DNA of 64,000 bases, taken from Caldimonas sp. GTDB lineage: Bacteria; Pseudomonadota; Gammaproteobacteria; Burkholderiales; Burkholderiaceae_C. The DNA lies in assembly GCF_046291045.1 (NCBI RefSeq), contig NZ_JBKBSL010000013.1, positions 9,701-73,700 of the forward strand, written 5' to 3'. Of this stretch, positions 1 through 64,000 are shown in pieces. The notes beneath the pieces were generated by a model that saw nothing but the letters and a program-made list of their open reading frames with translations, was not told where the DNA came from and made no database searches. Position 1 is the stretch's first letter, and each line of letters opens with the position of its first letter. The position numbers and the translations under genes are program-made.

Positions 1-819
1 GCGGTTGTGATGACTGCCATCGACCGATTCGACGAAGTTGAACCCCTCGACCGTCGTACCGTCCTTCGGGTTGTAGGGCAATCTTCCGAGAAAGCGCGGC
101 AGCGTGAGGCCGACATAGCGGGAGTCTTCCGAATCTCGGAAGGATTTCCATTTGGCGTACTCGACGGTATCGAATACCTTGGCCAGGTCGCGCGGTTTGC
201 CCAGGTCGGTAAACTCTTCCAGTCCAAACAGCTCCGGCGAGGCCGACGAGATGAACGGCGCGTGGGCCGCCGCTGCCACATGGGACATCTGTTCGATGAA
301 GTACATGTCCTCGGGCTGGCGACCGATCTCATAGTCACCGATCAGGGCTCCGAACGGCGCACCCCCAAAGGTTCCGAACTCTTCTTCGTAAACCTTCTTG
401 AACAGGGTGCTCTGGTCGAAGTCGATGGCGGTGTTGAAGTCACGCACGAGCTCCTTCTTTGTGGCGTGCATGACCTTGATCTTCATCATCGCCCCTGTCG
501 AGGTGTGCTTGCACAGATAGTGCAGACCACGCCAGGACGCTTCGAGCCGTTGGAACTCCGGGGCATGCATCACCTCGCTCAACTGAGCGGAAATCAGCTG
601 ATCGATCTCTGCCACCCGCGCGTCGAGGGTCGCCGACAGATTCTCGGAGAGAACCACCGTCCCCTGCAGGACTTCGCGCACCAGCTCGGAAATGATGTCG
701 CGTGCGCGCTGATGCTCGGTCGGCGACTTGGCCACCCGGCTCTGCTCGACGATGCGGTCGAGCAGAGAATCGGATGTCAGTTCCGCTTGTGGCGCTTGCG
801 CCAGGGCTTGGGCACTCAT
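1..819 (-). CDS. tssC: T6SS contractile sheath large subunit TssC (VipB/EvpB), 5' part; runs off the window edge
   Basis: Not in ORF track (open at edge). My translation from ATG 819: MSAQALAQAPQ...LDRIVEQSRVAK...FQRLEASWRGLHYL...FDQSTLFKKVYEEEFGTFGGAPFG...AAAAHAPF...YVGLTLPRFLGRLPY, typical TssC motifs; directly downstream of tssB. Confidence 0.96.
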   Translation of the reverse strand, partial: MSAQALAQAPQAELTSDSLLDRIVEQSRVAKSPTEHQRARDIISELVREVLQGTVVLSENLSATLDARVAEIDQLISAQLSEVMHAPEFQRLEASWRGLHYLCKHTSTGAMMKIKVMHATKKELVRDFNTAIDFDQSTLFKKVYEEEFGTFGGAPFGALIGDYEIGRQPEDMYFIEQMSHVAAAAHAPFISSASPELFGLEEFTDLGKPRDLAKVFDTVEYAKWKSFRDSEDSRYVGLTLPRFLGRLPYNPKDGTTVEGFNFVESVDGSHHNR

Positions 820-823
820 GTCA

Positions 824-1339
824 TCACTCCTTCGTAGGCTGGGCTTCCTGGCCGAGCCGTTCAAGCTGCTCGGTGTTGCGCAGCACTTCGTCCAGTAGAT
901 CCTCCAACTTCTCGTTGCCCGCCAGCTTGTTGCGCAGGTCGGCCAAACGGGTTCGAGCCTCGAGCAGTCGGCGCAGTGGCTCGATTTGCTGGACCACCGC
1001 TTCGGGGCGGAAATCGTCGATCTGGTTGAATTGGAGATTGACGGCAAACTCGCCGCCTTCCTCGCTGAGGAGGTTACGCACCCGAAACGAGGCCTGGGGA
1101 GCCATGCCCGCCATGACTGCATCGAAGTTGTCGAGATCGATGTTCACGAACTTGCGATCCTTCAACCGCGGCGGCGGCGTCTCGGCAGAGGGTTTGCCGA
1201 CAAAGTCGCCCAGAACCCCTACCACGAACGGCAGCTCCTTCTGTTCGATGGCATCGCCGATCTCGACGTCGTAGGTCAACTGCACCCGGGGCGGACGCAC
1301 CTTCTCAAGGCGCTTTTGCACACTGTCTTTCTTGGCCAT
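824..1339 (-). CDS. tssB: T6SS contractile sheath small subunit TssB (VipA)
   Basis: VRPPRVQLTYDVE...ELPFVVGVLGD...RKFVNIDLDNFD...DFRPEAVVQQIEPLRRLLEAR motifs. Confidence 0.97.
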   Translation of the reverse strand: MAKKDSVQKRLEKVRPPRVQLTYDVEIGDAIEQKELPFVVGVLGDFVGKPSAETPPPRLKDRKFVNIDLDNFDAVMAGMAPQASFRVRNLLSEEGGEFAVNLQFNQIDDFRPEAVVQQIEPLRRLLEARTRLADLRNKLAGNEKLEDLLDEVLRNTEQLERLGQEAQPTKE

Positions 1340-1369
1340 GGGATTTCCTGCGGAGGGGAAGTGGGGCGC

Positions 1370-2020
1370 TCACTGCAGAGCGCTGAAAGGATTGCGCGAT
1401 CCGGTCGTCGCCGCCGGCTTGACAACGGAGGAGTCGGACGTTCGGGCAGGCCTCACAGAGGCCGCTGCCGGATGAGCCTCCCTGCGGCGGATCGGCCCCG
1501 CAGGGCGCGCGGCCGGTGTTGTCTCCACAGGCTCCGGTGCCACGATCACGGGCTCGCCGATAGCCTCGCGGATGGTCTGTGTCAGTGTCTGGGCTTCCTC
1601 GCGGGTGCTGCCTTGCACCGCATTGCCTTGGCGCAGGTGACCCAGGGCCACTGCGGAGGCTCGCAAGCCAGCCACCGCCATGATGCTATGGGCCGTCACG
1701 TCGCTCACATCGCGCTGAAGCACTTCCTGCGCCGCCACGATCGCCTGGCCATAGCGCCGCGCTTCCAGATGCATCTGAGCCTGTTGAAGCCAGGGCTCCT
1801 TCGCGCCGGGATGTGCACGGGCCGCCTGCTCGAGCAGCGATCCCGCCTTGGCGACATCACCAGCTTCCTGGGCGGAGCGAGCCTGAGACAGTGCCTGTTG
1901 CAGGTCAATCCGAGGCAGCTTGTCATCGGTCTGGGGAAGACCGGCACAGCCAGTCAAAACCGCCGCCACTGCAGCCGAGCAGACACGCGACAGCGCCTTT
2001 CTGATCGCTTTTTGGTCCAT
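1370..2020 (-). CDS. tagM: T6SS-associated TPR-like lipoprotein (TagM-like)
   Basis: Lipobox VLTGC, TPR-like helical repeats (PWLQQAQMHLEARRYGQAIVAAQEVL), Pro/Ala-rich tail; sits between tssJ and tssB as in Burkholderia T6SS-1. Confidence 0.7.
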   Translation of the reverse strand: MDQKAIRKALSRVCSAAVAAVLTGCAGLPQTDDKLPRIDLQQALSQARSAQEAGDVAKAGSLLEQAARAHPGAKEPWLQQAQMHLEARRYGQAIVAAQEVLQRDVSDVTAHSIMAVAGLRASAVALGHLRQGNAVQGSTREEAQTLTQTIREAIGEPVIVAPEPVETTPAARPAGPIRRREAHPAAASVRPARTSDSSVVKPAATTGSRNPFSALQ

Positions 2021-2165
2021 CGAGAAGACCCCTCACCTGTTGTTGCTGATCGTTGCGACAGGCGCCTTCCCTGCACGCGGGTGCAAGTGTCGCGCTCTTG
2101 TGCCGCTGAATGGCTGCGGATTAAAACGCAGCTCGGGGGTCCGAAGCTAGGCCTTCGAGGCAATC

Positions 2166-2201
2166 GTTACACAGACTTACCCATTGAAACAGGAAGTCAC
2201 C
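2166..2201. promoter_or_regulatory. Four 10-bp-phased OmpR-like half sites in the tagM/tssJ divergent region
   Basis: GTTACA (2166), CTTACC (2176), GAAACA (2186), GTCACC (2196); candidate -10 TAGACT at 2244-2249 upstream of tssJ. Confidence 0.5.
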
Positions 2202-2295
2202 TTATCCCCCTGAACAGGTGAATGCGCACACGGCAGTCTTGCCTAGACTACGGCCGCTTTTCATCACAACAAGCACCGTCTCAGGGAAGAAAGCC

Positions 2296-2937
2296 ATGTG
2301 GCACCGCGCACTGCCGGCGTTCAGCTTGCTCACTCGTCTTCTGACCCTCGGAGCCTTGGTGAGCGTCGTCGGTTGCGCGAGTGCCGGCAAGGCGGTTGAC
2401 GCGGCCAGCGCGATCACGAGCGGCGCGCTGCGCCTGGTCGGCCTGGCGCCGAAGGAGCCTTCACCACCGATCACAGCCCGCCCCATGCGCATCGACCTGC
2501 GGCTGCAGGCGAGCGAATCGCTGAACGTGGATGACCAGGGCCGTTCGCTGTCGCTGGTGGCTCGCGTATACAAGCTCAAGGGTGTCCAGGCGTTTCTGTC
2601 CGCTCCGCACGACGCATTCACCTCGCCAGAACGCGAACGCGAGCTGCTGGGAGAAGAGCTGATCGAAGCCCGTGACGTGCAGATGCTGCCGGGTCAGCAC
2701 CGCGAGTGGCGCGAGATGATCCCGCCCGACGCGACTCACCTCGGTATCGTGGCGCTGTTTCACCGACCATCCACGCATGGCTGGCGCCTGGCCTTCGAAA
2801 CCGCCCCTGCGGCCAAGACAGGCCTGTCGCTCGGCCTGCATGCCTGCAGCGTCAGCGTCGCGATCGGTGTTCCCGTCGGTTCGGGGGCGCCGCCAGCCTC
2901 GACCCCGCTTTCGCCCGCGCGCTGTCCTCGCGGATGA
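2296..2937 (+). CDS. tssJ: T6SS outer-membrane lipoprotein TssJ (VasD/SciN)
   Basis: Lipobox VVGC after ATG 2296; LNVDDQGRSLSLVARVYKLK, HLGIVALFH motifs; precedes tssK-tssL. Confidence 0.92.
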   Translation: MWHRALPAFSLLTRLLTLGALVSVVGCASAGKAVDAASAITSGALRLVGLAPKEPSPPITARPMRIDLRLQASESLNVDDQGRSLSLVARVYKLKGVQAFLSAPHDAFTSPERERELLGEELIEARDVQMLPGQHREWREMIPPDATHLGIVALFHRPSTHGWRLAFETAPAAKTGLSLGLHACSVSVAIGVPVGSGAPPASTPLSPARCPRG

Positions 2938-2962
2938 CTCTTTCAAACCAGAACCCAACGAC

Positions 2963-4315
2963 GTGACACCATCCTCCAAAATCCTCTGGGGCGAGGGCCT
3001 GTTCCTGAGGCCCCAGCACTTCCAACGGCAAGACGCCTATCACGAATGGCGGCTGGCGCAGGTCGCGCGGATGTTGCACCCTTATGCCTGGGGTGTGAAG
3101 CATTTGCGCATCGACGAAGATGCCTTGCAATCCGGCCTACTCCAGCTGCTGGAACTTCGGGCCGTGTTGCCTGATGGGGATCTCTACGATGCACCCCGAG
3201 ACGATCTGCTTCCACCGGCCCTGTCGCTGAACGAGCTCGACCTGCAACAGTCGGAGTTCACGTTTCACCTGTGTGTCGCTCCGATGCGCCGAATGGGCAG
3301 CAACCATGCCCGACTCGAAGAAGACACGGGCGTCGAGCTGCGGTACCGGCAGGACTGCGATGCGCAAGCCGGTGACTGGTTCACGGATGCCGTCCCAGCC
3401 GAGGTGGTGATCCTGCGAAAGGCGGCACGCCTGCGAGGCAGTCACGATCTGCGCGAAGACACCGTGAGCCTGCCGCTGTTGCGCCTGCGACGTAAAGGGA
3501 CGGGCGGCTTCGAGGTGGATCGGCGCTACATTCCTCCGTCGTTGGCGATCGAGTCTGCTCCCCCTTTGCAGTCGCTGCTGCGCCGGCTGCTCGATGCGCT
3601 GCAGGCCAAGGCCGATGCGCTCATCGGTTTGCATCGCGAGCCTTCTAAGAACGTCGTCGAGTTCCGATCGGGAGACGTGGCCTCGTTCTGGTTGCTTCAC
3701 ACGGTCAGTGCGGCCCATGCTTTTTTGTCCCACCTCGCGCGCCACCCCGGGCTGCATCCCGAGCGTCTCTACCAGGGACTGCTCCAGCTCGCTGGCGGCC
3801 TGATGACCTTCTCCAAGTCCTTCACGCTGGCCGATCTGCCCGCCTACGACCATCATGAACCGAGCGACTGCTTCGCCAAGATGGACCACATCGTGCGCGA
3901 GCTGCTCGAAGCCGTGATCTCGACTCGCTACTTCGCCATCGCCTTGCACGAAAGCAAACCGTCCTTCCACGTCGGCCGCCTGGACAGTGAGCAGATCCAG
4001 GCCTCGACCGCATTCTTTGTCGGGCTGTCGGCGGGACTTCCGGGCTCCGAACTCATCGAAACGGCGCCGCTGCGCCTGAAGATCGGGGCACCCGACGATG
4101 TGGAAAAGCTGGTCCTGTCGGCCATGCCCGGCGTCCGGCTCGTGCATGCCCAGCAAGTGCCAGCCGCCGTGCCCATTCGCCCGGGCATGCACTACTTCTC
4201 GTTGGAGGCGCGCGGCCCACTCTATGAACGCATGCTGCAAGCCCAGGCCATCGCCCTCTACACCCCTCAGGGCTGGCCAGATCTGCGTCTCGAATTGATT
4301 GCCGTGAACCCATGA
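2963..4315 (+). CDS. tssK: T6SS baseplate subunit TssK
   Basis: KILWGEGLFLRPQHFQRQD N-terminus; HPERLY motif; start moved to GTG 2963 within ORF 2777..4315. Confidence 0.96.
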   Translation: MTPSSKILWGEGLFLRPQHFQRQDAYHEWRLAQVARMLHPYAWGVKHLRIDEDALQSGLLQLLELRAVLPDGDLYDAPRDDLLPPALSLNELDLQQSEFTFHLCVAPMRRMGSNHARLEEDTGVELRYRQDCDAQAGDWFTDAVPAEVVILRKAARLRGSHDLREDTVSLPLLRLRRKGTGGFEVDRRYIPPSLAIESAPPLQSLLRRLLDALQAKADALIGLHREPSKNVVEFRSGDVASFWLLHTVSAAHAFLSHLARHPGLHPERLYQGLLQLAGGLMTFSKSFTLADLPAYDHHEPSDCFAKMDHIVRELLEAVISTRYFAIALHESKPSFHVGRLDSEQIQASTAFFVGLSAGLPGSELIETAPLRLKIGAPDDVEKLVLSAMPGVRLVHAQQVPAAVPIRPGMHYFSLEARGPLYERMLQAQAIALYTPQGWPDLRLELIAVNP

Positions 4316-5100
4316 CCACTCAGGCCCCTTCCCTCTTCGCCGACACGGAACTGATGCCCTCGCCGGCGCCCTCGCCGTTGCCAGCCTCACCGGCATCCAC
4401 CGGCAAGCTCGTGGATCTGCTCTACGAGGGGTTCTACATGATCTTCCTGCTGAAGAACCGGCATGGGCCGACCGACGCCGCGTCTTTTCGGGAAAGGCTG
4501 CGCGAGTTTTTGGCCGAGTTCGAACGCAATTCGGTCCAGCTCGATGCCAGCGCGGAAGACGTGCACCTCGCAAAGTACGCCTTCTGCGCCTTGGTCGACG
4601 AAACCATCTTGACTTCGGGCCTCAAGTTGCGCGAGGACTGGGAACGACAGCCTTTACAACTGCAGTTCTTCGGTGACCAGCTTGCCGGGGAAAACTTTTT
4701 CATCCATCTCGAACGCTTGCGTCAGCAAGGCGCTGCCCGCCTGGCCGCGCTGGAGGTGTTCCACCTGTGCCTTCTGCTGGGCTTCCAGGGCAAGTACCTG
4801 CTCGAAGGCCAGGAGAAGCTGGGTTACCTCACGGCCAGGCTGAGCGACGAGATCTCCCATCTGAAGGGGCGCAAGGTGGGATTCGCCCCCCATTGGGCGC
4901 CGCCCGACCGCGTGCATCACGTGCTGCACACGGTGGTCCCACCCTGGATGCTGGCTGCCGGCTTCGTCTGCCTGGGATTGCTGGCGTTCACCGGGCTTCG
5001 CGCCATGCTCGACCGGGCCACTCAAGCCGATCTAGCGGCCTATCAGCAACTCATCCAGTTGCCGCCGCAGGCCGCCCACTTGACGATCACGCTGCCGTGA
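4312..5100 (+). CDS. tssL: T6SS membrane complex protein TssL (DotU)
   Basis: AKYAFCALVDE, PLQLQFFGDQLAGENFF, EVFHLCLLLGFQGKY; single C-terminal TM; ATGA overlap with tssK. Confidence 0.96.
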   Translation: MTTQAPSLFADTELMPSPAPSPLPASPASTGKLVDLLYEGFYMIFLLKNRHGPTDAASFRERLREFLAEFERNSVQLDASAEDVHLAKYAFCALVDETILTSGLKLREDWERQPLQLQFFGDQLAGENFFIHLERLRQQGAARLAALEVFHLCLLLGFQGKYLLEGQEKLGYLTARLSDEISHLKGRKVGFAPHWAPPDRVHHVLHTVVPPWMLAAGFVCLGLLAFTGLRAMLDRATQADLAAYQQLIQLPPQAAHLTITLP

Positions 5101-5104
5101 CGAC

Positions 5105-5950
5105 TCAGGGGCTGCCCAAGGCCGTGGCCTGGCGCGGACAGGCCGCCTCATCGTCGTGCCGAGCTGCACAGACACGCGCACGGCACAGCTGCCCTTCCAG
5201 CCAGCCCAGCGCCAGACAACGCCGTACCAGCTCGGCCGTGGGGACACCTGCTTGCACCAGCACCACGTCACGATCCGGATCCGGCGACGCGAGACGCCGT
5301 CCAGTTGCCGCTGGGCGCGGCACCGACGGCTCCGGCGCGGCTCGCGACATCAGCACCTCGATCACCTCCACGTCAGGGTCGGCGGTGCGCGCCGCAGCCG
5401 CAGGACGCCGGACGGATTCTCCCACCCCGCGCCCGGCCCGCAGCGTTTCGCGCCGGCCCCCCGGGATCGACTGTTGGGCAGCCGACGAAGGCTCGTCAAG
5501 CCCAGGTGTCGCCCCCGGTGCCTGCGCCTCGACACGAAGCTGCTGTGCAACAGGCTCTTCGGCAAGCTCGATCCGCGCCGCAGAGGGTGCGGGCGCAACG
5601 GTGGCTGGCACAGGGGTCTGCGCCGACGAGGGCGTCGGACGGGCCGTGACAAGCTGCGGCGAGTTGCCATGGACCGACGCGACCTGCTCATGGGCAACCG
5701 CACTGCCCGCCCGCAGCGGCCAGGCCCACCACCACGCCAGCGCGCCCAGCAGCAGCGCTGTGGCAACCGCCCCGACGCGCAAGTGCCTTGCCACCGGCGA
5801 GCGCCCGCGGGCGTGGCCTTGGCCCACCACCGCCAGGATGCCCGCTTCGCCTTCGGCCGCAGCGCCCGAGGTCTCGAACGAAGCTTCGGGGGACGCCAAG
5901 AGGCTGGGCATGGCCTCATGCTCCGGTGTGTGCGATGGGCGCTTGTACAT
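5105..5950 (-). CDS. tagY: T6SS-associated single-pass membrane protein with Pro/Ala linker and C-terminal 4-Cys domain (TagY-like)
   Basis: One TM (VGAVATALLLGALAWWWAW), low-complexity linker, DPDVEVIEVLM motif, C-terminal C-x10-C-x4-C-x9-C; divergent from tagX as recalled for Burkholderia T6SS-1. Confidence 0.6.
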   Translation of the reverse strand: MYKRPSHTPEHEAMPSLLASPEASFETSGAAAEGEAGILAVVGQGHARGRSPVARHLRVGAVATALLLGALAWWWAWPLRAGSAVAHEQVASVHGNSPQLVTARPTPSSAQTPVPATVAPAPSAARIELAEEPVAQQLRVEAQAPGATPGLDEPSSAAQQSIPGGRRETLRAGRGVGESVRRPAAAARTADPDVEVIEVLMSRAAPEPSVPRPAATGRRLASPDPDRDVVLVQAGVPTAELVRRCLALGWLEGQLCRARVCAARHDDEAACPRQATALGSP

Positions 5951-6003
5951 GATTCCTCCCTGTGGCCATCCATCGGTCGTCGAGCCGGGATCGCGCGCGG
6001 CCG

Positions 6004-6053
6004 ATTCTAGAAAGACCGACGTGATCTGTGGCGTCTTGAAATGCCTCGTTACA
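6004..6053 (-). promoter_or_regulatory. Candidate tagY promoter (-10 TAGAAT) with a pair of OmpR-like half sites
   Basis: Minus-strand TAGAAT at 6004-6009; GAAATG (6038) and GTTACA (6048) spaced 10 bp apart. Confidence 0.4.
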
Positions 6054-6066
6054 TCATGAGGAAGCG

Positions 6067-6906
6067 ATGGGCTGGATCATTGTTTGCGTGATCGCCGCCA
6101 GCGTGCTCTTGAGTTGGTGGGCCCTGCCAGAACTGCGCGGTGGCCCCGTCTCATGGGAACGTCGTCGTCGCCATGGGCCAGCGGGTCAGCGTCGGGGCCT
6201 GACGCTAAAGGGGCGGTTCGGCAGTACATCTGGCGCGCCGCGGCGTGCTCCATCGGCTGCGATCGCCCTGGCGCGCAAGCATTGGCCGTACGCGCTGGGG
6301 GTGGTTGCCCTGCTGAGCGCCCCCCCGATGCTGGCGTGGTGGCTGCATGACGGCCGCCGCGTGGCGGACTTCGGCGTGTCCCACGGAACCGCAAGGAACG
6401 ATCAGGTCGCCTGGCTGCTACAAGGCGAGAAACTGGCTCCCCCACCCCCTTTGCCCCCCGAGGTGTTCGCCACCGCAGAGGTCGAGGCGGTCCGCCCCCG
6501 ACTCACCGATGCCAGCCGTGACTGGTCCCTTCTCGACGAAGATTTCCGTCAGCGTCTGCTGCTCGTCTATCGACTGATGCGTGAGCGCCATGGCTATGAG
6601 ATGGTGCTGATCGAGGGATACCGGAACCCGCAACGACAGGCCGAGTTGCTGGCCCTGGGCCCTCACGTCACCCAGGCCGGCCCCGGCGCAAGCTACCACC
6701 AGCATGGTCTGGCGGCCGATAGCGCCTTCCTGCGCGACGGCGTGCTGGTGATCTCCGAGCAGGATCCCTGGGCCCTGGAAGGCTACCGTCTTTACGGAGA
6801 AATCGCCGAATCGGTGGGCCTGACCTGGGGAGGGCGCTGGAAGATGCGCGACTACGGCCACGTCGAGCTGCGCTCGATCCACCTTGGCCGACGAAACCAA
6901 CAGTAA
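6067..6906 (+). CDS. tagX: Membrane-anchored M15-family (L-Ala-D-Glu/VanY-like) peptidoglycan endopeptidase TagX
   Basis: N-terminal TMs; IEGYRNPQRQAEL, SYHQHGLAAD (H-x6-D), WGGRW, DYGHVE zinc-peptidase motifs; T6SS context. Confidence 0.85.
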   Translation: MGWIIVCVIAASVLLSWWALPELRGGPVSWERRRRHGPAGQRRGLTLKGRFGSTSGAPRRAPSAAIALARKHWPYALGVVALLSAPPMLAWWLHDGRRVADFGVSHGTARNDQVAWLLQGEKLAPPPPLPPEVFATAEVEAVRPRLTDASRDWSLLDEDFRQRLLLVYRLMRERHGYEMVLIEGYRNPQRQAELLALGPHVTQAGPGASYHQHGLAADSAFLRDGVLVISEQDPWALEGYRLYGEIAESVGLTWGGRWKMRDYGHVELRSIHLGRRNQQ

Positions 6907-6974
6907 CAGGTTGCTGGGCCTTGTATCGCTAGACTTCGCGCCACAACGAATTCATCCAAGTGCAGGGAGTGCAC

Positions 6975-7529
6975 ATGTCTCGTCCGTTCATCGTCCTGGG
7001 CGACAGGACCAGCCACGGTGGCACCGTCGTCGAAGCCTCGGCATCCACCGACACCCATGGTCGGCGCATCGCGCGCGTCGGAGACCGGGTCACCTGCCCC
7101 CGCAAGGGCCACGGCCGCCTCACCACGATTGCCACCGGGGATCCCACGATGCTGATCGACGGCAAGCCGGTGGCTCGCCATGGCGACAAGTGCGCCTGTG
7201 GGGCGACGCTGATCGCGAGCCAAAGCGTCAGCACTGTCGGCCCAGGCGGGGGCGGAGACACATCCGCCCCATGGGCAGGCAGCAGTGCCGCTTCCGTGTC
7301 TCCTCCGGAGCCTGGGGCCAAGGCAGAGCCGGACAAGCAAGATGGACAGGACGAGGTGATTGAGCAGTACTTCTTCCTGGCTGATGAATTTGGACATCCC
7401 TGCGAGGGCTACCGATACGACCTGTTCGCGAACGGCGCGTTGCATGCGAAGGCCAAGGATTTCAGCGGTGGATGTACTACCAGTGTGCAGGGCGTTTGCG
7501 AGCTCAAACTGGTCATTTGGCTGAACTGA
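6975..7529 (+). CDS. PAAR spike-tip protein with C-terminal transthyretin-like extension
   Basis: LGDRTSHGG...ARVGDRVTCPRKGHG...VARHGDKCACGATLI PAAR core with His/Cys zinc ligands; then a low-complexity linker and EQYFFLADEFGHPCEGYRYDL, resembling TTR-like adaptor folds. Confidence 0.9.
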   Translation: MSRPFIVLGDRTSHGGTVVEASASTDTHGRRIARVGDRVTCPRKGHGRLTTIATGDPTMLIDGKPVARHGDKCACGATLIASQSVSTVGPGGGGDTSAPWAGSSAASVSPPEPGAKAEPDKQDGQDEVIEQYFFLADEFGHPCEGYRYDLFANGALHAKAKDFSGGCTTSVQGVCELKLVIWLN

Positions 7530-7530
7530 G

Positions 7531-8148
7531 ATGTCAAAGGTCGACGACGAGACTCGCCAACTGGCGGCAATGGCATACGGCGAGGCATCGCCGGACAACG
7601 TGGAGGCCGAGCTGCAGGCTCTGGCCAGCATCTTGGTGCGACAGCGCGACGCGCGCGGATACAAGGACATCGCAAGCTTCGCACGAGGCGAGCCAACCTT
7701 TTCATTCGTCGTCAACGACGGGAACAAGCGCTACGCCAAGCTGATGAAGGCCAGCGATCAGGAAATCGAGAAGGACACCGGCATGCGACGTGCGGTCGCC
7801 GCCGCCAAGAATGCACTGGCCGGGGGACCGGACATGTCGAACGGCGGTTGGTTCTGGGACGGCGCCGACATCAAGACCAATTACAAGAACCACTTCAAAG
7901 TGAAGCACGGCATCCGCTTTTCGGATCCATCGCACAACATCTATGGCATCGAGGAGTCGACGAAGGTCGTGATCCTTTATAGGCGGATCAAGGTTCGAGA
8001 CAAGAACACGGGCACCGTGAGCGTCAAGCAGGAGGAGATCGGCCGCTATGACCACGTCTACCAATCCACAGCGGCTCACGGCGGGACGATTTTCTGGAGG
8101 TTGAACCCCGAGTACCTCCGATTGACACGCGCCAAGGAGTACAAGTGA
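7531..8148 (+). CDS. Putative T6SS peptidoglycan-degrading effector, SleB/CwlJ (Hydrolase_2)-like
   Basis: LAAMAYGEAS (candidate catalytic Glu18), ALASILVRQR, DMSNGGWFWDG, HGGTIFW resemble cell-wall hydrolase family motifs; no signal peptide; starts 1 bp after the PAAR stop. Confidence 0.7.
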   Translation: MSKVDDETRQLAAMAYGEASPDNVEAELQALASILVRQRDARGYKDIASFARGEPTFSFVVNDGNKRYAKLMKASDQEIEKDTGMRRAVAAAKNALAGGPDMSNGGWFWDGADIKTNYKNHFKVKHGIRFSDPSHNIYGIEESTKVVILYRRIKVRDKNTGTVSVKQEEIGRYDHVYQSTAAHGGTIFWRLNPEYLRLTRAKEYK

Positions 8149-8711
8149 TGCTGCTCTCCCGCGCTTTGCTCGCACCCGCCCTGATCCTCGGAGCATGTGC
8201 CATCGCAAAAGAGCCGCCGCGAGAAGTGCTCAGCTCGTGCCTCGCCGCTCGCGTCACGTCGAGTGACATTGCCGCCGAGGAACTTGCGACCTCGCAGGTC
8301 ACTGCAGACGACGACTTTTCGCCAGGCGTGAAGGCGACGTACTTGATTTCCGCTGGAGAAACTGAAGTCGGATATGGGCAGTCGGAGAACTCGCATGTGT
8401 TGATCTATGGTGAACACGTGCTCCGGCTCTCGTCGGCCTCGCTGGCAGCGGGAACCACGGTTTCTCCGAGGCCATTCGATCCTTTCCGCGCCGACTGGAT
8501 CCAGCTTCGGCGAAGCGGTCGGACCTACCTGTGCGTCAGCTTCAACTTTGATGGAGTGGGGCGAAGCGGCAAGCATCAGGACGTGCGTGCGGCTTACCTG
8601 CTCACACCCGGGAGATCCACGCGGCACCGGCCCATGCTGCACTTCACCGTGGGCCCCGTTGCGCAGTCAAGCACGGGTCAGGGGCCGCATCGTCCACACC
8701 AAGGCAAATGA
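8145..8711 (+). CDS. Lipoprotein, putative cognate immunity protein
   Basis: Signal peptide with lipobox LGAC (Cys18); GTGA overlap with the effector stop; no recognisable enzyme motif. Confidence 0.65.
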   Translation: MMLLSRALLAPALILGACAIAKEPPREVLSSCLAARVTSSDIAAEELATSQVTADDDFSPGVKATYLISAGETEVGYGQSENSHVLIYGEHVLRLSSASLAAGTTVSPRPFDPFRADWIQLRRSGRTYLCVSFNFDGVGRSGKHQDVRAAYLLTPGRSTRHRPMLHFTVGPVAQSSTGQGPHRPHQGK

Positions 8712-9031
8712 AGACCGGGGCCTGGATCTCTGTCACAAGCGCGGGGCTGCGCAGCTGTGCAGTCGCGGGCCAGCCGCCCTCGGTGCCTGTGAAGCACCCT
8801 GTCGAGCGCTGGGAGGCCTGCTGCTCCCTGCGAGGAGAGTTTTCCGGGGACCCCGAATCCGACAAAGATCGAATCGAAATGACGAACCAAGCCTGCGCAG
8901 GCACCGACCGGGAACTCGCCACACTGCTCGCGAGATATCGCCATCACCAACGTGTACTTGAAGCTCTTGGCAAGTATGAGCGCAGCAGCATCGAGTCGAG
9001 CACGGCGACGCAATATGACGCACGACAGTGA
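8708..9031 (+). CDS. Small Cys-containing hypothetical protein, possibly a second/orphan immunity lipoprotein
   Basis: ATGA overlap with upstream gene; weak signal/lipobox-like GLRSC; ERWEACCSLRGE...CAGTDRELATLLARY helical pattern. Confidence 0.5.
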   Translation: MKTGAWISVTSAGLRSCAVAGQPPSVPVKHPVERWEACCSLRGEFSGDPESDKDRIEMTNQACAGTDRELATLLARYRHHQRVLEALGKYERSSIESSTATQYDARQ

Positions 9032-9035
9032 TCTT

Positions 9036-9146
9036 GACGGGCGCCCCCCCATGCTGACCGACGGCAAGCCGGTGGCCGGCCATGGCGATCTCACGGCCTG
9101 CGGCGCCACCTTGGTCGCCAGCCAGTCCCTCAGCACCGACGCCTGA
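9036..9146 (+). pseudogene. Truncated PAAR remnant (3' half only)
   Basis: MLTDGKPVAGHGDLTACGATLVASQSLSTDA* (9051-9146) matches PAAR residues encoded at 7149-7241 at 23/31 aa; the N-terminal half is absent. Confidence 0.85.
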
Positions 9147-9168
9147 CCGGCCCCGCGGGAGTTGCTCA

Positions 9169-10467
9169 ATGCGCAAGAACCTCTGGCCTGGTCTGGCCCT
9201 GCTCGGCCTCATGGTGGCCGCGCTGTGGGTCTTCGTGGAACGGCCGTCCGTGCCGGATGTGATGGACGATCGCTGGTGGTCCCTCATCGCGCTGGCCTTG
9301 CTGGCCGGCGTGACACTGCGGGCCTTCCGTTCGGGCGGTCAGGATTCAGACGCCGGCAGCGCGTCGGCTTCGGCCATCGCACCGAAACAAGTCGACGCCG
9401 CCACCGCGACCTCTGCCCGGCCCGCGCAGTTGTTGGTGCGCGGCGCCGCCGTCGCCACACGGTGCGGGCACGATCCCGGCACGGTGCTGCAAGCGCTCGG
9501 CTCCCAACCCCCGATGCCCGCGCCGGACCCGGACTGTCTCGACGATCAAGGACTGCCTCGCCTGAGCGCCCGCTGCTCTGCCCTGGATACGTCCCGCGTG
9601 ACGGCCGCTTTGATGGTCCTGACCTCCGGCCCCGCCGGGCGTCCTGGGTTGGTGCGGGCTTTGGCCCTGCAAGCCGACGCGCTTGACGGTCTGCAAGCCA
9701 CGCTGCAAGCCATGCCTCATCGCGGCGGTCTCGACGTTCGATGGACGGTGCCAGACCACTGGAGCGACGCAGAACTCGAACTGGCACAAGCCTGGTTGAA
9801 GAACGACCTGAGGGCGCGGATGCCCCCCGATGCCGGCCCCTTGACACTGCGGACCGAGAAAGCGGCCGGTCCGGCCGCCTGGCTCAACTGGCGGTCTCGC
9901 CGCGGCTTGGAGACCGAGACGCATCCGTCCGAGGCTCGGCCGATGCTGGTGATGGCCTGTGATTCGCTCGTCGATCCCCAGCACGAGCTCGCAGCCGCCG
10001 TCCCCGGCGAAGCCGCTGCGGCGCTGCTGATCGAGATGCCTCCCTCCGAAGAGGCCTCGTCGGCGCAGGACGGTGCCCTCGCACACCTGTCCTGGCCTAT
10101 CGCCCCCGCCTCGCCTCCCCCCGCTGAACGCTCCTTGCAGGATCTCGCCGCGCAGGCCCTGGACGCTGGCTCAGAGACCGTGGTGGTTGGCCGGGTCATC
10201 AGCGACATCGGGCTGGCCGGGCCTGAGGCCCGCCAAGTGCTCGATGCCATCGTCGAGCTGCTGCCGCAACTCGACGTCGGCGAGCGCCTGTGCCGCATCG
10301 GGCTGGCCTGCGGGAACCTGGGATGTGCAGGCCCGCTGGTGGCGTTGGCGCTGGCCAGCCACGCCTCCCACCAGGACGAGGCCGCAGCTCTCCTCCTGCT
10401 GACAGGGCGACAGCCGGTGGCCGCCTTGTTGACGCCCAAGCGGCTCGCCGCCCTCTCACCCGCCTGA
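9169..10467 (+). CDS. T6SS-associated membrane protein with degenerate thiolase/ketoacyl-synthase-like C-terminus
   Basis: Two N-terminal hydrophobic segments; C-terminal VISDIG...IGLACGNLGCAGPLVALALA resembles the end of the thiolase fold; immediately upstream of tssM. Confidence 0.6.
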   Translation: MRKNLWPGLALLGLMVAALWVFVERPSVPDVMDDRWWSLIALALLAGVTLRAFRSGGQDSDAGSASASAIAPKQVDAATATSARPAQLLVRGAAVATRCGHDPGTVLQALGSQPPMPAPDPDCLDDQGLPRLSARCSALDTSRVTAALMVLTSGPAGRPGLVRALALQADALDGLQATLQAMPHRGGLDVRWTVPDHWSDAELELAQAWLKNDLRARMPPDAGPLTLRTEKAAGPAAWLNWRSRRGLETETHPSEARPMLVMACDSLVDPQHELAAAVPGEAAAALLIEMPPSEEASSAQDGALAHLSWPIAPASPPPAERSLQDLAAQALDAGSETVVVGRVISDIGLAGPEARQVLDAIVELLPQLDVGERLCRIGLACGNLGCAGPLVALALASHASHQDEAAALLLLTGRQPVAALLTPKRLAALSPA

Positions 10468-10499
10468 GCGGCCTCGCATCGACTCTGATGTGCTGATCC

Positions 10500-13400
10500 A
10501 TGCATAGTCTGTTGAACTTCTTCTCCCACCCCATCGCCCAGCGCGTGACGGGCTGGCTGGCGCTGGTGGGTTTTGTGAGCGTCGGCGCCTGGACTTTCGA
10601 TCTGCCCCTGCGTTGGGCCCTGGGCGTGCTCATCGTCATCATGCTGGTGGCGCTCGTCCGCTGGGCCGTGCAGCGCCGCAAGGCGCGGTTGGCCGCCCAG
10701 CAATTCGAGCAGGCCCTGGACGCCCAGCATGCCGAGGCTTCGAGGTTCGATGCGCCGCGCCACCGGCGTGAGGAGGTGGCCGTCCTGCGCGAGCGCATGC
10801 GGCAGGCGATCCGCACGCTCCAACGCTCCAGGCTGGGACAGACGTCGGGGCGGGCCGCCCTCTACGAACTGCCCTGGTACATGATCATCGGCAACCCAGC
10901 GGCCGGCAAGAGCTCGGCGATCGTCAAGTCCGGGCTGCGATTCCCTTTCTCTGACGATGCCGGCAACATCATCCAGGGGATCGGGGGAACCCGCAACTGC
11001 GACTGGTTCTTCACCTCCGAAGGCATTCTGATCGACACCGCCGGGCGTTACAGCGTGCAAGACGAGGACCGGGCCGAATGGTTGGGCTTTCTCGGTCTGT
11101 TGAAAAAGCACCGTCCCAAGGCACCGATCAACGGCATCGTGATCGCCGTCAGCGTGGCCGAGCTGGCGACCCAACGCCCGGAGGCCAACATCCGTCTGGC
11201 CAAGCAGTTGCGCCAGCGCATGCAGGAGCTCACCGACACGCTCGAAGTCATCGCCCCGGTCTACGTCATGTTCACCAAGGCGGACCTCATCAGCGGGTTC
11301 GTCGAGTTCTTCGAGGACCGCGACCGTAGTGAGCGCGAGCGCGTGTGGGGCGCCACCCTGCCCTACGACGACCAGGGACGTGCCGATGCTGTAGGGCTGT
11401 TCGAACGCCATTTCGACGAACTCTACGAGGGGCTCAAAGCCGCCTCGGTGGCACGCATGTCCATGCAGCGCGGCGAAAAGCTGCCTCCGGGCGTCCTGAG
11501 CTTCCCCCTGGAATTCGCGAGCCTCAAGCCGGCGTTGTCCGCCTTCATCGCCACCCTGTTCGAAGACAACCCCTACCAGTATCGACCGAGCTTCCGAGGC
11601 TTCTACTTCACCAGCGCGGTCCAGGAAGGCGAATCCACCAGCCGGTCCAGCGAGCGGGTCGCACGCCGTTTCGGGCTGAGCCTGCAGCCCGGCACCACGG
11701 CCAGCGTCTACTCCCATGCGGGCTTCTTCCTGAAGGATCTGTTCACCCGCGTCATCTTTGCCGACCGCCACTTGGTGCGCCAGCACCAAACGAAGCCTCG
11801 GCGGCGCTGGCGTCAGGCCACGGTGATCGTGGGTCTGGTATCGCTGGGCCTGAGCCTGGGCTTGTGGACCTGGTCGTATGCGAACAACCGTCAGTGGGTC
11901 GCCAACGTGCGCGCCGACCTCGAGCACATCACCCGACTGCAGACGTCGTCGCCCGATCTGTCGTCACGCCTGGAGGCTCTCATGATCTTGCAGGATCGGC
12001 TGAGCCAAGTCCAGGCGATCCATCGTGAGCGCCCCTGGGCCCTATCCTTTGGCCTGCACCAGGGGCGCCAACTCGAGGACACGCTGCGCCGAGAGTACTT
12101 TCACGGGGTGCGTGAAGTCATGCTCAAGCCGGTGGCGCAAAGCATCGAAGCCTATCTGGCAGCCGTGAAGGAGAAGGAGAGAGAACTGCACGATGGCACC
12201 GAACCGGTTGCCGCATCGGCAACGCTACCCTCGGCAGCCGCGCAGGGCTCCCCCTACAGCACCGCATCGCCCACGAGCGTCACCGATGCCTACAACGCCC
12301 TCAAGACCTACCTGATGCTGGCCGACCGGCGTCGCGCCGAGCCCGGGCACCTGAGCGACCAGATCACCCGCTTCTGGCGTGGCTGGCTCGAAGTCAACCG
12401 CGGCGCGATGCCACGGGAGCGCATGCTGGTGGTGGCCGAATCGCTGATCGCCTACACCGCCTCCCAGGTCAACGACCCCCAGTTCCCTCAGGTCGCGAAC
12501 AATCTCGCCCTCGTGGACGAGAGCCGCCGCGTGCTGCGCACCGTAGTGCGGGGCATGCCCGCACGAGAGCGCGTCTACGCCGAAATCAAGGCTCGCGCAG
12601 CCACGCGTTTTGCGCCGATGACAGTGGCGCGCGCGGTCGGAGAGTCCGACCGCGAGTTGTTATCGGGCAGCCACGCCGTTTCTGGCGCCTTCACCCGTCA
12701 GGCCTGGCGCGAGTATGTGCAAGGCGCCATCCGTGATGCTGCCCATAAAGCCCTGCAGGCCGATGACTGGGTGCTCAAAACCACTGTACAGGATGACCTC
12801 ACCCTCGATGGCAGCCCCGAGCAGATCCAAAAGGCGCTGACCGATGCCTACAAGTCCGAATACATCGCCCAGTGGCACCGCTTCCTGCACGGCGTGAGTG
12901 TCCAGCCCTTCGGCAGCTTCGAGCACGCCGTCAGTCGGATGAACCGTCTGGGTGACCCGGCCAGCTCACCGCTGGGGCGCTTGATGGCCGTCGTGCACGA
13001 GGAAACGTCCTGGGACCGCCCGCCGGCCGCCCTCGATGCGACCGGCACCAGCCGTAGCTTGGGCAGATGGTTCCGCGAGGTGGTACTGCGCCAGGCACCG
13101 ACCCAGGGGAACCCGCAAGTGCCCACCGACGGTGCTGCAGCCAGCGCCCAACCGGCGCTCATGGGGCAGGTGAGTCAGGAGTTCGCAGGTGTGGCCCGCC
13201 TGCTGAGCACCCGCGAGGACGGCGGCAGCCTGATGGGGGCCTACCTGGACGGCCTGTCTCGGCTGCGCACCCGATTCAACCGCATTCACACTCAAGGCGA
13301 AGCCGGGCCGGGCAGCGTCCAGCTTCTGCAGCACACACTCGAAGGACAGTCCGAGCTCGCCGAGCTGCTCAAGCTCGTCGATGAACAGATGCTCAACGGC

Positions 13401-14258
13401 CTGAGCGATGGCGCGCGCGCCAGCCTGCGTCCCTTGCTCGTGCGACCCTTGATGCAAGCCTACGAGGCGCTCATCCCAGTGGCCGAGGACGAAATCAACC
13501 GCATCTGGGTTGCCCAGGTGCATGGTCCCTACGAAACCACGCTGGCCGACCGCTATCCCTTCAAACCCGACGCTCGCGTCGAGGCCTCGGTGGCAGACAT
13601 CGCCAAGATCTTTGGCCCCGAAGGGGCCGTGGCCCGGTTCGCGGACAAGACCCTCGGTCCGTTGGTGATCCGGCGCGGCGACAGCCTGGCACCGCGCACC
13701 TGGGCCGACCTGTCCATCCGGCTCCATCCCGAGTTCACGGCTCGCTTTGCCACCTGGGTGGCACCACTGGGTGGCCATGCCGCGGCTTCTTCGGCCGGGG
13801 GGGCGGAACAAACTCTGTTCCAGATCCTACCCCAGCCCGCCCCGGGATTGACCGAGTACAGCCTGGAGATCGACGGCCAGGTGATGCGCTACCGCAATGC
13901 CGCAGCCGCCTGGTCGCACTTCGTCTGGCCCGGTCCTCAGCCCACACTCGGCGTGCGTCTGCACGGGGTGAGTTTCGATGGTCGCAACATCGACTTCGTG
14001 AACGAACCCGGTCGCTTCGGTCTGGAGCGCATGATCCATAGCGCCCAACGCCGTCGCATCGATGCCCAGACTCACGAGCTGCGATGGTCCGCCGGCGGAC
14101 ATGCCGTAGCCATGCACCTGCGCATCATTGCCATGCCGGGGTCTTCCGGCGAATCGTCCAGTGGCCATGCAGGTCTGGGTGGCGCACCGCTGCCTCGCGT
14201 GGTGGCCGGCCCTGCCTCCCGCCCCGCGCCCGCAGCGTCTGCAGGAGGCCCACGATGA
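10500..14258 (+). CDS. tssM: T6SS membrane complex protein TssM (IcmF)
   Basis: LYELPWYMIIGNPAAGKSS (Walker A), GTRNCDWFF, LIDTAGRY, PINGIVIAVS; three TMs; 1252 aa. Confidence 0.97.
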   Translation: MHSLLNFFSHPIAQRVTGWLALVGFVSVGAWTFDLPLRWALGVLIVIMLVALVRWAVQRRKARLAAQQFEQALDAQHAEASRFDAPRHRREEVAVLRERMRQAIRTLQRSRLGQTSGRAALYELPWYMIIGNPAAGKSSAIVKSGLRFPFSDDAGNIIQGIGGTRNCDWFFTSEGILIDTAGRYSVQDEDRAEWLGFLGLLKKHRPKAPINGIVIAVSVAELATQRPEANIRLAKQLRQRMQELTDTLEVIAPVYVMFTKADLISGFVEFFEDRDRSERERVWGATLPYDDQGRADAVGLFERHFDELYEGLKAASVARMSMQRGEKLPPGVLSFPLEFASLKPALSAFIATLFEDNPYQYRPSFRGFYFTSAVQEGESTSRSSERVARRFGLSLQPGTTASVYSHAGFFLKDLFTRVIFADRHLVRQHQTKPRRRWRQATVIVGLVSLGLSLGLWTWSYANNRQWVANVRADLEHITRLQTSSPDLSSRLEALMILQDRLSQVQAIHRERPWALSFGLHQGRQLEDTLRREYFHGVREVMLKPVAQSIEAYLAAVKEKERELHDGTEPVAASATLPSAAAQGSPYSTASPTSVTDAYNALKTYLMLADRRRAEPGHLSDQITRFWRGWLEVNRGAMPRERMLVVAESLIAYTASQVNDPQFPQVANNLALVDESRRVLRTVVRGMPARERVYAEIKARAATRFAPMTVARAVGESDRELLSGSHAVSGAFTRQAWREYVQGAIRDAAHKALQADDWVLKTTVQDDLTLDGSPEQIQKALTDAYKSEYIAQWHRFLHGVSVQPFGSFEHAVSRMNRLGDPASSPLGRLMAVVHEETSWDRPPAALDATGTSRSLGRWFREVVLRQAPTQGNPQVPTDGAAASAQPALMGQVSQEFAGVARLLSTREDGGSLMGAYLDGLSRLRTRFNRIHTQGEAGPGSVQLLQHTLEGQSELAELLKLVDEQMLNGLSDGARASLRPLLVRPLMQAYEALIPVAEDEINRIWVAQVHGPYETTLADRYPFKPDARVEASVADIAKIFGPEGAVARFADKTLGPLVIRRGDSLAPRTWADLSIRLHPEFTARFATWVAPLGGHAAASSAGGAEQTLFQILPQPAPGLTEYSLEIDGQVMRYRNAAAAWSHFVWPGPQPTLGVRLHGVSFDGRNIDFVNEPGRFGLERMIHSAQRRRIDAQTHELRWSAGGHAVAMHLRIIAMPGSSGESSSGHAGLGGAPLPRVVAGPASRPAPAASAGGPR

Positions 14259-15244
14259 GCCTGTTCGCGGCCTCGGCGAGGCTCGTGTGCTTCGGCAAGC
14301 TCCCCTCCCATGGCGATTTCGTGCGCAACGGGACCGCCAGCACCTCGCTCGTCCAGACCTTGGACCGCTGGATGTCGCGCACACTGGAACTGCTGGCTCA
14401 GGATCCTCGCTGGAAACAGGTCTACGACGAGGCTCCGGCCACCCAGTTTGCGTTCCTCGGCCCACGCAGTCCCGTCGGACTGGCCGGTCACCTCGTGCCC
14501 AGCCAAGATGCCTCGGGGCGTCGCTACCCCTTCATCGCTGCTGCGTCCTTCGGTGTGTCCGAGCCGGCCGGCTTCTTGGGCCTGAGCCCCCTGGCGCTGT
14601 CACGCCTATGGACACAGATGGAGCACACTGCGCAGCGTGCCCAGGACTGCGCAAATGCCACGCAAACCCAGGACGTGCTGGCCAGCGCCGAACGACAGCT
14701 CGAAAGCCCGGTGGCGCCGAACGCGACACATTTCCAAGACTTCCTGCGGACCCAGACGCTGGGCTCGCTGGAAGCCCTGTTCGAGGAAGCCGGTCAGGCC
14801 CTGCCGTTGCGCCAGGCGCTGCTGGCCCTGGGCCTGCTGCTGCGCCCGCTGCTCGGGCAGCCGAGCCCTAGGCTCGAACGTGGCCTGCAACTGCCCCTGC
14901 CCAACGATCCGCTGTACCGCCCGTTCGTCGCCTCGTTCTGGCTCGACCTGGTGGCCGGGTTCCTGCGGCGCAGTGCCCTGGAGCTGGGCATCTTCACCAC
15001 CCGACATCGGGGCCGCGGACTGCTGATCGTCGGCTTCAACGGGGCCTGCCCGCGCAGCCTGCGTTCAGTGCTGGCTCCGCAGGACAACCTCCAAGACAAC
15101 ATTGAATTCTCCTGCCCGTCCTGGGTGGAACGCTCGGTGGAGACCGACTACGGACTGAAGAAGCTGTCGAGCTATCTGCGCGACCCCATGCTCTCGCTGG
15201 CGCAGGCCGGCCAGACCTTCCGAGAGACTTTCCTGGGCCTGTGA
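14255..15244 (+). CDS. tagF: T6SS-associated protein TagF (ImpM)
   Basis: FGKLPSHGDFV and PSQDASGRRYPF motifs; ATGA overlap with tssM. Confidence 0.92.
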   Translation: MSLFAASARLVCFGKLPSHGDFVRNGTASTSLVQTLDRWMSRTLELLAQDPRWKQVYDEAPATQFAFLGPRSPVGLAGHLVPSQDASGRRYPFIAAASFGVSEPAGFLGLSPLALSRLWTQMEHTAQRAQDCANATQTQDVLASAERQLESPVAPNATHFQDFLRTQTLGSLEALFEEAGQALPLRQALLALGLLLRPLLGQPSPRLERGLQLPLPNDPLYRPFVASFWLDLVAGFLRRSALELGIFTTRHRGRGLLIVGFNGACPRSLRSVLAPQDNLQDNIEFSCPSWVERSVETDYGLKKLSSYLRDPMLSLAQAGQTFRETFLGL

Positions 15245-15254
15245 GGAAACGCCG

Positions 15255-16088
15255 ATGATGCCCTTTCGCCCCCACAATGCCCTCCCGCGACGCCTTCGTC
15301 CTTGCCGTCAACGCATGGCGCGGCTACGCATCGTGGCAGCCACGCTGCTGCTGGGCTGTGGCCTTGCCACGGCTGCTGGCCGCGGCGAGCTCGCCCCCGA
15401 CCAGGTGCTCGTGACCGGCACCGTGCCGGACGAAGCCACACGCGCGCTGGTGCTGCAACGGCTGCACGAACTGTACGGTGCGCACCGCGTGGTCGACCAG
15501 ATCGCCATCGGCAGCGTGGTCGCACCGCCGCAATGGTCCCAGCATGTGCAGAACATCCTGAGCCCCGAAATCCGGCAGGTCAGCCGCGGCCAGCTCACGG
15601 TGCGCGGCACGCAGGTGGATATCCAGGGAGAAGTTTCCAACGAGGCCCAGCGCCAGCAGGTCGTCAGCGCCGTCGCTACGCGGCTGAACCCGACCTACAC
15701 CGTGCGCAGCGCCCTGCGTGTGGGCACTGGGGAACAGACCCTGATCGACCAAGCCCTGGCCAATCGCATCATCGAGTTCGAGCCCGGCAGTTCCGCACTC
15801 ACGCCGTCAGGCCGTGCGGTGCTCGACCAGATGCTGCCGACCCTGACGCGCCTGTCGGCCCGGCGCATCGAGATCATCGGCCACACCGATGCCCTCGGCG
15901 CCCCGGATGCCAACCTGGCCCTGTCATTGGCCCGAGCCGACGCCGTGCGTAGCTATCTCCAGGCTCGGGGTATCGATGCCCAGCGCTTGGCCGTCTCTGG
16001 CATGGGGTCCGCACGGCCCGTGGCCAGCAACGAGACTGCCGAGGGGCGAGCCCGCAACCGTCGCATCGAGTTCCGGATCAGCCAGTAG
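15255..16088 (+). CDS. tagN: BON + OmpA-family peptidoglycan-binding protein (TagN-like)
   Basis: IIEFEPGSSAL, IIGHTDALG, NLALSLARADAV, GRARNRRIEF OmpA motifs; SD GAGGA upstream; follows tagF. Confidence 0.85.
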   Translation: MMPFRPHNALPRRLRPCRQRMARLRIVAATLLLGCGLATAAGRGELAPDQVLVTGTVPDEATRALVLQRLHELYGAHRVVDQIAIGSVVAPPQWSQHVQNILSPEIRQVSRGQLTVRGTQVDIQGEVSNEAQRQQVVSAVATRLNPTYTVRSALRVGTGEQTLIDQALANRIIEFEPGSSALTPSGRAVLDQMLPTLTRLSARRIEIIGHTDALGAPDANLALSLARADAVRSYLQARGIDAQRLAVSGMGSARPVASNETAEGRARNRRIEFRISQ

Positions 16089-16103
16089 CCGGCGCGCAAA
16101 CGT

Positions 16104-17453
16104 TCAGACCGCCGCACGCGCCGCGGCGGCCAGCCGCTCGGCGCAGGTTTGCGCCAGGACGCTGTCACGGGCTTCCACCATCACACGCAGCAGGGGTTCG
16201 GTGCCCGACGCGCGGATGAGCACGCGACCGGCCTCGCCCAGTTCCCGGGTCACGGCCACCTGCTCGGCGGCCAGACGATCATTGCGTCGCCAATCCTGAC
16301 CCGGCTGCAGACGGACGTTGATCAGGGTTTGGGGAAACAGTATCACATCGGCCAGCAGTTCGGCCAGCCCCATGCCCGCGCGCATCGTGGCCTGCAGCAC
16401 CTGCAACGCGCTCACCATCCCGTCGCCCGTGGTGTGGCGGTCCAGCACCAGCAAGTGGCCCGACCCCTCGCCGCCGAGCAGCCAGCCTCGCGCCACCAGT
16501 TCCTCGAGAACGTACCGGTCGCCAACCTTGGCGCGCACCAACGGCACTCCGCGCCGCGCCAGGGCTTGCTCCACACCGAGGTTGGTCATCAGCGTGCCAA
16601 CCACGCCGGGCACGGCCTGACCCCGGTTCAGTCGATCGACGACCATCACGTACAGCAGCTCATCGCCGTTGTAGAGACGCCCGCGGCCATCCACCAGCAT
16701 CAGCCGGTCGGCGTCCCCATCGAGTGCCACGCCGTAATGCGCGCCGTGCTGGCGCACTGCATCGACCAGGGCCTGGGGCGCGGTGGCCCCGAAACCGGCA
16801 TTGATGTTGTAGCCGTCGGGACTGCACCCGATCGCCACGACTTCGGCCCCCAGTTCGTGCAGCACGTTGGGAGCGACCTGGTAGGCCGCGCCATGGGCAG
16901 CGTCGACGACGATCCGCAGACCTTTGAGCGACAACTCAGCGCTGAAGGTGGCCTTGCAGAACTCGATGTAGCGCCCCTGGGCATCGTCGAGCCGCCGGGC
17001 CTTGCCCAGCGAAGCCGAATCCACCCACTGCGGCGGCTCCTCGAGCAAAGCCTCGACAGCCAGTTCCCACTCGTCCGGCAACTTCTCCCCCTGGGCCGAG
17101 AAGAACTTGATGCCGTTGTCGCCATAGGGGTTGTGCGAGGCGCTGATGACCACCCCGAGGTCCAGTCGCAGGGCCCGGGTCAGGTAGGCCACCCCCGGGG
17201 TGGGCAGCGGGCCGCTGAGCAGCACATCCACCCCGGCCGACGAGAAACCCGCCTCCAATGCCGACTCCAGCATGTACCCCGAGATGCGCGTGTCCTTGCC
17301 GATCAGCACCGTGGGACGGCCCGTGCCCTGGTGTGCACGCCGCAGCACGCGTCCCACTGCGTGGCCGAGCCGCAAAACGAAGTCCGGCGTGATGGGAAAG
17401 CTGCCAACCGCGCCACGGATGCCATCGGTTCCGAAATACTTTCTTTGACTCAT
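16104..17453 (-). CDS. glmM: Phosphoglucosamine mutase
   Basis: [32 protein letters not shown]; start ATG 17453. Confidence 0.97.
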
Positions 17454-17500
17454 CTGTCCGTCACTTCTTTCAATCCAGGGGTCCAGGCCGGGTGACCTGT

Positions 17501-18355
17501 TCACTTGTCTTCAGGACAGGCCTGCCACGACGGCAGTCCAGCCTGGGCCCAGACCTTCAATGCATCCACGGTCGCGGCCACGTCATGCACACGCACGATG
17601 CGCGCGCCTTGCGCCACCGCAGCCAAGGCCGCGGCCACGCTGGCCGCCAGGCGATCGGCCACATCCCGCCCGGTGACGACACCGAGCGAGGACTTGCGGG
17701 ACCACCCCGCCAGCAGCGGATAGCCCGACGCGAGCAGCTCCTGCTGTCGCCGCAGCAGTTCGAAATTGTGCTCGACCGACTTGCCGAATCCGTAGCCCGG
17801 ATCGAGGACGATGCGCGCGGCGTCGACACCGCACTCATGCAAGATCCGCGCTCGCTCGGCCAGAAAGCGTCCGACCTCGGTCACCACGTCTCGATAGTGC
17901 GGCGCGGTCTGCATGGACTTCGGTTCACCTTGCATGTGCATCAAGCACACGCCGCAACGACGATGGGCCGCGATGATCTCGACGGCGCCAGGGTGCCGCA
18001 GCGCAAAGATGTCGTTGATGATGTCAGCCCCTGCATCCAGCGCGGCCTGCATGACTTCGGGCTTGTAGGTATCGACGGAGACAGGAACCCCCAGCCGTAC
18101 GGCCTCTCGCAGCACGGGGAGCACCCGATCAAGCTCCTCCTGCAATGGCAACGCATGGGCTCCCGGGCGACTCGACTCGCCGCCCAGATCCAGGATGTCC
18201 GCCCCCTGGCTCAACAGCCGCTCGCAATGGTCGAGCGCTGACCGGGTGCTTGCATGCCTGCCCCCATCGAAAAATGAATCGGGGGTGATGTTGACGATCC
18301 CCATCACCCGAGGACGGCTCAAGTCGATAGCGTAGCGCGAGGTCTGCCAATGCAT
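17501..18355 (-). CDS. folP: Dihydropteroate synthase
   Basis: [46 protein letters not shown]. Confidence 0.97.
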
Positions 18356-18363
18356 GGGGTCTG

Positions 18364-18394
18364 GAAAAGAGACAACGGGGCCGAAGCCCCGTTG
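18364..18394 (-). terminator. Intrinsic terminator after ftsH
   Basis: CAACGGGGC-TTCG-GCCCCGTTG followed by TCTCTTTT on the minus strand. Confidence 0.8.
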
Positions 18395-18427
18395 GGTAGG
18401 AGTATCGAAAACCCGACTGGGTGACAG

Positions 18428-20338
<1,911 letters not shown>

Positions 20339-20525
20339 CGCGGCTCCTTCTCCGACACGAACAGCACAAATTGCCTGTTGACAAATCAACCTTGGGTCAT
20401 TCTAGTCGAGGCGGGCAGCACGCCCTTTCTCATGTGACCCCGTTTATGACCCGAGTTTGACGCATGGGGCGCATCGGCGCGAGACCTTACACGCTATCGC
20501 CGAGATAGCGTTCAGGACAGCGCCG

Positions 20526-21209
20526 TTACGGCCGCTTCACTTGCTTGAGACCCACACCCACCAGGAAGGTTTCGGCCGACTTGTCGCGCGAGGCCTTGGG
20601 CTTGATCGGCTTGACGACACGGAAGTGCCGCTTGAAAAGCTCGACAAGCTGGCTGTAGCCGCTGCCGTGGAAAACCTTGCAGACGAGCGCACCACTTTGG
20701 TGCAGATGCGCGCAAGCGAACTCCACGGCCAATTCGACCAAGTGGGCGATGCGCGCTGCGTCTGACGATGCAATGCCCGACAGATTGGGCGCCATGTCGG
20801 AGATCACGACATCCACCGGCCGGCCAGCCACGGCCGATTCGAGCTCGGCCAGGACGGCTTCCTCGCGGAAATCGCCGCGGATGAAGCGCACCCCCTCGAT
20901 GGGCTCCATCTCGAGGAGATCCAGTGCAATGATCTGCCCGTCGAGCGCGCCGGCGGCGGCGCCCCCACCGACAGCATCCCGGGGCGCGAAACGCCGGCGC
21001 ACGTACTGACTCCAGGCCCCTGGTGCCGCCCCCAGGTCGACCACGAGCTGGCCCGGCCGGATCAGGCCCAGGGTTTCGTCGATCTCCTTGAGCTTGTAGG
21101 CGGCGCGCGAGCGGTAGCCCTCCTTCTGGGCCAGCTTCACATAGGGATCGGTGAGGTGGTCGTGCAGCCACGCCCGGTTGACTTTCTTGCTCTTGGTCTT
21201 GATTTTCAT
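20526..21209 (-). CDS. rlmE: 23S rRNA (U2552) 2'-O-methyltransferase
   Basis: [32 protein letters not shown]. Confidence 0.96.
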
Positions 21210-21229
21210 GACCCGACGATAATAGGCGG
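21210..21229. promoter_or_regulatory. Overlapping divergent -10 elements in the 20-bp rlmE/yhbY gap
   Basis: Plus GATAAT 21218-21223 lies 6 nt before the yhbY ATG; minus TATTAT 21219-21224 lies 9 nt before the rlmE ATG. Confidence 0.55.
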
Positions 21230-21706
21230 ATGCCTGCGATCACACTCTCTGCGGCCCAGCGCAAGGAAAAGCGCTCCGAGGCCCATCATCTCGACCCCGT
21301 CGTCCTGATCGGCGCCGAGGGTCTCACCGAGGCGGTCCTGAAGGAGACCGACGCCGCCCTCAAGGCCCACGGCCTGATCAAGGTGCGCGTCTTCTCCGAT
21401 GACCGCCACGCCCGCGAGGACATGCTCGCCCAGCTCAGCGACCGGTTGGGGGCCGCGCCCGTCCAGCACATCGGCAAGCTGCTGGTGCTGTGGCGCCCGA
21501 TCCCGCCCAAGGAGAAACCAGCGAACGAAGACCGCAAGCCCGGCCCCAAGGTGGTCAAAGTGATCAAATACTCCAAGCGAGGAGGGCAGCGCCCCGAGGT
21601 GAAGAAGGTCACCGTGCTGGGCAACCAGCGCCTGACGAAGGGGGGCACGGTCAAGCGCGCCAAGGAGCGCTCCGTGAGCCGCAAGAAACGCGCTCTCGAG
21701 TCCTGA
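21230..21706 (+). CDS. yhbY: Ribosome assembly RNA-binding protein YhbY (CRM domain) with basic tail
   Basis: [31 protein letters not shown]; divergent from rlmE. Confidence 0.92.
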
Positions 21707-21723
21707 GCTTTCTCTGCGGCCCC

Positions 21724-22158
21724 TCAATGGCGCGCCACTGGCGCCGTGGCGCGCCACGCCAGGGTCAGCAGCACGAGCCCCTTGAGCGCGAAGAAGGCCA
21801 ACGACACCCCGTGGAGGGTGGCGAACGACCAGGCCCCCTGCCCCGCCCGCGCCGCCTCCATCATCGGCTGCACCGCAAAGTAGCCGGCCACGGTGCAGAA
21901 CAGAGCCCCCAGCGCCAGCCCCAGCTCCAGGCTGAAACGCACACCGCCCTGCTGCACGGTCTGCCGGCGCGCCAGCAAAATCATCAGCACCGCCAACGCC
22001 AGACTGACGTAGGCCTCGATGGCGAACACGCGGGCCACGAAGCGCCCCGCCTGGGCCCGTTCGAGCACAGCGAATGCCGAGGGCGCGGCCACAGTGCCGA
22101 TCACCAGCACCCCTCCGGCCCACACGCCGGCCACCCAAGCCATCCACCGCCGCGGCAT
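21724..22158 (-). CDS. DUF4149-type membrane protein
   Basis: Four hydrophobic segments, APSAFAVL..AQAGRFVARVF, FATLHGVS; usual neighbour of greA in Burkholderiales. Confidence 0.75.
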   Translation of the reverse strand: MPRRWMAWVAGVWAGGVLVIGTVAAPSAFAVLERAQAGRFVARVFAIEAYVSLALAVLMILLARRQTVQQGGVRFSLELGLALGALFCTVAGYFAVQPMMEAARAGQGAWSFATLHGVSLAFFALKGLVLLTLAWRATAPVARH

Positions 22159-22172
22159 CGCAAGCCCCCCGC

Positions 22173-22649
22173 TCAGATGTAGCGGACCTCGACGATCTCG
22201 TAGCGCTTGATGCCGCCCGGGGCCTGCACTTCGGCGACGTCGCCCGCTTCTTTGCCGATCAACGCGCGCGCGATGGGCGAGCTGATCGAGATCAGGCCTT
22301 GCTTGAGGTCCGCCTCGTCGTCGCCGACGATCTGGTAGGTCACGGCATCGCCGGACTCCTCCTCCTCGAGATCGACCGTCGAGCCGAAGACCACCCGCCC
22401 CCCTGCATCGAGGGCGGCCGGATCGATGATCTGGGCCACGGCCAGCTTGCCTTCGATCTCCTGAATACGGCCTTCGATGAAGCCCTGCTTGTCCTTGGCC
22501 GCGTCATATTCGGCGTTCTCGGACAGATCGCCTTGCGCGCGGGCCTCCGCGATCGCATTGATCACAGCCGGGCGTTCCACGGATTTCAGGCGCGCGAGCT
22601 CGGCCTTGAGCTTCTCGGCGCCACGCTTGGTCAGCGGAATGGTGGCCAT
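22173..22649 (-). CDS. greA: Transcription elongation factor GreA
   Basis: [26 protein letters not shown]. Confidence 0.98.
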
Positions 22650-22722
22650 AAGTTCTTCTCTCTCACATCGTCATCGCGTCGTGTCAGCCGGTGACCGTCC
22701 GGCGACAGAACGCAGGTCAGCC

Positions 22723-22768
22723 AAAAATCAGCCGCCGCCGGGTCCTGCGCGGGACGGTCGGCGGCGGC
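22723..22768 (-). terminator. Intrinsic terminator between carB and greA
   Basis: Stem GCCGCCGCCG (22731-22740 / 22759-22768) followed by TGATTTTT on the minus strand. Confidence 0.7.
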
Positions 22769-22788
22769 CTAGGGTTCAGAAATGGAAA

Positions 22789-26035
<3,247 letters not shown>

Positions 26036-26043
<8 letters not shown>

Positions 26044-27193
26044 TCTTGTTCTCCATCAGCGACACAAACCGGTCGAAAAGATAGCCGATGTCATGGGGTC
26101 CGGGAGAGGCTTCAGGGTGCCCCTGGAAGCAGAAGGCGGGCCGGTCGGTGCGGGCCAGGCCCTGCAGCGTGCCGTCGAAGAGGCTCACATGCGTGGCGCG
26201 CAGATTCGCTGGCAGCGTTTTGTCGTCCACGGCAAAGCCGTGGTTCTGGCTCGTGATGCTCACGCGCCCGCTGTCCAGATCCTTCACGGGATGGTTCGCC
26301 CCATGGTGGCCGAACTTCATCTTGAAGGTGCGCGCCCCCGAGGCCAGCGCCATGATCTGATGCCCCAGACAGATTCCAAAGGTGGGGACGCCCGTGTCGA
26401 TCAGCTCGCGCGCGGCCGCGATCGCGTAATCACAGGGCTGCGGGTCGCCAGGGCCGTTGGACAGGAAGATGCCGTCCGGCCTCAAGGCCAGCGCCTCGCC
26501 AGCCGGAGTGCGTGCTGGAACCACTGTGACCTTGCAGCCTCGCTCGGCCAGCATGCGCAAGATGTTGTACTTCACGCCGAAGTCGTAGGCCACCACGTGC
26601 AAGCGCGGTGCGACTTGCATGCCGTAGCCCCTGCCCAGGCGCCATTCGGTCTGCGTCCAGTCGTAGCTGCGGGTCGTGCTGACCACCTGGGCCAGGTCCA
26701 GACCCGCCATGCTGGGGGCCGCCTGCGCCTTGGCAATGGCCTCGTCCACATGGGCCTGCGTGAGGGTCTGCCCAGCCGGCAGGGCCAGGATGCAGCCGTT
26801 CTGGGCGCCGGTGGTGCGCAGGATGCGGGTGAGCCGCCGCGTGTCGATGTCGGCGATGGCCACCGTGCCTTCGTCGGCCAGGTACTGCGACAGCGTGCGA
26901 GTCTTGCGGAAGTTCGACTCCAGAACCGGCAGGTCCTTGATGATCAGGCCGGCGGCATGGACTTTCGACGCCTCGACGTCCTCGTCGTTGACCCCCACGT
27001 TGCCGATGTGCGGATACGTCAGGGTGACGATCTGCCGACAGTAGCTGGGATCGGTGAGGATTTCTTGGTAGCCGGTGAGCGCGGTGTTGAACACCACTTC
27101 ACCGACCGTGTGACCGGCCGAGCCGATCGAGGTGCCACGAAAGACCGTGCCGTCTGCGAGTGCTAAGAGAGCTTGGGGCAGTTGCGGCAGCAC
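26036..27193 (-). CDS. carA: Carbamoyl-phosphate synthase small subunit
   Basis: [40 protein letters not shown]. Confidence 0.98.
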
Positions 27194-27293
27194 GGGGTTC
27201 TCCGGTGTTGTGCGCGCCCAGCGCTGCCCGTCCAGCAGGCGTCCGGTGAGGAAACGGCAGGAGGTTTCGCGAGGGCGGGGGGTGGTTGCAGGT

Positions 27294-27309
27294 AAACCTG
27301 TCGATTATA
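27294..27309 (-). promoter_or_regulatory. carA promoter: -10 TATAAT, predicted start G followed by TTT
   Basis: Minus strand reads TATAAT-CGACAG-GTTTAC; G at 27297 is the 7th base after the -10. Confidence 0.65.
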
Positions 27310-27348
27310 GCCTGCCCGCCCCTCTCCCACACCGCCCCGGGGGCGTTG

Positions 27349-27693
27349 CTATTGCAGGGTGGACGGCGCCTTCATCCAGGGCAGCCGTCGCTCGCCAGCG
27401 GCCTGGGTCACCGGCCCTGCCCCGCGCCGCGCATCGGCCTCGCAGCGCCCCTGCCAGCGCTGGCACAAGCCCCACAGCACCGCTTTGAAATTCGGGTTGA
27501 GCAAGGGGTGCTCGCACAATGCCGCCAGGTTGTCGCTGATCTTGCGCGCCAGCAACGGCCGGTGTTCCGGACAGGCCGCCGGATCGGCGTAGCCGGTCAT
27601 CAAGGCCAGGCTGGCGGCCAGCAGCCCTTCGGCGCAGGGCAGCTCGTGCTCCTCGTCCTGTACGGGCAGAATGCTCGGGGCATCGGGCTTCAT
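27349..27693 (-). CDS. Small hypothetical protein divergent from bfr, probably Fur-controlled
   Basis: ATG 27693 with GGAG SD; ELPCAEGLLAASLALMTGYA...KISDNL...PLLNPNF; Fur-like box 32 bp upstream. Confidence 0.65.
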   Translation of the reverse strand: MKPDAPSILPVQDEEHELPCAEGLLAASLALMTGYADPAACPEHRPLLARKISDNLAALCEHPLLNPNFKAVLWGLCQRWQGRCEADARRGAGPVTQAAGERRLPWMKAPSTLQ

Positions 27694-27724
27694 GCGGTCT
27701 CCGGTGAGGTAATGCTCGCATATT

Positions 27725-27743
27725 AATGCGAACGATTCTCGTT
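27725..27743. promoter_or_regulatory. Fur box
   Basis: AATGCGAAC-G-ATTCTCGTT vs 9-1-9 AATGAGAAT-N-ATTCTCATT (15/18); AATGCGAACG repeats at 27773-27782. Confidence 0.7.
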
Positions 27744-27919
27744 TGCAAATCAAACCCCGGCCTCTGGATGAGAATGCGAACGCTTGTGGCACGCACAAGC
27801 AGCTCGAATGCGAGATGAGGGGCATCGCGCAGGATTTGGGACGCCCCCGCGATGGCTTCACAATGGGAGGATCCGCTTCGCATTGGACCCACGATCCACA
27901 ACAACAGGAGTGCCCCCCC

Positions 27920-28396
27920 ATGAAAGGTGATGCCAAAGTCATCGAGTTCCTCAATGCGCAGCTCAAGAACGAGCTGACGGCCATCAACCAGTACTTCCTG
28001 CACTACCGCGTGCTCAAGCACTGGGGCCTGGACAGGCTGGCCAAGAAGGAATACGAGGAATCGATCGGTGAGATGAAGCACGCCGATCGCTTGATGGACC
28101 GCATTCTCATGCTCGACGGTCTGCCCAACCTTCAGGACCTGGGCAAGCTGCTCGTGGGGGAGGACGTCGTGGAGATCTTGCACTGCGATCTGAAGCTCGA
28201 ACAGGCTGCGCAAGGCACGATCAAGGACGCCATCGCTCACTGCGAGACAGTGCGCGACTATGTCTCGCGCGATCTGTTACAGGACATTCTGGACGACACC
28301 GAGGAACACATCGACTTCCTCGAAACCCAGATCGAGCTGGTCGACAAGGTGGGACTGCAGAACTACCTGCAGTCCCAGATGGGCGAAACGTCCTGA
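27920..28396 (+). CDS. bfr: Bacterioferritin
   Basis: [29 protein letters not shown] (heme Met), [10 protein letters not shown]; SD AGGAG. Confidence 0.98.
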
Positions 28397-28397
28397 A

Positions 28398-29126
28398 TCA
28401 CGGACGGCGGCGCCGCACAGGCCACAGCCGGCCGGTGCGTGACATGTAAGTGCGGTACTCGTCGCCGAAGGCCTCGAGCATCAGCGCCTCCTCTCGGCCC
28501 ACGCGCAGCAGGTACAGCGCGGCGAAGGCCGCCACCCCGAAAGCCCCGGCCAGCCAGTTGTGCACGAGCAGGGGCTGGGCCAGGGCGAACAGCCAGATCG
28601 AGGCATACATGGGGTGGCGCACTCGGGCGTACACCCCTTGCGTGACCAGCCGGTGCTCCTGGTGCACTTCCAGCGAGGGCGACCAATGCCGGCCCAGGTC
28701 AGCGTGCGCCCGACGGAAATAGAGCAGCGAGGCCCCCATCATGACCGCACCTACCCACGGCGCCCAGGCCGGCAACCCATAGTTCAGCGCATCGAACCAC
28801 GGCGTGGCCAACGCCAACATCGGCAAACACAGCAGCCCGAGGAACACGAGGAACATCAGCCACTGCTCGCGCCGGTCCACCCGCTGTATCCGCACCTGGT
28901 TGGCCCGGTTGACCTGTACGTGCGGCCAGCGGATGGCCGCCTGGGCCAATGCTGCCACGGCCCAGGCCAGCTCGTGCCAGCGCCAGTCCGCGCCGCGCCG
29001 CCAGAAATAGGCCACGATGACCAGCACGAACAGAATCACGGGAAACCAAAATCTCAGGCGAGCCCCATACACCCCCGAGGTCGCATTCGCCCGGTGCCGC
29101 GCCGAGGCCGCCTCGATAGGCCTCAT
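28398..29126 (-). CDS. Isoprenylcysteine carboxylmethyltransferase (ICMT/PEMT) family membrane protein
   Basis: HADLGRHWSPSL, LVTQGVYARVRHPMYAS, EEALMLEAFGDEYRTY; start uncertain. Confidence 0.88.
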   Translation of the reverse strand: MRPIEAASARHRANATSGVYGARLRFWFPVILFVLVIVAYFWRRGADWRWHELAWAVAALAQAAIRWPHVQVNRANQVRIQRVDRREQWLMFLVFLGLLCLPMLALATPWFDALNYGLPAWAPWVGAVMMGASLLYFRRAHADLGRHWSPSLEVHQEHRLVTQGVYARVRHPMYASIWLFALAQPLLVHNWLAGAFGVAAFAALYLLRVGREEALMLEAFGDEYRTYMSRTGRLWPVRRRRP

Positions 29127-29383
29127 GGACGCCCCACCGGCGCCTCGGGACCGAGGAAACATCGACGAAGGAGGAGCGAGTCGGTGGGCTGAGGGAACGA
29201 GCACATGGCACTGGCTGGCGGGTCAGGATGCAACACCCCCTGGTGCGCATCGCACCTGCGCAGTATCGCGGCACAGCCGCGACCATCACCTCCCCCAGAA
29301 GGGGGGCCGGGGCGCTGGATTCGCAACGAAATGAAAAGTCGCCAGCGAGCGACCTCAAGCCCCTGGTGCCAACATCGTCTTGT

Positions 29384-29402
29384 AGTGCGAATCATTCTTA
29401 TT
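29384..29402. promoter_or_regulatory. Fur box upstream of bfd-hemP
   Basis: AGTGCGAAT-C-ATTCTTATT (15/18 to the 9-1-9 palindrome), in an AT-rich promoter patch. Confidence 0.75.
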
Positions 29403-29439
29403 TATACTGAGACCCGTTCCAACCAAACCGAGGACTGCG

Positions 29440-29658
29440 ATGATCGTCTGTGTGTGCCGACGGGTTTCCGACCGCGACATCCAGCACGCGGCACATCGTG
29501 GCTGCGGATCCTTTGAGGATCTGCAGATGGAACTCGGCGTGGCCACCTGCTGCGGCCGCTGCGCCGACTGTGCCCGCTCGGTGCTGCTCGCCGCCCAGTC
29601 TCGTCCCGCCCAAGGGGCTGGTGCCTCGGCGATGGCGCCCGCCCTGGCCCTGGCGTGA
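29440..29658 (+). CDS. bfd: Bacterioferritin-associated [2Fe-2S] ferredoxin
   Basis: MIVCVC...VATCCGRC motif. Confidence 0.95.
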   Translation: MIVCVCRRVSDRDIQHAAHRGCGSFEDLQMELGVATCCGRCADCARSVLLAAQSRPAQGAGASAMAPALALA

Positions 29659-29670
29659 GCCCTGCACCCC

Positions 29671-29733
29671 ATGGACTGGTTGCTCAGCCTTCTCGTCGTG
29701 GCCGCGGCCGCCTGGTGGGCTCTCTCGTGCTGA
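29671..29733 (+). CDS. Candidate 20-aa hydrophobic small protein
   Basis: MDWLLSLLVVAAAAWWALSC*; GC3-rich codons; no SD; below the ORF-track cutoff. Confidence 0.3.
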   Translation: MDWLLSLLVVAAAAWWALSC

Positions 29734-29796
29734 GCCCTTGCCCGTTCAATCCGCTTCGCCCTACAGGATCGCCAGACAAGCGCAAAGGCCTGTGAG

Positions 29797-29997
29797 ATGA
29801 AACCGACCCTGAGCCTGCCTCGTTCTTCGCCTGCACGCGTGCCCGCCCCGTCCCGGGATCCCGAGGCCGCGGGCCAGGAAATCACTCTGCCCAGCAGCCG
29901 CCTGCTCCAGGGGCGCAAGTCGGTCCAGATCGAGCACAACGGCGCGCTCTACCAACTGCGTGCCACCAAGTTCGGCAAACTCATCCTGACCAAGTAG
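29797..29997 (+). CDS. hemP: Hemin uptake protein HemP/HmuP
   Basis: LLQGRKSVQIEHNGALYQLRATKFGKLILTK signature. Confidence 0.93.
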   Translation: MKPTLSLPRSSPARVPAPSRDPEAAGQEITLPSSRLLQGRKSVQIEHNGALYQLRATKFGKLILTK

Positions 29998-30010
29998 CTG
30001 ATGAGCCCGT

Positions 30011-30052
30011 CCTTGGCCGGGGGCCAGGGGCTTCGTCCCCCCCAGGCCAAGG
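30011..30052. terminator. GC-rich hairpin between convergent hemP and glcG-like gene
   Basis: CCTTGGCC...GGCCAAGG outer stem with inner G/C runs; no clear U tract. Confidence 0.4.
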
Positions 30053-30100
30053 CATGCGCCGGCTCAGCGATGACCGGCTTGGTCTGTCAGACGCTCCTTG

Positions 30101-30508
30101 TCAGCCCACGAGGGCGGCGATGCCGGCCCGGGCCACCTGGGCGTCCTCGATGGACTTCACGCCGCTCACCCCCACAGCCCCGACGCACTGCCCTTCCACC
30201 ATGATGGGCACGCCCCCCTCGAGCAGACCGTGCAGGGTGGGGGCGCTCAGGAACGAGGTGCGCCCCTGGTTGATGATGTCCTCGTACACCTTGCTCTCGC
30301 GCCGTCCCAGCGCGGCCGTGTGGGCCTTGGCCGGTGCGATGTGAGCCGAGATCGGCGCCGCGCCGTCCAGGCGCTGCAGCCACAGCAGGTGTCCGCCGTC
30401 GTCCACGATGGCGATCGACACCGCCCACTGGTGGGCCAGCGCCTCGGCCTCGGCGGCCTGGGCAATCTTCTTCACGTCCTCGAGCGTCAGTTGGTACTTC
30501 TTTTGCAT
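30101..30508 (-). CDS. GlcG/HbpS family heme-binding protein (DUF336)
   Basis: VSIAIVDDGGHLL..QRLDGA, AKAHTAALGRR, GGVPIMVEGQCVGAVGVSG. Confidence 0.9.
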   Translation of the reverse strand: MQKKYQLTLEDVKKIAQAAEAEALAHQWAVSIAIVDDGGHLLWLQRLDGAAPISAHIAPAKAHTAALGRRESKVYEDIINQGRTSFLSAPTLHGLLEGGVPIMVEGQCVGAVGVSGVKSIEDAQVARAGIAALVG

Positions 30509-30680
30509 AGATGGTCCTTGTGGAAATCGGTCCGGCGGTCCCCGACCGCCCAGGCACGAGCCTACCCCAGAGTCGGGGCCGCTCCCAGCAGGGAACTCGG
30601 ATCGTCCGGACCGATCCCAAGGCAGGGCGCACCCCGCAAGGCGCCACGTGACCATCCTGGACGCACAGAGGAGCTGATCG

Positions 30681-31373
30681 ATGAACGAAAGCCTGCATGC
30701 CGCCTACACCGGCTCGACCGTCCTGGTCGAACAGCGCAACCGCGTGTTGCGCAACACCTATTGGCTGCTTGCGCTGTCGATGGTCCCCACGGTGCTGGGG
30801 GCATGGATCGGCGTGGCAACCGGTTTCAGCTTCTTCGCCGGCAGCCCTTTCATCGGCTTGCTGGTCTTCCTGGCCGTGGCCTTCGGCTTCTTCTTTGCGA
30901 TCGAGAAGTTCAAGAATTCCGGCGTAGGTGTGGCCCTGCTACTAGGCTTCACCTTCTTCATGGGCCTGATGCTGTCACGCCTGATCGGTGCGGTGCTGGG
31001 CATGTCCAACGGGGCCCAGTTGATCATGACCGCCTTTGGCGGCACTGCCCTGGTGTTCTTCGGCATGGCGAGCCTGGCCACGACGATCAAGCGCGACCTG
31101 TCGGGCATGGGCAAGTGGCTGATGGTTGGGCTGGTCCTGCTCATCGTGGCGAGCGTGGCCAACATCTGGCTGCAGATGCCTGCGCTGATGCTCACGATCT
31201 CGTCGATCGCGGTGCTGCTGTTCTCGGCCTATCTGCTCTATGACATCAAGCGCATCGTCGATGGCGGCGAAACCAACTATGTGACGGCCACGCTGTCCAT
31301 CTACATCAACGTCTACATGGTGTTCCAGAACCTGCTGGCCCTGCTGGGCGTTCTGGGGGGCGAACGCGAGTAA
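30681..31373 (+). CDS. yccA: Bax inhibitor-1/YccA family membrane protein
   Basis: RNRVLRNTYWLL, seven hydrophobic segments, GGETNYVTATLSIY...FQNLL. Confidence 0.92.
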   Translation: MNESLHAAYTGSTVLVEQRNRVLRNTYWLLALSMVPTVLGAWIGVATGFSFFAGSPFIGLLVFLAVAFGFFFAIEKFKNSGVGVALLLGFTFFMGLMLSRLIGAVLGMSNGAQLIMTAFGGTALVFFGMASLATTIKRDLSGMGKWLMVGLVLLIVASVANIWLQMPALMLTISSIAVLLFSAYLLYDIKRIVDGGETNYVTATLSIYINVYMVFQNLLALLGVLGGERE

Positions 31374-31441
31374 GCCACCACCCACCGCCCTCATGCGGCG
31401 CGGTAGATGGTGCCTGCGCCCGCTTGTGCGTTTAGGGGCGG

Positions 31442-32797
31442 TCAATCCCTCTCGAACACCGCCAGGCTCTCGACGTGGGCGGTGTGGGGGAACATGTTGA
31501 CCACGCCAGCGCTGGTGCAGCGGTAGCCGGCTTGATGCACCAGCAGCCCGGCGTCGCGCGACAGCGTCGCGGGGTTGCACGAGACGTACACGATGCGCCG
31601 GGGAGGCTGGAAGCCGGGCGCCGTCTCCGGACGCTGGTGCCAATCGGCCAGGGCCTTGCTCAGCGCAAACGCGCCTTCGCGCGGCGGGTCGACCAGCCAT
31701 TTCTGTGCCGACCCGTAGCGCAGGAGATCGGCCACTTCGAGTTCGAACAGGTTGCGCGCCTCGAAGCGGACACGCCCGTCCAGCCCATTGTGAGCCGCAT
31801 TCTCGCGCGAGCGCTGCACCAGGGTTTCGCTGCCTTCGATGCCGAGCACCTCGCTGGCATGACGAGCCAGCGGCAGCGTGAAATTGCCCAGGCCACAAAA
31901 CCAGTCGATGACCCGCTCATGCGGTTGGACATCCAGCAGGCGCACCGCCCGGCCCACGAGCACGCGGTTGATGTGGTGGTTGACCTGGGTGAAGTCGGTG
32001 GGCCGGAAGGGCATCTCCACACCGAACTCGGGCAGCCGGTAGGCCAAGGGTGTGTCGGCCGGATCCAGCAGATGGACACTGTCAGGCCCCTTGGGTTGCA
32101 GCCACCACTGAACGCCGTGCACGCGTGCGAAGTCCCGCAGCCGGGACAGATCATGCTCGTCAAGGGACTCCAGGTGGCGCAGCACCAGCGCGGTCACGGT
32201 GTGCTGGGCCGCATCGCCCACGGCGACCTCGATCTGCGGCAGACGGTCGCGGGCATGCATCCCGGCGATCAGTTCGCGCAGCGGGATCAGCAGGGCGCTG
32301 ACGTGCGGCGGAAGAATCTCGCACTGGCGCATGTCGGCCACGTAGCTGGACTTGCGCTCATGGAAGCCTACGAGCACCCCCCCTTTCTTGGGTACATGGC
32401 GCACCGACAGGCGGGCACGGTAGCGGTAGCCCCAGGTGGGCCCCTCGATCGGCCGCAGCACCTGCTGCGGCCGCACTTTGCCCAGGTGCCACAGGTTGTC
32501 CTCCAGCACCCGCTGCTTGACGGCCACCTGGGCCGCCACGTGGAAGTGCTGCATCTTGCAGCCTCCGCAGATGCCGAAATGAGGGCAGCGCGGCGTCACG
32601 CGCTGGGAACTTTGGCGGCGCCAGGCCGTGACGATGGCCTGCTCCCATTGGTTCTTGCGGCGCAGGACCTTGACCTGCACCTCCTCCCCGGGCAAGGCGC
32701 CTTCGACGAACACCACCTTGCCTTGCGCATCGTGCGCCACGCCCTGCGCCTCCAGATCAAGCGACTCGATGCGCAGCCATTCATTGACTTCACTCAT
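31442..32797 (-). CDS. rlmD: 23S rRNA (U1939) C5-methyltransferase
   Basis: TRAM N-terminus, [10 protein letters not shown] Fe-S motif, [35 protein letters not shown]. Confidence 0.96.
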
Positions 32798-32837
32798 GGC
32801 CCGGATTATCCCGCGGCCGCGACCCGGGGCCAGGCCG

Positions 32838-33848
32838 TTAAAAGATGGAGTCGCGGTCTACACCCTGGCGGATCATGCGGCGCTTGAGCTTGACCAGCGC
32901 CTCCTGCTGGATCTGTCGAATGCGCTCGCGTGTGAGGCCCAAGCGCTCGGCCAACACTTCCAGGGTCTCGGGCTCGCGGTCGTGCAGGCCGTAGCGGCCG
33001 GCCAGCACCTCGCGTTCCCGCTCGCTGAGATCCTCCAGCCAGGTCTCGAGCAATTGCTCGACTTCGTTGTGCAGCGCCAGGCCCATCGGATCGGTGGCTT
33101 GCTCGTCGGCGACCATGTCGATCATCGACTCCGAGGCGTCGCGCTCCAGCGGAGCATCGAGCGAGGTCGGGGTCTCGGCGAACTTGAGCAGTTCAGCAAC
33201 TTCCTGCACAGGCCAGCCCAGTAGCGCGGCGATGTCCTCCACCCGGGCGGGGCGGTCGCCGTCGGCCAGCCGGTCCTGACAGGATTCGATCTGGCGCCGC
33301 GCCTTGAGCACCTGGTTGAGGTCGCGCACCACGTGCACCGGCAACCGCACGAGGCGGGCCTGGTGCATGATCGCGCGCTCGATGCTTTGGCGAATCCACC
33401 AGGACGCATAAGTGGAGAAGCGAAATCCCCGGTTCGGCTCGAACTTGCCGATGGCATGCATCAGTCCGAGATTGCCTTCTTCGATCAGGTCCGTCATCGG
33501 CAGGCCGCGCCCCAAGTAATTCTTCGCAATGCTCACCACCAGGCGCAGGTTGTGCTCGATCATCGCCTGGCGAGCCTGGAAGTCACCTTCGCGGGCGCGA
33601 GTGGCGGTGGCGAATTCCTCCTCCGGCGTCAGCAGCGGGGTGCGACGGATCTCGCGCAGGTAGGTCTGCAAGGTGTTGCCCACCTCGGACTCGCCGGCTT
33701 CGAACTCGCGGTCACCGAGGCCTTGGGCTGGCAGCAAGGCCTCGTCGGGCCACTCATGGATCGCCGCAGCCCCCTCCTCGGCCGCCGCGGCCTCGCCCTC
33801 CGGCCCAGGCTCGGCATGTCCGTTGGCTTCGACACGCTTCCTGGTCAT
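32838..33848 (-). CDS. rpoS: RNA polymerase sigma factor RpoS
   Basis: [51 protein letters not shown]; downstream of nlpD. Confidence 0.93.
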
Positions 33849-33877
33849 GGAGGCTCTCCGCCAGCGCTCGCGCGTCG

Positions 33878-34792
33878 TCAGCGCGGTGGCAGATAGCGAG
33901 CCGGGTCGACCGGCTTGCCTTCCTTGCGGATCTCGAAGTGGAGCTTCACCCGGTCGGCATCGGTGGAGCCCATCTCGGCGATCTTCTGGCCGCGCCGCAC
34001 GGTCTGGTCCTCCTTGACGAGCAGGGCCTGATTATGGGCGTAGGCCGTGAGGTAGCTATTGCTGTGCTTGACGATCACGAGGTTGCCGTAGCCGCGAAGG
34101 CCCGAGCCGGCATAGACCACCTTGCCGTCGGCGGCGGCGAAGATCGGATCACCGGGTTTGCCGGCGATGCCCAGGCCCTTGTTGCGCGCTTCGTCGAAAC
34201 CGGCGATGACCGAGCCGGCGGCCGGCCAAGTCCAGTGAATGTCGTCGACCTCGCGCGCCTGGCCCGGTGCCGCCGGCGCCGGCGCTGCAGCGGGCGGTTG
34301 AGGCGGTGTGGCTGGCGCCTGGGCCGGCGGCGCCGGGTTGGCCGGGGCGGATCCGACGGCCGCGGGAGCACGGGCATCCAGCGGACGCGACTCGACCCGC
34401 GCAACGCTGACCGGCTTGGGGGCAGCGATCGCGGCGTCGGTCGTCGGGGGCACCACGCGCAGCACCTGGCCCACCTCGAGGACATTGGGGTTCTCGAGGT
34501 TGTTCCACTGCATGATGTCGCGCCAGCTCTGGCCGGTCTCCAGGCCCACGCGAATCAGGGTGTCGCCGGGCTTGACGGTGTAGTAGCCCGGCTGGCCGGC
34601 GTTGGGGTGGGCCGCAGGCGCGGCGGGCCCGGGACTGCCGTTGGAGGCGGTCACCGCGCCGACAGACCCCGTGAGATTGCGTTCCTCGACCGGGGCTCGA
34701 TGCCGGGGCGAGGCGCAGGCGGACAGCAGCAAGGCCACCCCCACGCACACGCTCAGGAACCTCCACGAACGGCCTGCGGGACGGAAACTCAT
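33878..34792 (-). CDS. nlpD: LysM/M23 lipoprotein NlpD
   Basis: Lipobox LSAC, LysM (YTVKPGDTL), M23-like C-terminus ([22 protein letters not shown]). Confidence 0.95.
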
Positions 34793-34810
34793 GACTTCCT
34801 TTTCGAGTGC

Positions 34811-35611
34811 TCAGGTCGTGCCTGATTTTAAGGGGACGAAGTGGACGGCCTCGTGCTCAGTGCGCACGTAACGCCCGTCACGATGCTCGATCAGCACGAG
34901 GATCTGGCCGCCTGCCGGTGAGACGATCGGGGCGACCAGGCGTCCGCCCGGGGCCAGCTGGTCGAGCCAGGCCTGAGGCAGGTGCGCCCCCCCGGCGGCT
35001 GCGATGATGCCGTCGTAGGGGGCGTTCGGGGCGTGCCCGAGCATCCCGTCACCATACACCAGGCGCAGGTTGTGACGCCGCATGGGGGCCAGAAGTTCAC
35101 GGGCCTTGTCATGCAGGGGCCGCAGCCGCTCCACCGAGACGACCTGACGCGCCACCAGGCTCAGCACCGCGGCCTGGTAGCCGCAGCCGGTGCCGATCTC
35201 GAGCACCCGGCCCAAGCTCTGCGGCGGACGCCCGCCGGACATCAGCTCGATCATGCGCGCCACCACCGAGGGCTTGGAGATGGTCTGCTGCAGCCCGATC
35301 GGCAGACTGGTGTCTTCGTAGGCTTGGTTGGCCAGGGCCGAATCGACGAAGCGGTGGCGCGGCACCTGCAGCATGGCCGCCAGCACGTGTTCGTCGCGCA
35401 CGCCCTGGGCCCGAAGGCGTTCGACCATGCGACGGCGCACCAGGTCGGAGTCCAGGCCCAGCCCAGCCGGGGTCGCCTGAAGGCGCTGGTCCCGCGCCGC
35501 GGCCTGCACGGGCCCTTGTGGGCGCAGCAGACCGTCGGCCGCACGGGGCGCAGAGCCCCTGTCACGGGCCAGTCGCTCCAAGCTGAGCGGGAAGTGGCGC
35601 GCTCGCTTCAT
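34811..35611 (-). CDS. pcm: Protein-L-isoaspartate O-methyltransferase
   Basis: [31 protein letters not shown]; surE-pcm-nlpD-rpoS synteny. Confidence 0.95.
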
Positions 35612-36360
35612 ACACCCTCGGCCAACCATCGGCGCCAAGCCGGCGCAGCCGCGTGGTCTGTCAGGTCGAACTGCAACGGCGTGATCGACACCCTCCCCTG
35701 GGCAATGGCGTGGAAGTCCGTGCCTTCCCCGGCCTCGCGCGCATCACCGGCCGGACCGATCCAGTAGATCGGTTCTCCACGCGGGTTGGACTGACGGATC
35801 ACACCCGCACTGGCGTGGCGCCGCCCGAGGCGGCAAATCTCGCGACCCGTCAGTGTTTCGTAGGGACGGTTGGGGATGTTCACGCTCAGCAAATAGGGCC
35901 CCGGCGTCAGCGGACGCGTCAAGGCCTGCTGCACCAGCTCCCGGGCCACGCGGGCCGCCGTGTCCAGGTGATGCCAACCCTTGTCGACCAGCGAGAACGC
36001 GATGGCCGGGATGCCGAACAGATAGCCCTCCATCGCTGCAGCCACGGTCCCGGAGTACAACGTGTCCTCGCCCATGTTCGCCCCGTTGTTGATGCCCGAG
36101 ACGACCAGGTCCGGCCGCTGTTCCAAGATGCCTGTGAGGGCGACGTGCACGCAGTCCGAAGGGGTGCCGTTGACCACGTGATAACCCTCAGAGGAGGTGA
36201 ACACGCTCAGCGGGCGGTGGATCGTCAGGGCGTTCGACGTCGCGCTGGCGTTCTGCTCGGGCGCGACCACGTCGACCTCGCCCAGATCCCGGCAGGCCTC
36301 GACCAGGGCCCGCAGGCCGGGAGCAAGGTAGCCGTCGTCGTTGGCAATCAGGATGCGCAT
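35608..36360 (-). CDS. surE: 5'/3'-nucleotidase SurE
   Basis: [34 protein letters not shown]. Confidence 0.97.
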
Positions 36361-36453
36361 GGCGACGATTGTAGGGACACGTCGCCTCGGTGACGCCGCC
36401 GGCATGCCGACGTGCTTATGATGTCCGCGCCCCGGTCCTCAAGGAGACACCAC

Positions 36454-37434
36454 ATGCATGCCTGGATCTGTGACAACCCCATTGGCCCGCAAGCCCTCAC
36501 CTGGAAGGAAGTTCCCACGCCTGAGCCGAAGAAGGGAGAGGTGCGGGTGGCCATCCGCGCGGCCAGCCTGAACTTCCCGGACCTGCTGATCGTGCAAAAC
36601 AAGTACCAGATGAAGCCGCCTGTGCCGTTCGTGCCGGGGTCGGAGTTTTCCGGTGTGGTGGACGCCGTGGGGGAGGGCGTGACGCACCTGAAGCCCGGCG
36701 ATGCCGTGGCGGCCTTTGGTGGGCTGGGCGGCTTCGGCACCCATGCCACCGTGCCGGTCTCGCTGATCCTGCCGCTGCCCAGCGGCTTCAGCTTCCCCGA
36801 TGCTGCCGCCTTCTTGTGCACCTACGGCACCAGCCACCACGCCCTGATCGACCGTGCCGCCCTGCAGCCTGGAGAGACAGTGCTGGTGCTGGGCGCCGCC
36901 GGGGGCGTGGGCACGGCAGCGATCCAGATCGCCAAGGCTGCAGGTGCACGCGTGATCGCCGCGGCCTCGTCGGACGAGAAATGCGCGCTATGCCGCGAGA
37001 TCGGCGCCGATGCCACGATCAACTACGGCGCGGCCAACCTGCGCGAGGAGATTAAAGCCTTGACGGGGGGCCAAGGGCCCGACGTGGTCTATGACCCGGT
37101 GGGCGGCGACCTGGCCGAACCGGCCTTCCGCTCCATCGGCTGGCGGGGACGCTATCTCGTGATCGGCTTTGCGCAGGGAAGCATCCCTTCGCTGCCGCTG
37201 AACCTGGCGTTGCTGAAGGGTGCGTCCATCGTGGGCGTGTTCTGGGGCGAGTTCGCGCGGCGCGAGCCGCAGCGCAACGCCCGGGCGCTGGCCGAACTGG
37301 CCGCCTGGTACGCGCAGGGCAAGATCCGCCCCGTGATCGAGCACCAGTTGCCGATGACCGACCTGCTCCGCGCCTTCGAGCTGATGGCGTCGCGGCAGGT
37401 GCGAGGCAAGCTCGTGCTGACCAACGCGGCCTGA
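36454..37434 (+). CDS. NADPH:quinone oxidoreductase (zeta-crystallin/MDR family)
   Basis: AASLNFPDLL, PGSEFSG, VLVLGAAGGVG, GPDVVYDPVGG; SD AAGGAG. Confidence 0.92.
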   Translation: MHAWICDNPIGPQALTWKEVPTPEPKKGEVRVAIRAASLNFPDLLIVQNKYQMKPPVPFVPGSEFSGVVDAVGEGVTHLKPGDAVAAFGGLGGFGTHATVPVSLILPLPSGFSFPDAAAFLCTYGTSHHALIDRAALQPGETVLVLGAAGGVGTAAIQIAKAAGARVIAAASSDEKCALCREIGADATINYGAANLREEIKALTGGQGPDVVYDPVGGDLAEPAFRSIGWRGRYLVIGFAQGSIPSLPLNLALLKGASIVGVFWGEFARREPQRNARALAELAAWYAQGKIRPVIEHQLPMTDLLRAFELMASRQVRGKLVLTNAA

Positions 37435-37512
37435 CCCTCCATTCCGAGGGTGGGGTCCGGCGGCGGCCTGGGCTACCATGGCGCCCGTCCTTCCGCCTTG
37501 TTTGCGTATGCC

Positions 37513-38181
37513 ATGGCCATCCCTGTGCTGATCGTCGAAGACAACCCGATGACCCGGGGCTTCCTGGCCCGGGTGGTGCGCGACAGCTTCAGCGATCCGC
37601 TGGACATCCGCGAGGCGGGCGACCTGCATGGGGCGCGCCGCGCACTGTCGCAGGAGGGGGCCGAGATCGGTCTGGTGCTGCTCAACCTCGAGCTGCCCGA
37701 CGGCAGCGGCCTGGACTTGCTGCGCGAGATCGCCGAGCACCCGGCCCTCAAGGTCGTGACCACGCTCTATGCGGACGACGAACACCTCTTCCCCGCCCTG
37801 CAGCATGGTGCCGATGGCTATCTCCTCAAGGAAGACCGCTTCGAGGTGTTGGTGGAGGAATTGCAGCGCATCGTGCGCGGCCAGCCGCCGCTGTCGCCGG
37901 CCATCGCGCGGCGGCTGCTCACGCATTTCCGCGAGACCGGCTTCAGCAGTTCCCAGTTCGGGGATTCCGACCGCACCCCGCTGGACACCCCCCACCCGGT
38001 ACCCGAGGGCGAGCGCCTGACGCCGCGCGAGAACGAAGTGCTCTCCTATCTCAGCAAGGGGTTCACGGTCAAGGAGATCGCCGGGCTGATGGGCATCCGC
38101 TGGTTCTCGGTGAACGACCACGTCAAGTCGATCTACCGCAAGCTCAAGCTCAGCACCCAGCCGAGGGCCGGCCTCGTCTGA
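37513..38181 (+). CDS. NarL/LuxR-family response regulator, atypical receiver (Asp to Asn), orphan
   Basis: VLIVEDN, LVLLNLELPDG, GADGYLLKED, HTH LTPRENEVL...KEIA; shortened C-terminus. Confidence 0.9.
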   Translation: MAIPVLIVEDNPMTRGFLARVVRDSFSDPLDIREAGDLHGARRALSQEGAEIGLVLLNLELPDGSGLDLLREIAEHPALKVVTTLYADDEHLFPALQHGADGYLLKEDRFEVLVEELQRIVRGQPPLSPAIARRLLTHFRETGFSSSQFGDSDRTPLDTPHPVPEGERLTPRENEVLSYLSKGFTVKEIAGLMGIRWFSVNDHVKSIYRKLKLSTQPRAGLV

Positions 38182-38215
38182 GGCCTCGGGCCCGGGCCCT
38201 TAGAATGCCGGCCCG

Positions 38216-38938
38216 ATGAATGCCTCCAGCCCCCCCAGCCCCCCCGGAACCTCCGACGACGCCACACCGGTCCTGCGTCGCGGGGTGCGCAGCTATGTCA
38301 AGCGCGGCGGACGCACCACCGAGGCCCAGGCCCGTGCCTTCGCGACCTGGGCGCCCCGTTTTCTTCTGCCCTACCGGCCCGAACCGCTAGACCTGGCCGC
38401 CACGTTCGGGCGGGACGCCCCGACCGTGCTGGAGATCGGCTTCGGCATGGGCGAGGCCACGGCCCAGATCGCCCAGACCCTGCCCGGCACGAACTTCCTC
38501 GGCTGCGAGGTGCACGAGCCCGGCGTGGGCGCGCTGCTCAAGCGCATCGGCGAGCAAGGGCTGAGCAATGTGCGCATCGTCCAGCACGATGCCGTGGAGG
38601 TGCTGCAGCACATGATCGCACCGGCCAGCTTGGCTGGTGTGCATGTCTTCTTCCCCGACCCCTGGCACAAGAAACGCCATCACAAGCGCCGGCTCATCCA
38701 GCCGCCGCTGGTGGCCTTGCTGGCCTCGAGGCTGGCCGCTGGCGGCTATGTGCATTGCGCCACCGACTGGCAACCCTATGCCGAGCAGATGCTGGAGGTT
38801 CTGTCGGCCGAACCGGCCCTGCGCAACACCGCCGCCGGTTACGCCGCTCGCCCGGACTATCGCCCGCTGACCAAGTTCGAGCACCGCGGCCTGCGCCTGG
38901 GTCACGGCGTGTGGGATCTGGTGTTCAAGCGCACCTGA
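38216..38938 (+). CDS. trmB: tRNA (guanine-N7)-methyltransferase
   Basis: [35 protein letters not shown]. Confidence 0.97.
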
Positions 38939-38957
38939 CGGCGCCCCCGCCCGCCGC

Positions 38958-39791
38958 TCAGACGCGCCAGTCCACCCAGCCGGCCCAGGCGGTGCCCAGC
39001 ACGAGCAAGCCGAAGGCGATGCGGTACCACGCGAAGACCACGAAGCTGTGACGCGCGACGAAGTGCAGCAGCCAGCGCACGCACAACCAGGCCGACAGCC
39101 AGGACACCGCCAGTCCCACCGCGAACCAAGGCAGGTCGGAGACCGACAGCAGGTGCCGGTGACGTGCGAGGTCGTACACGGCAGCCCCCACGATCATCGG
39201 AATGGCGAGGAAGAAGCTGAACTCCGTAGCCGCCTTGCGCGACAGGCCCAGCAGCATGCCACCGATGATCGTGGCCCCGGAGCGGCTGGTGCCGGGGATG
39301 AGCGCCAGACACTGCACCAGCCCCACTTGGAGGGCATCGCGCCAGCCCACCTCGTCGGCCTCGTGGATGCGCACGTGCCGGCCATCGCGCTGCCAGCGCT
39401 CGGCCCACAAAATGACGACACCGCCCACGATGAAGCCCAAGGCCACCACGATCGGGTTGAACAGCACCCCCTTGATGATGTCGGCCAAGAGCACTCCCAT
39501 CGTCGCCGCCGGCGCAAAACCGAGGAGCATGTTCAGGACGAACCCGCGCGCGCGCGGCTCGCCTTGGGGCAGGCCCAGGGCCACCTCGCGCAGCTTGGCG
39601 GCATAGACCGAACATACGGCCAGGATCGCACCGACCTGGATCGCGACCTCGAAGACCTTGATCTTCTCGCCGGTCCATCCCAGCAACGCTCCGGTCAGGA
39701 TGAGGTGCCCGGTGGAGGAAATGGGCAGGAACTCCGTCAGTCCCTCGACGAGGCCCATCAGGGCGGCTTTCCACAGCAGCTCGAACTCCAA
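38958..39791 (-). CDS. uppP: Undecaprenyl-diphosphatase
   Basis: [33 protein letters not shown]. Confidence 0.97.
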
Positions 39792-39883
39792 GACCAGTTC
39801 CTTCCCTTGAACCCTCGATCGGGCAGGCCGACATCATAGCGGCGTCGGACGGACGCACCGACAGACTGCGCGGCGCCGCCGAC

Positions 39884-39931
39884 TTGACCCACCGAGCTCA
39901 GGGGGCTACATTACTGACTCAAGAGTCAGTA
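39884..39931 (+). promoter_or_regulatory. Sigma70 promoter with TetR operator over the start site
   Basis: TTGACC (39884)-17 bp-TACATT (39907); perfect inverted repeat TACTGACTC-AA-GAGTCAGTA (39912-39931). Confidence 0.8.
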
Positions 39932-39938
39932 TTTCGCC

Positions 39939-40607
39939 ATGCTCACATCCACCCCTGCGGTCGCCCCCCCCGCCGAGCCGGCCCGCAAGCGCCGCAAGGA
40001 GGCCCGTCCCCAGGAGCTCCTGGACGCTGCCCTCGAGGTCTTCGTCGAGCGGGGTTTCGCGGCCAGCAAGATGGAAGACGTTGCCAGCCGCGCGGGCGTG
40101 TCCAAAGGCACCGTCTACCTCTACTTCCCCAGCAAGGAGGAGCTGCTCAAGGCCGTCATCCGCCACAACCTGTCGCTGACGATCGCGCAGGGGGGCGACT
40201 TGGCGGCGCAGTTCCCCGGCCCGACCGACGAGTTGCTGCGCGTGCTCGCGATGAGCTGGTGGGAGCGGGTCGGGGAGACACAGGCCTCGGGCATCTTCAA
40301 GCTCATCATCACCGAGGTGCGCAACTTCCCGGAGTTCGCGCAGTTCTACGCCGCCGAGGTGATCGAGCCGGGGCGGCAACTGCTGAAGGCCCTGCTGCAG
40401 CGTGGCATCGATCGCGGGGAGTTCCGCCCGGTGCCGCTGGAGGACACGGCCTATGCGCTGATCTTCCCGATGCTCATGCTGTGCTTGCACAAGCACTCCG
40501 TCGGTGCTTGCTCGGGTGACATCGCCACACAAGATCCGCGGGCCTTCATCCTCAACCATATCGACCTGATGCTGCACGGCCTGTGCCGCACCGGGACATC
40601 GCCTTGA
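39939..40607 (+). CDS. TetR/AcrR family regulator
   Basis: ELLDAALEVFVERGF...VASRAGVSKGTVYLYF HTH. Confidence 0.95.
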   Translation: MLTSTPAVAPPAEPARKRRKEARPQELLDAALEVFVERGFAASKMEDVASRAGVSKGTVYLYFPSKEELLKAVIRHNLSLTIAQGGDLAAQFPGPTDELLRVLAMSWWERVGETQASGIFKLIITEVRNFPEFAQFYAAEVIEPGRQLLKALLQRGIDRGEFRPVPLEDTAYALIFPMLMLCLHKHSVGACSGDIATQDPRAFILNHIDLMLHGLCRTGTSP

Positions 40608-40621
40608 CCCGGCCACTTTCG

Positions 40622-41773
40622 ATGAACCGCTATCTCCGACGCGCCCTGCCCTGGCTGATCGTGGGCCTGCTGCTGCTCGGCCTGGTGCTGGGCGTGATCC
40701 GCGCGGTCAAGGCGCGTCAGTCGCTCGCGCAGACGGCCCCCTCCGAGGCGACGGTGTCGCTGGTGGAGCTGGCCCCGTCCGACCTGGTGGAAGTGCAACG
40801 CCATGAACTGGGCCGTAGCATTGCCGTCTCCGGCGGTCTCAAGGCAGTGCGCACCGCCCAGGTCAAGGCCAAGGTCGCCGGCGAGCTACAGGAACTGGTG
40901 GTGCGCGAGGGCGAGTCGGTGCGTGCCGGACAGGTTCTGGGACGCATCGATCCCACCGAGTATGCCGCCCGCCTGAGGCAAGCGCAGGAACAGGCCGCGT
41001 CCGCGCAGGCCCAATGGGAGATCGCCGAACGCACGCTGGCGAACAACCGTGCGCTGGTAGACCAGGGCTTCATCTCGCGCAATGCGCTGGAGACCTCGAT
41101 CTCGAACGCGGCGGCGGCTCGTGCCGCCGTGCAGCAGGCGCAGGCCGGCGTGGATCTGGCGCGCAAGGCGCTGGATGATACGGTGCTGCGTGCGCCGATC
41201 GCGGGCCAGGTCTCGGTGCGAGCCGCCCAGCCGGGCGAGCGTGTGGGCGTGGATGCACGCATCGTCGAGATCGTCGACCTCTCGAGCCTGGAGCTGGAAG
41301 CGGCGGTGCGTGCGGAAGAGGTCGTCGGGCTGAGCCCGGGCGCGCGCGCTCGCTTGCGCGTGGACGGCCTGGACGAGACGCTGGACGCCACGGTGGTGCG
41401 CATCAACCCCAGCACCCAGCCCGGCACCCGCGCCGTCCCGGTTTACCTGGCCGTGCAGGCCCATCCCGCCCTGCGGCAGGGCCTGTTCGCCACCGGCCAG
41501 ATCGAACAAATGCGTCGACACACGCTGGCCGTGCCCGAGTCGGTGCTGCGCCATGACGAGGCACGGCCCCATGTGCTGGTGCTGCGCGAAGACCGGATCG
41601 AGCTGCGCGAGGTGATCCTCGGCGAGTCGGGGCAGTCCGCCGCCGGCCAGCGAGTCGTGGAGATCCGCTCCGGCCTGGCCGAGGGCGAGCGCGTGCTGGC
41701 CGGCTCGGTGGGCAGGGTGCGCGATGGCGTGCGCGCACGGGTGACCTCGGTGGCGCCGTCCCCGCAACGCTGA
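40622..41773 (+). CDS. RND efflux periplasmic adaptor (MFP)
   Basis: N-terminal anchor, VKAKVAGEL lipoyl motif, coiled hairpin, LRAPIAGQV, INPST. Confidence 0.93.
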   Translation: MNRYLRRALPWLIVGLLLLGLVLGVIRAVKARQSLAQTAPSEATVSLVELAPSDLVEVQRHELGRSIAVSGGLKAVRTAQVKAKVAGELQELVVREGESVRAGQVLGRIDPTEYAARLRQAQEQAASAQAQWEIAERTLANNRALVDQGFISRNALETSISNAAAARAAVQQAQAGVDLARKALDDTVLRAPIAGQVSVRAAQPGERVGVDARIVEIVDLSSLELEAAVRAEEVVGLSPGARARLRVDGLDETLDATVVRINPSTQPGTRAVPVYLAVQAHPALRQGLFATGQIEQMRRHTLAVPESVLRHDEARPHVLVLREDRIELREVILGESGQSAAGQRVVEIRSGLAEGERVLAGSVGRVRDGVRARVTSVAPSPQR

Positions 41774-41785
41774 GGCGGCTGCCGC

Positions 41786-44700
41786 ATGTGGTTCACCCGC
41801 GTCTCGATCAGCAACCCGGTGATGGCCACGATGGTCATGCTGGCCTTCGTCGTGTTGGGCCTGTTCTCGTACCAGCGGCTCAAGGTCGACCAGTTCCCCG
41901 ACATCGAGTTCCCCATCGTGGTGGTCCAAGTCGACTATCCCGGCGCCTCGCCCGAGATCGTCGAGACCGAGGTGACGCGCAAAGTCGAGGAAGCCGTCAA
42001 CTCGATCGCCGGCATCAAGAAGCTGTACTCGCGCTCCTATGACAGCCGCTCGGTGGTCATCATCGAGTTCAACCTCGACGTCGACGATCGCCGTGCCGCC
42101 GACGATGTGCGCGAAAAGATGTCGATCCTGCGCCCGTCCCTGCGCGACGAGGTCGAGGAACCACGGGTGCTGCGCTTCGACCCTTCGGGCCGGCCGGTCT
42201 ACATCCTCGCCCTGACCTCGCCAGACGGCTCGCGCAGCGCGCTGGAGCTGAGCACCTACGCCGATCAGACGCTCAAGAAGCGTCTGGAGAACGTGCCGGG
42301 GGTGGGCTCGGTCTCGCTGGTGGGCGAGGTCCGCCGCGAGATCAATGTCTACCTGCGGCCGCAGGCGATGGAGGCGCTGGGGGTCACGGTGGAGCAGGTC
42401 GTCAATGCCGTGCGCACCGAGAACCGCGACCTGCCCGCCGGCGCCCTGCGCTCGCGCGAGTCCGAGCGGGTGGTCCAGATCAATGCCCGCATCCAGCGCC
42501 CCGAGGACTTCTCCCGGATCATCGTTGCACGGCGCGGCTCCGGCGGCAGTGTGCCGGTGACCCTGGGCCAGGTGGCCGAGATCGTCGACGGCCCTCAGGA
42601 GATCGAGACACTGGCCCTGTACAACGGGCAGCGCACCTTGGCGCTCACCGTGCTCAAGGCCCAGGGGCAAAACACCATCGAAGTGGTCGATGGATTGAAC
42701 CGCGTGGTCGATGAGTTGCGTGGCGAGCTGCCCCGAGGCATGGCGCTGGAGGTGGTCAGCGACGGCTCGCGGCCCATCCGGGTGGCGGTGAAGAACGTGC
42801 GCCAAACGCTGATCGAGGGTGCGGTGCTCACGGTGGCCATCGTTTTCCTCTTCCTGAATTCCTGGCGCTCCACCGTCATCACCGGCCTGACACTGCCCAT
42901 CGCACTGATCGGCACCTTCGGCGTGATGCATGCCTTTGGCTTTTCCATCAACATGGTCACGCTGATGGCGCTGAGCCTGTGCGTGGGTCTGTTGATCGAC
43001 GATGCCATCGTGGTACGCGAAAACATCGTGCGGCACATGCAGATGGGCAAGGGCCCGCGCGAGGCGGCGCTGGACGGCACCAACGAGATCGGCCTGGCCG
43101 TGCTGGCCACCACCTTGTCCATCGTGGCCGTCTTTCTGCCCATCGGCTTCATGGGCGGCATCATCGGCAAGTTCTTCCACGAGTTCGGCATCACGATGGT
43201 CGCGGCCGTGATGATCTCGATGTTCGTGAGCTTCACGCTCGACCCGATGCTCTCGAGCGTGTGGCACGACCCGGCGGTGATGCCGCACGCCAGCGCCCGA
43301 CGCAGTTTGTACGACCGCACGCTGGGCCGGCTGACGGGTGCGATGGACCGCTTCTCCCACTGGCTGGGCGAGGCCTACCAGCACATCCTGGCCTGGTCGC
43401 TGCAGCACAAGGCCGCTACGATGGGCATTGCCGCCGCCAGCCTGGTGGCGAGCTTCGCCCTGGTGCCGCTGCTGGGCACCGAGTTCGTGCCCAAGGCCGA
43501 CTTCGGCGACACCAACGTGAGTTTCTACACCCCCACGGGCTCCTCGCTGGAGGCCACCGAGGCCAAGGTGCGGCAGGTCGATGCCATCTTGCGCGAGTTC
43601 CCCGAAGTGCGCTACACGGTGGCCACGATCAACACTGGCTCGGCCCCTGACAAGAACCAGGCCAGCCTCTACGTGAGGCTGGTCGACCGCGATCAGCGCG
43701 AGCGCAACGTCGACCAGATGTCGGTACCGCTGCGCGAGCGTCTGGCTGCGGTGCCCGGCATCACCGTCACCCAGGTGGGGCTGCTCGACGCCGTTGGCGG
43801 GCAAAAGCCCATCTCGCTGTCGCTGCAAGGCAATGACCTGCAGGAACTTCAGCGCCAGACCCAAGCCCTTCTCGAACGCCTTCGCGCCATCCCCGGCCTG
43901 GTGGACCTGGACACCAGCATGAAGCCCAACAAGCCCACGGTGGACGTGCAGGTGCGTCGGGAGGCCGCCTCCGACCTGGGCTTGAGCGTGGGGGCTCTCA
44001 CCACCAGCCTGCGGGCCTTGGTGGCTGGCCAGACGGTGGGCAACTGGCGCGCCGAGGACGGTGAAAGCTACGACGTGAAGGTGCGACTGGCACCGCAGGC
44101 GCGACAGCAGGCCGAGGATCTGGCGGCCCTGGGTCTGGCCGTCGGTCAGAACGCCGACGGCAGCGCCCGCATCGTGCGGTTGTCGCAGGTGGCCGATCTC
44201 GTGCCCTCGGTGGGCCCGAGCCAGATCAACCGGCGCGACCTGCGCCGCGAGGTCGAGATCACCGCGAACGTGTCGGGACGCTCGCTGGGCGAGGTGTCGG
44301 CCGACATCCGTCGCGCCATCGAGGGCCTGTCGCTGCCGGCAGGCTACCGGATCAGCTTCGGCGGCTCCACCCGCGACATGCAGGAATCGTTCGCCTATGC
44401 GCTGTCGGCGCTGGGACTGGCTGTGATCTTCATCTACATGATCTTGGCCTCGCAGTTCAAGAGCTTCGTGCAACCCATCGCGCTGATGTCCTCACTGCCG
44501 CTGACACTCATCGGCGTGGTGCTCATGCTGCTCGTGTTCGGCTCGACGTTGAACATGTTCTCCATCATCGGCGTGATCATGCTGATGGGCCTGGTGACCA
44601 AGAACGCCATCTTGCTGGTGGACTTCGCCAATCGAGCCCGCGAAGGCCATGGCGCCGAGGGGCTGGACGGTCGCCGACTCGCCCGCGAAGAAGCGCTGAT

Positions 44701-44977
44701 GATGGCCGCGCGCGTGCGCCTGCGCCCCATCCTGATGACCACGCTGGCCATGGTCTTCGGCATGGTGCCGCTGGCCTTCGCCCTGTCCGAAGGCGCCGAG
44801 CAGCGCTCTCCAATGGGCCAGGCGGTGATCGGCGGCGTGGTCACCTCCTCATTGCTGACGCTGGTCGTCGTGCCGGTCATCTACTGCTACCTCGACGACC
44901 TGGCCGCCTGGCTGCGGCGCAAGCTCGTCCGGCCCTCCCTGCCTGACGGCGCAGACGCCTCTGCAGTGCCGAAATAA
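41786..44977 (+). CDS. RND efflux permease (HAE1/AcrB family)
   Basis: DQFPDIEFP, VGLLIDDAIVVRENI, GLVTKNAILLVDF, RLRPILMTT. Confidence 0.96.
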   Translation: MWFTRVSISNPVMATMVMLAFVVLGLFSYQRLKVDQFPDIEFPIVVVQVDYPGASPEIVETEVTRKVEEAVNSIAGIKKLYSRSYDSRSVVIIEFNLDVDDRRAADDVREKMSILRPSLRDEVEEPRVLRFDPSGRPVYILALTSPDGSRSALELSTYADQTLKKRLENVPGVGSVSLVGEVRREINVYLRPQAMEALGVTVEQVVNAVRTENRDLPAGALRSRESERVVQINARIQRPEDFSRIIVARRGSGGSVPVTLGQVAEIVDGPQEIETLALYNGQRTLALTVLKAQGQNTIEVVDGLNRVVDELRGELPRGMALEVVSDGSRPIRVAVKNVRQTLIEGAVLTVAIVFLFLNSWRSTVITGLTLPIALIGTFGVMHAFGFSINMVTLMALSLCVGLLIDDAIVVRENIVRHMQMGKGPREAALDGTNEIGLAVLATTLSIVAVFLPIGFMGGIIGKFFHEFGITMVAAVMISMFVSFTLDPMLSSVWHDPAVMPHASARRSLYDRTLGRLTGAMDRFSHWLGEAYQHILAWSLQHKAATMGIAAASLVASFALVPLLGTEFVPKADFGDTNVSFYTPTGSSLEATEAKVRQVDAILREFPEVRYTVATINTGSAPDKNQASLYVRLVDRDQRERNVDQMSVPLRERLAAVPGITVTQVGLLDAVGGQKPISLSLQGNDLQELQRQTQALLERLRAIPGLVDLDTSMKPNKPTVDVQVRREAASDLGLSVGALTTSLRALVAGQTVGNWRAEDGESYDVKVRLAPQARQQAEDLAALGLAVGQNADGSARIVRLSQVADLVPSVGPSQINRRDLRREVEITANVSGRSLGEVSADIRRAIEGLSLPAGYRISFGGSTRDMQESFAYALSALGLAVIFIYMILASQFKSFVQPIALMSSLPLTLIGVVLMLLVFGSTLNMFSIIGVIMLMGLVTKNAILLVDFANRAREGHGAEGLDGRRLAREEALMMAARVRLRPILMTTLAMVFGMVPLAFALSEGAEQRSPMGQAVIGGVVTSSLLTLVVVPVIYCYLDDLAAWLRRKLVRPSLPDGADASAVPK

Positions 44978-45021
44978 AATCCGGATCTTCCCTAGCACAC
45001 CGTCCCGACGAGAACCCGTCC

Positions 45022-45687
45022 ATGAACATCGAGCAAGCCCGCTTCAACATGATCGAACAACAGATCCGCCCCTGGGAGGTGCTGGATCCGTCGGTGCTGT
45101 CGCTGCTGTCGGTGGTGCGCCGCGAGGACTTCGTGCCTGCGGCTTACCGGTCCCTGGCCTTCGTCGATATGGAGATCCCGCTCCTGGAGGGGGGTGCCCG
45201 AGGCATGTGCATGCTGCAGCCCAAGGTCGAGGCCCGTCTGCTGCAGGAGCTGGCGATCGGCAAGCATGAAAAGGTGCTGGAGATCGGCGCCGGCTCGGGC
45301 CACATGGCCGCCTTGCTGGCTCACAAGGCCCTGCGCGTCCTGACGCTGGAGATCCATCCCGAACTGGCCCGCATGGCGGCCGACAACCTGCGCCGCGCCG
45401 CCATCCACAACGCCGAGGTACGCCACGCCGACGGCTCCAAGGTCACGCTGGCTGAAGGGCCGTTCGACGCCATCCTGGCCTCGGGCTCGGTGGCCCAGGT
45501 GCCGCAGCAACTGCTCTCACAGCTCAAGATTGGCGGACGGCTCGCCACCATCGTCGGCCAAGAGCCGGTGATGCGTGCCGTCATCGTCACCCGCACCGGC
45601 GAACGCGAGTTCCGCAGCGTCGAGGTCTTCGACACCGTGGCCCCGCGCCTGCAAGGTTTCGACGAACCGTCCCGGTTCAGTTTCTGA
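45022..45687 (+). CDS. Protein-L-isoaspartate O-methyltransferase family protein (second paralog)
   Basis: ARFNMIEQQIRPW, VRREDFVP, LEIGAGSGHMAA; directly before tolC. Confidence 0.9.
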   Translation: MNIEQARFNMIEQQIRPWEVLDPSVLSLLSVVRREDFVPAAYRSLAFVDMEIPLLEGGARGMCMLQPKVEARLLQELAIGKHEKVLEIGAGSGHMAALLAHKALRVLTLEIHPELARMAADNLRRAAIHNAEVRHADGSKVTLAEGPFDAILASGSVAQVPQQLLSQLKIGGRLATIVGQEPVMRAVIVTRTGEREFRSVEVFDTVAPRLQGFDEPSRFSF

Positions 45688-45719
45688 TCGCCCCCTTTCA
45701 CAACGACGAGGATTTCCCC

Positions 45720-47072
45720 ATGCCTCAACGCCCGACCTCCGTGGCCTTGGCTCGCCGCAAGTCCCGACTCCGCCCGTTCGTGCTCGGTTTGGGCCTGCTA
45801 TGGACCATGGGGGCCGGCGCCCAGAGCCTGGTCGAGGTCTACGAAGCCGCCCGGCAGTACGACGCCACCTACCTGGCGGCCCGTGCCCAGGCCGAATCGG
45901 CCGAGTTCCGCGCCGCGCAGGCCGGTGCCTTGCGGCTGCCCACCGTGGGCGTGGGAGCGTCGAGCACGCGCACCGAGACCGATCCGGCCCAGGGCCCGGA
46001 CCTGTCGGGTACGGCCCATCAGCTCGCCCTGCAGGCACGCCAGCCGCTGTTCAACCGCGGCAACGGGGTGAGCATCGACCAGGCCGACAAGACGCTGGAG
46101 ATCTCGCGCGCCGAGCTGGCCAATGCGGAACAGGACCTGATCGTGCGGGTGGCCCAGGCCTATTTCGACGTGCTGGCGGCCCAGGATGCACTCAATACCG
46201 CGCGGGCCAACAAGACGGCGATCGCCGAACAGCTGGCCTCGGCGCGACGCAACTTCGAGGTCGGTACGGCCACGATCACCGACACCCGCGAAGCCCAGGC
46301 CCGCTTCGACCTGGCCGGCGCCCAGGAACTGGCGGCCGAGAACGAGCTGCGCACCCGCCAGCTTGCGCTGGACCAGCTCGTGGGCCGCAGCGGCGTCACG
46401 CCGCAACCGCTGGCCACGCCGGTGACCCTGCCCACGGTGGCACCGGCCGACCCCGAAGCCTGGGTGGCGCGAGCGCTGGAGTCCCCCAACGTCCGGCGCG
46501 CCGCCCTGGCCTACGAGATCGCCCGACTGGAAACCGAAAAAGCGCGCGCCGGACATCTTCCCACGGTGGACCTGATGGGCACGCTGGCACGCAACCGCAA
46601 CAGCGGCACACTCTACGAAGCCCAGCGCACGGCCGGTAACGTCACCAACGCCAGCGTGGGCGTGCAGCTCAACCTGCCGCTGTTCGCGGGCTTTGCCGTC
46701 CAGAACCGCGTGAAAGAGACGCTCTCTCTGGAAGAGAAGTCCCGCAACGACCTGGAGGCGGCGCGGCGCAGCGTCTCGCTGGGCACCCGCCAGGCCTATC
46801 TCGGTGTGCAGTCGCTGCAGGCTCAAGTGCGGGCCCTCGAAGCAGCGGAGGCCTCTTCCAAGCTGGCACTGGAGGCCACGCAAACAGGATACCGCGTCGG
46901 CGTGCGGGTCAACCTGGACGTGCTCAACGCCCAGACCCAGCTCTTCTCGACCCAGCGAGATCTGGCCCGCGCGCGCTACGACGTGCTGGTGGGCAGCCTG
47001 CGGCTGCGCCAGGCCGCCGGCGTGCTCTCCGCCGAGGATCTCGGGGCCATCAACGGTCTGCTGGCACGTTGA
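45720..47072 (+). CDS. tolC: TolC family outer-membrane channel
   Basis: Signal peptide, QSLVEVYEAARQYDAT, VAQAYFDVL, FEVGTATITD, YRVGVRVNLDVLNAQ. Confidence 0.93.
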   Translation: MPQRPTSVALARRKSRLRPFVLGLGLLWTMGAGAQSLVEVYEAARQYDATYLAARAQAESAEFRAAQAGALRLPTVGVGASSTRTETDPAQGPDLSGTAHQLALQARQPLFNRGNGVSIDQADKTLEISRAELANAEQDLIVRVAQAYFDVLAAQDALNTARANKTAIAEQLASARRNFEVGTATITDTREAQARFDLAGAQELAAENELRTRQLALDQLVGRSGVTPQPLATPVTLPTVAPADPEAWVARALESPNVRRAALAYEIARLETEKARAGHLPTVDLMGTLARNRNSGTLYEAQRTAGNVTNASVGVQLNLPLFAGFAVQNRVKETLSLEEKSRNDLEAARRSVSLGTRQAYLGVQSLQAQVRALEAAEASSKLALEATQTGYRVGVRVNLDVLNAQTQLFSTQRDLARARYDVLVGSLRLRQAAGVLSAEDLGAINGLLAR

Positions 47073-48393
47073 GCCGCCCGGCCGGGGGCAGCAAGGCGAG
47101 TATGTGCTCGGCCATGCGCCTGGCTGCCCCTCGATGGGCGGCGGCAAAGCGGCTGGCCCGCGCCGCCATCGCGTCGCGCTGCGCGCCGGAGATCGCCAGG
47201 GCGGCTGCCCGGGGAACCCCCTGCGCCAGGGTCTCGACCCGGCAGGCCGCTCCCGCCCGCAGCGCCAATTCGGCCGCCTCGGAGAAATTGAAAGTGTGAG
47301 GCCCCATCACGAGAGGACAGCCGCAGGCGGCAGCCTCGATCAGATTCTGCCCCCCCAGCGGCTCGAAGCTGCCACCCAGCAGCGCCACGTCGGCGGCCGC
47401 ATAGTACGCCGGCATCTCCCCCAGACTGTCACCCAGGCAGACATCGGCCCGGCCGGCGCCGGCCTCGGGCATCGCCGTGCCCCATTGCGAACGCCGCACG
47501 ACGCCCAGGCCCGCCGCCTCCACCAGGGCCGCCACCTCCCGGAAACGCTGCGGATGCCGCGGCACCAGCAGCAGCAGCGGCCGCGGCCAGGGCAGGGCCT
47601 GCCAGGCCTGTAGCAAGGCCGCCTCCTCGCCCTCGCGTGTGCTGGCCGCCAGGACCACCGGCCGCGGTGAACCCGCCTCCCAGGCCGAACGCCAGGCGCG
47701 CCCGAGGGCCAGCAACGAGGGTTCCGGCGCCATGTCGAACTTCAGATTCCCGCAGACCTCGACCCGAGCCACGCCAGCCTCGCGCAAGCGCGCGGCATCA
47801 TCCTCGGTCTGCGCCAACGCAAGCTGCAGGCTGCGCGCTGCCGGCCGCATCAGGGCCCCCAGACGATGGCCTCGCCGCAGGCTGCGTTCGCTCAGCCGCG
47901 CATTGACCAGCACCATCGGCACGCCCGAGCAGGCGGCGGCGTGCTGGAGGTTGGGCCAGACCTCGGTCTCCATCAACAGCCCCAGCGCTGGACGATGATG
48001 GGCCAGGAAACGCGCCACAGCGCCAGGCGTGTCGAACGGCAGCCAGACCTGGCGGTCGCCCGGCTGCAGCAGAGCCCGTCCGGCCTCACGACCCGTGGCC
48101 GTGCCATGAGTGAGCAGCAAGCGCAGCCCCGGGCGACAGGCCCTCAGGGCTTGCACCAGCCCGGCGGCCGCGCGCGTCTCGCCCAGGGAGACCGCATGCA
48201 GCCACACCGCCCCCGCAGACGCCGGCGGGTCGTCATACCAGCCCAAGCGCTCAGCCAACCGGTGGCGATAGAGCGGCTCATGGCGCCCGCGCCACCACAA
48301 CCGGGCCAGATACAGCGGCTGCAGCAACCACATCGCCGCCGCATAGGCCTGGCGGGCCCAGCGTTCGGACGGGCGAACCGCCGGTTCGGTCAA
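47050..48393 (-). CDS. waaA: 3-deoxy-D-manno-octulosonic acid transferase
   Basis: WLHAVSLGE, METEVWPNL, PRHPQRF, GDSLGEM, GGQNLIEAA. Confidence 0.96.
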   Translation of the reverse strand: MTEPAVRPSERWARQAYAAAMWLLQPLYLARLWWRGRHEPLYRHRLAERLGWYDDPPASAGAVWLHAVSLGETRAAAGLVQALRACRPGLRLLLTHGTATGREAGRALLQPGDRQVWLPFDTPGAVARFLAHHRPALGLLMETEVWPNLQHAAACSGVPMVLVNARLSERSLRRGHRLGALMRPAARSLQLALAQTEDDAARLREAGVARVEVCGNLKFDMAPEPSLLALGRAWRSAWEAGSPRPVVLAASTREGEEAALLQAWQALPWPRPLLLLVPRHPQRFREVAALVEAAGLGVVRRSQWGTAMPEAGAGRADVCLGDSLGEMPAYYAAADVALLGGSFEPLGGQNLIEAAACGCPLVMGPHTFNFSEAAELALRAGAACRVETLAQGVPRAAALAISGAQRDAMAARASRFAAAHRGAARRMAEHILALLPPAGRLNVPADR

Positions 48394-49781
48394 TGCGCTG
48401 CCCCGCCGATGCGGGCATCGGGTTTCACTTCACGCACCGCGGCCAAGAACTGCTCGCGGATGCGCGCCAATGCCGCAGGCGTATGGCCCTCGAAGCGCAG
48501 GACGAGCACCGGCGTGGTGTTGGAAGCGCGCACCAGGCCGAAGCCATCGTCATACTCCGCGCGCAGGCCGTCGATGTCGACCACCTCGCGCGCGCCCTCG
48601 AAGCGGGCTGTCTGGCGCAGCCGCTCGATCAGGCGATGGTGCTCGCCCTCGGCACAGGCGATATTGAGCTCGGGCGTGCTATGGCTGGTGGGCAGTGCAT
48701 CGAGCACGGCACTGGGATCCTCGTAGCGGCTCAGGATCTCCAGCAGCCGCGCGGCCGTGTAGGTGGCGTCATCGAACCCATACCATCGTTCCTTGAAGAA
48801 GACATGCCCGCTCATCTCGCCTGCGAACGGCGCGCCGGTCTCACGCAGCTTGGCCTTGACGAGCGAATGGCCCGTCTTCCACATCAACGGCACGCCGCCG
48901 GCCTCGCGGATCACCTGAGCCAAGCGCTGGCTGCACTTGACGTCGTAGATGATGGTCGCGCCGGGGTTGCGCTGCAGGATGTCGCGCGCAAAAAGCATCA
49001 TCTGGCGGTCCGGGTAGATGTTGTGGCCGTCGCGCGTGACCACGCCCAGGCGGTCACCGTCGCCGTCGAAGGCCAGGCCCAGTTCGGCCCCGTGCTCGCG
49101 CACGGCGGCGATCAGATCGGCCAGGTTCTCGGGCTTGGACGGGTCGGGGTGGTGGTTGGGGAAGTCGCCGTCCACCTCGGAGTAGAGCTCGATCACCTCG
49201 CAGCCCAGGGCGCGCAAGATGCCCGGCGCCGAAGCGCCCGGGATGCCATTGCCGGAATCGACGACGACCTTCATCGGACGGGCCAGCGTCACGTCGCTGC
49301 TGATGCGCCGGGTGTACTCGGGCAGCACGTCCAGCCGATGCACGCTGCCCTCGCCTTGCACGTAATCTTCGACCTCCATCCGGCGGCGCAGGCCCTGGAT
49401 CTCGTCGCCGTAGATGGCGCGCCCGGCCAGCACCATCTTGAAGCCGTTGTAGTCCTTGGGGTTGTGGCTGCCCGTCACCTGGATGCTGGAATGGCAGCCC
49501 TGGTCGCCTCGCGTGGCAGCCACGTAGTAGCTCATCGGCGTGGTCACGGCGCCCAGGTCGATGACATCGACGCCGGTAGCGCACAGGCCCCGGACCAGCG
49601 CGGCCGACAGCGACGGACCCGACACCCGCCCGTCACGGCCCACCGCCACGGCCCTTTCGCCGATCGCCCGCGCTTCGGTCCCGAAGGCGCGGCCCAGGTG
49701 CTCGGCCACGGCCTCGTCGAGGGTGGTCCCGACGATGCCACGGATGTCGTAGGCCTTGAAGATCGATGCGGCTGGCTGCAC
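48390..49781 (-). CDS. Phosphomannomutase/phosphoglucomutase (AlgC-like)
   Basis: IFKAYDIRG, VTGSHNP, AFDGDGDR, GEMSGH, RASNT; GTG start at 49781. Confidence 0.95.
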   Translation of the reverse strand: MQPAASIFKAYDIRGIVGTTLDEAVAEHLGRAFGTEARAIGERAVAVGRDGRVSGPSLSAALVRGLCATGVDVIDLGAVTTPMSYYVAATRGDQGCHSSIQVTGSHNPKDYNGFKMVLAGRAIYGDEIQGLRRRMEVEDYVQGEGSVHRLDVLPEYTRRISSDVTLARPMKVVVDSGNGIPGASAPGILRALGCEVIELYSEVDGDFPNHHPDPSKPENLADLIAAVREHGAELGLAFDGDGDRLGVVTRDGHNIYPDRQMMLFARDILQRNPGATIIYDVKCSQRLAQVIREAGGVPLMWKTGHSLVKAKLRETGAPFAGEMSGHVFFKERWYGFDDATYTAARLLEILSRYEDPSAVLDALPTSHSTPELNIACAEGEHHRLIERLRQTARFEGAREVVDIDGLRAEYDDGFGLVRASNTTPVLVLRFEGHTPAALARIREQFLAAVREVKPDARIGGAAH

Positions 49782-49849
49782 GGTGGTCCCTTCTGTCCGG
49801 TCTGGTCCAATCGTCCATTGTAGGGAGGGTCGCCATCGGGCTCGACCAC

Positions 49850-49892
49850 ATGTCCGAAAACGGCGAGCCCTGCACCGGGCGCCGCCCATAAT
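49850..49892 (+). promoter_or_regulatory. ada/alkA promoter: -10 CATAAT plus candidate activator site
   Basis: CATAAT 49887-49892, 6 nt before ATG; ATGTCCGAAAACGGCGAG at about -49 to -32. Confidence 0.4.
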
Positions 49893-49898
49893 GGCTGC

Positions 49899-51410
49899 AT
49901 GCTGGATGACAACGCCGCCTACGCCGCCTTGCGATCGCGCGATGCCCGCTTCGACGGGCAGCTCTTCGTGGGTGTCACTTCCACCGGCATCTACTGCCGC
50001 CCGGTGTGTCGTGTGCGCACGCCGCTGCAGCGCAATTGCCGCTTCTTCGAAAGTGCGGCCCAGGCCGAAGCGGCGCGTTTCCGCCCCTGCCTGAAATGCC
50101 GCCCGGAAGTGGCGCCGGGCCAGCGCCTGTCCTGGACGGTGATGGATGCCTCGCGCACCCTGGCCCGCCAGGCCTCGGCCTGGCTCGACACGCAGGCCGG
50201 CCTGCCCGATGGGCCCCATGTGGCCCAGCTGGCCCAACGGCTGGGCATCAGCGACCGCCATCTGCGCCGCATCTTCCAGGCCGAGCATGGAGTCACCCCC
50301 CTGCAATATCTGCAGACCCGCCGATTGCTGCTGGCCAAGCAGTTGCTGACCGACACCGACCTTGCGGTGACCGACGTGGCCCTGGCCAGCGGCTTCGGCA
50401 GTCTGCGGCGCTTTCATGCCGCCTTCGCCGAACATTACCGCCTGCAACCCACCGAGCTGCGGCGCCAGCGTCCGACGGCGCCGGAGCCGCAGGGCCCGGT
50501 GTTGCGCCTGGCCTACCGGCCGCCGCACGACCCGGCCGCGCTGTGGGCCTTCCTGGCGCAGCGGGCCATCCCCGGGGTCGAAGCGCCGGCCCCGCAGGGG
50601 TGGCGCCGCAGCCTGCACTGGCCCCATCCCACGCAGGATGGCCGCTGGCTGAGCGGCTGGCTGGCCGTGCGCTTCGATGCGCCGCATGCCCGGGTCGAGC
50701 TTCAGCTCTCACCCTCCCTGGTGGCCGCCAGCAGCACCCTGCTGCCGGCCGTGCGCCGCTGGCTGGACCTGGACGCCCAGCCCGAGCAGGTCGATGCGCG
50801 CCTGAAGGATCTGCCCCATCCCGGCATGCGCCTGCCGGGCGCGCTCGACCCCTTCGAGCTGGCCGTGCGCGCCGTGCTCGGGCAGCAGGTCAGCGTTGCG
50901 GCGGCCCGCACGCTGGCCACCCGGCTGGTGGACGCCTATGGGGAGCCCGTCGACAGCCCCTGGCCCGAGGTGCGACGCTGCTTCCCCCGGCCGGAGCGCC
51001 TGGCCGAGGCGGCGCCGGACGCCCTGGGTCGCCTGGGCCTGGTGCGACAGCGGGTGGGCGCCATCGGCGCCCTGGCCCGTGCGTGGCCCACACTGAGCCC
51101 CCTGCTCCAGGCCCCCGCCCTGGGGAGCCCGGGCGACCCGCTCCCGACAGCCGTCCAGGCGCTGCAGGCCCTGCCCGGCATCGGCCCCTGGACGGCCCAC
51201 TACATCGCCATGCGCGCGCTGGGGTGGCCCGACGCCTTCCCGCCCGGCGATGTGGCCGTGCTCAAGGCCCTGACGCAGTGGCTCGGGCGCCCCTGCTCGA
51301 TGCGCGAGGCCGAGCAACTGGCCGAGGGCTGGCGCCCGTGGCGGGCCTACGCCGTGATCCGCCTGTGGGCTTCGCTCTGCCCCACACCCACTCTTTCACC
51401 GCTGTCATGA
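49899..51410 (+). CDS. alkA: Ada-N/AraC/AlkA fusion (methylphosphotriester sensor-regulator + 3-methyladenine glycosylase)
   Basis: GIYCRPVC and RPCLKCRP zinc motifs, AraC HTH, FELAVRAVLGQQVS, LPGIGPWTA HhH, WRPWRAYA. Confidence 0.93.
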   Translation: MLDDNAAYAALRSRDARFDGQLFVGVTSTGIYCRPVCRVRTPLQRNCRFFESAAQAEAARFRPCLKCRPEVAPGQRLSWTVMDASRTLARQASAWLDTQAGLPDGPHVAQLAQRLGISDRHLRRIFQAEHGVTPLQYLQTRRLLLAKQLLTDTDLAVTDVALASGFGSLRRFHAAFAEHYRLQPTELRRQRPTAPEPQGPVLRLAYRPPHDPAALWAFLAQRAIPGVEAPAPQGWRRSLHWPHPTQDGRWLSGWLAVRFDAPHARVELQLSPSLVAASSTLLPAVRRWLDLDAQPEQVDARLKDLPHPGMRLPGALDPFELAVRAVLGQQVSVAAARTLATRLVDAYGEPVDSPWPEVRRCFPRPERLAEAAPDALGRLGLVRQRVGAIGALARAWPTLSPLLQAPALGSPGDPLPTAVQALQALPGIGPWTAHYIAMRALGWPDAFPPGDVAVLKALTQWLGRPCSMREAEQLAEGWRPWRAYAVIRLWASLCPTPTLSPLS

Positions 51411-51907
51411 TGAACATTCCCTACACCGCGCAGCGCCGCTGGGCTTCCCCCCTGGGCACGATCTGGGCCGCACGCACCGCCGCCGGCCTGGCTGGCCTGT
51501 GGTTCGCCGAAGGCCAGAAGGACACCCCGGACACCCTCGACGCGCCCCTGCGTGACGACGACCCCTTGCTTAGGGCGGCCGAGGCCACACTCGCCAACTA
51601 CTGGCGGGACGGGACCCTGGCCTGGAACCTGCCCCTGGATCTGCACGGCACGCCCTTCCAGCGCGAGGTCTGGCTGGCCTTGCTGAAGGTGCCCCGCGGG
51701 CACACGCTGAGCTACCGCGGCCTGGCCGATCGCATCGGCCGCCCGCAGGCCGTGCGGGCGGTGGGGGCGGCCGTGGGGCGCAACCCGGTGTCCATCCTCG
51801 TGCCCTGCCATCGCATCCTGGGCAGCGACGGCAGCCTCACCGGCTACGCCGGCGGCCTGGAGCGCAAGGTCGCATTGCTTCGCCTCGAAGGGGTGCTGGC
51901 CGCATGA
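51407..51907 (+). CDS. ogt: Methylated-DNA-protein-cysteine methyltransferase
   Basis: GTPFQREVW, AVRAVGAAVGRNP, VPCHR; ATGA overlap with alkA. Confidence 0.96.
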   Translation: MMNIPYTAQRRWASPLGTIWAARTAAGLAGLWFAEGQKDTPDTLDAPLRDDDPLLRAAEATLANYWRDGTLAWNLPLDLHGTPFQREVWLALLKVPRGHTLSYRGLADRIGRPQAVRAVGAAVGRNPVSILVPCHRILGSDGSLTGYAGGLERKVALLRLEGVLAA

Positions 51908-52827
51908 AGCCCCGCGATCTCACCGAACTCGTGCTCCTGGCCGCCATCTGGGGCGCGTCCTTCCTCTTCATGCGCCTGGCGGCGGGCCCCTTCGGCCCGA
52001 TCGCCCTGGTGGCCGTGCGGGTGGCCGGTGCCGCCCTCTTCCTGCTGCCGCTGCTGGCCTGGCGCGGACAGGCCGCCTGGCTGCCGCGCCGCGCGGCGCC
52101 ACTCTTCGTTGCGGGCCTGTTCACCAGTGCACTGCCCTTCCTGGGCTTCAGCTATGCGGCGTTGAGCATCACCGCGGGCCTATCTTCCATCTTCAACGCC
52201 ACCACGCCGCTCTTTGGCGCGCTGATCGCGTGGCTGTGGCTGAAGGATCGGCTCACCTGGCCGCGGGTGCTCGGCCTGGCGATCGGATTCGCCGGGGTGG
52301 TGGGTCTGGCCTGGGACAAGGCGAGCTTTCGCCCGGAGGCACCCGGCGGGGCCACCGGCTGGGCCGTACTGGCCTGCCTTGCCGCCGCCCTGTGCTACGG
52401 GTTTGCAGCCAGCTACACCAAACGCCGCTTGGCCGGCGTTCCGCCGCTGGCCGTGGCCACCGGCACCCAGCTCGGTGCCACGCTGGCGCTGCTGCTGCCG
52501 GCCTGGTGGTGGTGGCCCGAAACCATGCCCTCGGCCAGCGCCTGGGCCTCGGCCCTGGCACTGGCCCTCGTGTGCACCGGGCTGGCCTACATCCTCTACT
52601 TCCGGCTGATGAGCCGCGTGGGGCCCACCAACACCATCACCGTGACCTTCCTGATCCCGGCGTTTGCAGTACTGTGGGGCTGGAGCTTCCTCGACGAAGC
52701 CGTGACGCCAGCCATGCTGGCAGGCAGCGCCGTCATCCTGGTGGGCACGGCCCTTGTCACGGGCCTGATCCCGCGCGGCAAGCCTAAGGTTCTGCCCCAG
52801 GCACCTGAGCGAGAATCGGCGCCCTGA
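51904..52827 (+). CDS. DMT/EamA family transporter
   Basis: IWGASFLF, NATTPLF, ten hydrophobic segments, duplicated EamA halves. Confidence 0.93.
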   Translation: MKPRDLTELVLLAAIWGASFLFMRLAAGPFGPIALVAVRVAGAALFLLPLLAWRGQAAWLPRRAAPLFVAGLFTSALPFLGFSYAALSITAGLSSIFNATTPLFGALIAWLWLKDRLTWPRVLGLAIGFAGVVGLAWDKASFRPEAPGGATGWAVLACLAAALCYGFAASYTKRRLAGVPPLAVATGTQLGATLALLLPAWWWWPETMPSASAWASALALALVCTGLAYILYFRLMSRVGPTNTITVTFLIPAFAVLWGWSFLDEAVTPAMLAGSAVILVGTALVTGLIPRGKPKVLPQAPERESAP

Positions 52828-52847
52828 TCCGCCGATTCGCCACCACC

Positions 52848-53282
52848 ATGAGCCACATCCCCGACCCCGCCACCGCCGACCTCACGCTCAACCTCAGCCG
52901 CGACGCCTTCCGCGACGGCCTGGCCATGCGCCAGCGCGTGATGGGCACCGACTTCGTCGAACGAGCCTTTGCCAACGCCGACGACTTTCACGCCGAACTG
53001 CAGCAGCTCGTCACTTCGCTGGCCTGGGGCACGGTGTGGCCCCGGGCCGGCCTGGACCCGAAGACGCGCAGCATGATCACCGTGGCCATGCTCGTGGCCC
53101 TGGGCAAGCGCCAGGAACTCGAAGGCCATGTGCGCGGCGCGCTGAACAATGGCGTCACCGTCGAGGAGCTGAAGGAGATGATGCTGCACTCGGCCATCTA
53201 CTGCGGCTTTCCCGCCGCCATCGAAGGCTTCCGCGCCGCCAAGACCGTGATCGACCAGGTGCAGGCCCCGGCCAAGCCATGA
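52848..53282 (+). CDS. Carboxymuconolactone decarboxylase family protein
   Basis: AWGTVWPRAGLDPKTRSMITVAML, HVRGALNNGVT, AIYCGFPAA. Confidence 0.92.
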   Translation: MSHIPDPATADLTLNLSRDAFRDGLAMRQRVMGTDFVERAFANADDFHAELQQLVTSLAWGTVWPRAGLDPKTRSMITVAMLVALGKRQELEGHVRGALNNGVTVEELKEMMLHSAIYCGFPAAIEGFRAAKTVIDQVQAPAKP

Positions 53283-53428
53283 CCTCGGTCCGCAAGCGCA
53301 AGGGGCGCATCCCCGCTCCCAAGCCCCGCAATCCACTGGTGGCACCCATGCAACAGCGCAAGGCCGGGGCGCATCGCAAGGGGCGATCGTCCGAACGCCA
53401 GCGATCGAAGCGGGCACTGCGCCGCTGA
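53279..53428 (+). CDS. 49-aa very basic protein
   Basis: MTSVRKRKGRIPAPKPRNPLVAPMQQRKAGAHRKG...; ATGA overlap with the CMD gene; 18 Arg/Lys. Confidence 0.6.
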   Translation: MTSVRKRKGRIPAPKPRNPLVAPMQQRKAGAHRKGRSSERQRSKRALRR

Positions 53429-53436
53429 CGCCCGGT

Positions 53437-53844
53437 GTGCCCGGATTGGTTGGGGATTGGCTCGAAAACGGCTGCACCGCCGTGGGAGCACAATCGTTCA
53501 AGCGCCTGGTGCGGGCGGCGGCCCTGACCAGCACCAGCATCGCCTACTCCCAGGGGGTGGTGTCCTACCCGAACGCGAACTGCACAGGCCCGGGGACCAC
53601 AACTGGGCCTTCGCGCCTGGGAGATGTCGTGTTCTCGCGGTCGGAGTCGAATGAACGGGTGGCAGCGAACTGGGGCGAGTTCACGACCATCACCGGCACC
53701 CGCTCCGCCGTCGTCTGGGGCAAAAAGAGCGAAACGGTCCTGTGCCTGTTGGGCGATCAGACGCCGTCAATCCTGCCCACGCTAGCCACCGTCGAATCCA
53801 GCCTGGCCAGACTCTCGGATCAGGGCTGCTTCACGCGGCAGTGA
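53437..53844 (+). CDS. Hypothetical beta-rich 4-Cys protein, possibly N-terminally truncated
   Basis: Non-random composition (GDWLENGC, YPNANCTGPG, LCLLGD, GCF); no signal peptide or SD. Confidence 0.5.
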   Translation: MPGLVGDWLENGCTAVGAQSFKRLVRAAALTSTSIAYSQGVVSYPNANCTGPGTTTGPSRLGDVVFSRSESNERVAANWGEFTTITGTRSAVVWGKKSETVLCLLGDQTPSILPTLATVESSLARLSDQGCFTRQ

Positions 53845-53875
53845 ACCCACGGACAGGCCGGACACCGCCAAAGTG

Positions 53876-53912
53876 AAAACGGGGCAACCATCGCTCGATG
53901 ATTGCCCCGTTT
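53876..53912 (-). terminator. Terminator of the tRNA operon
   Basis: AAACGGGGCAATCATCG-AG-CGATGGTTGCCCCGTTTT on the minus strand, just after tRNA-Asp. Confidence 0.85.
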
Positions 53913-53922
53913 GGACTTATTT

Positions 53923-53999
53923 TGGCGGAGTGGACGGGACTCGAACCCGCGACCCCCGGCGTGACAGGCCGGTATTCTAACCGACTGAACTACCACTCC
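53923..53999 (-). tRNA. tRNA-Asp(GTC)
   Basis: GGAGTGGTAGTTCAGTCGGTTAGAATACCGGCCTGTCACGCCGG...GTTCGAGTCCC...CCA, 77 nt. Confidence 0.98.
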
Positions 54000-54047
54000 G
54001 CGTCGGTAGCGGGTTTCTCGCATTGCTGCGACAAGCACCGCCAAACT

Positions 54048-54123
54048 TGGCGTCCCCTAGGGGATTCGAACCCCTGTTACAACCGTGAAAGGGTCGTGTC
54101 CTAGGCCTCTAGACGAAGGGGAC
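54048..54123 (-). tRNA. tRNA-Glu(TTC)
   Basis: GTCCCCTTCGTCTAGAGGCCTAGGACACGACCCTTTCACGG...GTTCGAATCCCC...CCA, 76 nt. Confidence 0.98.
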
Positions 54124-54161
54124 TGAAATCTTCGCCAACTTGAACCGCGCGCCACCCGAGT

Positions 54162-54237
<76 letters not shown>

Positions 54238-54299
54238 ATCGAGGTGCCAGAAATCATCGCTGATTTCTGTTTGCGTCGCGCCGTTCAAGCGAGACTGAA

Positions 54300-54329
54300 A
54301 GTATATACCGAAATTTCTCAGACGTGCAA
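54300..54329 (-). promoter_or_regulatory. Sigma70 promoter for the tRNA operon overlapping the gltX 3' end
   Basis: TTGCAC (54329-54324)-18 bp-TATACT (54305-54300). Confidence 0.6.
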
Positions 54330-55706
54330 GCGCTCGAGCACGGTCGATCGATCGAAGAGTTCGAGCACCGCATCGATCGAGGGCGTCTGGGCCCGGCCAC
54401 ACACCAGCACGCGCACGGGAATGGCCAGTTGCGGCATCTTCAGGCCATGCGCGGCGATGGTGTCCTTGATGGCCTGCTGGAGAGCTGCCTTCTCCCAGGC
54501 CACGGACGAGAGCTTGTCTCGCAGCGCCCGCAGCGCGGGTTTCACGGCCGCGGTCACGTGGACGGTCAGATCCTCAGGAGCAGGCTGCACCGGCGCGAAG
54601 TACATCGCCAACCACTGCGCCAGCTCCACCGTGGTGGCGCAGCGGTCCTTGAACAAGCCGCACATGCGCGCCAGGGTCGCGTCGTCGCCGGCGTGCAGGC
54701 CCAAGCGCGCGAGTTGCTCGCGCACCAGGGGCACGAGCTTCACGTCCTGGGTCATTTTGAGATGCTGAGCATTCACCCAGCGCAGCTTGGCCTCGTCGAA
54801 CTGACCCGCACTCTTGCCCAGATGGTCCAGGTCGAACCACTGCAGGAACTGTTCTCGCGTGAAGATCTCATCATCACCATGGCTCCAGCCCAGGCGCGCA
54901 AGGTAGTTGATCATCGCGTCGGGCAGATAGCCCTCGTCGCGGTACTGCGTTACGGGCTTGGCGCCGTTGCGCTTGCTCATCTTCTCGCCCTGCTCGTTCA
55001 GCACGGTGGGCAGGTGGGCATACACCGGCGGCTCCTTGCCGAGCGCGCGGAAGATATTGATCTGGCGCGGCGTGTTGTTCACGTGGTCGTCGCCGCGGAT
55101 CACATGGGTGATTCCCATGTCGATGTCGTCCACCACCACACAGAAGTTGTAGGTGGGTGTGCCGTCGGGCCGGGCGATCACCAGGTCGTCAAGCTCTTCA
55201 TTGCTGATCGAGATGCGGCCCTTGACCTTGTCGTCCCATACCACGGCCCCGCCGAGGGGGTTCTTGAATCGGATCACCGGCTGCACGCCCTCGGGCACGG
55301 GCGGCAGGGTCTTGCCCGGCTCGGGGCGCCAGGTGCCGTCGTAGCGGGGTTTGAGCTTGGCGGCCATTTGGCGCTCGCGCAGCGCGTCCAGTTCGGCCGG
55401 AGTCATGTAGCAGCGGTAGGCCAGGCCTTGCGCCAGCATCTGCGAGATCACGGCCTTGTAGCGGTCCATGCGCTGCATCTGGAAGTACGGACCTTCGTCC
55501 GGGTCCAGACCCAACCATTTCATCCCTTCGAGGATGACATCGACGGCCGCTTGGGAGGAGCGTTCGAGGTCGGTGTCTTCAATGCGCAGAATGAACACAC
55601 CCTGGTTGGCCCGCGCGAAGGCCCAGGGGTAGAGGGCCGAGCGGATGTTGCCCAGGTGGATGAAGCCCGTCGGGGACGGGGCGAAGCGGGTGCGGACTTG
55701 GGTCAT
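54318..55706 (-). CDS. gltX: Glutamate--tRNA ligase
   Basis: [34 protein letters not shown]. Confidence 0.98.
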
Positions 55707-56950
55707 GCGGTCAGGGTATCGAGGCCGCGCTGCAGGTCGGCTTTGAGGTCTTCGACATCGTCCAGACCCACGGCCACGCGGATCAAGCCTTGCGTGATGC
55801 CGGCGGCCAAGCGCTGGTCCTCGCTCAGGCGCCCGTGCGAGGTGCTGGACGGGTGGGTGATGGTGGTCTTGGTGTCGCCGAGGTTCGCGGTAATCGAGCA
55901 AATTCGGGTGCTGTCGATCACATGGAAGGCGTGCCGGCGCGCCAAGGCGGGCCCGCCCTGGGCCTGGCCTTTCACGATGAAGGACAGCACCGCCCCGCCC
56001 TGCCCGTTCTGCTGGCGCATGGCCAAGTCGTGCTGCGGGTGCGAGGCCAGCCCGGGGTAGTAGACGCGCTCGACCTGCGGGTGCATCTCGAGCCATTGCG
56101 CCAGCGCTAGGGCACGCTCGCTTTGGGCCCTCATGCGGATGGACAGGGTTTCCAGGCCCTTGAGCACCACCCAGGCATTGAAGGGCGACAGGCACATGCC
56201 GGCACTGCGCATCAAGGGCACGAGCTTGCCCTCGATCTCGGCTTGCGGACCGCAAACGGCCCCGGCGATCACACGCCCCTGGCCGTCGAGGTACTTGGTG
56301 CCCGAATGGATGACGAAATCGGCCCCGAGCCGCAGGGGCTGCTGCAGGGCCGGCGAGCAAAAGCAGTTGTCCACGGCCAGCCAGGCACCGGCACCGTGGG
56401 CGATGTCGGCCAGTGCAGGGATGTCGCAGACCTCGGTGAGCGGGTTCGTGGGGGTCTCGGCAAAGAGCAGCTTCGTGTTGGGCTTGATCGCCGTCCGCCA
56501 CTGGGCCACGTCGGTCTGGGAGACGAAGGTGGTCTCGACGCCGAACTTGGCCATCTCTGTGCCCAGCAGCTTGATGGTCGAGCCAAAGACGCTTTGCGAG
56601 CAGATGATGTGATCTCCCGCCTTGAGCAGGCCCATCACGAGCAGCAAGATGGCTGCCATGCCGCTGGAGGTGGCGATGCAGGCCTCGGCCCCTTCCAGGG
56701 CAGCCAGCCGCCGCTCCATCATCATCGTGGTGGGATTGGTGAAGCGGGTGTAGACGAAGGCTTCTTCCTCGTTCGCGAAACGCGCGGCCGCCGTGGCGGC
56801 ATCAGGGTGCACGAAGCTGCTGGTGAGGAAGAGCGCCTCGGAGTTCTCGCCCCAGGGCGTGGCCGGCAGGCCCTCACGCACCGCCAGAGTGTCCAGGCGG
56901 GCGTCGGGCGGCAGGTCCACACGCGGAAGGCCAGGCTTGTCGCTCATCAC
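55703..56950 (-). CDS. metZ: O-succinylhomoserine sulfhydrylase
   Basis: [34 protein letters not shown] (PLP Lys), NLGDTKT; follows purF. Confidence 0.93.
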
Positions 56951-56959
56951 CCCTCCCCT

Positions 56960-58477
56960 TCAGGCGTCGCCGGCGCTTTGCAGCGCCAGGCGAGTGCGGC
57001 CGGATTCCTCTTCCTCGCCCTGCGAGCTGCGCTGGGTCTCGATGGCGGCGAAGTCCTCGGCACTGACGTCGCCGGTAATGTAGTGCCCGTCGAAGCAGGA
57101 GGCCTCCAAGCCGTCGATGCCGGTGTTGAGCGAGCCCACGGCCTTTTTCATCGCCGCCACGTCCTGGTAGATGAGCGCGTCGGCGCCGATGAACTCGCGG
57201 ATCTCCTCGATGCTGCGGCCATGCGCGATCAGCTCGCTCTTGGTGGGCATGTCGATGCCATAGACGTTGGGGTAGCGCACCGGTGGTGCCGCCGAAGCCA
57301 TGTAGACCCTGCGCGCACCCGCCTCACGGGCCATCTGCACGATCTCGCGCGAGGTGTTGCCGCGCACGATGGAATCATCCACCAGCAGCACGTTACGGCC
57401 CTTGAACTCCTGAGGCATGGCGTTGAGCTTCTGGCGCACGGATTTGCGGCGCACGGCCTGCCCCGGCATGATGAAGGTGCGCCCCACGTAGCGGTTCTTC
57501 ACAAAACCTTCTCGGTAGGGCTTGCCGATCTTCTGCGCGAGCTGCATGGCCGACGGCCGACTGGATTCCGGGATCGGAATCACCACGTCGATCTCGCTGG
57601 GCGGCATGGTCGAGATGACTCGCTGGGCGAGCGTCTCGCCCATGTTGAGCCGGGCCTGGTAGACCGAGATGCCGTCGATGATGGAATCGGGACGGGCCAG
57701 ATAGACGAACTCGAAGACGCAGGGATTCAAGCTTGGATGCTCGGCGCACTGCTGGGCATGCACCCGGCCGTCCAGGTCGATGAAGATCGCCTCGCCCGGT
57801 GCCACGTCGCGGATGAAGCGGTGGCCCGTGCCTTCCAGCGCCACCGACTCGCTGGCCACCATCACCTCGGGGCCCTCGGGCAGGTCGGCCTGGCCATAGC
57901 ACAGCGGGCGGATGCCATAGGGATCACGGAAAGCCAGCAGGCCATAGCCGGCGATGAGGCAAACCACCGCATACGAACCCTTGATGCGCTTGTGTACACC
58001 GCGCACCGCCTTGAAGATCTCCTGCGGCGTGAGGGGCAAGTCGCGCGCAGCCAGCTCCAGCTCATGGGCCAGCACGTTGAGCAGCACCTCGGAATCGCTC
58101 TCGGTGTTGAGATGGCGCCGGTCGATGGCGAAGAGCTCCTTGCGCAGCGCATGGGCGTTGGTGAGGTTGCCGTTGTGCACGAGCACCAGGCCGAAGGGCG
58201 CGTTCACGTAGAAGGGTTGCGCTTCTTCCTCGCTGTAGGCGTTGCCGGCCGTGGGGTAGCGCACTTGGCCCAACCCTACGGTGCCGGGCAGTGCCCGCAT
58301 GTTGCGGGTGCGGAAGACATCTCGCACCATGCCGCGCGCCTTGTGCATGAAGAACTTGGTGTCCATCGCCGTGACGATGCCCGCCGCGTCCTGACCGCGG
58401 TGCTGAAGCAACAGCAGCGCGTCGTAGATGAGCTGGTTGACCGGCGTCTTCGAGATGACGCCCACGATGCCGCACAT
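56960..58477 (-). CDS. purF: Amidophosphoribosyltransferase
   Basis: [32 protein letters not shown]. Confidence 0.98.
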
Positions 58478-58496
58478 GGTTTACCTTCCAGACAAT

Positions 58497-58997
58497 TCAA
58501 CGGGGTGCGAGCCGGTCGGCCAGCTCGCGGGGCATGAGGGGCTTGAGGCCCTGGATCATTTCCTGCAGCAGCGCCGCCCCATGCGACGCGCGCCAGGGTT
58601 CACTGCGCGCCAGCGGCGTCCAGGTCACGAGCAAGGCCACCACCAAGGCGATCAGCACGCCGCGCACCAAGCCGAAAGCGGCACCCAAGAGCCGGTCGAG
58701 CACACTGAGCGCACTGGCGTGGACCAGCTTCTTGACCAACCAGGCCAGCAGGCCCCAGACGAAAAGCGTGGCCACGAAAACGATCGCAAAGGTGCTGACG
58801 TGGTTGACCATCGACCCAGGGGTGCCGATGGGCACCGCCGCGCTCCACTGCGGCGTGATCCACTGCGCGGCAAAGAAGGCCACCACCCAACCGGCCAGGG
58901 CCAGCACCTCGAAAACCAGGCCGCGCACGAGGCCCAGCACCACCGACACCAACAGCAGCGCAACGAAGGCGATGTCGACCCAGCCGATGGTGTCCAT
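58497..58997 (-). CDS. cvpA: CvpA family membrane protein
   Basis: GLVRGLVFEV, LDRLLGAAFGLVRG; between dedD and purF. Confidence 0.93.
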   Translation of the reverse strand: MDTIGWVDIAFVALLLVSVVLGLVRGLVFEVLALAGWVVAFFAAQWITPQWSAAVPIGTPGSMVNHVSTFAIVFVATLFVWGLLAWLVKKLVHASALSVLDRLLGAAFGLVRGVLIALVVALLVTWTPLARSEPWRASHGAALLQEMIQGLKPLMPRELADRLAPR

Positions 58998-59000
58998 GGC

Positions 59001-59747
59001 TTACAGCGTGAGCACCGCACCGGGCAGGCCAGCGGCCTTGAGCCTGTCGGCGGCCTGCTGGGCCTTTTCACGTGAGGCAAAGGGGCCCACCCGCACGCGG
59101 ATGCGCTGCCCCGCCGCCGTGTCGACCACTTGGGTGTAGGTCTTGAATCCGAGCTTCTCGACCTTGGCCCGCACCTCGCGGGCGCTGGCCGTCTCGCTAT
59201 AGGCGCCAACCTGCACCACGTAACGCGCAGGCGCCTCATCCGCCTGTGCGGCAGGGCGCCCCTCGAGCAGAGCCCGGGCCCTGGCAGCCTCCGCTTCGGT
59301 GTTGTCGCGAGCGGGCGCCGGGGCCTGGCTGGGTGTGGAGACTGCGGGCATGCGTGGCTGCGCGAGCGCGGCGGATGCCGGGGGGGGCGCGACGGGAGGC
59401 TGGGGAACGGACACTTCGCGGCCGACATCGGCCGCACGCTCCTCGACCCCTACTGGCTCCGGGGGCTGCGGCACGGAGGCGGCCGGCGCTGGCGAGGGTG
59501 CCGGTGCGCGCACCATCGGTGCGTCTTTGGCCGGAATCTCGATCGGCAAATCGGTGGGGACCGGACGCGGCTCGGTCTCGAACAGTAAAGGAAAGCCGAT
59601 CACCGCCACTCCCACCAGCACCACGGCCCCGATGAGGCGGTGCCGGGCTCGGGCACGAGCCTGTTCGATCGTGTCATCCTGGCGGGACGACGCCGAAGGG
59701 GCCTCGGCCGAGGCTGCGGCACGCTTGAAGTAGGAGAGCAGACCCAT
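59001..59747 (-). CDS. dedD: SPOR-domain cell division protein DedD
   Basis: ARHRLIGAVVLV TM, Pro-rich linker, VVQVGAY...RVRVGPF SPOR domain. Confidence 0.9.
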   Translation of the reverse strand: MGLLSYFKRAAASAEAPSASSRQDDTIEQARARARHRLIGAVVLVGVAVIGFPLLFETEPRPVPTDLPIEIPAKDAPMVRAPAPSPAPAASVPQPPEPVGVEERAADVGREVSVPQPPVAPPPASAALAQPRMPAVSTPSQAPAPARDNTEAEAARARALLEGRPAAQADEAPARYVVQVGAYSETASAREVRAKVEKLGFKTYTQVVDTAAGQRIRVRVGPFASREKAQQAADRLKAAGLPGAVLTL

Positions 59748-59794
59748 GCGTCTCGGATGGTGGGAACGCCGGCCCGCCGGCCATCCAGGCCGCT

Positions 59795-61096
59795 TCAGCC
59801 CAGGTGCCGGGCCGACAGCCGGGGCAGGCCACCCTGCAGCACACCCCCGACAGTGAAGAAAGACCCGAAGACCACGATTCTATCAGCCGGGTCCGCAGCA
59901 GACAGCGCAGCCTGCAAGGCCTCCGACGGCGAGGCATGCGCTGAAGCAACCCCCTGCGCCGGCGCGCGCGCCGGCAGGGCTTGCCAGCGGCGCAGCAGAT
60001 CGGCGCCGGGCAGGGCCCGGCCCGTGGGCAGGTCGGTGAAATACCAGGCATCGACCAGCGCGTGCATGCGCTGCAGGATGGCGTTCACGTCCTTGTCGGC
60101 CATCGCGCCGAACACGGCATGCGTGCGCGGGAAGAAGCCCATCTGGTCGAGGTTCTCGGCCAGTGTGGCCACCGCGTGCGGGTTGTGGGCCACGTCCAGC
60201 ACCAGCGTGGGCTGGCCAGGCACGATCTGGAATCGCCCGGGCAACTCGACCATCGCCAAGCCATTGCGCACGGCCTGGGCATTGATGGGCAAGCGCTCGT
60301 GCAGGGTCTCGAAGGCTGCCAGCACGCCGGAGGCATTGAGCAACTGATTGGCGCCTCGCAGCGCGGGGTAGGCCATCGCGTTGTAGCGGCGACGGCGGCC
60401 CGACCAGTTCCACTGCTGGCGATCGCCGCTGTAGCGGAAGTCCCGCCCGAACAGGTGCAGGTCGGCCCCCAGGGCCTGAGCCTGCTCGATCACGCTGCGC
60501 GGCGGCATGGGATCGCTGACCACCACCGGACGGCCGGCGCGCATGATGCCCGCCTTTTCGCGCCCGATGCTTTCGCGGTCGGGACCCAGGTAGTCCATGT
60601 GGTCGAGGTCGATGCTGGTGATGACGGCACAGTCGGCATCGATGACGTTGACGGCATCCAGGCGTCCACCCAGGCCCACCTCCAGCACCACGAGGTCCAG
60701 CGCTGCATGCGACAGCAGCCGCAGGATCGCCAGGGTGGTGAACTCGAAGTAGGTCAGGCTCTGGCCGTCGCGGGCGGCTTCCACCGCCTCGAAATGCGGC
60801 AGCAGGGCCTCGGCGGTCACCACCTCGCCGCGCAGGCGGCAGCGTTCCTCGAAATGCACGAGATGAGGCGAGGTGTAGACGCCGGTGCGATAGCCCGCCT
60901 GCAGTGCGATGGCCTCCAGCATGGCGCAGGTCGAGCCTTTGCCGTTGGTGCCGGCCACGGTGACGACGGGGCAGTCGAAGCGCAGGTTCAACCGGGCAGC
61001 CACGGCCTGCACACGCTCGAGCGTGAGATCGATCGTGCTGGGATGCAGGCGCTCGCAGTGCGCCAACCAGTCGGCCAGGGTGGTGGGGGAGTTCAT
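59795..61096 (-). CDS. folC: Dihydrofolate synthase/folylpolyglutamate synthase
   Basis: VAGTNGKGS, YTSPHL, LEVGLGGRLDA, LDVAHNPHA; start ATG 61096. Confidence 0.97.
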   Translation of the reverse strand: MNSPTTLADWLAHCERLHPSTIDLTLERVQAVAARLNLRFDCPVVTVAGTNGKGSTCAMLEAIALQAGYRTGVYTSPHLVHFEERCRLRGEVVTAEALLPHFEAVEAARDGQSLTYFEFTTLAILRLLSHAALDLVVLEVGLGGRLDAVNVIDADCAVITSIDLDHMDYLGPDRESIGREKAGIMRAGRPVVVSDPMPPRSVIEQAQALGADLHLFGRDFRYSGDRQQWNWSGRRRRYNAMAYPALRGANQLLNASGVLAAFETLHERLPINAQAVRNGLAMVELPGRFQIVPGQPTLVLDVAHNPHAVATLAENLDQMGFFPRTHAVFGAMADKDVNAILQRMHALVDAWYFTDLPTGRALPGADLLRRWQALPARAPAQGVASAHASPSEALQAALSAADPADRIVVFGSFFTVGGVLQGGLPRLSARHLG

Positions 61097-61192
61097 GGGA
61101 CGATGGTAAGGGGCCGACAGAGACCCCGACGGCCTGGGTGTCCATGCAAACGGCCGGCACAAAGCCGGCCCCGCAATCGCGGCGGATGCGCC

Positions 61193-62065
61193 CTAAGCCA
61201 CCGCGTCGGCCGGCTGGCGCTGCAGCATGGCCAGCAGGCGGGCCACCGTGGGCCGCAACTCGCGCCGATCGACGATCATGTCCAGTGCGCCCTTTTGCAT
61301 CAGGAATTCGGAGCGCTGGAAGCCTTCTGGCAACTTCTCACGCACCGTGTTCTCGATCACCCGCGGGCCGGCGAAGCCGATGAGCGCCTTCGGTTCGGCG
61401 ATGACCACGTCGCCGACGAAGGCGAAGCTGGCCGACACGCCGCCCATGGTCGGATCGGTCAGCACACTGATGTAGGGCAGCTTGGCCTTGGCCAGACGGG
61501 TGAGCGCCGCGTTGGTCTTGGCCATCTGCATCAGGCTGAGCAGGCCTTCCTGCATGCGCGCGCCGCCGGTGGCGGTGAAGCAGATGAAGGGGGTCTTCTG
61601 CTCCAGGGCGGTCTCGACACCACGCACGAAGCGCTCGCCCACCACCGACCCCATGGAGCCGCCCATGAAGTCGAACTCGAAACAGGCAGCCACCACGGGC
61701 ATGCTCAGCACAGCACCGCCCATCACGACGAGCGCGTCGGTCTCGCCCGTGGTCTCCAGCGCGTCTTTCAGGCGGTCGGGGTACTTCTTGCTGTCGCGGA
61801 ACTTCAGTGCATCGACGGGGATGACCTCTTGGCCAATCTCGTAGCGGCCCTCGGCATCGAGGAACTTGTCCAGCCGTGCGCGCGCGTTGATGCGGTGATG
61901 GTGAGCGCACTTGGGACAGACGTAATGGTTTTGCTCGAGGTCGGTCTTGTACAGCACCGATTCGCACGACGGGCACTTGATCCACAGCCCTTCCGGCACC
62001 GAACGGCGCTCGGCCGGGTCGGTCTGCTGGATCTTCGGGGGCAGCAGTTTTTCAAGCCAACTCAT
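61193..62065 (-). CDS. accD: Acetyl-CoA carboxylase carboxyltransferase beta subunit
   Basis: CPSC...CPKC zinc ribbon, [27 protein letters not shown]. Confidence 0.98.
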
Positions 62066-62889
62066 CGATGAACTCCTTCCAGGCTGTCGAGGGCGGCACG
62101 GATCTGCGCGATGAACTCACGGCCGGCCGCCACCACGCGGTCGCGCGGCTGTTCTTCCAGCAATTGCACGAGGCGCGAGCCGATCACCACCGCATCGGAA
62201 ACCGAGGCGACGGCCCGGGCAGTCTCGGCATCACGGATGCCGAACCCCACGCCCACCGGCACGCGCACGTGCTCCCGGATGCGGGGCAGCATCTGCGCCA
62301 CCGCAGCGGTGTCCAGGTGGCCGGCGCCGGTCACGCCCTTCAGGGACACATAGTACACGTAGCCGCTGGCCACCTGTCCGACCTGCCGCATGCGCTCGTC
62401 GGTGGAGGTTGGCGCCAGCAGGAAGATCGGATCCAGACCCAGGGATTTCAGGGAGGCAGCAAAGGCTTCACATTCCTCGGGGGGGTAGTCCACCACCAGC
62501 ACGCCATCCACACCGGCCTCGCGCGCGGCCTGCACGAACGCGCCGTCCCCGTGCCGCTGGTCGTAGCGCTCGATGGGGTTGGCGTAGCCCATCAATACGA
62601 CCGGGGTGTGCATGTTGCGGGCACGGAAGGCCCGGACCTGATCGAACACCTGGGGCAGGCCGATGCCCCGGGCCAAGGCTCTTTCTGCAGCCCTCTGGAT
62701 CACCGGGCCGTCGGCCATCGGGTCGGAAAAGGGCACGCCCAGCTCGATCACGTCGGCCCCGGCTTCGGCCAGGGCCAGCATCAGCTCGGGCGTGACGTCG
62801 GCATAGGGATCGCCGGCGGTGACGTAGGGAATGAGGGCCTTGCGGCCCTGCTCGCGCAGACGGGCGAAGGTGGCGGCGATGCGGCTCAT
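62062..62889 (-). CDS. trpA: Tryptophan synthase alpha chain
   Basis: [45 protein letters not shown]. Confidence 0.98.
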
Positions 62890-64000
62890 TTCGGCCCCTT
62901 CATCGCCTGGGCGTCGCCGCCCTTGACACTCTGGCCCCGGCAGGACGGACGGCAGTAGAACTCGGCGCCCGACAGGTCGGCCACCGTGCCGATGTCCTTG
63001 TCGCCCCGGCCCGACAGGTTCACGAGCAGGGTCTGGTCCGGACGCATCGTAGGCGCCAGTTGCATCGCATAAGCCACCGCGTGGCTGGATTCGAGTGCCG
63101 GGATGATGCCCTCGGTGCGGCACAGGCGGTGGAAAGCCTCCAACGCGTCCTGGTCGGTCACCCCCACGTATTCGGCACGGCCGATGTCCTTCAGGTAGGC
63201 ATGCTCGGGGCCCACGCCGGGGTAGTCCAGGCCGGCCGAGATCGAATGCGTCTCGATGATCTGGCCATTGTCGTCCTGCAGCAAATAGGTGCGGTTGCCG
63301 TGCAGCACGCCCGGCGTGCCCGCGCTCAGCGACGCCGCATGCTTGCCGGTGTCCAGCCCCTGCCCGGCCGCCTCGACGCCGATCAGACGCACCGATTCGT
63401 GCGGGATGTAGGGATAGAAAATGCCCATGGCATTGCTGCCGCCGCCCACACAGGCGATCACTGCATCGGGCTGCCGGCCGGTCATCTCGGGCATCTGCAC
63501 GAGGCACTCCTGGCCGATCACGCTCTGGAAATCGCGCACCATGGCGGGGTACGGTGCCGGACCGGCCACCGTGCCGATGATGTAGAAGGTGTTCTCGACG
63601 TGCGTGACCCAGTCGCGCAAGGCTTCATTGAGCGCATCCTTCAAGGTGCGCGAACCGCTTTCCACCGGCACCACCGTCGCGCCCAGCAGGTGCATGCGGT
63701 AGACATTGGGCGACTGGCGCTTGACGTCCTCGCTGCCCATGTACACCACGCACTCCATGCCGTAACGAGCGCAGATCGTGGCGGTGGCCACGCCGTGCTG
63801 GCCCGCGCCCGTCTCGGCGATCACGCGCGGCTTGCCCATGCGACGCGCCAGCAGGGCCTGCCCGATGGTGTTGTTCACCTTGTGCGCGCCGGTGTGGTTG
63901 AGATCCTCGCGTTTGAGGTAGATCTGCGCACCGCCCAGCTCGCGGCTCAGGCGGGCGGCGTGGTAGACGGGGCTCGGGCGGCCGACGAAATGAGCCAGTT
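62886..64000 (-). CDS. trpB: Tryptophan synthase beta chain (5' end outside the window)
   Basis: [16 protein letters not shown] (PLP Lys), [26 protein letters not shown]. Confidence 0.98.

Follow-up and report, generated by a model that had tools for sequence, protein, structure and literature searches.

The 64-kb stretch of Caldimonas sp. DNA (Burkholderiales, Sphaerotilaceae) analysed here, referred to as the window, holds a T6SS core cluster, and the features around its PAAR site are listed in Table 1. The tagX-like gene on the left flank encodes an M15 peptidase domain within a T6SS cluster, as is characteristic of TagX, and the best match of its product is 80% identical and comes from a Caldimonas MAG. 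Orthologues of tagX adjoin PAAR and tssM in Caldimonas, Dechloromonas, Pseudomonas, and Acinetobacter, and in Acinetobacter tssL is also a neighbour; the PAAR/tssM neighbourhood is seen in Betaproteobacteria. On the right flank lies a fast-evolving gene encoding 432 aa. A word-index search returned 9 homologues of this gene, and weak tblastn similarity to it is found at the same position in many genera. Its product has a weak, sub-threshold match to Tla3_C and gave nothing usable in Pfam, NCBIfam, or PDB searches.

Table 1. Features of the T6SS core cluster around the PAAR site, in window coordinates.
Feature	Position	Strand	Remarks
tssK	2777-4315	+	
tssL	4312-5100	+	
tagX-like M15 peptidoglycan peptidase	6067-6906	+	Pfam Peptidase_M15_4, E = 4.7e-11; conserved left flank of the site
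Resident-type 5′ part of PAAR gene	6975-7186	+	Codons 1-71; 97-99% identical to empty-allele short PAARs
Foreign 3′ part of PAAR gene	7187-7529	+	PAAR tip (DKCAC...STVG), Gly/Ser/Pro-rich linker, ~60-aa beta-rich C-terminal extension
205-aa cargo effector	7531-8148	+	Putative SleB-like fold
187-aa putative immunity lipoprotein	8148-8711	+	Lipobox in N-terminus MLLSRALLAPALILGAC
107-aa hybrid small ORF	8708-9031	+	Last cassette gene; two tandem paralogous small genes fused by a 439-bp deletion
PAAR 3′ remnant	9037-9146	+	Residues ~55-89 plus stop; pseudogene fragment, 110 bases
PAAR-to-next-gene spacer and first 120 nt of 432-aa gene	9147-9289	+	100% identical to L001, 90.9% to L011
432-aa fast-evolving gene	9169-10467	+	Conserved location between PAAR and tssM; flanks the site on the right
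tssM (IcmF)	10500-14258	+	Pfam IcmF-related_N, IcmF-related, IcmF_helical, IcmF_C; core membrane-complex gene
tagF and ompA-family gene	3′ of tssM		

The intact PAAR gene (6975-7529) encodes a protein of 184 aa and is a chimera of a resident 5′ part and a foreign 3′ part. Its identity to the PAAR gene of the empty alleles described below is 97.6% up to position 7186 and collapses from 7187, and residues 1-71 are identical to those of the protein on contig L011. The 3′ segment is 70-78% identical to every short PAAR compared, which marks it as foreign. The original capture junction falls at 7176-7186, the 3′ end of the resident-type part. The product contains a full-length PF05488 domain (positions 1-70 of 70, E = 1.3e-28). 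In the AF2 model, residues 86-125 after the PAAR core form a disordered linker and residues 126-184 a beta domain predicted with confidence, and Foldseek matched the model to the PAAR cones 4jiw_D (c1882; E = 9e-5, TM 0.77) and 4jiv_D (VCA0105). The PAAR plus extension architecture recurs in hundreds of homologues. The extension domain gave nothing usable in Pfam, NCBIfam, or PDB sequence searches, and a transthyretin-like fold, for which there was a faint Foldseek signal only (3qva, prob 0.12), is not claimed. Given the gene order, the extension presumably serves to attach the effector to the spike tip.

The foreign insert extends from the junction to the end of the cassette (~7187-9033) and comprises the PAAR tip with its extension, the effector, the lipoprotein immunity gene, and the small ORF. 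The GC content of 7187-9033 is 61.1%, as compared to 66-68% in the flanks; the two 60-nt samples of a preliminary description of this locus (30/60 at 7861-7920, 41/60 at 9181-9240) were exact. The 205-aa effector has no sequence match in Pfam, NCBIfam, or PDB. A total of 362 homologues were listed, all without a product name, from Paraburkholderia, Ralstonia, Klebsiella, Chromobacterium, Dyella, and other genera, and nearly always they are encoded directly 3′ of a gene for PAAR plus extension. A Foldseek search with the AF2 model of the effector (pLDDT 88.5) ranked SleB catalytic domains in the first three places, with probabilities of 0.85-0.97 but weak E-values of 0.12-0.32; the TM score, 0.38 by query and 0.59 by target, is also that of a weak match. 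Glu18, which lies within a YGE motif, is invariant. The 205-aa protein is tentatively taken for a probable lytic transglycosylase of SleB-like fold acting on peptidoglycan, and the weak fold match (E ~0.1) suggests that the putative effector may attack the cell wall of the target.

A homologue of the 187-aa lipoprotein is encoded directly 3′ of the effector in most related loci, and we regard this lipoprotein as a putative periplasmic immunity protein. Neither it nor the 107-aa small ORF gave anything usable in Pfam, NCBIfam, or PDB sequence searches, and an LprI/DUF1311 assignment of the small ORF was dropped, as it has no Pfam support. The small ORF occurs in two forms. The long form, with two small genes, is present in L004, L005, L007, L017, L018, and L023, and the short form, with the fused ORF, in the window, L001-L003, and L006. 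The 439-bp deletion that separates the two forms is flanked by 16-nt repeats, TGCGAGG(A/C)GAGTTTTC. Among 80 metagenome loci with the same effector module, the order of PAAR plus extension, effector, and lipoprotein homologue is strongly conserved, and a homologue of the small gene is sometimes next, as it is after the immunity gene in L088 and L093. No PAAR fragment was found 3′ of the module in these 80 loci at E ≤ 0.01. Truncated effector copies followed by immunity genes are also present among them. Outside the Caldimonas site, the closest effector among the matches listed has 71% aa identity, and the true donor of the module was not found.

Beyond the cassette lies a second, partial PAAR sequence, whose translation from 9051 to 9146 is MLTDGKPVAGHGDLTACGATLVASQSLSTDA*. 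It is identical to 7149-7241 of the intact gene at 23/31 aa and 69/93 nt (74%), and the codons divide into 12 identical, 11 synonymous, and 8 non-synonymous. The blastn E-values for the two copies (7e-11 and 6e-12), together with a Pfam PAAR_motif match in the remnant (E = 9.6e-7), place this similarity far above chance. The Pfam match covers profile positions 44-70 of 70, so that the domain is incomplete, with the N-terminal ~54 residues absent. The left edge of the homology is sharp, with a weak extension of ~12-15 nt to ~9037-9039, corresponding to residue 55, in tblastn and in a multi-lineage alignment. The preliminary description had reported the same 23/31 match, the missing N-terminal part, and a start at 9036, which fits this edge. 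The native spacer still lies 3′ of the remnant and matches the spacer after the empty-allele PAAR. There is no further PAAR-like segment and no second cassette copy elsewhere in the 64-kb window.

The remnant is closest to PAAR genes other than the one it sits beside. Its nt identity is 95% to the end of the L011 short PAAR, 86% to that of L020, and 82-86% to Caldimonas short PAARs other than L011, as compared to 74% to the intact copy in the same window; the remnant is therefore no recent duplicate, which agrees with the earlier reading of its many synonymous differences. The Caldimonas-specific signatures DLTAC and SLSTDA* are both present in it. Thr60, Gly68, and Val80 stand out as remnant-specific changes, and substitutions fall at residues that are otherwise invariant in PAARs. 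The window remnant has R68G and I80V at columns invariant in PAAR alignment A1, the L017 remnant has H69R and D71E at such columns and also S86N, and the L022 remnant has V66E, D71E, and S82R. From its sequence the remnant appears to be a decaying, non-functional scar.

The state of the locus before the insertion is preserved in related contigs. L011-L016, found via homologues of the 432-aa gene, have the gene order tagX, 89-aa PAAR, 23 nt, 432-aa-gene homologue, and tssM, without a cassette; the PAAR of these contigs ends in ...MLIDGKPVARHGDLTACGATLIASQSLSTDA* and is followed by the same spacer as the window remnant. The empty allele, with an 89-aa PAAR ending in ...SLSTDA* and 23 nt before the next gene, is found in L020 as well as in L011-L016, and it is present also in contigs of runs X3 and X4 and in a minor unitig of run X1. 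We then scanned species-representative genomes with TagX as the anchor and obtained 58 loci, 32 of which have a PAAR gene between tagX and tssM. This PAAR is short (86-89 aa) in 31 of the 32, in genera including Caldimonas, Dechloromonas, Azonexus, Aquabacterium, Pseudoduganella, and Pseudomonas, and 30 of these 31 short PAARs lie 1.35-1.73 kb (about one gene) before tssM. The one remaining locus, that of the Caldimonas MAG L023, has both cassette and remnant. The sequences compared all come from metagenome contigs or MAGs rather than closed genomes, and L001-L010 were retrieved by exact-protein look-up, which biases this set toward identical cassettes.

The species-level loci and the Caldimonas empty alleles together point to the short-PAAR layout as the ancestral one, in which tagX, a short PAAR, the 432-aa gene, and tssM would have followed one another. 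This is the layout that the preliminary description had proposed, and its prediction of empty alleles with a PAAR of ~90 aa ending in STDA* was borne out by L011-L016 and L020; far from every relative carrying the cassette with no empty site, 31 of the 32 loci have the short PAAR. Its further expectation of alternative cassettes at the same junction failed: none was found between tagX and tssM in the 58 species-level genomes, and one cassette type occurs at the site.

Comparison with L001, which carries the same cassette, and with L020, the empty allele of the window's own lineage, places the boundaries of the imported DNA. There are no mismatches between the window and L001 over 7074-9289 (0/2216), while identity outside is ~87% (~90% just left of the tract and ~75% just right). 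Conversely, the window is 99.8% identical to L020 outside ~7130-9273, with 3 mismatches over 5785-7129 (none in 6712-7129) and 7 over 9274-12311, and mismatches are dense in 7130-7234 and 9048-9273. The 432-aa protein of L020 is 97% identical to that of the window. The left crossover thus falls at 7074-7129, within codons 34-52 of PAAR, and the right crossover at 9274-9289, within codons 36-41 of the downstream 432-aa gene, ~110 nt into it. A tract of zero divergence, diverged flanks, and a known recipient allele from before the event are all present, as in a homologous allelic replacement. The window reads as an L020-type chromosome in which the stretch from 7074/7129 to 9274/9289 has been replaced by L001-type DNA, and the contrast between 0/2216 mismatches and ~87% identity in the flanks implies that the cassette was imported ready-made together with the remnant.

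In the segment-by-segment identities, which were taken from a MAFFT-based table, the flanks of the L001 group are ~97% identical to those of L017/L018, L011 is ~92% identical to both of these, the window is 87-92% identical to the L001 group, L017/L018, and L011, and L019 is ~80-84% identical to the rest. The cassettes of L001 and L017 are 98.5% identical, congruent with their flanks, which indicates vertical inheritance of the cassette in the L001/L017 clade; those of the window and L001 are 100% identical. The PAAR ends of L020 and of the minor allele in X1 differ from the remnant at 13/96 positions. Since L020 differs to this extent and the tract is entirely L001-type, the remnant does not derive from this genome's own PAAR, and it is best read as the displaced end of a short PAAR of the L001/L017 clade.

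The history that very probably accounts for these observations has two steps, capture of the module in the ancestor of L001 and L017 and, very recently, import of the finished block into the lineage of the window. The order and direction of the events, and the molecular mechanism of the first step, are what we infer from the comparisons above. In the older step, a foreign module of PAAR tip with extension, effector, immunity gene, and small lipoprotein gene(s) would have recombined into the PAAR gene of a plain 89-aa PAAR locus in the Caldimonas lineage ancestral to L001 and L017. The left join would have been homologous, at codon ~70 (7176-7186), and the right join illegitimate, at ~9032-9038, just past the stop of the last cassette gene (9029-9031). 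Such an event would have duplicated ~50 bp of PAAR and stranded the old end (residues ~55-89) 3′ of the cassette, beside its native spacer, and a plain spike tip would have become a chimeric adaptor-domain PAAR with a cargo toxin and immunity genes. In the recent step, the block would have passed from an L001-type donor into the empty-site lineage by ordinary double homologous recombination, with one crossover in the 5′ half of PAAR and the other in the 432-aa gene. The right homologous region would have carried along, as passengers, the remnant, the spacer, and the initial 120 nt of that gene. Under this history the left crossover lay within PAAR on both independent occasions.

The two copies of PAAR sequence bear on how the first step may have occurred. 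The insert has ~50 bp of PAAR sequence, the equivalent of 7137-7186, on either side. This overlap would fit one crossover with a donor fragment that was circular or concatemeric, and it would fit homology-facilitated illegitimate recombination less easily. A simple double-crossover replacement was rejected for this step because an overlap of ~50 bp is not expected from it. Insertion of a mobile element was rejected as well, as no integrase or transposase was found in the interval by ORF listing and Pfam scans and the overlap exceeds the length of a transposon target duplication.

The hot-spring metagenome run X1 contains both alleles, at depths of ~265 and ~85. The window junction sequence is present in X1, and when the contigs of this run are compared with the window at a likeness of 80%, their breaks coincide exactly with the two crossover intervals. 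The cassette path is a 2204-bp unitig (7100-9303, depth 264.7), and the empty path is a 303-bp unitig (depth 85.1) that joins 7156 to 9059 with L020-type differences. The shared flanks have depths of 323 and 331. Between the PAAR end and spacer of the X1 empty allele and the remnant region there are 37 differences, so that this allele cannot be a deletion product of the cassette allele. Runs X3 and X4 have the empty allele of this lineage only. These data bear on whether the window is a chimera, made during metagenome assembly, of two strains, one empty-site and one L001-type. Its origin seems to be a hot-spring metagenome, and the switches in identity sit in conserved sequence, where assemblers can change strain; at the right switch, however, the shared sequence is only 16 nt (9274-9289), which is below any usual k-mer, and X1 has no L001-type flank branch, the left-flank unitig running unbroken over 6500-7129 and across 7073. 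The depths of the two paths, 264.7 and 85.1, moreover sum to about those of the flanks (323-331). On account of the unbroken flank and the 16-nt shared sequence, we consider a chimeric assembly highly improbable.

The other explanations differ in where the remnant came from and in whether it has a function. Two direct copies of a 93-nt segment, 1.9 kb apart, are what would be left had the PAAR 3′ end recently been duplicated in tandem in this genome, but copies that are 74% identical, a remnant with 95% identity to a short PAAR from a different lineage, DLTAC and SLSTDA* signatures that the intact copy lacks, and the existence of empty alleles leave such a duplication with next to no credibility. 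Displacement of this lineage's own PAAR end in situ, by the incoming unit, would yield the same chimeric PAAR, cassette, and remnant, yet the 13/96 differences noted above separate the remnant from the PAAR end of L020 and of the X1 minor allele, and from the remnant through the spacer to the first 120 nt of the 432-aa gene the sequence is 100% L001-type; we hold this to be extremely unlikely. The ~50-bp overlap would also be accounted for if the module had first been inserted beside a full resident PAAR, the 5′ part of which was later lost, with homogenisation by gene conversion. This route is improbable, as it takes at least three events in place of one, a site with two full PAAR genes was not seen among ~22 close contigs or the 58 species loci, and resident-type sequence extends without interruption through the tagX-PAAR spacer and PAAR codons 1-70. 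Perhaps the remnant is a functional small gene for a peptide of 31-64 aa, or an expression element for the downstream gene, given that the ORF is open to 9146 from GTG 8952, ATG 9015, or ATG 9051 and that the native spacer is kept ahead of the 432-aa gene. With two thirds of the PAAR fold missing, and with independent lineages changing otherwise invariant residues (R68G and I80V; H69R, D71E, and S86N; V66E and S82R), we consider a function very unlikely.

Under the two-step history, the claim of the preliminary description that an effector unit recombined into PAAR and displaced its old 3′ end holds for the chimeric gene with its junction at 7186/7187, and fails for this genome, whose remnant was imported from an L001-type lineage. 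The displacement itself is older and belongs to the L001/L017 ancestor, since remnant, spacer, and tract are L001-type and the cassette is vertically inherited there. The description had also cast PAAR as a swap point. As the left crossover site of two events it qualifies; as a general swap hotspot it is unsupported, because one cassette type occurs at the site. It is conceivable, although rather doubtful, that the stranded PAAR end and native spacer act as a right homology arm and the resident-type 5′ half of PAAR as a left one, making the whole a recombination-ready cassette. Such a cassette could be inserted into related empty T6SS core clusters even at ~13% divergence and excised again via the ~40-bp PAAR repeat, and if the arrangement were general, whole genomes could be searched for 5′-truncated PAAR fragments as a marker of effector capture at spike-tip genes.

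The breakpoints, resolved to the base pair, and the before-state indicate how a T6SS core cluster can gain a toxin through recombination in PAAR, and the recent import suggests that a finished module moves between lineages ~13% diverged by ordinary homologous recombination. The coexisting alleles offer a natural system in which to measure the fitness effect of acquiring a T6SS effector and its immunity gene. The locus further draws attention to a large effector family that is unannotated and possibly consists of SleB-like cell-wall enzymes.

C-terminal displacement and the formation of orphans are reportedly known from Rhs/CDI (cdiA) loci. In Rhs/CDI displacement a conserved 5′ anchor receives an incoming 3′ end with its immunity gene, and the old 3′ end is pushed downstream (Koskiniemi et al. 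2014, PMC3967940). The PAAR locus resembles these in that the 5′-truncated 3′ copy keeps part of the conserved region and is orthologous to the pre-insertion allele, the conserved 5′ part appears to have been the homologous anchor, the new 3′ end and immunity gene appear to be horizontally acquired, and the resulting direct repeat could later mediate deletion. Unlike Rhs/CDI, the anchor is a minimal 89-aa PAAR in a T6SS core cluster rather than a large toxin gene, and the toxin is a separate ORF (7531-8148), the fused part being only the linker and a ~60-aa domain. The displaced end holds no toxin or immunity gene and is thus no orphan, the old allele having ended 23 nt before the next gene, and there is one cassette type among the 58 species-level genomes in place of many alternatives. 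The analogy with Rhs/CDI drawn in the preliminary description therefore extends to the truncated 3′ copy and the chimeric main gene, and not to an orphan toxin, alternative cassettes, or a fused toxin.

PAAR proteins with C-terminal extension domains are said to load cargo effectors. As in such proteins, the chimeric PAAR has an N-terminal cone, a flexible linker, and a small C-terminal domain, with effector and immunity genes directly 3′; unlike them, its extension has no Pfam assignment, and binding of the effector is suggested by gene order. In Vibrio cholerae, T6SS modules are proposed to be inserted rarely, with one homologous and one illegitimate end and the old 3′ sequence shifted, after which frequent homologous recombination spreads the finished array via conserved flanks (Kirchberger et al. 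2017, PMC5361080). Both of these proposed processes are seen at the PAAR site. The anchors in Vibrio are effector, adaptor, or vgrG genes and immunity genes are retained, whereas here PAAR is the anchor and a PAAR fragment is retained; here, moreover, both steps can be dated against the divergence of the flanks, and both alleles occur within one population.

The T6SS toxin T6EC3 has a predicted SleB lytic transglycosylase fold, a candidate catalytic Glu, and periplasm-directed immunity (Mol Syst Biol 2024, PMC11148199). The cargo protein is like it as an unannotated, putative T6SS toxin with a tentatively SleB-like predicted fold (a weak match here, E ~0.1), a candidate Glu, and a predicted periplasmic immunity protein. 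The SleB-like part of T6EC3 is a C-terminal domain and the protein here is free-standing, at 205 aa; the two are likened by fold and not by sequence. The locus represents the known process of C-terminal displacement in a new variant form, not a system of a new kind; with it, the displacement logic of Rhs, CDI, and Vibrio modules reaches the smallest T6SS structural gene.

The T6SS effector/immunity cassette between tagX and tssM is a presence/absence polymorphism within one hot-spring population. Over window 7100-9303, the unitig depths in run X1, a hot-spring metagenome containing the junction sequence of the window, are ~265 for the cassette allele and ~85 for the empty allele, which has a short 89-aa PAAR at the same site. 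The flanks of both alleles are locally identical, with a depth of 323-331.

The immunity gene and the stranded PAAR 3' end are separated by a spacer that occurs in two forms: a short form of 458 bp in the window and comparison contigs L001-L003 and L006, and a long form of about 890-897 bp in L004, L005, L007, L017, L018 and L023. The long form contains two small paralogous genes in tandem, from which the short form differs by a 439-bp deletion, bounded by 16-nt repeats TGCGAGG(A/C)GAGTTTTC, that leaves a 107-aa in-frame hybrid of both genes. Because the more divergent lineages carry the long form, it is probably the ancestral state.

The gene encoding PAAR and its extension is split in three of the long-form contigs (L017, L018 and L023), where a 99-aa PAAR terminates within the Gly-rich linker. 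The extension domain is called as its own 77-aa ORF in L018 and is detected by tblastn in L023. At these loci the connection between the PAAR and adaptor domains is broken and the PAAR core is still intact. Other PAAR genes lie on run X1 contigs whose depth (325-366) is genome-like; over short stretches (window 6975-7024 and 7136-7192) their similarity to the window PAAR is about 85%. The window organism therefore probably has additional PAAR paralogues elsewhere in its genome; none lies within the 64-kb window.

Sequence divergence is very uneven along the T6SS cluster (window 9290-10460 and 5105-6450). Between the window and the L001 group, the cassette lineage identical to it over 7074-9289, identity is about 76% for the 432-aa gene. 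A minus-strand ORF and the 5' half of tagX reach 61-76%, as against 87-92% for tssK, tssM and tagF in the same set of comparisons. The 432-aa gene is always positioned between PAAR and tssM, and its residues 375-420 weakly match, below threshold (E=0.023), the C-terminal domain of Tla3, a T6SS lipase adaptor.

Coordinates of features in the window and comparison loci
Feature	Locus	Position
205-aa effector gene	window	7531-8148
432-aa gene	window	9169-10467
Minus-strand ORF	window	5105-5950
Repeat region of small-gene deletion	window	8829-8865
Repeat region of small-gene deletion	L004	3183-3219 and 3622-3658
Split PAAR+extension gene	L017	7368-7922
Split PAAR+extension gene	L018	7368-7922
Split PAAR+extension gene	L023	5093-5644
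Region with 5'-truncated effector copy	L106	5195-5958
Region with 5'-truncated effector copy	L107	9578-10341
Region with 5'-truncated effector copy	L097	2224-2727
Region with 5'-truncated effector copy	L130	1052-1555
Region with 5'-truncated effector copy	L157	

The 205-aa effector is one member of a large family, well conserved between genera (60-70% identity), that is annotated only as hypothetical, without any Pfam or NCBIfam model, and whose genes are nearly always preceded by a PAAR+extension gene. At other metagenome loci of this family, a 5'-truncated copy of the effector gene lies downstream of an intact effector-immunity pair; in L106 and L107 this copy comprises residues 132-205 and precedes a second immunity gene. 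These copies look like displacement scars within the effector gene itself. The family, which is possibly SleB-like, is a candidate for naming as a new family of T6SS effectors.
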